Positions 1 through 64,000 of a DNA stretch of 64,000 nucleotides are shown here, one piece after another (position 1 is the stretch's first letter; each line of letters starts with the position of its first letter). Source of the stretch: Macrostomum lignano. Taxonomy: Eukaryota. The stretch lies in the NCBI GenBank assembly GCA_002269645.1, contig NIVC01000169.1:124001-188000 (forward strand), given 5' to 3'. The position numbers and the translations under genes are program-made. The notes below the pieces were generated by a model. The model was not told where the DNA came from, did no database searches, and saw nothing but the letters and a program-made list of their open reading frames with translations.

Positions 1-727
1 ATTCTTAAACACTACAGGTACTCGGTGATGCTTAAACACTACAGGTACTCTGCAATGCTTAAACACTACAGGTACTCTGCAATGCTTAAACACTACAGGT
101 ACTCTGCAATGCTTAAACACTACAGGTACTCTGCAATGCTTAAACACTACAGGTACTCTGCAATGCTTAAACACTACAGGTACTCTGCAATGCTTAAACA
201 CTACAGGTACTCTGCAATGCTTAAACACTACAGGTACTCTGCAATGCTTAAACACTACAGGTACTCTGCAATGCTTAAACACTACAGGTACTCTGCGATG
301 CTTGAACTCTGTGATTCTTTAACACTACAAGTACACTGTGATGCTTAAACACTACAGGTACTCTGCAATGCTTAAACACTACAGGTACTCGGTGATGCTC
401 AAACACTACAGGTACTCTGCAATGCTTAAACACTACAGGTACTCTGCAATGCTTAAACACTACAGGTACTCGGTGATGCTTAAACACTACAGGTACTCTG
501 CAATGCTTAAACACTACAGGTACTCGGTGATGCTTAAACACTACAGGTACTCTGCAATGCTTAAACACTACAGGTACTCTGCAATGCTTAAACACTACAG
601 GTACTCTGCGATGCTTGAACTCTGTGATTCTTTAACACTACAAGTACACTGTGATGCTTAAACACTACAGGTACTCTGCAATGCTTAAACACTACGGGTA
701 CTCTGCAATGCTTAAACACTACAGGTA
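1..727. repeat. 27-bp minisatellite (ATGCTTAAACACTACAGGTACTCTGCA) with a 313-bp higher-order period
   Basis: Direct reading. The variant block CTTGAACTCTGTGATTCTTTAAC occurs twice, 313 bp apart. Confidence 0.95.
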
Positions 728-822
728 CTGCTGTGGTGCTCTGCGAGCCAATCATTTCCCCAAGAAAAGTTTTGCCTCTCGGTCGCTAGGTGGTGTTGGT
801 TACTTCAGAATTGGTTTGACCT

Positions 823-10090
<9,268 letters not shown>

Positions 10091-11123
10091 CTCCTTGAAG
10101 TTATATCCCGCTTTTTTGCAGGCGCTTCCGAAATCGAATCAATTTGGAACTTCTGCTGCAGGGCCGCTGTTTTGTTAAATAGTGTAGCGCGCTCCGCTTG
10201 GTTGTTTGCCGCCTCAATCTTTATACAATCCAGGCTTTTTGTCTCAAGTCTGCGGCTCATAGGCTCTTAGCTTCAGTCTGGACATTGTTTACTCGGCAAT
10301 CTAACTGTCTAGCTTGGAATTAAGCCGCAGCACAAACCATTGCAGATAGAAAATTTAGGGTCTTTTACATACTTACACCTTGAAAATGCAGCCTTATAAT
10401 TTAGTTTTTTTTCAATGCTGTGCGCCTTACCCATCCAGCAAACGCAGAGGCAAATTCGAAGTGCCAGTTAGCACGGCTGTCTGCGAATAAGAGAACAAAT
10501 GAGTGTAGAATGAGTGTATAATATTACGAGGGTAACGGAAGTTCGACCTTCAAATAGTTCTACTGTTTAGGATGCCAAGGGCCACCGTCATAAGCGATAC
10601 ACCTTTTCCTTCGTCACTGATTTCTTCTTCATCTCCTGCTTCTTCAAACATTTCCCCGTCGCTCATCCTTCTTCTTATTGGTACGGTATTATCTTTTCAA
10701 AATGAATTCTCCCGTACATGAAACAAAATTATGTCTTCTGGAAGCGAACTTAAAGGAGAGCACTCAGTTTAGAGGGATGCTATAGAGAGCCTCAGACAGT
10801 TACAGTTTTTGTTGTTAGTTTGAGAGGGGCTACTGAAGATACTGAAGATTTACTGAAGAAAAAACAGCGCGCCAAAAATGTTGTGTTGAAATTTAATGCA
10901 GCATGCATAAATTGAATAGGAAGTCTGCATGCAGGAGCAAGTTTTGTCCATAGACAAATTAGTATAGCACCCTTACTATGGTATGAAACAGAATATCCGA
11001 TTGCCTAAATTGAATGGAGGAATCTAGCACGCTGACGAGTGCGTCAATGGCTGAAACACGAGTGCGCGTAGCGCACGAGGGTTTTTGCCATAGACGCACA
11101 AGTCAAAGTGCATACTTGATTCC

Positions 11124-11437
11124 CATTCTTATTTGATCCAACATATTTGGCTAAAGTAGACAAGGTTGGAGCTGGGGGTGTTGAGTTAGACTTGAACCAT
11201 AGATAAAATATGCGCGAGCTAGTCTGAACATTCTTGCACTATTGAAAGAAGATTATGCTTGTAGTCTATGGCTGTTATGCTAAATATAGAAACATTGCGC
11301 ATTACATTCTTGCACGATTGACATTCCTGCACGGAGTGCACATGTAAATTCAAGGTGCTTTTACCATAGACACTTGCATTTCTGCACGCATATGGCGACT
11401 TCCAAAGCATTCTTGCACGCTGGATCAAATAAGAATG
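11124..11437. mobile_element. MITE-like element with 17-bp perfect terminal inverted repeats
   Basis: CATTCTTATTTGATCCA at 11124-11140 and TGGATCAAATAAGAATG at 11421-11437, with an internal CATTCTTGCAC sub-repeat three times. There is no coding capacity. Confidence 0.5.
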
Positions 11438-12754
11438 CCGCTTGACGAATTGGAATGACGGTTGAAGTAGCTAAATATAGAATGATGAAATTGAATGTCA
11501 GTTTGCCGAAATAGAATGGGAGTTTTGTTGAAATTGAACGGTAAAGGTGTATAAAAGGTGTGTCAGGCTGCTAATTAGGTGTCAGAGGCCTTTAATGGGT
11601 TGCGATTTCGTTGGGTCGGTTGTAGGTCGGGAGCCGGTATATCGTGTGCATGTACTGTACTGCGCCAAGCGTAAAGGCGTAAAGGACAACTCGTTGAGCC
11701 CGAAGAATCCAAGGAGATGATTCAGAGAGAAGCTGAGAGCCGTATGCGGACTTGTGAGGATGAGAAACTGGGAACTGGATGGAAAAGGGAGAGCTACATC
11801 CCAGTCCCAGCACTCTTCCTTAATACAACTGCGTACGTAGAAGTAGGTAGAAAAAACCCGGTCCCGGTTGACCATGCAGCCTAAACGTGCAGGTGATGAG
11901 GTGCAACACGAGCTTAAGGGCTGCACTAATTATGAACTCATTTATAGTAAAAAATTTGCATTTTAAATGGATAATAGGTTTAAAAATAAGATAGGGAAGG
12001 ACAAAAAAAGGTTGTTGCGGAAAGGAGCGATACAAATTGTATGGACTGCCTTCATTATATATATGACTCTTGTTTTATGACAGAAAAATTATATAAATAG
12101 GACGATTAAAATTAATAGTTGTAGACACAGATTATTTATTTTTTCGTTTATATTGATGCGAAATATACACGAAATTACTACATATTTGTATTATACTTTT
12201 AATTTCAGTGAAACTATTTATTTATCACTATTTAAAAGTACTGTGTACATACTAGCATTTTTCGGAGTTCCTTTGCAATTATTCAGTATAATGTGCATAT
12301 ATATGCTATATAAGCGGTGTATTTATCTACTGTTTATACCTTGTATTTAGCATGTTCGTTATCTTTAAATTTCCGTGTTTAAAAATTTTTAGAGCAAGAT
12401 TTTTTCTACCGGGTTAGAAAGTACGAACTGAAACACCTACGAAAGTTATAACAAAAACAACGACTAATAAACCTATTAAAACATATTATATATAAATTAC
12501 CTGAATAAATGTTGTTCTTATGCAACTTTATTTAAAAAATTAAACTTTGTTATTGCATTTCGATCGCGGTATCTACTATAAATATGTCACCTCTTTTGCT
12601 TTATGCTAATTTTAAGATTTGAGCAATTGAGCTTGATGAGAGCGCGTGACACAGCACCAATAAAACAACTCAAAGAAGTGTATGTAGACAGTGATAAAAA
12701 TCATCAGAAACGTCACATTTCTTGGAAACTATAGTGCTTCATTATTAGCTTTAA

Positions 12755-14656
12755 ATGGTGAGCCTAATGAAGAATTGATTTGATTTGATTGTGTAATTCC
12801 GAACGTTTTTTTGTCTAAAAAATTAATACAATAAATGGTTTTTATGGATATACAATTGGAGTAAAAGCTTGTTTTTAAACAAATTTTTCTTATATATCAG
12901 CAATGAAAATATAAATGAAAATTTTAAATCTCGAGTTTCAATTAAACATTTTGAAAATTTTTTTAGTCGTAGTTTCTCTTTTTCGGAAAATATTGAGATA
13001 AGTTTTATCGTAAGTAAACGCTGAGATTGATTTAAAATTATAACGAAATGAAAGAATAGTTAAAAAATTAATTTTTTTAATTTTTCTCATCTACACCATG
13101 ACAAGTTTTTAATGCCAAGTTAAAGACAGTATAGCAGAATGTGTTTGTTAAATAAAAAAAAATTTAGTATAACTTTTTCGACGGACATCAGCCAATTTTC
13201 CAATTTATCCATCGCCAATTCGCCTCTCAACGCTCCTCCCATCAGCAGCAACAGCGGCATCACTGGCCACCCGACGAGTTTCGCGTGATCGAGTTGCATC
13301 ACATGAAGCTCGGCCACTTCCTGGCCTACAACTGCTTGGGCAACGCGGCGATGCACGCGGCGTTGTATCCGCTGGCCCTGGCGCGCACTCGGATCACTGC
13401 GCAGCCCGGCCGGCTGGAGTACAGCGGCTTCGCGCACTGCCTGCGATCCGTGCTAGCCCACGAGGGCCTGCGCGGCCTCTACGCCGGAGCGTGGACGCGC
13501 GCTGCTCACGTGATCAACGCCGCTTTAGTTGGGGTCACCTACGAGACGGTGCGCGCCTCGGCAGAGCCGCTGCCAGCGCCGGCGCGTGGTGCCGTTGCCG
13601 GCGGATGCGCCGCACTCGCCTCCCAAGCGCTGCTGGTGCCCGCCGACGTGGTCACCCAGCACATCATGCTGCTGCCCATGGCGCGGCTCAGTCCCGTGGC
13701 CGCCACGGTTGCCATGGCGCCAGGGGCCGGCTGGCTAGGCCAGGCAGGAGCTGTGATTCGCTGGATCCGACGGAGGCACGGGCTGGCGGGCTTCTACAAG
13801 GTGAGGCCGATCACCAAGCTGACACACTTTTGTGAGCAGTTCAATTGCAACTCGGATTTTGCAAAGTAAACGGAATCAAGCTTAGTCTTTGAAACGTTTG
13901 AATACATGTAATTTATCAATCTTTACGCTCACACGTCCGAAGACCATGAGTTCGATTCCGCGCACTGCCAAAGTAGCTTGAGGCTCGTGCAAGGAAATAA
14001 GTCGATGGGGACTGGACGCGCTTTGTCGTGCGATTCACACCCATGAGGGCCAACTCCTTTAAAGCAGAGTGCGCGGATGTCCTTGAACACGTCAATGTTG
14101 CATAATTGAAGGTCGTACACCACGTATGCCCCTGTGCGCTTGCGTGCTCAAGGATCAGCTGAATGGGCATGTCTGCTATAAAATACGAGTTTATCTCAGA
14201 AAACTCTGGTTGAGGCAACTCGATTTTGCATCTACATGTAACTCCTCGCCTGTCCATCCCCAGGGAGGTCTGTGGTCGCTAGTGCTGTTCCTGCCCAACT
14301 CGGCGGCCATGTGGTCCGCCTATAGCGCCTACTGCGACTGGCTCTACCGCTGGCTCGATTCGCCTCCTCGACTGGCCGTCCAGCTCACCGCGGCACCGCT
14401 GGCAGGCGCCACGGCCGGTCTGCTGACCAACCCCATCGATGTCCTGCGCCTTCGCGTCATGCTGCAGGCCGACCGCGGGGCCGGCGCTAGGGACGCACTG
14501 CGTCGACTCTGGGCCGAGGAGGGACCGGCCTGGCTGGCCAAGGGCCTGAGCGCCCGCCTGGCGCAGTCAGCTCTGTTTAGCTTCCTGTTTGTACTTTATT
14601 ATGAGCCGGCTAAGCGGCTGGCGCTAAAAGACGAATTCAAAGGCGCCCTGCTTTGA
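12755..14656 (+). CDS. SLC25A44: Mitochondrial carrier, SLC25A44-like
   Basis: Exons 13246-13800 and 14264-14656, joined GFYK|GGLWSLVLFLPNSAAMW with a gtgagg donor and a ccccag acceptor. Three carrier signatures are present (YPLALARTR, VPADVVTQH, NPIDVLRLR), and VIELHHM resembles IIEWEHL of SLC25A44. The start codon is probably an ATG-only exon at 12755-12757 (AAATG|gtgagc). Confidence 0.88.
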
Positions 14657-14762
14657 CTAATGAGTTCAATCGTAATGTCTCTAAGTCGATGGACTTCCCC
14701 GCGGTTGAAATCTGTACCACAATCGTCTCATGTGACCAGACTTGTTTCCATCCAAACCAAAG

Positions 14763-14990
14763 TGACGTCATCCGATCTGACCTTTGTCCGCATTAACCCG
14801 GTCTGACGTCATCCGATCTGACCTTTGACCGCATTTAACCTGGTCTGACGTCATCCAGTCTGACCTTTGACCGCATTTAACCCGGTCTGACACAATCCGA
14901 TCTGAACTTTGACCGTAACCTGGTCTGACGTCATCCGATCTGACCTTTGACCGTATTTAACCTGGTTTGACGTCATCCGATCTGACCTTG
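14763..14990. repeat. About 37-bp diverged minisatellite (TGACGTCATCCGATCTGACCTTTGACCGCATTTAACC..)
   Basis: About 6 copies just 3' of the SLC25A44 stop. Confidence 0.9.
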
Positions 14991-15974
14991 AACTTAATTA
15001 AGCGGAGTGACTCGTTAAAGCTACTGTTTCATCTTTGCGTCTTCTTACACAAATCTTACTCAAGTATGCTTCACTTGAGCAGTTTTGCTGTGCCCGCTCA
15101 GTTGCTTGCTCGTAAGTTTGATTTTCGTGCTGAATAATTTTGTTATTCAGACGTCAACTTGCGCTACTTACAAGCGATAGTCCACTCTGGCCAAGCTGAA
15201 CCCCCTGACCCGATCCAAGGTACAGAAAGCACGAGGCAGACTCGACTGATAAAGTATCGACTGACTTTAATTGCACTGACAGTTTATTAAGAATTGTAGT
15301 TGTTATTGGATATTACCAGATTCCTAGATTCAGATGAATTCTAAAACACCACCTACAGGTTAGCTGCTTGCTTTATGCGCTTGTATTTGCATTTAAAATA
15401 CACGTACGAGTAATACTGTTATAATTGTTTGCCACTAAGAGTAACTTCTTTCAAACTCAAATTATCATTATATTCAATTGAAAACCCGAAATTCAAGTAC
15501 ATCATGGACTTCAATGGTTTACCTTCGTCAGTCAAGTGTAGCCACAGATTCTATTCTATTACCTTGATGTGCCACTCCAGCGGCCGTCTCCGAGGCCCCC
15601 GTGGCCCGGAGGCAGCAGCAGCTAGTCAATAGAGCCAATCAAGTGGAAAATTCCACACAGAATCAGTGCCAAATGTCAGAAATGAAGCTTTGTGGCCAGC
15701 ATAATTAATTGTCTTTCAACCAGAGAGAAGAGCTCTGAATATCGCCGTACCAACTAAGCCAGATCTTGTTTAACTCGGAAAAAAACCGGCATCAGATCGG
15801 ATTTTCCGAGTCTATTTTTAGAAACACGTCAATGTTACACGCACTGTGCACGTGGGACTGGGTGAGAATTCAAGCAGGCCAAAAATAACAGCACCCACTC
15901 ATTTCACTCGTGTCCGCACAGACACTACTGCCCAATTGATAGTCTACTGTACTGCATTGCTATTGTGAAGTTTC

Positions 15975-16052
15975 AAAGGACCGGAGGGCCGGATAGAGAG
16001 AGAGGCTTTGCGGGCCGCATGTGGCCCACGGACCGGAGTTCGCTGAGCCCTG
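15975..16052. mobile_element. Probable terminal fragment of a hAT-type MITE
   Basis: GCGGGCCGCATGTGGCCC...GAGTT...CCCTG resembles common non-autonomous hAT ends. No partner end was found. Confidence 0.35.
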
Positions 16053-17270
16053 TCTTAGGCTGATAAATAAGGAAAAAGATGTTGGGGATAAATAACCTAC
16101 AATATTGTGCAGTTCACCGAACGCTTGCTAAAAGCAATCAAAAGCAAGTTAATCTCTTTAGTTTAGTTTAGTTTAGTATATTTGGCAATTTCCAAAAAAC
16201 ACCTGTTGTCAGACAAGGTTATAAGGGTGAGAGCTAGCCACTGTCTCACAGCATCTGCTTGGCAAATTGAAGCATTTAGAGCACTCTCTGCATAGCACCA
16301 ACCTACTCGGACAGGCTATAAAACAGTTTCTAAAAAATGATAGATAAAGCAATTACCCTATATACATACTACTACCGACACGAGCATATCCAGTAGTACC
16401 AACAGTATATTCTCTAGTAATTTTTAGAAAATAAAAAATGGCCAATGCAATAGATAAAAACTGCTGCAACATACAGTGTTGTAAACATTATAAAATGATG
16501 AACGCTTTGTAATTGGCATCGGAAGAAGCAAATTTAGTCACATGTAGAAGAAACACAGCTGGAAGAGATCAACACAGCAGACTAAGCCAAATTCTAAGCT
16601 AGCCAAAAATGGCTGTCACATTTTTTCAAAACAGACCTCTAAATAAAAATGTTTATTCCCATTCATCATAATCATCATGATCACAAAAATCCTACTCAAA
16701 ACACAATGTTATTGGTCTCGAATCTTGGTCATTCCGCTGACTACCACGCACTCATGCACACGCTCACACAGGGTGTACATCGGCCCTGACTGTCTAATCG
16801 CCAGGTATGTACACTCTGTGCCTTGGGGGCTGGCTCTCATGGGTGTGAATCCCAGGACAACCGCATGGCCGATTTTCACGCACAAGCCCCAAATGCATGC
16901 GGTTGCGCAAGTCTTCTATTATCTATCAATGGCGCTCGGTTTTCCATTTCTATCAGCTGCTAATTTTAAACTGGATGATCCAAGCTAAACACAGTAGAGT
17001 GCAGTTACCAAGACAACTTAAGTAGAATAACGGGAAACACTTGATTTCTTAGAAAATCTTTGGGGACTGGCTTACTTTGTAGAAATGGGCCTTTCTCAAA
17101 TAATATTAACCTCAAAGTGCTCAAAGACCGCGAGAAGCAATTAGAAATCTTTCGCGACCGACACCACACCTCAGATGAAATCCTGGCTACGCCATCGGCC
17201 TTCAAAAGATTTTTTTCTAAGAAACGCGGAGAGTTTCCCGTCCAAATCTACCTAATTAGCCGTCCTTGAT

Positions 17271-19021
17271 TCACAGCGCGGATTGCGAAGTTAAAGCAGG
17301 CCCGCCGGCAGGAGAGAGGTTCGATTCGGCCAGCACTCGCCGCACCACCCGATCGCAGAGGTCGCGCATGGCTGACGGCTGGCAGCTGTGCTCAAGCCAG
17401 GCCAGCGATCGGCCGGACAGCTCAACAAAACTCGACGCGTCGCCAGTGGCTGAATTAAACGAATCGAATAATTCGTCCATAACGCCGCGAAAGACGGCCA
17501 GTTTAACGCTGTCCGGCACGCGGACGGAGGCGGCGGCGGCGGACAGCGAGGAGGCCAGTCTGCCTGAGGCCAGCAACTGGCGGTAGCTTTCTTCGATTAC
17601 CTGTAGCGCCGCTACCTGCGAGTTGTTGGGATTAGAAATCTATTATAAAATATATTTTTGTCTCTTGAAGCTCTGCTAACTGACTTGCAGCTTTGCGGGG
17701 TCATTTTTGGCGACAAATTAATCAAGTTGATTGTTTTCCCGACACAAATGGCTAGGCTCAGAGATGCTATTAGCTACTTTTCATAAGTAGTATTATCTCG
17801 TATTTCTACTACGTATGAGTGCAAGCCTAGGGGGTTGTAGCTTAGTGGTTAAAGCGTCGGACTGACGACTTGAAGGTCGGGGGTAATCGACTCACTAGGA
17901 ACAATTTGTGTCCTTGAGCAAGACACTTAACTCTGCATTGCTTCAGTTCACCCAGCTGTGAAATAGGTGCCAGCATTAGCTGGGGTAATTGAGGCTGTGT
18001 GTGGCGACCCGTGGCGACTATTTTTGGAATTTCCTATTTTTGGATATTAAATTCTATGCTATTGCTACGGCGCTTTGTGGCGCTCGATTATTTTCTCGGA
18101 AAATCAGAAATCGGAAAATCGAGCTAAAGCTCGATAATTAATTAGAAAGAATTAATTATTTCTACCTTCGAGTCTTCTCTAACTCGTCTTTAATTGCCTA
18201 TCCTCACGCCAGATGTTTAACCACCCAAGCAATGTATACTGACCCGCAACTAAATGTACATTACTCCTTCAGTTCTTATTTTACCCCCCTCCTTAATTTC
18301 TTGCCTATCCTCTCGCTCTGGGGTTTAGGTATCTACTATGTACATTAACTACTGTACATTGTTTTCTGCCTTTCATTTCTAACTCTAGCCCCAGTTTTAT
18401 GGCCTATCATCAAGTCAGGGGGGTAAAACTTCCATCAATGTACGCTGTCCCGCTAGAAAATGTACATTACACTCACCATTAAATTACAGCCTATTCATTT
18501 TATTTCCAATCCTCAGGCCCGGGGTTAAAGCATCAAACTTTTACGCGCAAAAGTACATTTTAGCTACTATTAACACATTTTATATTTGTATAGTAGCTTT
18601 ATATCAATTACTCATCCAGCACACAGAAACTACAGCAGCTTTTTTTACTTCACTTGCTACTTGCAAGTATAATAAGCTGAAAGTACAAAGAATTAACCTG
18701 TTTTTTCAAGCAGTCCAACTCGGCCTCCTGCAGTTCCCGCTGCCTATTTAGAGACTCCATGTGCCGAATCGATCGCTGCAGGATTGTCGCCTTGCTAAGC
18801 GCGGCTCCTTTGCCGCCGCCGTCGCTGGTCCCGCCGCCAGACTGGACCTGTTCGCTCAGCCTCTCGTAGCCCAGCTTAATGCTGTCGCGCCGTTTCTGCT
18901 CGGACTGCAGGTGCAACTCCCGACGCCTGTCCGCGGCCGCTGCTGCGGCGGCTGCGGCATCATCATTACACTGCTGCTGTTGCTGCTTGCGCTCTTCATC
19001 GGACTGAGTAGTCTTGAGCAT
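17271..19021 (-). CDS. MLX: Max-like protein X (bHLH-Zip)
   Basis: Exons 18698-19021 (acceptor tttacag|GTC ATG at 19024) and 17271-17615. The bHLH reads DRRRELHLQSEQKRRDSIKLGY...LSKATILQRSI. The zipper is joined KQ|VAALQVI. The C-terminal DCD-like block KLAVFRGVMDELFDSF...SLAWLEHSCQP matches MLX. Confidence 0.9.
17829..18010 (+). mobile_element. Same CORE-type SINE, 3'-truncated (copy B)
   Basis: The tRNA head and CORE match copies A and C. Similarity stops after GTGGCGACCC. Confidence 0.8.
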
Positions 19022-19164
19022 GACCTGTAAAGTATAATGGATTTCTGGCGTATTAGTGCTCTGAATTTCTCTCACAGATCTTTGCAACCTTCACCAATAG
19101 TGGACAAGATAAAGTGCCAGTTGATGCCCACTGAGTGCTAGCTAATTACCACTGACTGCGAGCT

Positions 19165-20190
19165 AATACCCTCCAGATGCCAGCCAATACCCTCTAGATG
19201 CCAGCTAATACCCTCCAGATGCCAGCTAATACCCTCTAGACGCCAGCTAATACCCTCTAGATGCCAGCTAATACCCTCTATATGCCAGCTAATACCCACA
19301 AACAAATAGTTGTTACCTACTAAAAGCTACCTCAAAATGAAGCAGAAAGCAAAGCGAGACTGAAGGAACGAATGAGTGCGATTGCAATTATTACAATTAT
19401 TCAGGTACCGATTTAATTATGCGCACAGATTTCTGAATAACTGGCAGGCCAGCACTATAGTTTTGTGCAGAAAATTGAAAGAAAAAAATGTGCTAAGAAA
19501 GCATATTAGACAATAAATGAAATTATTTGATCACAAATTGATAGGAATCATATACATATACATATATTGTTTCTGTTGGTGTGTATAGAGTATTAGAAAA
19601 TTGAATATATTAATGAAAAGGCCGGTTAAATGTAAAAAAACGAGGTGCTTTTTGAACACAACAGGGAATGCTTTTCATTAAAAAAATTAAAAGACAGCTG
19701 TGCAAAAGGATTTTGTAAAGGAATTTGGGGCTTAAAACTGCTTCCTTCCTTTTAATAAAGAAAACTTAGAATTGCCGTCAGTCAGCCAATCAGTGAATAA
19801 TTTTTTATATTCAAATGCATATATAACTATAACAAACTAAATTATGGCATAATTTTAAATATCTTGATTTTTTATTGGACTACTAAGAGTAGTAGATAAC
19901 AGAAGTTAATAAGGCACGGCGAAACAAATCATGAATTGAAACACCGCCGCACTTCAGTTGACATTTACCTAAAAAAGTGCCAGTTGACACCCTTAAAAGT
20001 GCCAGTTGACACCCTTAAAGTGCCAGTTGACACCCTTAAAGTACCAGTTGACACCCTTAAAGTACCAGTTGACACCCTTAAAGTACCAGTCGACACCCTT
20101 AAAAGTACCAGTTGACACCCTTAAAAGTGCCAGTTGACACCCTTAAAAATGCCAGGTGACACCCCTAAAAGTGCCAGTTGACACCCTCAA
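19165..20190. repeat. Two related 21-22-bp arrays (19165-19297 ATGCCAGCTAATACCCTCTAG; 19972-20190 AAGTGCCAGTTGACACCCTTAA)
   Basis: Direct reading. They share a TGCCAG.T.A.ACCC seed. Confidence 0.85.
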
Positions 20191-20624
20191 AATTGCTGGG
20201 TGACAATGTGACTGAGCATAGTAGTACTCAGACAAAAATTAATAATAAAAAACCTAAAGCTACACAGAGCACGAAGAGACTTGGACACAATGCATTTGTT
20301 GAGTTAACAAACTCCTATAAAGTTAGATCAGATACACAGGAAAGCAAGCACAGAACAATAAACAATAATAAAATAAGATTGGCTAAAATATTTTACCCAG
20401 TTGAAATTAGCCCATATTATAACTATAGTCCCAATTGGACATTGCTCAGCAAATGACAATCTGAACTATAGTACAGAAGCGATTAACCTACAGAAACAAA
20501 CTTTTGTTTAATCACAACATTGCTGAGAAGAATGGAAAAATTGCTCCAAAAGCGTCGGGGCTTATTTTTTAAATAAAAAACTGTACTAAATGATAACTGT
20601 ACTCTTGGGAGGGCGGTGGTGGCC

Positions 20625-21182
20625 CAGCAGCTGAGGATCTGGGAGGCTGGCCCAACAGCTGAGGATCTGATATGGTGGCCTAGCAGCTGAGGATCTGGGA
20701 GGCTGGCCCAGCAGCTGAGGATTTGGGAGGGTGGCCCAGCAGCTGAGGATCTGGGAGGCTGGCCCAGCAGCTGAGGATCTGGGAGGCTGGCTCAGCAACT
20801 GAGGATCTGGGAGGGTGGCTCAGCAACTGAGGATCTGGGAGGCTGGCTCAGCAGCTGAGGATCTGGGAGGGCGGCCCAGCAGCTGAGGATCTGGGAGGCT
20901 GGCCCAGCAGCTGAGGATCTGGGAGGCTGGCCCAGCAACTGAGGATCTGGGAGGGTGGCCCAGCAGCTGAGGATCTGGGAGGCTGGCCCAGCAACTGAGG
21001 ATCTGGGAGGGTGGCTCAGCAGCTGAGGATCTGGGAGGGCGGCCCAGCAGCTGAGGATCTGGGAGGCTGGCCCAGCAACTGAGGATCTGGGAGGCTGGCC
21101 CAGCAACTGAGGATCTGGGAGGCTGGCCCAGCAACTGAGGATCTGGGAGGGTGGCTCAGCAGCTGAGGATCTGGGAGGGTGG
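20625..21182. repeat. 28-bp minisatellite (GGCCCAGCAGCTGAGGATCTGGGAGGCT)
   Basis: About 20 copies immediately 3' of Rab11. Confidence 0.95.
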
Positions 21183-21287
21183 CGATTAGACAAAATAGCA
21201 AATGCCTCAAGCAGACAGCAACAGTTCATTCAAAGTGGAACTAAGCAGAACCAGCAGTCCCAGCCAATCAGCGCATCCTGAGAGCAT

Positions 21288-24505
<3,218 letters not shown>

Positions 24506-25703
24506 GATAGCCAATTTAAGCAGATTTAAATGCAAAATAAACTTCTTTTAAAATGAATATTTTCGAGCTTGACAAATCTAACTAAATTAAATATCGTAGA
24601 TGCAGTTGCAGATTACTAGGACTTATTAATCTGTCGTCACCCGTACCGCTAACTTCAAGCGCCAGGCTTCGCTCATCATATTAATAATGCCTCCGAAATA
24701 AAGAAGTTAAAATATTGGATACTTTAGCAACCGATAAAAACAAAGGTAATACATAGAAACTGTTATAAAGCTTCTATTGTACGTTGCCTGCTTCTTTAAA
24801 GCATAAACTGACATTTGAGCTGATTTAAGGAGCAAAACTAAATGTAAAAACGAATTATGTGAAAAGGGGCTGCAGGTTTACTTAATTGTGAATCATCAGC
24901 GAGCAATCTGCGGTCTTTAATGTTACTTTAATATTTCTGGCAACCTTGCGAAATTACTATTCTCAGATTCGCGCTTAACTTAATTTTACTGTAGCCTCTC
25001 CTTCTTAAAAAGTACTACCAATTCTATGAATAACTGAAAACCTGTATTATGGCTTTCGGGCTTGATTTATTCGTATCCATGTGCATATGCATATCATTTT
25101 TAGTAAATGTTTTAAGTGACTACAGTGACTTACAGTGACTTTTAAATTGTTAAAAATAGAAAACTTTTAGCGAAACGTGAACAACTACAATCCAATTTGC
25201 AGCAGTTACATGGGGCTATAGTGTATTTAATCAAATCTAAAGTATGCATATACGAACTAGCATACATCTACAGTACAATTAGTTTCTATTTGTAATTGCA
25301 ATATAGAAAAAAACATATTTGCTACTTGTGCATGTACGTGTATTTTTTCGAAACAGTTCGAAATATTATTCAACTTCTTTTCATCCCAAATAAACTTCTC
25401 TTAATCGTAGCCTAAATATTCTCGTTCATTCATATTCACAGACTTGTCCCAAAAAATGTCCCAAGGAATGTACCAGAGAAGTACATTCCATATAAATTTC
25501 ATTCAAATCCATCCATCTAATCCTGCAGCCAATCTTCTTATTCTCAAATATTAGGCAAACATGAGCATGCAAACATACATGCATACACGCAAAACATACA
25601 CGCATAAGTATACAATGCAATGATGCGAGACTTATACGTACACGTACGATTACAAAGGAAAGAATCTCTGATATGCAAAAAACGTCTCACTATTTTATAG
25701 TCT

Positions 25704-49141
<23,438 letters not shown>

Positions 49142-49309
49142 TCTAGTATCAAAAGTACGGCTTTGCAACGTTGTTTATATTCGATATAATTTTCTACGCT
49201 GTAAAACTACTTAGTAAGGACCAAATTTAAATTGGCGCCAAACTTATCTTCGAAGTCGTTGTCTACACACGAGCTCGTTGTGCAAGGAAAGCCGGAAAAT
49301 CAGTACAAA

Positions 49310-50995
<1,686 letters not shown>

Positions 50996-51438
50996 AAAAA
51001 GGAACTTTGATTTCCGAATCAAATAAAAATGCAAAATAATGTGAATCTGAATCATCATAAGCACTAACGGAGAATCTGGGGTAACAAGGTCGAATCATAA
51101 ATTACTTATTGTAGTTCAATACTCAATTTCGTTTCTCCGTGAGAGACATGGGCCAAGACAGAACGTATCACTACAGAATGCATTTCTCACCTTCAAGGCT
51201 TCAATATGCATATAAAACTCTTATGTGTTTGATTTGAGATTGATCTACAAGTATTTTACATGCACACACAGGCAGACGCTCATACAGGTGTACAGCCGGT
51301 ACTGACTTTCTCAGCGTCAGTCATGCAAACTCCGCGCCTTGCGGACGGTTCCTCATCGGTTTGAATTGCATGAAAAGCTCCACACGCCAAGCCATTAGCA
51401 ACAGATTATTTGACTCAAGCAAATAAAAGAACAAATTC

Positions 51439-54400
51439 TCAAAGGCGCGTGTCAAAGTCAGCTTCGTTGACGACAACTGGTTGCACCCGGTGCCCACCTG
51501 TCGGGCGAATATTTCTGAGCAGCAGAACCAGCGGGTGGATCAGGGACACGCAGGTGAGGCCGGCGAGGATGTAGTTAATCTGCAGAGGGGTCAAAGGATG
51601 CAGCTAGTGTGTGGCAGTGCATATCTAGCTCAAGGACCACTAGGAACACTTCGTTCTAGTCTAGTAGCCCTTGATCCAGCTAAAGGTGCTTTCCTATAAG
51701 TGGAAAAAAGTACACATAGCACTGATGTTAAAGTCTACATGTAATCAATGAAGCTTTATGTATTGCCTAAATATTATTTGTTATTAACCTAGTTGCTATA
51801 GTCAGTACAAATTTTCGAATATTTTCCATCTCACCGTGTCCGGAGTTCGCGAGTCCTGCATCCAGCTGGTGAGCGGCACAGTCAGAAACATGAATGGCGC
51901 AGCGCAGCAGAGGACTCCAGTGTACACGATGCCAAAGTTCTCCAGCTTGAAGCTGCGGGATCGATTTTAGGATCGCGTGGCTGTTCGAGTGAAGCAGCTA
52001 TCCCAGACTCCAAACTCCAAACGACCCGAACTCACACAGAGATGCAATAGTTGCTCAGTGTGGAGAACAGAAAGGCCCTGAACACTGCTGTCACAACAAA
52101 AGCTGGAATGAGGATGTCTGTGCAGTTCGGCAGCATCATCAAGCAGCTGATCAGTCCGATCAGACCCGCCAGAGTCAGCGTGGTCACCGTGTTGAGCTTG
52201 TAGGTCCGGTAAGTGTTTTGGCGTACTAGACTCGAATATGGAGAGGATTATAAAACGAAGCTAACGTGATTGCTTTTTCTATTGCTTCTCAATCAATAAT
52301 TATTTCAATCACGAGCTAGAAATGCATGCATAACTCAACATGCTTATTTAGGAGTATACCTGCACCACTCTTTCATGCTTTCATGCAAATATGGCAAAGA
52401 AAAATATTTAGCAAAAGCATGCATTCAACCATCAAATGTAGTCTTTGTATCCTCACGTGTCGGTACGAGCCGCTTCTGCAGGTCCAGCAGCAGGCCGGGA
52501 AGCAGCGAGATCAACGGATTAGCAAGAAAGAAATAGCCGAACACAACAGCGTACTGCTCCACCAGATCCTGGTTCCCATCCGTGATCAAGTCCACGTAGG
52601 CGTTTAACGAGCCGAAGAAATAGTTGAGCCGGAGATTGTTGCAGATCATCCACAGGACCATGAGGAAGAAGTCTGTTGTCAGTAGAAACTGCAGGCCCGA
52701 ACAGAAGGGCTGTGGTTTCTGTGAATGACATAGATGAGTCTTAAGATGAATGTAGGCTTAGTACTTGCTTCAGTGCCAGTAAAATCATAAGAAAGTCCCA
52801 ACCTCGCTGGAATCCGATTCCCCATCTGATTCCGTTGTCTTCTGCCCTTGCTGCTGGGCCTCCTTCTTCGACTTGCGGCCGCGCAGCGAAGCCAAGCTGA
52901 TATGCTGAGGCGCCGGGCCCGAGTCCACCTGGAGCCGGTTGTACTTTCCCGGGTAGAGGGCGACAGTCAGGCCGATTGTGAGCACGCCGAGGCCTGTGTA
53001 CACTCCAAATGCGATGAAGCCGTTGACGTTGCTGCGAGATATTTGCTGAATGAAAGGTTAAAATTAATATTTTCAGGTGTAAGTAGTTATTTGTGTATAC
53101 ATTCTCGCAGACACGCCACTCGGCTACTGCAAAAGGAATAACAGAAATTTGTCTGTAAAAGCCTTTGACATAATGCAAATAAAATGTTGGAGGAAAATGG
53201 CGATTATAAAACTTTCATCATCCACACTAGAAATGGCTAGGACCGCGTGAGGCTGAGTTTCACTGATGATGACGCAACAAAACCATCCAGTAGTTGGGAG
53301 ACCATGCTTCCTGGGAAATATCCCGCCTGCGGCACTAAATTGCAAACCTTTTGTGTTGCTAACCTTTCAGACCGTCAAGATATTCAACGATTCTGCAGAA
53401 GGTCGGGTTTTTCTATAAGCGCCAATCAGCACTGCGCCTTTCCAAATCTTCAAATATCAGCACGTCGACAACATGTGTGCGCATCCTCTCTCTGACTTTG
53501 GTGGCTACTGTCCTTCATTCAGCCAGGTGGAATTTCTAGACCTTTAACAGGTGACTATAACAACATGTTGCGAATCTTTTTAAGTTCACGGATGGAGCCT
53601 GGACAGTGGGCAAGCCTTATCTGCTGGACATCCTCATTTAGCCTCTCAAGCATTCAGTCGTCATCCTGACGCCGTCAGCATTTCCAACGTGCTAGATAAG
53701 TCCCTCTGTCAAGTAGGGCAAACTGCTCACCACAAGCACCGATGGCACCATTGTGCATGCGCCGAACAGGCCGCTAATCATTGCAGCAACCACGAATGGA
53801 AATTTCACCATGGTTGACAGCTGCAGGTTAGACATGACCACCTGGATGCCGGAGAGGCCCAGTATCAATGTGCCAGGAAATATCAGCCAGTCAGCGCCTG
53901 CGGTGCAGTTGGTAGAATAAAGCAATTGGGAAGAAGTTTTATTTAATACCAATGAAGCAAGCCAAAACCAGCACTCGTCACTGTCACTTGTCACTTGTCA
54001 CTTGTCACTGTCACTGTCACTTGTCACTTGTCACTATCCCTGTCACTTGTCACTTGTCACTTGTCACTTGTCACTGTCACTGTCACTTGTCACTTGTCAC
54101 TATCACTGTCACTTGTCACTTGTCACTTGTCACTTGTCACTTGTCACTGTCACTTGTCACTTGTCACTGTCACTGTCACTTGTCACTTGTCACTTGTCAC
54201 TTGTCACTTGTCACTTGTCACTTGTCACTGTAAAATTTCACACCTCTACAAAATTTTAATTAGCTTCAAAGCTGTGCTTCTAATTAGGTAATATCAGCAC
54301 TCGTTTTAAAGCTGAAAACGTAAATTCAAGTCACAGAGAATGTCAAAGTAATCAAAAGTATTGTTTGGTTTTATAACGTGCAGAATAGTGGGGGAATTTT

Positions 54401-55434
54401 TCATTTACAGCAAAGATCAACGAAACAAAATTGTACTTTTATTAACTATTCGTTGTAGCAGTGCGATATCGCACCTTTAAAGATAAAAGAGTTTTCTGTT
54501 GAGTGCACACGCCAATGGTTAAAATCTGAACAAAATGCTACTCAAACAAATTTAAGGCAGGTTTTCACCATTTTTTGCCTCTCGTCAGTCAGTCATAGAT
54601 CGACCTTAGGCACAGGGTCACAGGTGCGTCCAAAGGTGATAAATAACTTGATTGGAAAGGTGCGTCCACCTCCAATTCACGAGCACAGGTCAAAGCAGGT
54701 ACACACAAGAGAGAAAGGATAGAGAGAGTACGCTCGCAGACAGTTAAAAAACGGTGTTTTCCGACCTCGTTTAAATTGTGAGAATAGTATCAATGGCAGC
54801 TGTTAACAGAAAAAGCAATGGTGTGGTAGGGGACGGATCAAAGATATACATGTACATGTCTTGGACCTACAGGGGTAAATAGAGCCCAAATAATGCAACT
54901 ACATTAAGAAATCCCTTCGGTGTTTACCGAGATACAATCCGTAGAGCCTCAAGAGTTAAATGCTCGGGATTCAGGTACCCAAGACTCCGATGTCGCTACT
55001 CTCCTGGCATCATTCGTGCCTCCCTGCCCTCACGCTGACTCAACTCTCTCACCCGGCTGCACCAGCGTGAAGCAGAGGCTTCCCAGCCCGAACAGCGCCG
55101 CAGCGATGGTCTTCACCACTCGGAAGCCCCAACGGTCCAGGATGAACCCGGATGCGACATTGCCGAACGGTGTCACCACCTGGGTGATGGTGAACGCCAG
55201 AGTGATCTGATCGCGCGCTGCCGAACAGCTAGCGGTGGCGTTGGCGCCAGCTGTGACATTGGATGCGCACAGGTGGCCGTAGACACCGCGGTCATTGAGC
55301 ACGGGAACCAGAGAGACCACGCCATAGAATAGACCGGAGAAGAGCAGAGTCTCCAGCATGGCGAGGCCGATGGTGACGGCGATGCGCAGGTCGGAAGGCG
55401 CTGCCGGAGGCGGCTTCTTCTCGCTGTCAGACAT
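51439..55434 (-). CDS. SLC43A3: SLC43-family MFS transporter (SLC43A3/LAT3-like), 7 coding exons
   Basis: Exons 55053-55434, 53731-53897, 52803-53045, 52457-52709, 52036-52225, 51835-51952 and 51439-51579. All phases close. Motifs: LETLLFSGLFYGVVSLVPVL..GVYGHLC, GFILDRWG, SNLQ, RLNYFFGSLN, FRAFLFS, F..ENFG and IHPL. Confidence 0.88.
53975..54230. repeat. (GTCACTT/GTCACT)n 6-7-bp repeat
   Basis: In SLC43A3 intron 1, near the acceptor. Confidence 0.95.
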
Positions 55435-57886
55435 GGCTGATGTACTTTACTGTTTCTTCAACAGCTGGAGCTCAGTTAATAGGAAAAGGTTTTATTTTAA
55501 GTTGAGCAGCAATAATTTATATTAGCAGCACAGCTCAATGGAGGGGTTGGTTGTCTTGAATAGCCGCGTAGTATTTTATCTGTGTGCGTGCAGTTTGCGG
55601 GGAGGGTAGAGAGGGGAAAACCGCAGCCAGTGAAAACAGGTTACAGATTTGCACTTAACTGCCGACTTTGAAGAGTTCTTTAACTATACCGACTAGTGCT
55701 GGATCAAGCGCACCGAAGTATGAAGGCTATCTGTATTCTCTAATATCCATAGAGATTTTTTAACAGTCATTGTTAAATGAGCACACTCCTAACCAATGTG
55801 TTTATTAATTTTTCCGCGCCAAGATTCTATTGGTCGCAAAGTGCAGTGCCCAATGAGAAATTGAGGTATAGTAGTTCTAGATTTGATACTGCTTTTTTGT
55901 TTTAAATTATTTATATTGCTAAATGTGTTCTGAAAATATCTTTTTAAATTTAAATTTGTTTATATTATACTTACGAACGTACTACTATCTACATACCTAC
56001 AAATGTGTTATAACTGTATTTTATACATTTTATAACAAAAAAGTAATGTGGCTTTATGCGAATTAATTAAGAATCTTGCAAAAACTTTTGAAATTTGAGG
56101 AAAATGCTCAATCTATTGTACTGGCTAGCATTATGCTCATAGAATGAAAAACCAGCAGATGCTACTCTCGTTTTGAGTATTAAGTAGTTAAGACACCTTT
56201 TCCAAGTCTATTTCATGAAAACATCCAAACACGAGTATGACAGCCATCATTGTGAAAATCTCAAAAGTCACCTAATATTTTCGAATCAGAACACAAGTTA
56301 AAGGACACTTCAGCCTATCTCTTCTTGGCCTGCAAAATAAATAAGAATTTTACGAAATGTCTGGTCGATAGTACACATTGTTGACTGATTTCAAATCACA
56401 GAAGTACAGAAGTCTACTTTGAATTTGAGTTTAAAGCCTTAGTTGCCTCACTTTTAGCCATAGACAATCGAGAGTGAAACAAGGGAGGAACTGTCTGAAT
56501 TGAATTTTCGGTGGCTAAATTCGATGTTGGCTAAAATTGAAACTTTAAACGGTGCTCTAAAAATTTAAAGATGTGTATAGGTCGATGCTTGCGAGTTTGT
56601 TAAAAAAGAAACTATTTTTGTTCAATGAGCTGCTACAGGAAATCGCCAAGCAAGCAAAGTTCTGGAAAAATTACTGTCTCTTTAGTGTATTTTTTCTGGG
56701 TCGGACTTTTCTCGACCGAATTTGTCAATGGCGCGCTTCGTGTCTATGGTCCTTGCCGCCCGAAGCCATGATATTTGATACTTAAACCACTTTAAAGCTC
56801 ACTTTCAGGGAGGTTATTGACATAGATTTTATTTTGCGGGATTTAATCGATCACTTTCCCTGACATATTGCAAGGATTATTGTATGTATCTAAATAAACG
56901 AGCTTCTCTCTTCTCTTCCTTCGTGACTTGAGAAATTTCTTAATGAAATTTTGTCTATGGTAGGAATGTGGGGGCTTCGCCTCCACACCCCCATCCCCAA
57001 CTTCAACCATAGACATACAAGTATGGCTCCGGGATTTATCTGAATACATCCCGCAAAATGAAAGTAGTTTAAATAAGATATTCTATGGGTTTGAGGTCGG
57101 TATTTCACATACATGTACGTATTTCCAACTGTAACTCATATTGTTTTATTTGTCCCCCTCCCTGCTGTTATCCATGGCTTAAAGCGGTCTCGCAGACCGA
57201 GTTAAGTAGGGCTCGGCAAAGCCGAGCAGAGGAGGCAAGCCTCGCTCAAGAAAGGGAGCATAAATATACTCGCAGCAGCGTTTTCCTGGCAGTTTAATGA
57301 GGCTATTAAGGGATTGTAAGGGATATCTAAGGGATATCTAATGAGTTTATTAAGGGATTGTCGCACACAGTCTATAGCAATAAGTGAGCCATGGGTCGTT
57401 TGTCATTGTTTAGCAATTTGATGATCATTATTCGTCAAACAGAAAAACCATGCAAAGAATCAGCGGTCGCAGCACGTGACAACGATTGGTCTATTACCGG
57501 CGCTCGCCAGACAATCGTTGTCACGCACTGGCGCTGATTATTTATCCAGTGCATTCCTGCCCGTGGCATACATTGACGATTACATGGCCGAAAAAATCAT
57601 GGGACAACAATATTTTGAGCATTGTTCTCAGCATTGCTTCATTTGGAATTCAAAAGTCCAGAAGGTGAGAGATATTAGGAATTTTGTGCTAAAATCTGTC
57701 ATCAACTTCCTATTTCGCTAAGCATTTTACAGCGAACATCATTGTTAGTTGTTCATGTTCATGAAGATTGCTACAGTAGGGCTCATTTCTTCGACCAAGC
57801 ACATAGAGAATAGGAAAAAAGAACTTGAAGTGTTCAGCCAACAGCCGGTGCAGGAGGTGCCGCTGTTGACGCTGCAGACACCTTAC

Positions 57887-57992
57887 CGGCTGCACCCGGA
57901 CACTGGCCCGCGGTGCGGCCTACATTCGCACCCAGGCCCTGAAACGCGCCCTGTGACGTTGTCTTTGCCTCTCTCTTGACTCGCTTGACTGG
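57887..57992 (-). other. Possible upstream (5'UTR or N-terminal extension) exon of SLC43A3
   Basis: A GC-rich island with a ctttcag acceptor and a strong GCCG|gtaagg donor. Splicing it to the cag|CCATG acceptor at the SLC43A3 start keeps an open frame. Confidence 0.3.
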
Positions 57993-58006
57993 CTGAAAGC
58001 GTATTT

Positions 58007-58053
58007 TGTTGTTTTTGTTGTTGTTGTTATTGTTGTTGCTGTTGTTGTTGTAG

Positions 58054-58084
<31 letters not shown>

Positions 58085-58085
58085 A
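58007..58085. repeat. (GTT)n microsatellite
   Basis: Direct reading. Confidence 0.95.
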
Positions 58086-58708
58086 GCTTTTGTAAGACAA
58101 TATTTTTTGTAATAACGTCTCTGAAAATTCACCGTAATTGTCTTGAATTCCTTGCTTTATTTGTTGATCTTACGTGCAAGGATTAACGAATATCTGGAGC
58201 GTCTGGTGGAATTAATCCACTAAGAACCCAACCAGTACACGAACACCAAGGACCACTGTAGTATAACAGTACCGAAAACTCAAAGATCGTGTAAATTTTT
58301 GAAGGCCAATTTCCCCGAAAAAATGTACACTGCGACAAAAAAGTCAGTGTAATTCTGACATGTCGAATCTGTTCTCTTTTTGAAATCCCAAACACGCCGT
58401 TTAGGCTCTCAATCTTATAAAAACAGGCCGGATCGCTCAACAACGGTTGAGCACTGGGTACAGCTAAATATTTTCGAATCTGCTTTCCGATTTTCTACAG
58501 TGGCGAACTGCGTCAAAAAGCCGCTTTTGTAAAGAAAAAGAAACAAAATGATTTAGTTAAGAAGCTCCCTGTTAATTAAAAAACGGTTTATTTAACTTTT
58601 CATTACTACAAGCGCACATTACTTTGAAATTATTTCAGAACGATAGTGATAGTCTGATTTTAGTCTGGTCAGTTGTGCAACGCTGGACAGGAGCAGAAGC
58701 ATAGCGTT

Positions 58709-58978
58709 CTATTTGCCGAATATTTTGCGGGCGACTCGGCCGTAAAATCCTAAGACATTGCGAAGCTCCCTCTTTAACCTAAAATTCTTTAACCTAAAAC
58801 GGAACTTCTTCTGCAGCTCAGCGGCCCTCTCGTCTGTCATCTCCGGCTCGTCCATGTCGGCCAGAGCCTCCAGCGCCGCCATCGCCTCCGCGTCCTCCTC
58901 CGACATCTCCTGGCTGTTGGGTCTGGCGGCGGCCAGAGCTGCGCACAGCAGGAGCCCGAGAACGAACTGAAACCTCAT
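58709..58978 (-). CDS. Secreted peptide precursor: signal peptide, acidic propiece and cationic amidated C-terminal peptide (candidate antimicrobial peptide)
   Basis: Single-exon 89-aa ORF MRFQFVLGLLLCAALAAA|RPNSQEMSEEDAEAMAALEALADMDEPEMTDERAAELQKK|FRFRLKNFRLKRELRNVLGFYGRVARKIF-GK*. The prepro region has GC-rich coding-like codon usage, and a TATA-like CATAAATA lies about 95 nt upstream. Confidence 0.75.
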   Translation of the reverse strand: MRFQFVLGLLLCAALAAARPNSQEMSEEDAEAMAALEALADMDEPEMTDERAAELQKKFRFRLKNFRLKRELRNVLGFYGRVARKIFGK

Positions 58979-59069
58979 GCTTGCTGGGTTGATTTGTGTA
59001 GCCTGATGAAGCTGAGAGAATGCTATTTAGCTTAGGCTTGGTTGATCATTTCGGCTCGGAGAGGCCCTG

Positions 59070-59077
59070 TATTTATG
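59070..59077 (-). promoter_or_regulatory. TATA-like box upstream of the peptide precursor
   Basis: GCATAAATACAGG on minus, about 95 nt before the ATG. Position and sequence only. Confidence 0.3.
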
Positions 59078-59589
59078 CTGCAAAAATTGGCACGTTTTTC
59101 CGGTCATTGGAATTAGGAGGTGGCAGGACCTCTTTTCACGTGTTTCAGAGTGTTTAGAGTTCGCCAATTGAACCCATAGCAAACTGCTTTGTTCCCGAGA
59201 CAACATTTCGAGACATTGAACTTGAATTACAATTTGTACTTTCAGCCTATCATTATGTTGCAGCAGGGTTGTCTAAAATGCGAGCTTAATTAAAACGCAA
59301 AATTGAGTGCAGAGCACTTGAGATGGGCTCGAGAGCACAAAGCGCGACAAGGGCAAATGCATCTGAGAGAGAATCTCAGGCAATTTCTCTTTCTCTCTCT
59401 CTTTCAGATGCATTTATGGCAGGCCACTAGGATTGGATTCATTATTCCAAGGGCATTTGTGTAGCCTATAATTTTTATTAACAACCTGCGTTTATCTGCA
59501 TGTGTGTTAAAAATCTATTGCTTCCAATTGACGGGGACTCTAAAGTTTCACTACAATATTCCTAGTAGCTTCGTGTCTTTTTCATCTCC

Positions 59590-61790
59590 AGTCTCCGGTC
59601 TCTGTTATCTAGTCTCCTGTCTCGGTTATCTAGTCTCCTGTGTCGATTATCTAGTCTCCTGTCTCTGATATCCAGTCTCTTGTCTCTGATATCCAGTCTC
59701 CTGTCTCTGATATCTAGTCTCCTGTCTCTGATATCTGGTCTCCTGTCTCTGATATCCAGTCTCCTGTCTCTGATATCCAGTCTCCTGTCTCGGTTATCTA
59801 GTCTTCCAAGTCCTGTCTCATGTCTCGTATATTCAATCTCCTGTCTCTGCTTTCTAGCCTCCTGTCTCTTATATCCAGTCTCCTGTCTCTGATATCCAGT
59901 CTCCTGTCTCGGTTATCTAGTCTTTCAAGTCCTGTCTGATGTCTGTGTTATCTAGTCTCTTGTCTTTGTTATCTAGTCTCCTGTCTCTGTTATTCAGTCT
60001 CCTGTCTCTGATATCTAGTCTCCTGTCTTGGATATCCAGCCCCTTGTCTCTGATATCTAGTCTCCTTTCTCTGATATCCAGTCTCCTGTCTCGGTTATCT
60101 AGTCTTTTAAGTCCTGTCTGATGTCTGTGTTATCTAGTCTCCTTTCTCTGATATCCAGTCTCCTGTCTCTGTTATCTAGTGTCCTGTCTCTGATATCCAG
60201 TCTCCTGTCTCGGTTATCTAGTCTTTCAAGTCCTGTCTGATGTCTGTGTTATCTAGTCTCATGTCTCTGAAATCTAGTCTCTTGTCTCTGATATCTAGTC
60301 TCTTGTCTCTGATATCTAGTCTCATGTCTCTGATATCTAGTCTCTTGTCTCTGATATCTAGTCTCTTGTCTCTGATATCTAGTCTCTTGTCTCTGATATC
60401 TAGTCTCATGTCTCTGATATCTAGTCTCTTGTCTCTGATATCTAGTCTCTTGTCTCTGATATCTAGTCTCTTGTCTCTGATATCTAGTCTCTTGTCTCTG
60501 ATATCTAGTCTCTTTTCTCTGATATCCAGTCTCCTGTCTCTGATATCCAGTCTCCTGTCTCGGTTATCTAGTCTTTCAAGTCCTGTCTGATGTCTGTGTT
60601 ATCTAGTCTCTTGTCTCTGTTATCTAGTCTCCTGTCTCTGTTATTCAGTCTCCTGTCTCTGATATCTAGTCTCCTGTCTTGGATATCCAGCCCCTTGTCT
60701 CTGATATCTAGTCTCCTTTCTCTGATATCCAGTCTCCTGTCTCGGTTATCTAGTCTTTCAAATCCTGTCTGATGTCTGTGTTATCTAGTCTCCTGTCTCT
60801 GTTATCTAGTCTCCTGTCTCTGGTATTCAGTCTCCTGTCTCTGATATCTAGTCTCCTGTCTTGGATATCCAGCCCCTTGTCTCTGATATCTAGTCTCCTT
60901 TCTCTGATTTCCAGTCTCCTGTCTCGGTTATCTAGTCTTTTAAGTCCTGTCTGATGTCTGTGTTATCTAGTCTCCTTTCTCTGATATCCAGTCTCCTGTC
61001 TCTGTTATCTAGTGTCCTGTCTCTGATATCCAGTCTCCTGTCTCGGTTATCTAGTCTTTCAAGTCCTGTCTGATGTCTGTGTTATCTAGTCTCATGTCTC
61101 TGAAATCTAGTCTCTTGTCTCTGATATCTAGTCTCTTGTCTCTGATATCTAGTCTCATGTCTCTGATATCTAGTCTCTTGTCTCTGATATCTAGTCTCTT
61201 GTCTCTGATATCTAGTCTCTTGTCTCTGATATCTAGTCTCTTGTCTCTGATATCTAGTCTCCTTTCTCTGATATCCAGTCTCCTGTCTCTGTTATCTAGT
61301 CTCCTGTCTCTGGTATTCAGTCTCCTGTCTCTGATATCCAGTCTCCTGTCTCTGATATCTAGTCTCCTGTCTTGGATATCCAGCCCCTTGTCTCTGATAT
61401 CTAGTCTCCTTTCTCTGATATCCAGTCTCCTGTCTCTGTTATCTAGTGTCCTGTCTCTGATATCCAGTCTCCTGTCTCGGTTATCTAGTCTTTCAAGTCC
61501 TGTCTGATGTCTGTGTTATCTAGTCTCATGTCTCTGAAATCTAGTCTCTTGTCTCTGATATCTAGTCTCATGTCTATGAAATCTAGTCTCTTGTCTCTGA
61601 TATCTAGTCTCTTGTCTCTGATATCTAGTCTCATGTCTCTGATATCTAGTCTCTTGTCTCTGATATCTAGTCTCTTGTCTCTGATATCTAGTCTCTTGTC
61701 TCTGATATCCAGTCTCTTGTCTCTGATATCCAGTCTCCTGTCTCTGATATCCAGTCTCCTGTCTCTGATATCCAGTCTCCCATCCCAAGT
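59590..61790. repeat. 21-bp satellite (CTGATATCTAGTCTC(T/C)TGTCT) with higher-order structure
   Basis: The marker GTCCTGTCTGATGTCTGTG recurs at spacings of 182, 119, 350, 182, 182, 119 and 434 bp, all n x 21 + 14. Confidence 0.92.
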
Positions 61791-62759
61791 TTTCCTGACT
61801 CTTAAATGCAGTCTTCTGTATCTAGTATGTTTCCTATCTCTAAACTGTGATGAAAAAAATTACATGCGATTTAAAGACATAATTATAGTTGTACTACTAG
61901 TCTTTAATAGTGTAAATTTTACTCCTAGCAGGCATATTTGAATTCATTTTCGAATTAAAGCAGCACAGTGGTTTTGTGCAGCCAAAATGTTGCATTAAAA
62001 TAATTTTTGGAGCAGTTCGTACAAGCGCGTTTAGCATTGAACCTGAAAGCTCCTCACAATTGTAGCTCTCCTTTGCAGTTCGCAACAGAATTTGTTTTCA
62101 AACCCACGAAAAGCTGCTGCCTCTCGCCAGATGCTTAATTGTCAAAAAAGCAATGAAAAATCTGCCACGTAGGTTCATGGCTCATCAATTGAAAACTACC
62201 CAAGCTGCGTTCCGAACACCGGCACGAAGCTTCCCTACTGGAACTGCGATTACTTAACGAACTTACCGTTTTACATCCCTCGAGAGCGGATTCAGCGCTT
62301 TCTTTAACAGATACGGCAGGTGAGGACAGGGCGTACTCTGTCCTCAATCTGTTTGTCTGCTGACTCTGGCGCCCCGGATTCGGTCGGCAACGCGGCCCCG
62401 TGTTCACACCCGAAACCGTACAGGTGCGCGCACGTGACGCCACTGCAGTTTTTACAATCTTAACTGACATTGCTGTTAATAATACGAGCTAGCACGAAAC
62501 TTCATAGGTTTCGCAAAGGGGATGTGAACTTCAGAGTCTAAATAGAGCCTGAAGCATTGGGCCCGATTTCTCTACGCTAATCCCTTCATTCGGAGCCAAA
62601 TAGCTCCCGTTTTGCCAAAAACCCGACCACTTTAGCATTTGGGGGATCTCTATGGGGAGAAATGGGATAAATGGGGATTTCATGTGATGGAGATCTACCT
62701 GTGTTATTTTGATTTTAATATATTTCGATTGTTGCGCTCAGGAAGGCTTAGACTTCAGT

Positions 62760-64000
62760 AAGTAGCTTCAGTACGACCAAATGGCCTGCCCGAAGTTTGA
62801 TGGAAGAAGTGCAGCGCCGTCTTTGAATGGCCAGGTTGACGGAGATGCGGCCATCTTAGTCACGGGTAATGGACGTGAGAAGGCGTCGAGTCAGCTCGTT
62901 GTCTTTGGGGCCATGCTTTCCATCGTCCTTCGCGATGCCGAGAACTTCGAGGAGCCGTTGTCGTTGTTGATGTCGAGGTAGGTGTTAGTGACGAGGACCT
63001 GAGAGGTCTTCGAGGACCCGAGGAGGAAGCTGTTGATGCTGTGGGCATCCGTGTCAGTGATAGCATTGTTGAGGATGGCTCCGAAGGGCGTCAAGTAGGC
63101 CGTTAGAATCGGTCAAAGAGCGAGGGCAGGAACGGCAGAGCCGGTGAGTAACTGGTTCACGTCGCCACCGAGAATGATATTGAGGGTACCGTCTGCATCA
63201 TGATCGGGCGGAAGGTTGCAGACGCTGTTGTTGACACTGCTGAAGGTGTTAAGGACATCTTCAGGGAGCTTAACGGCCGGTATATATATCGGGGCTGCTA
63301 GCTGGTCGGAGGCGAGGGCTGCGATTGTCCAGCGACGGCCGTCTGGGGCGTGGAGGTCGAAACTGACGAGGTCCGCAGTAATCTGACGCTTGGACTCCGA
63401 GTGGAAGGTGGGGTGGCTATCGTTAGTCTCTTGGCGGCTTTGAGGCCAAGCTTGTGGGCAACTTTGCCGTCGAGATGCGAGTATGAGCAGCCTGAGTCGA
63501 GAAGAATTGTGCAGTCGACCGAGCGGCATCTTTCGGGTTGACGGCCTTTGCCTGGAAGGTAGCCATGATCGTTGGCACGAGGCCTCCGTCGGCTGCGGGA
63601 CTAGGGAGTTGGCTGTCTCTTTGGAGTCGGCGTCACAACCCGAATTAACGTCGGCGTTTTGGCCTGTCTTAGGCGAGCGATGGCTGGAGCGGGCGCTGTC
63701 AATGGTGGCCTCTGCAGCGAGGTGTGGTGTGTGAGGTCGCCTAAGGCAGTTGCGGCAAAGGTTCTTGGTCCTTACTATTTTAAGCCGGTCATCGGGCTTG
63801 CGGATGTTGCAGAAAAACATGGTTGGTCGGAGCTGTCGCAATAGAGGCATGGGCGGCTGGGCTTATGCTGCTGCTGGTTGGCGGTGGGAACGAAGCATTC
63901 GGAGGGACGAGGCGAGGGTCTGGCGCCCGTGTGAGGAGTGGTGGACTGGCGTCGATCACTGGGGTAGCGCGCTGCTGGCGGCCGAGAGTCAGTGTTGCCC
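62760..64000 (-). mobile_element. Degenerate BEL/Pao LTR retrotransposon fragment (Gag knuckle and protease region), frameshifted
   Basis: RLKIVRTKNLCRNCLRRPH resembles the BEL Gag knuckle, LNIILGGD the protease-end IDILLGAD, and TPFGAIL the T.LGW motif. DGRISVNL/PFKD...LPSNFGQA resembles DGRY.V.LP.K...LP.N. The pieces lie in different frames with stops. Confidence 0.7.

Follow-up and report, generated by a model that had tools for sequence, protein, structure and literature searches.

A single-exon Macrostomum lignano gene encodes a candidate amidated cationic peptide precursor from a taxon-restricted family with a hypervariable mature region

An intact reading frame on the minus strand of the window (the whole 64,000-nucleotide, or 64-kb, stretch of Macrostomum lignano DNA that was analysed) raises the question of whether it belongs to a real gene and, if so, what kind of secreted peptide such a gene would supply. 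The earlier note had taken it for the precursor of a new linear antimicrobial peptide. Re-translated by coordinates, the frame runs without interruption from ATG to TAG over 89 codons (window 58709..58978, minus strand), and the M. lignano window gene consists of one exon. Its parts are as follows.

58925-58978, minus strand: signal peptide MRFQFVLGLLLCAALAAA, codons 1-18
58805-58924, minus strand: acidic pro-piece RPNSQEMSEEDAEAMAALEALADMDEPEMTDERAAELQKK, codons 19-58, 40 aa, RPNSQ...DERAAELQKK
58718-58804, minus strand: predicted mature peptide FRFRLKNFRLKRELRNVLGFYGRVARKIF, 29 aa
58771..58799, minus strand: 15-bp tandem duplication in the mature-peptide coding region, by which FRLK(N/R) is encoded twice
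58712-58717, minus strand: Gly-Lys, the predicted amidation donor Gly and a basic residue for carboxypeptidase
58709-58711, minus strand: TAG stop, end of the 89-codon frame

The tripartite, charge-balanced layout described in the earlier note was borne out by this re-translation. The 18-aa signal is followed by a pro-piece with 13 D/E versus 4 K/R, which gives a net charge of -9 and ends in a dibasic KK, and then by the 29-aa peptide FRFRLKNFRLKRELRNVLGFYGRVARKIF, for which the previous count of +9 (7 R + 3 K - 1 E) was reproduced, and the GK-stop. The internal KR that had been pointed out is present at residues 11-12 of the mature peptide. The absence of cysteines holds for the mature peptide; it does not extend to the precursor, which has C12 in its signal peptide. 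Residues 3-18 of the signal peptide average +2.27 on the Kyte-Doolittle hydropathy scale, and the A-A-A ahead of R-P matches the -3/-1 rule for signal cleavage. Across an alignment of 10 diverse family members, M1, Q4, LGLLLC, L15 and A16 of the signal peptide show no change. Tandem Repeats Finder described the 15-bp duplication with a period of 15, 1.9 copies and a 100% match, and the exact 13-mer TTTAGGTTAAAGA was found twice in the same coding region.

We consider this frame to be far more than a chance open reading frame, because its pre-pro part is under purifying selection (pooled pN/pS 0.37) and because its product matches transcribed M. lignano proteins. A single-sequence protein search with the window product returned three matches (E values from 8e-40 to 3e-27), all labelled 'hypothetical protein BOX15_Mlig...' and all from assembly GCA_002269645.1. 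The annotation of this assembly in GenBank derives purely from RNA-seq-based transcriptional units (PMC5730564), and the annotated paralogues are therefore transcribed. An antisense reading frame (58758..58970, plus strand) was dismissed because the pattern of substitutions between paralogues is that of the minus-strand frame. The Rfam search of the whole window gave 0 matches, which argues against a structured-RNA explanation, and no further copy of the gene was identified elsewhere within the 64-kb window.

The sequence on either side of the frame carries the following signals.

59089..59103, minus strand: upstream element CCGGAAAAACGTGCC, 15 nt, located 24 nt 5' of the TATA box
59070..59077, minus strand: TATA box CATAAATA, 99 nt 5' of the ATG
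58979..59020, minus strand: 5'UTR block, comprising TTCTCTCAG (59012-59020) and then CTTCATCAGGCTACAC...AAGC up to the ATG, kept across copies
58587..58592, minus strand: AATAAA polyadenylation signal, 117 nt 3' of the stop and the sole canonical signal within 260 nt past it

The upstream element lies at identical spacing in the aligned intact long-type paralogue loci, in L010/L011 and in the read-archive contig L005. In the form GGAAAAACGTG(C/G)C, approximately 24 nt 5' of CATAAAT, it occurs in the aligned intact long-type copies, in the P0013 subfamily and in the read-archive contig. The short-peptide subfamily (L006) carries the version GGAAACACGTGCC, which contains a canonical CACGTG, and one pseudogene and the P0012 subfamily carry the element in degenerate form. 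The TATA box of intact copies reads CATAAAT or TATAAAT; the pseudogene at L004 17007(-) has it changed to CATGAAT, and in one pseudogene the upstream element and the TATA box are both mutated. The full pattern of GGAAA[A/C]ACGTGCC, about 24 nt, CATAAAT and the 5'UTR block was identified in the window, L001, L002, L004, L005, L006, L010 and L011. We infer that the upstream element is a regulatory site common to the family.

Within the leader, the block CTCAGCTTCATCAGGCTACA was unchanged in 9/9 aligned copies, and the pyrimidine-rich TTCTCTCAG resembles a splice acceptor. The AG at 59012-59013 may be a functional acceptor, either in cis or for spliced-leader trans-splicing (a spliced leader is common in M. 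lignano), since the chimeric gene model P0001 joins at the leader block: in this model, the CDS start of one copy is joined to the leader of another copy 27 kb away, which is read in frame. Several 'partial' gene models likewise start inside translated 5'UTR. Judged from its sequence features, the window locus is a real, single-exon, TATA-driven gene encoding a pre-pro-peptide of a lineage-specific multigene family.

The peptide had been presented as a lone novelty, and this part of the earlier note had to be given up: the product belongs, as a divergent member, to a large family already present in databases under the label 'hypothetical proteins'. The three closest members (BOX15_Mlig001477g4, Mlig025003g1 and Mlig030644g1) have the signal, the acidic pro-piece and the KK as in the window product, followed by differing Arg/Trp-rich peptides, each with a GK-stop. 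When paralogues that keep the signal and acidic region but vary at the C-terminus were sought, as the earlier note had proposed, the outcome was strongly positive: a family-profile word search recovered 23 clusters at 90% identity. Entries from GenBank or UniProt, named 'hypothetical' or misfused, account for 22 of these clusters, and the 23rd is an unnamed read-archive contig. From these data we estimate a family of more than 20 genes and at least 23 protein clusters with a common signal and acidic pro-piece. A profile search over 1.84 billion representative proteins returned only nine representatives, eight of which are M. lignano entries and one of which is the short read-archive contig L005 (SRR31628392); apart from this contig, no homologue outside Macrostomum was identified in that collection.

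The layout of the family is well defined. Its signal follows the pattern M-(R/K)-(W/F/Y)-Q-x-x-LGLLLC-x-x-LA and its pro-piece spans approximately 30-58 aa with a Lys site at the end, which is KK or KKK in most members and a single K in P0012 and P0013. Each precursor carries a single cationic peptide, with charges that reach +16, and the ending G, GK or GKR is found in 19 of the 22 tabulated members despite the hypervariable peptide that precedes it. The window product fits both the signal pattern and the layout, with its 40-aa pro-piece, LQKK, +9 peptide and GK-stop. The C-terminal peptides are nearly all cationic and very diverse in sequence, those of the paralogues ending in L, I, P, C, H or F, and they comprise the following types.

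Long Arg/Trp-rich peptides of 18-34 residues: the window type
Short amides of 6-10 residues with strict hydrophobic/basic alternation: FVRVRVRL-G, IFRVRVHI-G, WLRVRARVRI-G, FIHIHF-G
Pro/Arg repeat peptide: P0006
Two-cysteine peptide: P0007
Further peptide types: P0012, P0013

The genes are arranged as tandem clusters. In the L004 cluster, three copies are intact, two are broken and two more are present as 5' fragments, and further clustered copies occur in pairs at L006, L010 and L011. This mixture of intact copies, pseudogenes and 5' fragments points to birth-and-death evolution of the family. The window copy is absent from the protein collection and its exact product matches no gene on record.

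Domain and structure searches offered no alternative assignment. In an hmmscan against Pfam (E <= 10), PepSY_2 (E = 0.34) was the sole match to the window protein, and across this protein and 19 other members nothing in Pfam reached any cut-off. A 27.1-bit 'Lock_Gag1-like' match on P0016 was judged spurious because it has no individually significant stretch and sits in a duplicated acidic repeat. The Latarcin model (PF10279) did not match the window protein; its match on P0007, at 14.1 bits (E = 0.059) against a cut-off of 25 bits, was confined to the acidic region and was set aside. Queried by sequence with the mature peptide, the PDB yielded 0 matches at E <= 10. In the full-text papers searched, nine family gene ids were absent, and the family was not found in the literature on M. 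lignano antimicrobial peptides, neuropeptide precursors, microbiome and single-cell atlases. With no Pfam match at cut-off, no PDB sequence match and no relatives outside Macrostomum, the locus is, by these comparisons, a member of a taxon-restricted, lineage-specific family that databases hold as hypothetical proteins only and that is undescribed in the searchable literature.

Conservation is unevenly distributed along the gene. BLASTN of the window against long-type paralogue loci aligned only the span from 58800/58804 to approximately 59100. This span takes in the proximal promoter and 5'UTR as well as the signal and pro-piece, and the KK codon (last base 58805) marks its end. Because alignments of the mature region are saturated and rich in indels, we relied on segment identities rather than on dN/dS. 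The identities below are global, at the nucleotide level and per segment, and are to be read against a baseline of 0.47 for shuffled mature sequences.

Window versus paralogues: upstream 0.67-0.72, pre-pro 0.89-0.93, mature 0.45-0.53, 3'UTR 0.54-0.58
L001 versus L002: upstream 0.91, pre-pro 0.89, mature 0.55, 3'UTR 0.96
L004a versus L004c: upstream 0.91, pre-pro 0.95, mature 0.70, 3'UTR 0.81

Over the comparisons made, identity ranged from 0.86 to 0.95 in the pre-pro part and from 0.44 to 0.76 in the mature part. Hypervariability is focal, and the most telling pair is L001/L002, where a 55% core lies between flanks of 89-96%; a variable cassette amid near-identical flanks cannot be accounted for by a gene-conversion boundary alone. 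Variable cassettes between conserved flanks are a known signature of frog-skin and cone-snail peptide families. Nei-Gojobori estimates for the pre-pro part (pooled pS 0.176, pN 0.065) yield the ratio given above, and those for the mature part (pS 0.52, pN 0.32, ratio 0.61) are raised in both classes. Classical positive selection is not demonstrated for the mature region, since omega > 1 was not obtained from the pooled ratio and synonymous sites are raised as well.

The window copy departs from its relatives in its 3' half. The GC content of its mature region is 0.42, compared with 0.66 in its own pre-pro part and 0.53-0.67 in the mature regions of paralogues, and its 3'UTR is unrelated to theirs; together, the AT-rich mature region and the unrelated 3'UTR mean that this copy could be young or poorly expressed. 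A local protein alignment of the window peptide with the P0002 peptide nevertheless scored z = 3.3 (p = 0.009, composition-preserving shuffles), and the two have an FR.R start, RNVL and GRVAR in common. This residual similarity argues that the window tail is a diverged homologue and not random read-through.

The physico-chemical properties of the 29-mer give a mixed picture. It has 48% hydrophobic residues at its net charge of +9, a predicted monoisotopic mass of 3698.190 as the amide, and a Boman index of 3.1 kcal/mol, a high value that counts against a host-defence reading. The amphipathic helix suggested in the earlier note stood in modest form only: at 100 degrees the 29-mer reaches a hydrophobic moment of 0.47, which is not significant against shuffles (z = 1.5, p = 0.07), and AlphaFold2, run on a shallow alignment of 10 members, predicted helices at residues 3-18, 28-42 and 49-87 of the precursor with a mean pLDDT of 65.6 and approximately 73-79 over the cationic part. 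Mature residues 1-11 have a large raw moment of 1.15 at the strand-like angle of 160 degrees, and their moment at 180 degrees (0.27) is not above shuffles; the remainder of the 29-mer has helix-type moments of 0.6-0.7. In the short-peptide subfamily, the 180-degree moment is the maximum that the composition allows, and R-to-H swaps (FVRVRVRL, FVRVHVRF, FIHIHF) preserve the hydrophobic/basic alternation. Since these swaps keep the alternation, they indicate a physico-chemical rather than a receptor-specific function, and selection appears to act on the charge pattern, not on a specific recognition motif.

On this evidence, we favour the reading that the product is a secreted, convertase-cleaved and amidated host-defence-type peptide, most likely deployed at a barrier surface, and we assign it a probability of roughly 0.55. 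The reading is based on the three-part layout, the diverse cationic C-termini of the family, the focal hypervariability, the +9 charge, the predicted helix and the transcribed paralogues; the helix moment that falls short of significance, the high Boman index and the AT-rich mature part speak against it. As an antimicrobial precursor, the candidate proposed in the earlier note has gained from its architecture, from the family test and from the rejection of a neuropeptide F (NPF) identity, and has gained little from its amphipathicity.

We infer secretion, processing, amidation and an antimicrobial role for the window product along the following lines. The 18-aa signal would direct the precursor into the ER and would be cut after AAA (A18). 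The anionic 40-aa pro-piece (-9) would neutralise the cationic tail (+9) in transport and storage until a subtilisin-like pro-protein convertase cleaved after KK58, and the terminal Lys (K89) would be trimmed by a carboxypeptidase. Gly-directed C-terminal amidation by PHM/PAL is an established pathway, and G88 is expected to be converted by it to a C-terminal amide, yielding FRFRLKNFRLKRELRNVLGFYGRVARKIF-NH2. Alternatively, K11-R12 could be cut as well, which would give FRFRLKNFRL and ELRNVLGFYGRVARKIF-NH2. The freed peptide would then act as a host-defence effector on anionic microbial surfaces or membranes. The internal KR/RR sites of family peptides can be cut in principle, and dibasic cleavage with amidation is also the neuropeptide pathway.

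This overlap in processing bears directly on what the peptide is for. Cuts at KK and at KR/RR could release receptor ligands such as ELRNVLGFYGRVARKIF-NH2 or FVRVRVRL-NH2 from a neuropeptide or hormone precursor, and the dibasic cleavage and Gly-directed amidation classical for neuropeptides, the neuropeptide-sized amides of 6-10 residues in the short subfamily and the KR inside the window peptide would all suit such a role. We nevertheless regard it as improbable. Conservation is inverted with respect to a neuropeptide gene, as the signal and spacer are 89-93% identical and the presumed active peptide is at the random level between recent paralogues; each precursor holds a single peptide, with a charge of up to +16 in the family; more than 20 loci exist, pseudogenes among them; and the 1.84 billion representative proteins contain no homologue beyond Macrostomum. 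The doubt about NPF voiced in the earlier note was well placed. Neither NPY/NPF nor any other hormone model in Pfam was matched, the 40-aa pro-piece intervenes between the signal and the peptide, and the C-terminus, A-R-K-I-F-Gly, would give a KIF-amide and not an RF-amide, and we rejected NPF/NPY membership on these grounds. Membership of the FMRFamide-like (RF-amide) peptides was rejected too, given the K-I-F-Gly end and the single copy per precursor. A secreted cationic peptide with a non-immune task is a somewhat stronger competitor, albeit still an unlikely one: it could be a seminal-fluid component from the prostate, a digestive or pharyngeal peptide lytic on diatom prey, or a predator deterrent. 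Small secreted proteins that diversify fast within one lineage are typically seen among reproductive proteins, too, and sequence evidence cannot tell which target a membrane-active peptide has. Two reports describe many small novel secreted transcripts in the M. lignano prostate (PMC5977470, PMC7336406). However, the literature searched does not link the family to the tail or prostate, and the architecture and composition are nearest to known antimicrobial precursors. In the searchable part of the supplements to the seminal-fluid screen, neither the signal-peptide motif or its DNA nor any of three long-type gene ids was found; this counts for little, as transcripts carry different ids in that study.

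A different doubt concerns the window copy rather than the family. It could be a duplicate that is non-functional or hardly expressed, with a replaced 3' half and a cationic tail that is a relic, and its absence from the protein collection, with a product that is unrecorded, the loss of nucleotide similarity to paralogues past the KK codon, the fall in GC from 0.66 to 0.42 and the pseudogenised relatives elsewhere are what such a copy might show. Against this, the frame is intact, as are the upstream element and TATA box, the 5'UTR block and the AATAAA, and the tail retains its net charge of +9 and GK-stop and resembles the P0002 peptide at the protein level (p = 0.009). The missing record carries little weight. 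We consider a relic the least probable of these alternatives, if by little. We retain the host-defence reading for the window product. Extended to the whole family, it becomes a tentative proposal that we would place somewhat short of even odds: a Macrostomum-restricted antimicrobial arsenal of more than 20 genes, co-regulated through the GGAAA(A/C)ACGTGCC-TATA module, in which a cassette between near-identical flanks diversifies on one pre-pro scaffold. As part of this joint proposal, the cassette would change by point changes, small tandem duplications and possibly cassette replacement, and would furnish helical, alternating strand-type, Pro/Arg-repeat and disulphide-loop amides.

Innate effectors of Platyhelminthes are generally little known, and the literature searched contained no secreted antimicrobial-peptide family for a free-living flatworm. 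If the proposal is true, the family could be the first antimicrobial-peptide arsenal described for such an animal. Lineage-specific cationic peptide genes in an animal are unsurprising in kind. The family is also a clean natural example of focal hypervariability, with its 55% core in 89-96% flanks in one pair, and of one pre-pro scaffold that serves structurally different cationic peptides, and its very short natural (X-R)n amides are of interest for peptide design. M. lignano is transgenic, RNAi-amenable and transparent, and a compact promoter and large effector family would therefore open host-microbe control in a flatworm to direct tests. Should the peptides prove to be signalling or reproductive, the inverted conservation pattern would itself be unusual.

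Several known systems invite comparison with this family. Flatworm NPF and FMRFamide-like precursors are also secreted and also yield a C-terminal aromatic amide from a Gly donor, but they end in R-x-R-F-amide or RF-amide rather than the R-K-I-F-amide of the window peptide, which differs further in its 40-aa acidic pro-piece and in being hypervariable among paralogues. Arg-rich strand-type, Pro/Arg-rich and designed peptides, among them mussel myticalins, bactenecin/PR-39 and the designed (IRIK)2-NH2 and (RW)n-NH2, are alike in composition only; their M. lignano counterparts in this respect are the alternating FVRVRVRL-NH2 and WLRVRARVRI-NH2 and the Pro/Arg peptide P0006, and the window peptide itself is mixed, with a strand-like moment over residues 1-11 and a helix-like one beyond. 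In architecture and function, the closest systems are the frog preprodermaseptin-type genes, the Hydra arminins and the spider latarcin-type precursors. The spider latarcins and cupiennins come from multigene families in which a signal and an acidic pro-piece precede a linear cationic peptide, in many cases with G(K/R) amidation; they differ in their venom setting and in the ..E..R processing motif, which is not kept in M. lignano (DER in the window, DEK in paralogues). Hydra arminins are taxon-restricted and combine a signal and an anionic N-terminal half with a highly cationic C-terminal half that is released and amidated. The likeness of arminins and other cnidarian taxon-restricted peptides to the M. 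lignano family, by description rather than by sequence comparison, lies in this layout and in taxon restriction; expression and microbiome-shaping functions are established for arminins, whereas the M. lignano family is known from sequence. The profile search returned only Macrostomum-type members, which argues against detectable homology to arminins or to trematode helminth defence molecules. In frog preprodermaseptin/brevinin precursors, as in M. lignano, the signal is followed by an acidic pro-piece and, past a dibasic site, by one cationic peptide, in many cases amidated via Gly. They too form a multigene family whose pre-pro part is conserved and whose mature domain is hypermutable, with synonymous sites raised as well, a pattern reportedly described in the work of Vanhoye and Nicolas. 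The window gene differs from them in its cleavage site (KK versus the frog KR) and its single exon, and the M. lignano peptides are Arg/Trp-rich or alternating (X-R)n where those of frogs are Lys-rich helices. The Pfam model of the frog signal and propeptide matched neither the window protein (E <= 10) nor any of 10 members, which leaves no sequence homology to the frog precursors; the origin of this precursor design in a flatworm must be independent.

One member of the short-peptide subfamily, the protein P0016, has an enlarged pro-piece. The subfamily is represented here by two positions at a paralogue locus and by this protein:

L006, 7191 and 10001, and protein P0016: short subfamily

In P0016, 23 residues of the acidic pro-piece are duplicated internally, which doubles the pro-piece to 58 aa, and this precedes a peptide of 8 residues. 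A pro-piece of this size before so short a peptide indicates that the length of the pro-piece in the family is only loosely tied to the charge of the peptide.

The tandem cluster of family copies at L004 contains an annotated gene model that is chimeric:

L004, 10001-37330: P0001 (BOX15_Mlig001477g4, 139 aa), a chimera of two family copies

This model joins codons 1-31 of one copy to the leader of another copy, read in frame and located 27 kb away. Such a join could come from splicing in cis from one tandem copy to another, or else the conserved leader may hold an acceptor for trans-splicing.

The peptide gene in the window has a large repeat array on its upstream side:

59580-61780: 21-bp minisatellite, approximately 107 copies, with a higher-order period of 119 bp

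The array starts approximately 480 bp upstream of the promoter element of the gene, and the same minisatellite was also identified at L004 (11875-12955), approximately 1.6 kb from a peptide-family paralogue. This repeat may be tied to the peptide family, or it may be a plain common genomic satellite. Other repeats in the window comprise extensive arrays and a local duplication:

800-3740, 6650-7680, 39536-40830 and 58006-58084: micro- and minisatellite arrays
43106-44804 and 46117-47843: repeat region of low complexity, coding for Ser and Leu, present twice through a local segmental duplication

At 39.5-40.8 kb, for example, the repeats are of the tetranucleotide type, and 58006-58084 is (TTG)26. 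The arrays yield long spurious ORFs in every frame and account for the strong local strand skews of the window. Within the Ser/Leu-coding duplication, the 224-aa ORFs at 44107-44781 and 47146-47820 have identical translations.

Other coding features of the window correspond to a mobile element and to host genes:

29626-33603 (-): intact gag-pol ORF of 1325 aa, Ty3/gypsy-type LTR retrotransposon
27627-28157 (-): ORF with disintegrin and ADAM cysteine-rich domains
26415-27365 (-): Cys-rich ORF with a transmembrane-like stretch
13285-14656 (+): host gene fragment, two mitochondrial-carrier repeat exons
18650-19087 (-): host gene fragment, basic helix-loop-helix exon
55030-55434 (-): host gene fragment, weak major-facilitator-like exon

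The gag-pol ORF carries RVT_1, RNase H, integrase zinc finger and integrase core domains. A Mito_carr gene was also observed near the paralogue locus L002. The Cys-rich ORF at 26415-27365 had no Pfam match; the region spanning 26415-28157 (-) looks like exons of an ADAM-type gene.
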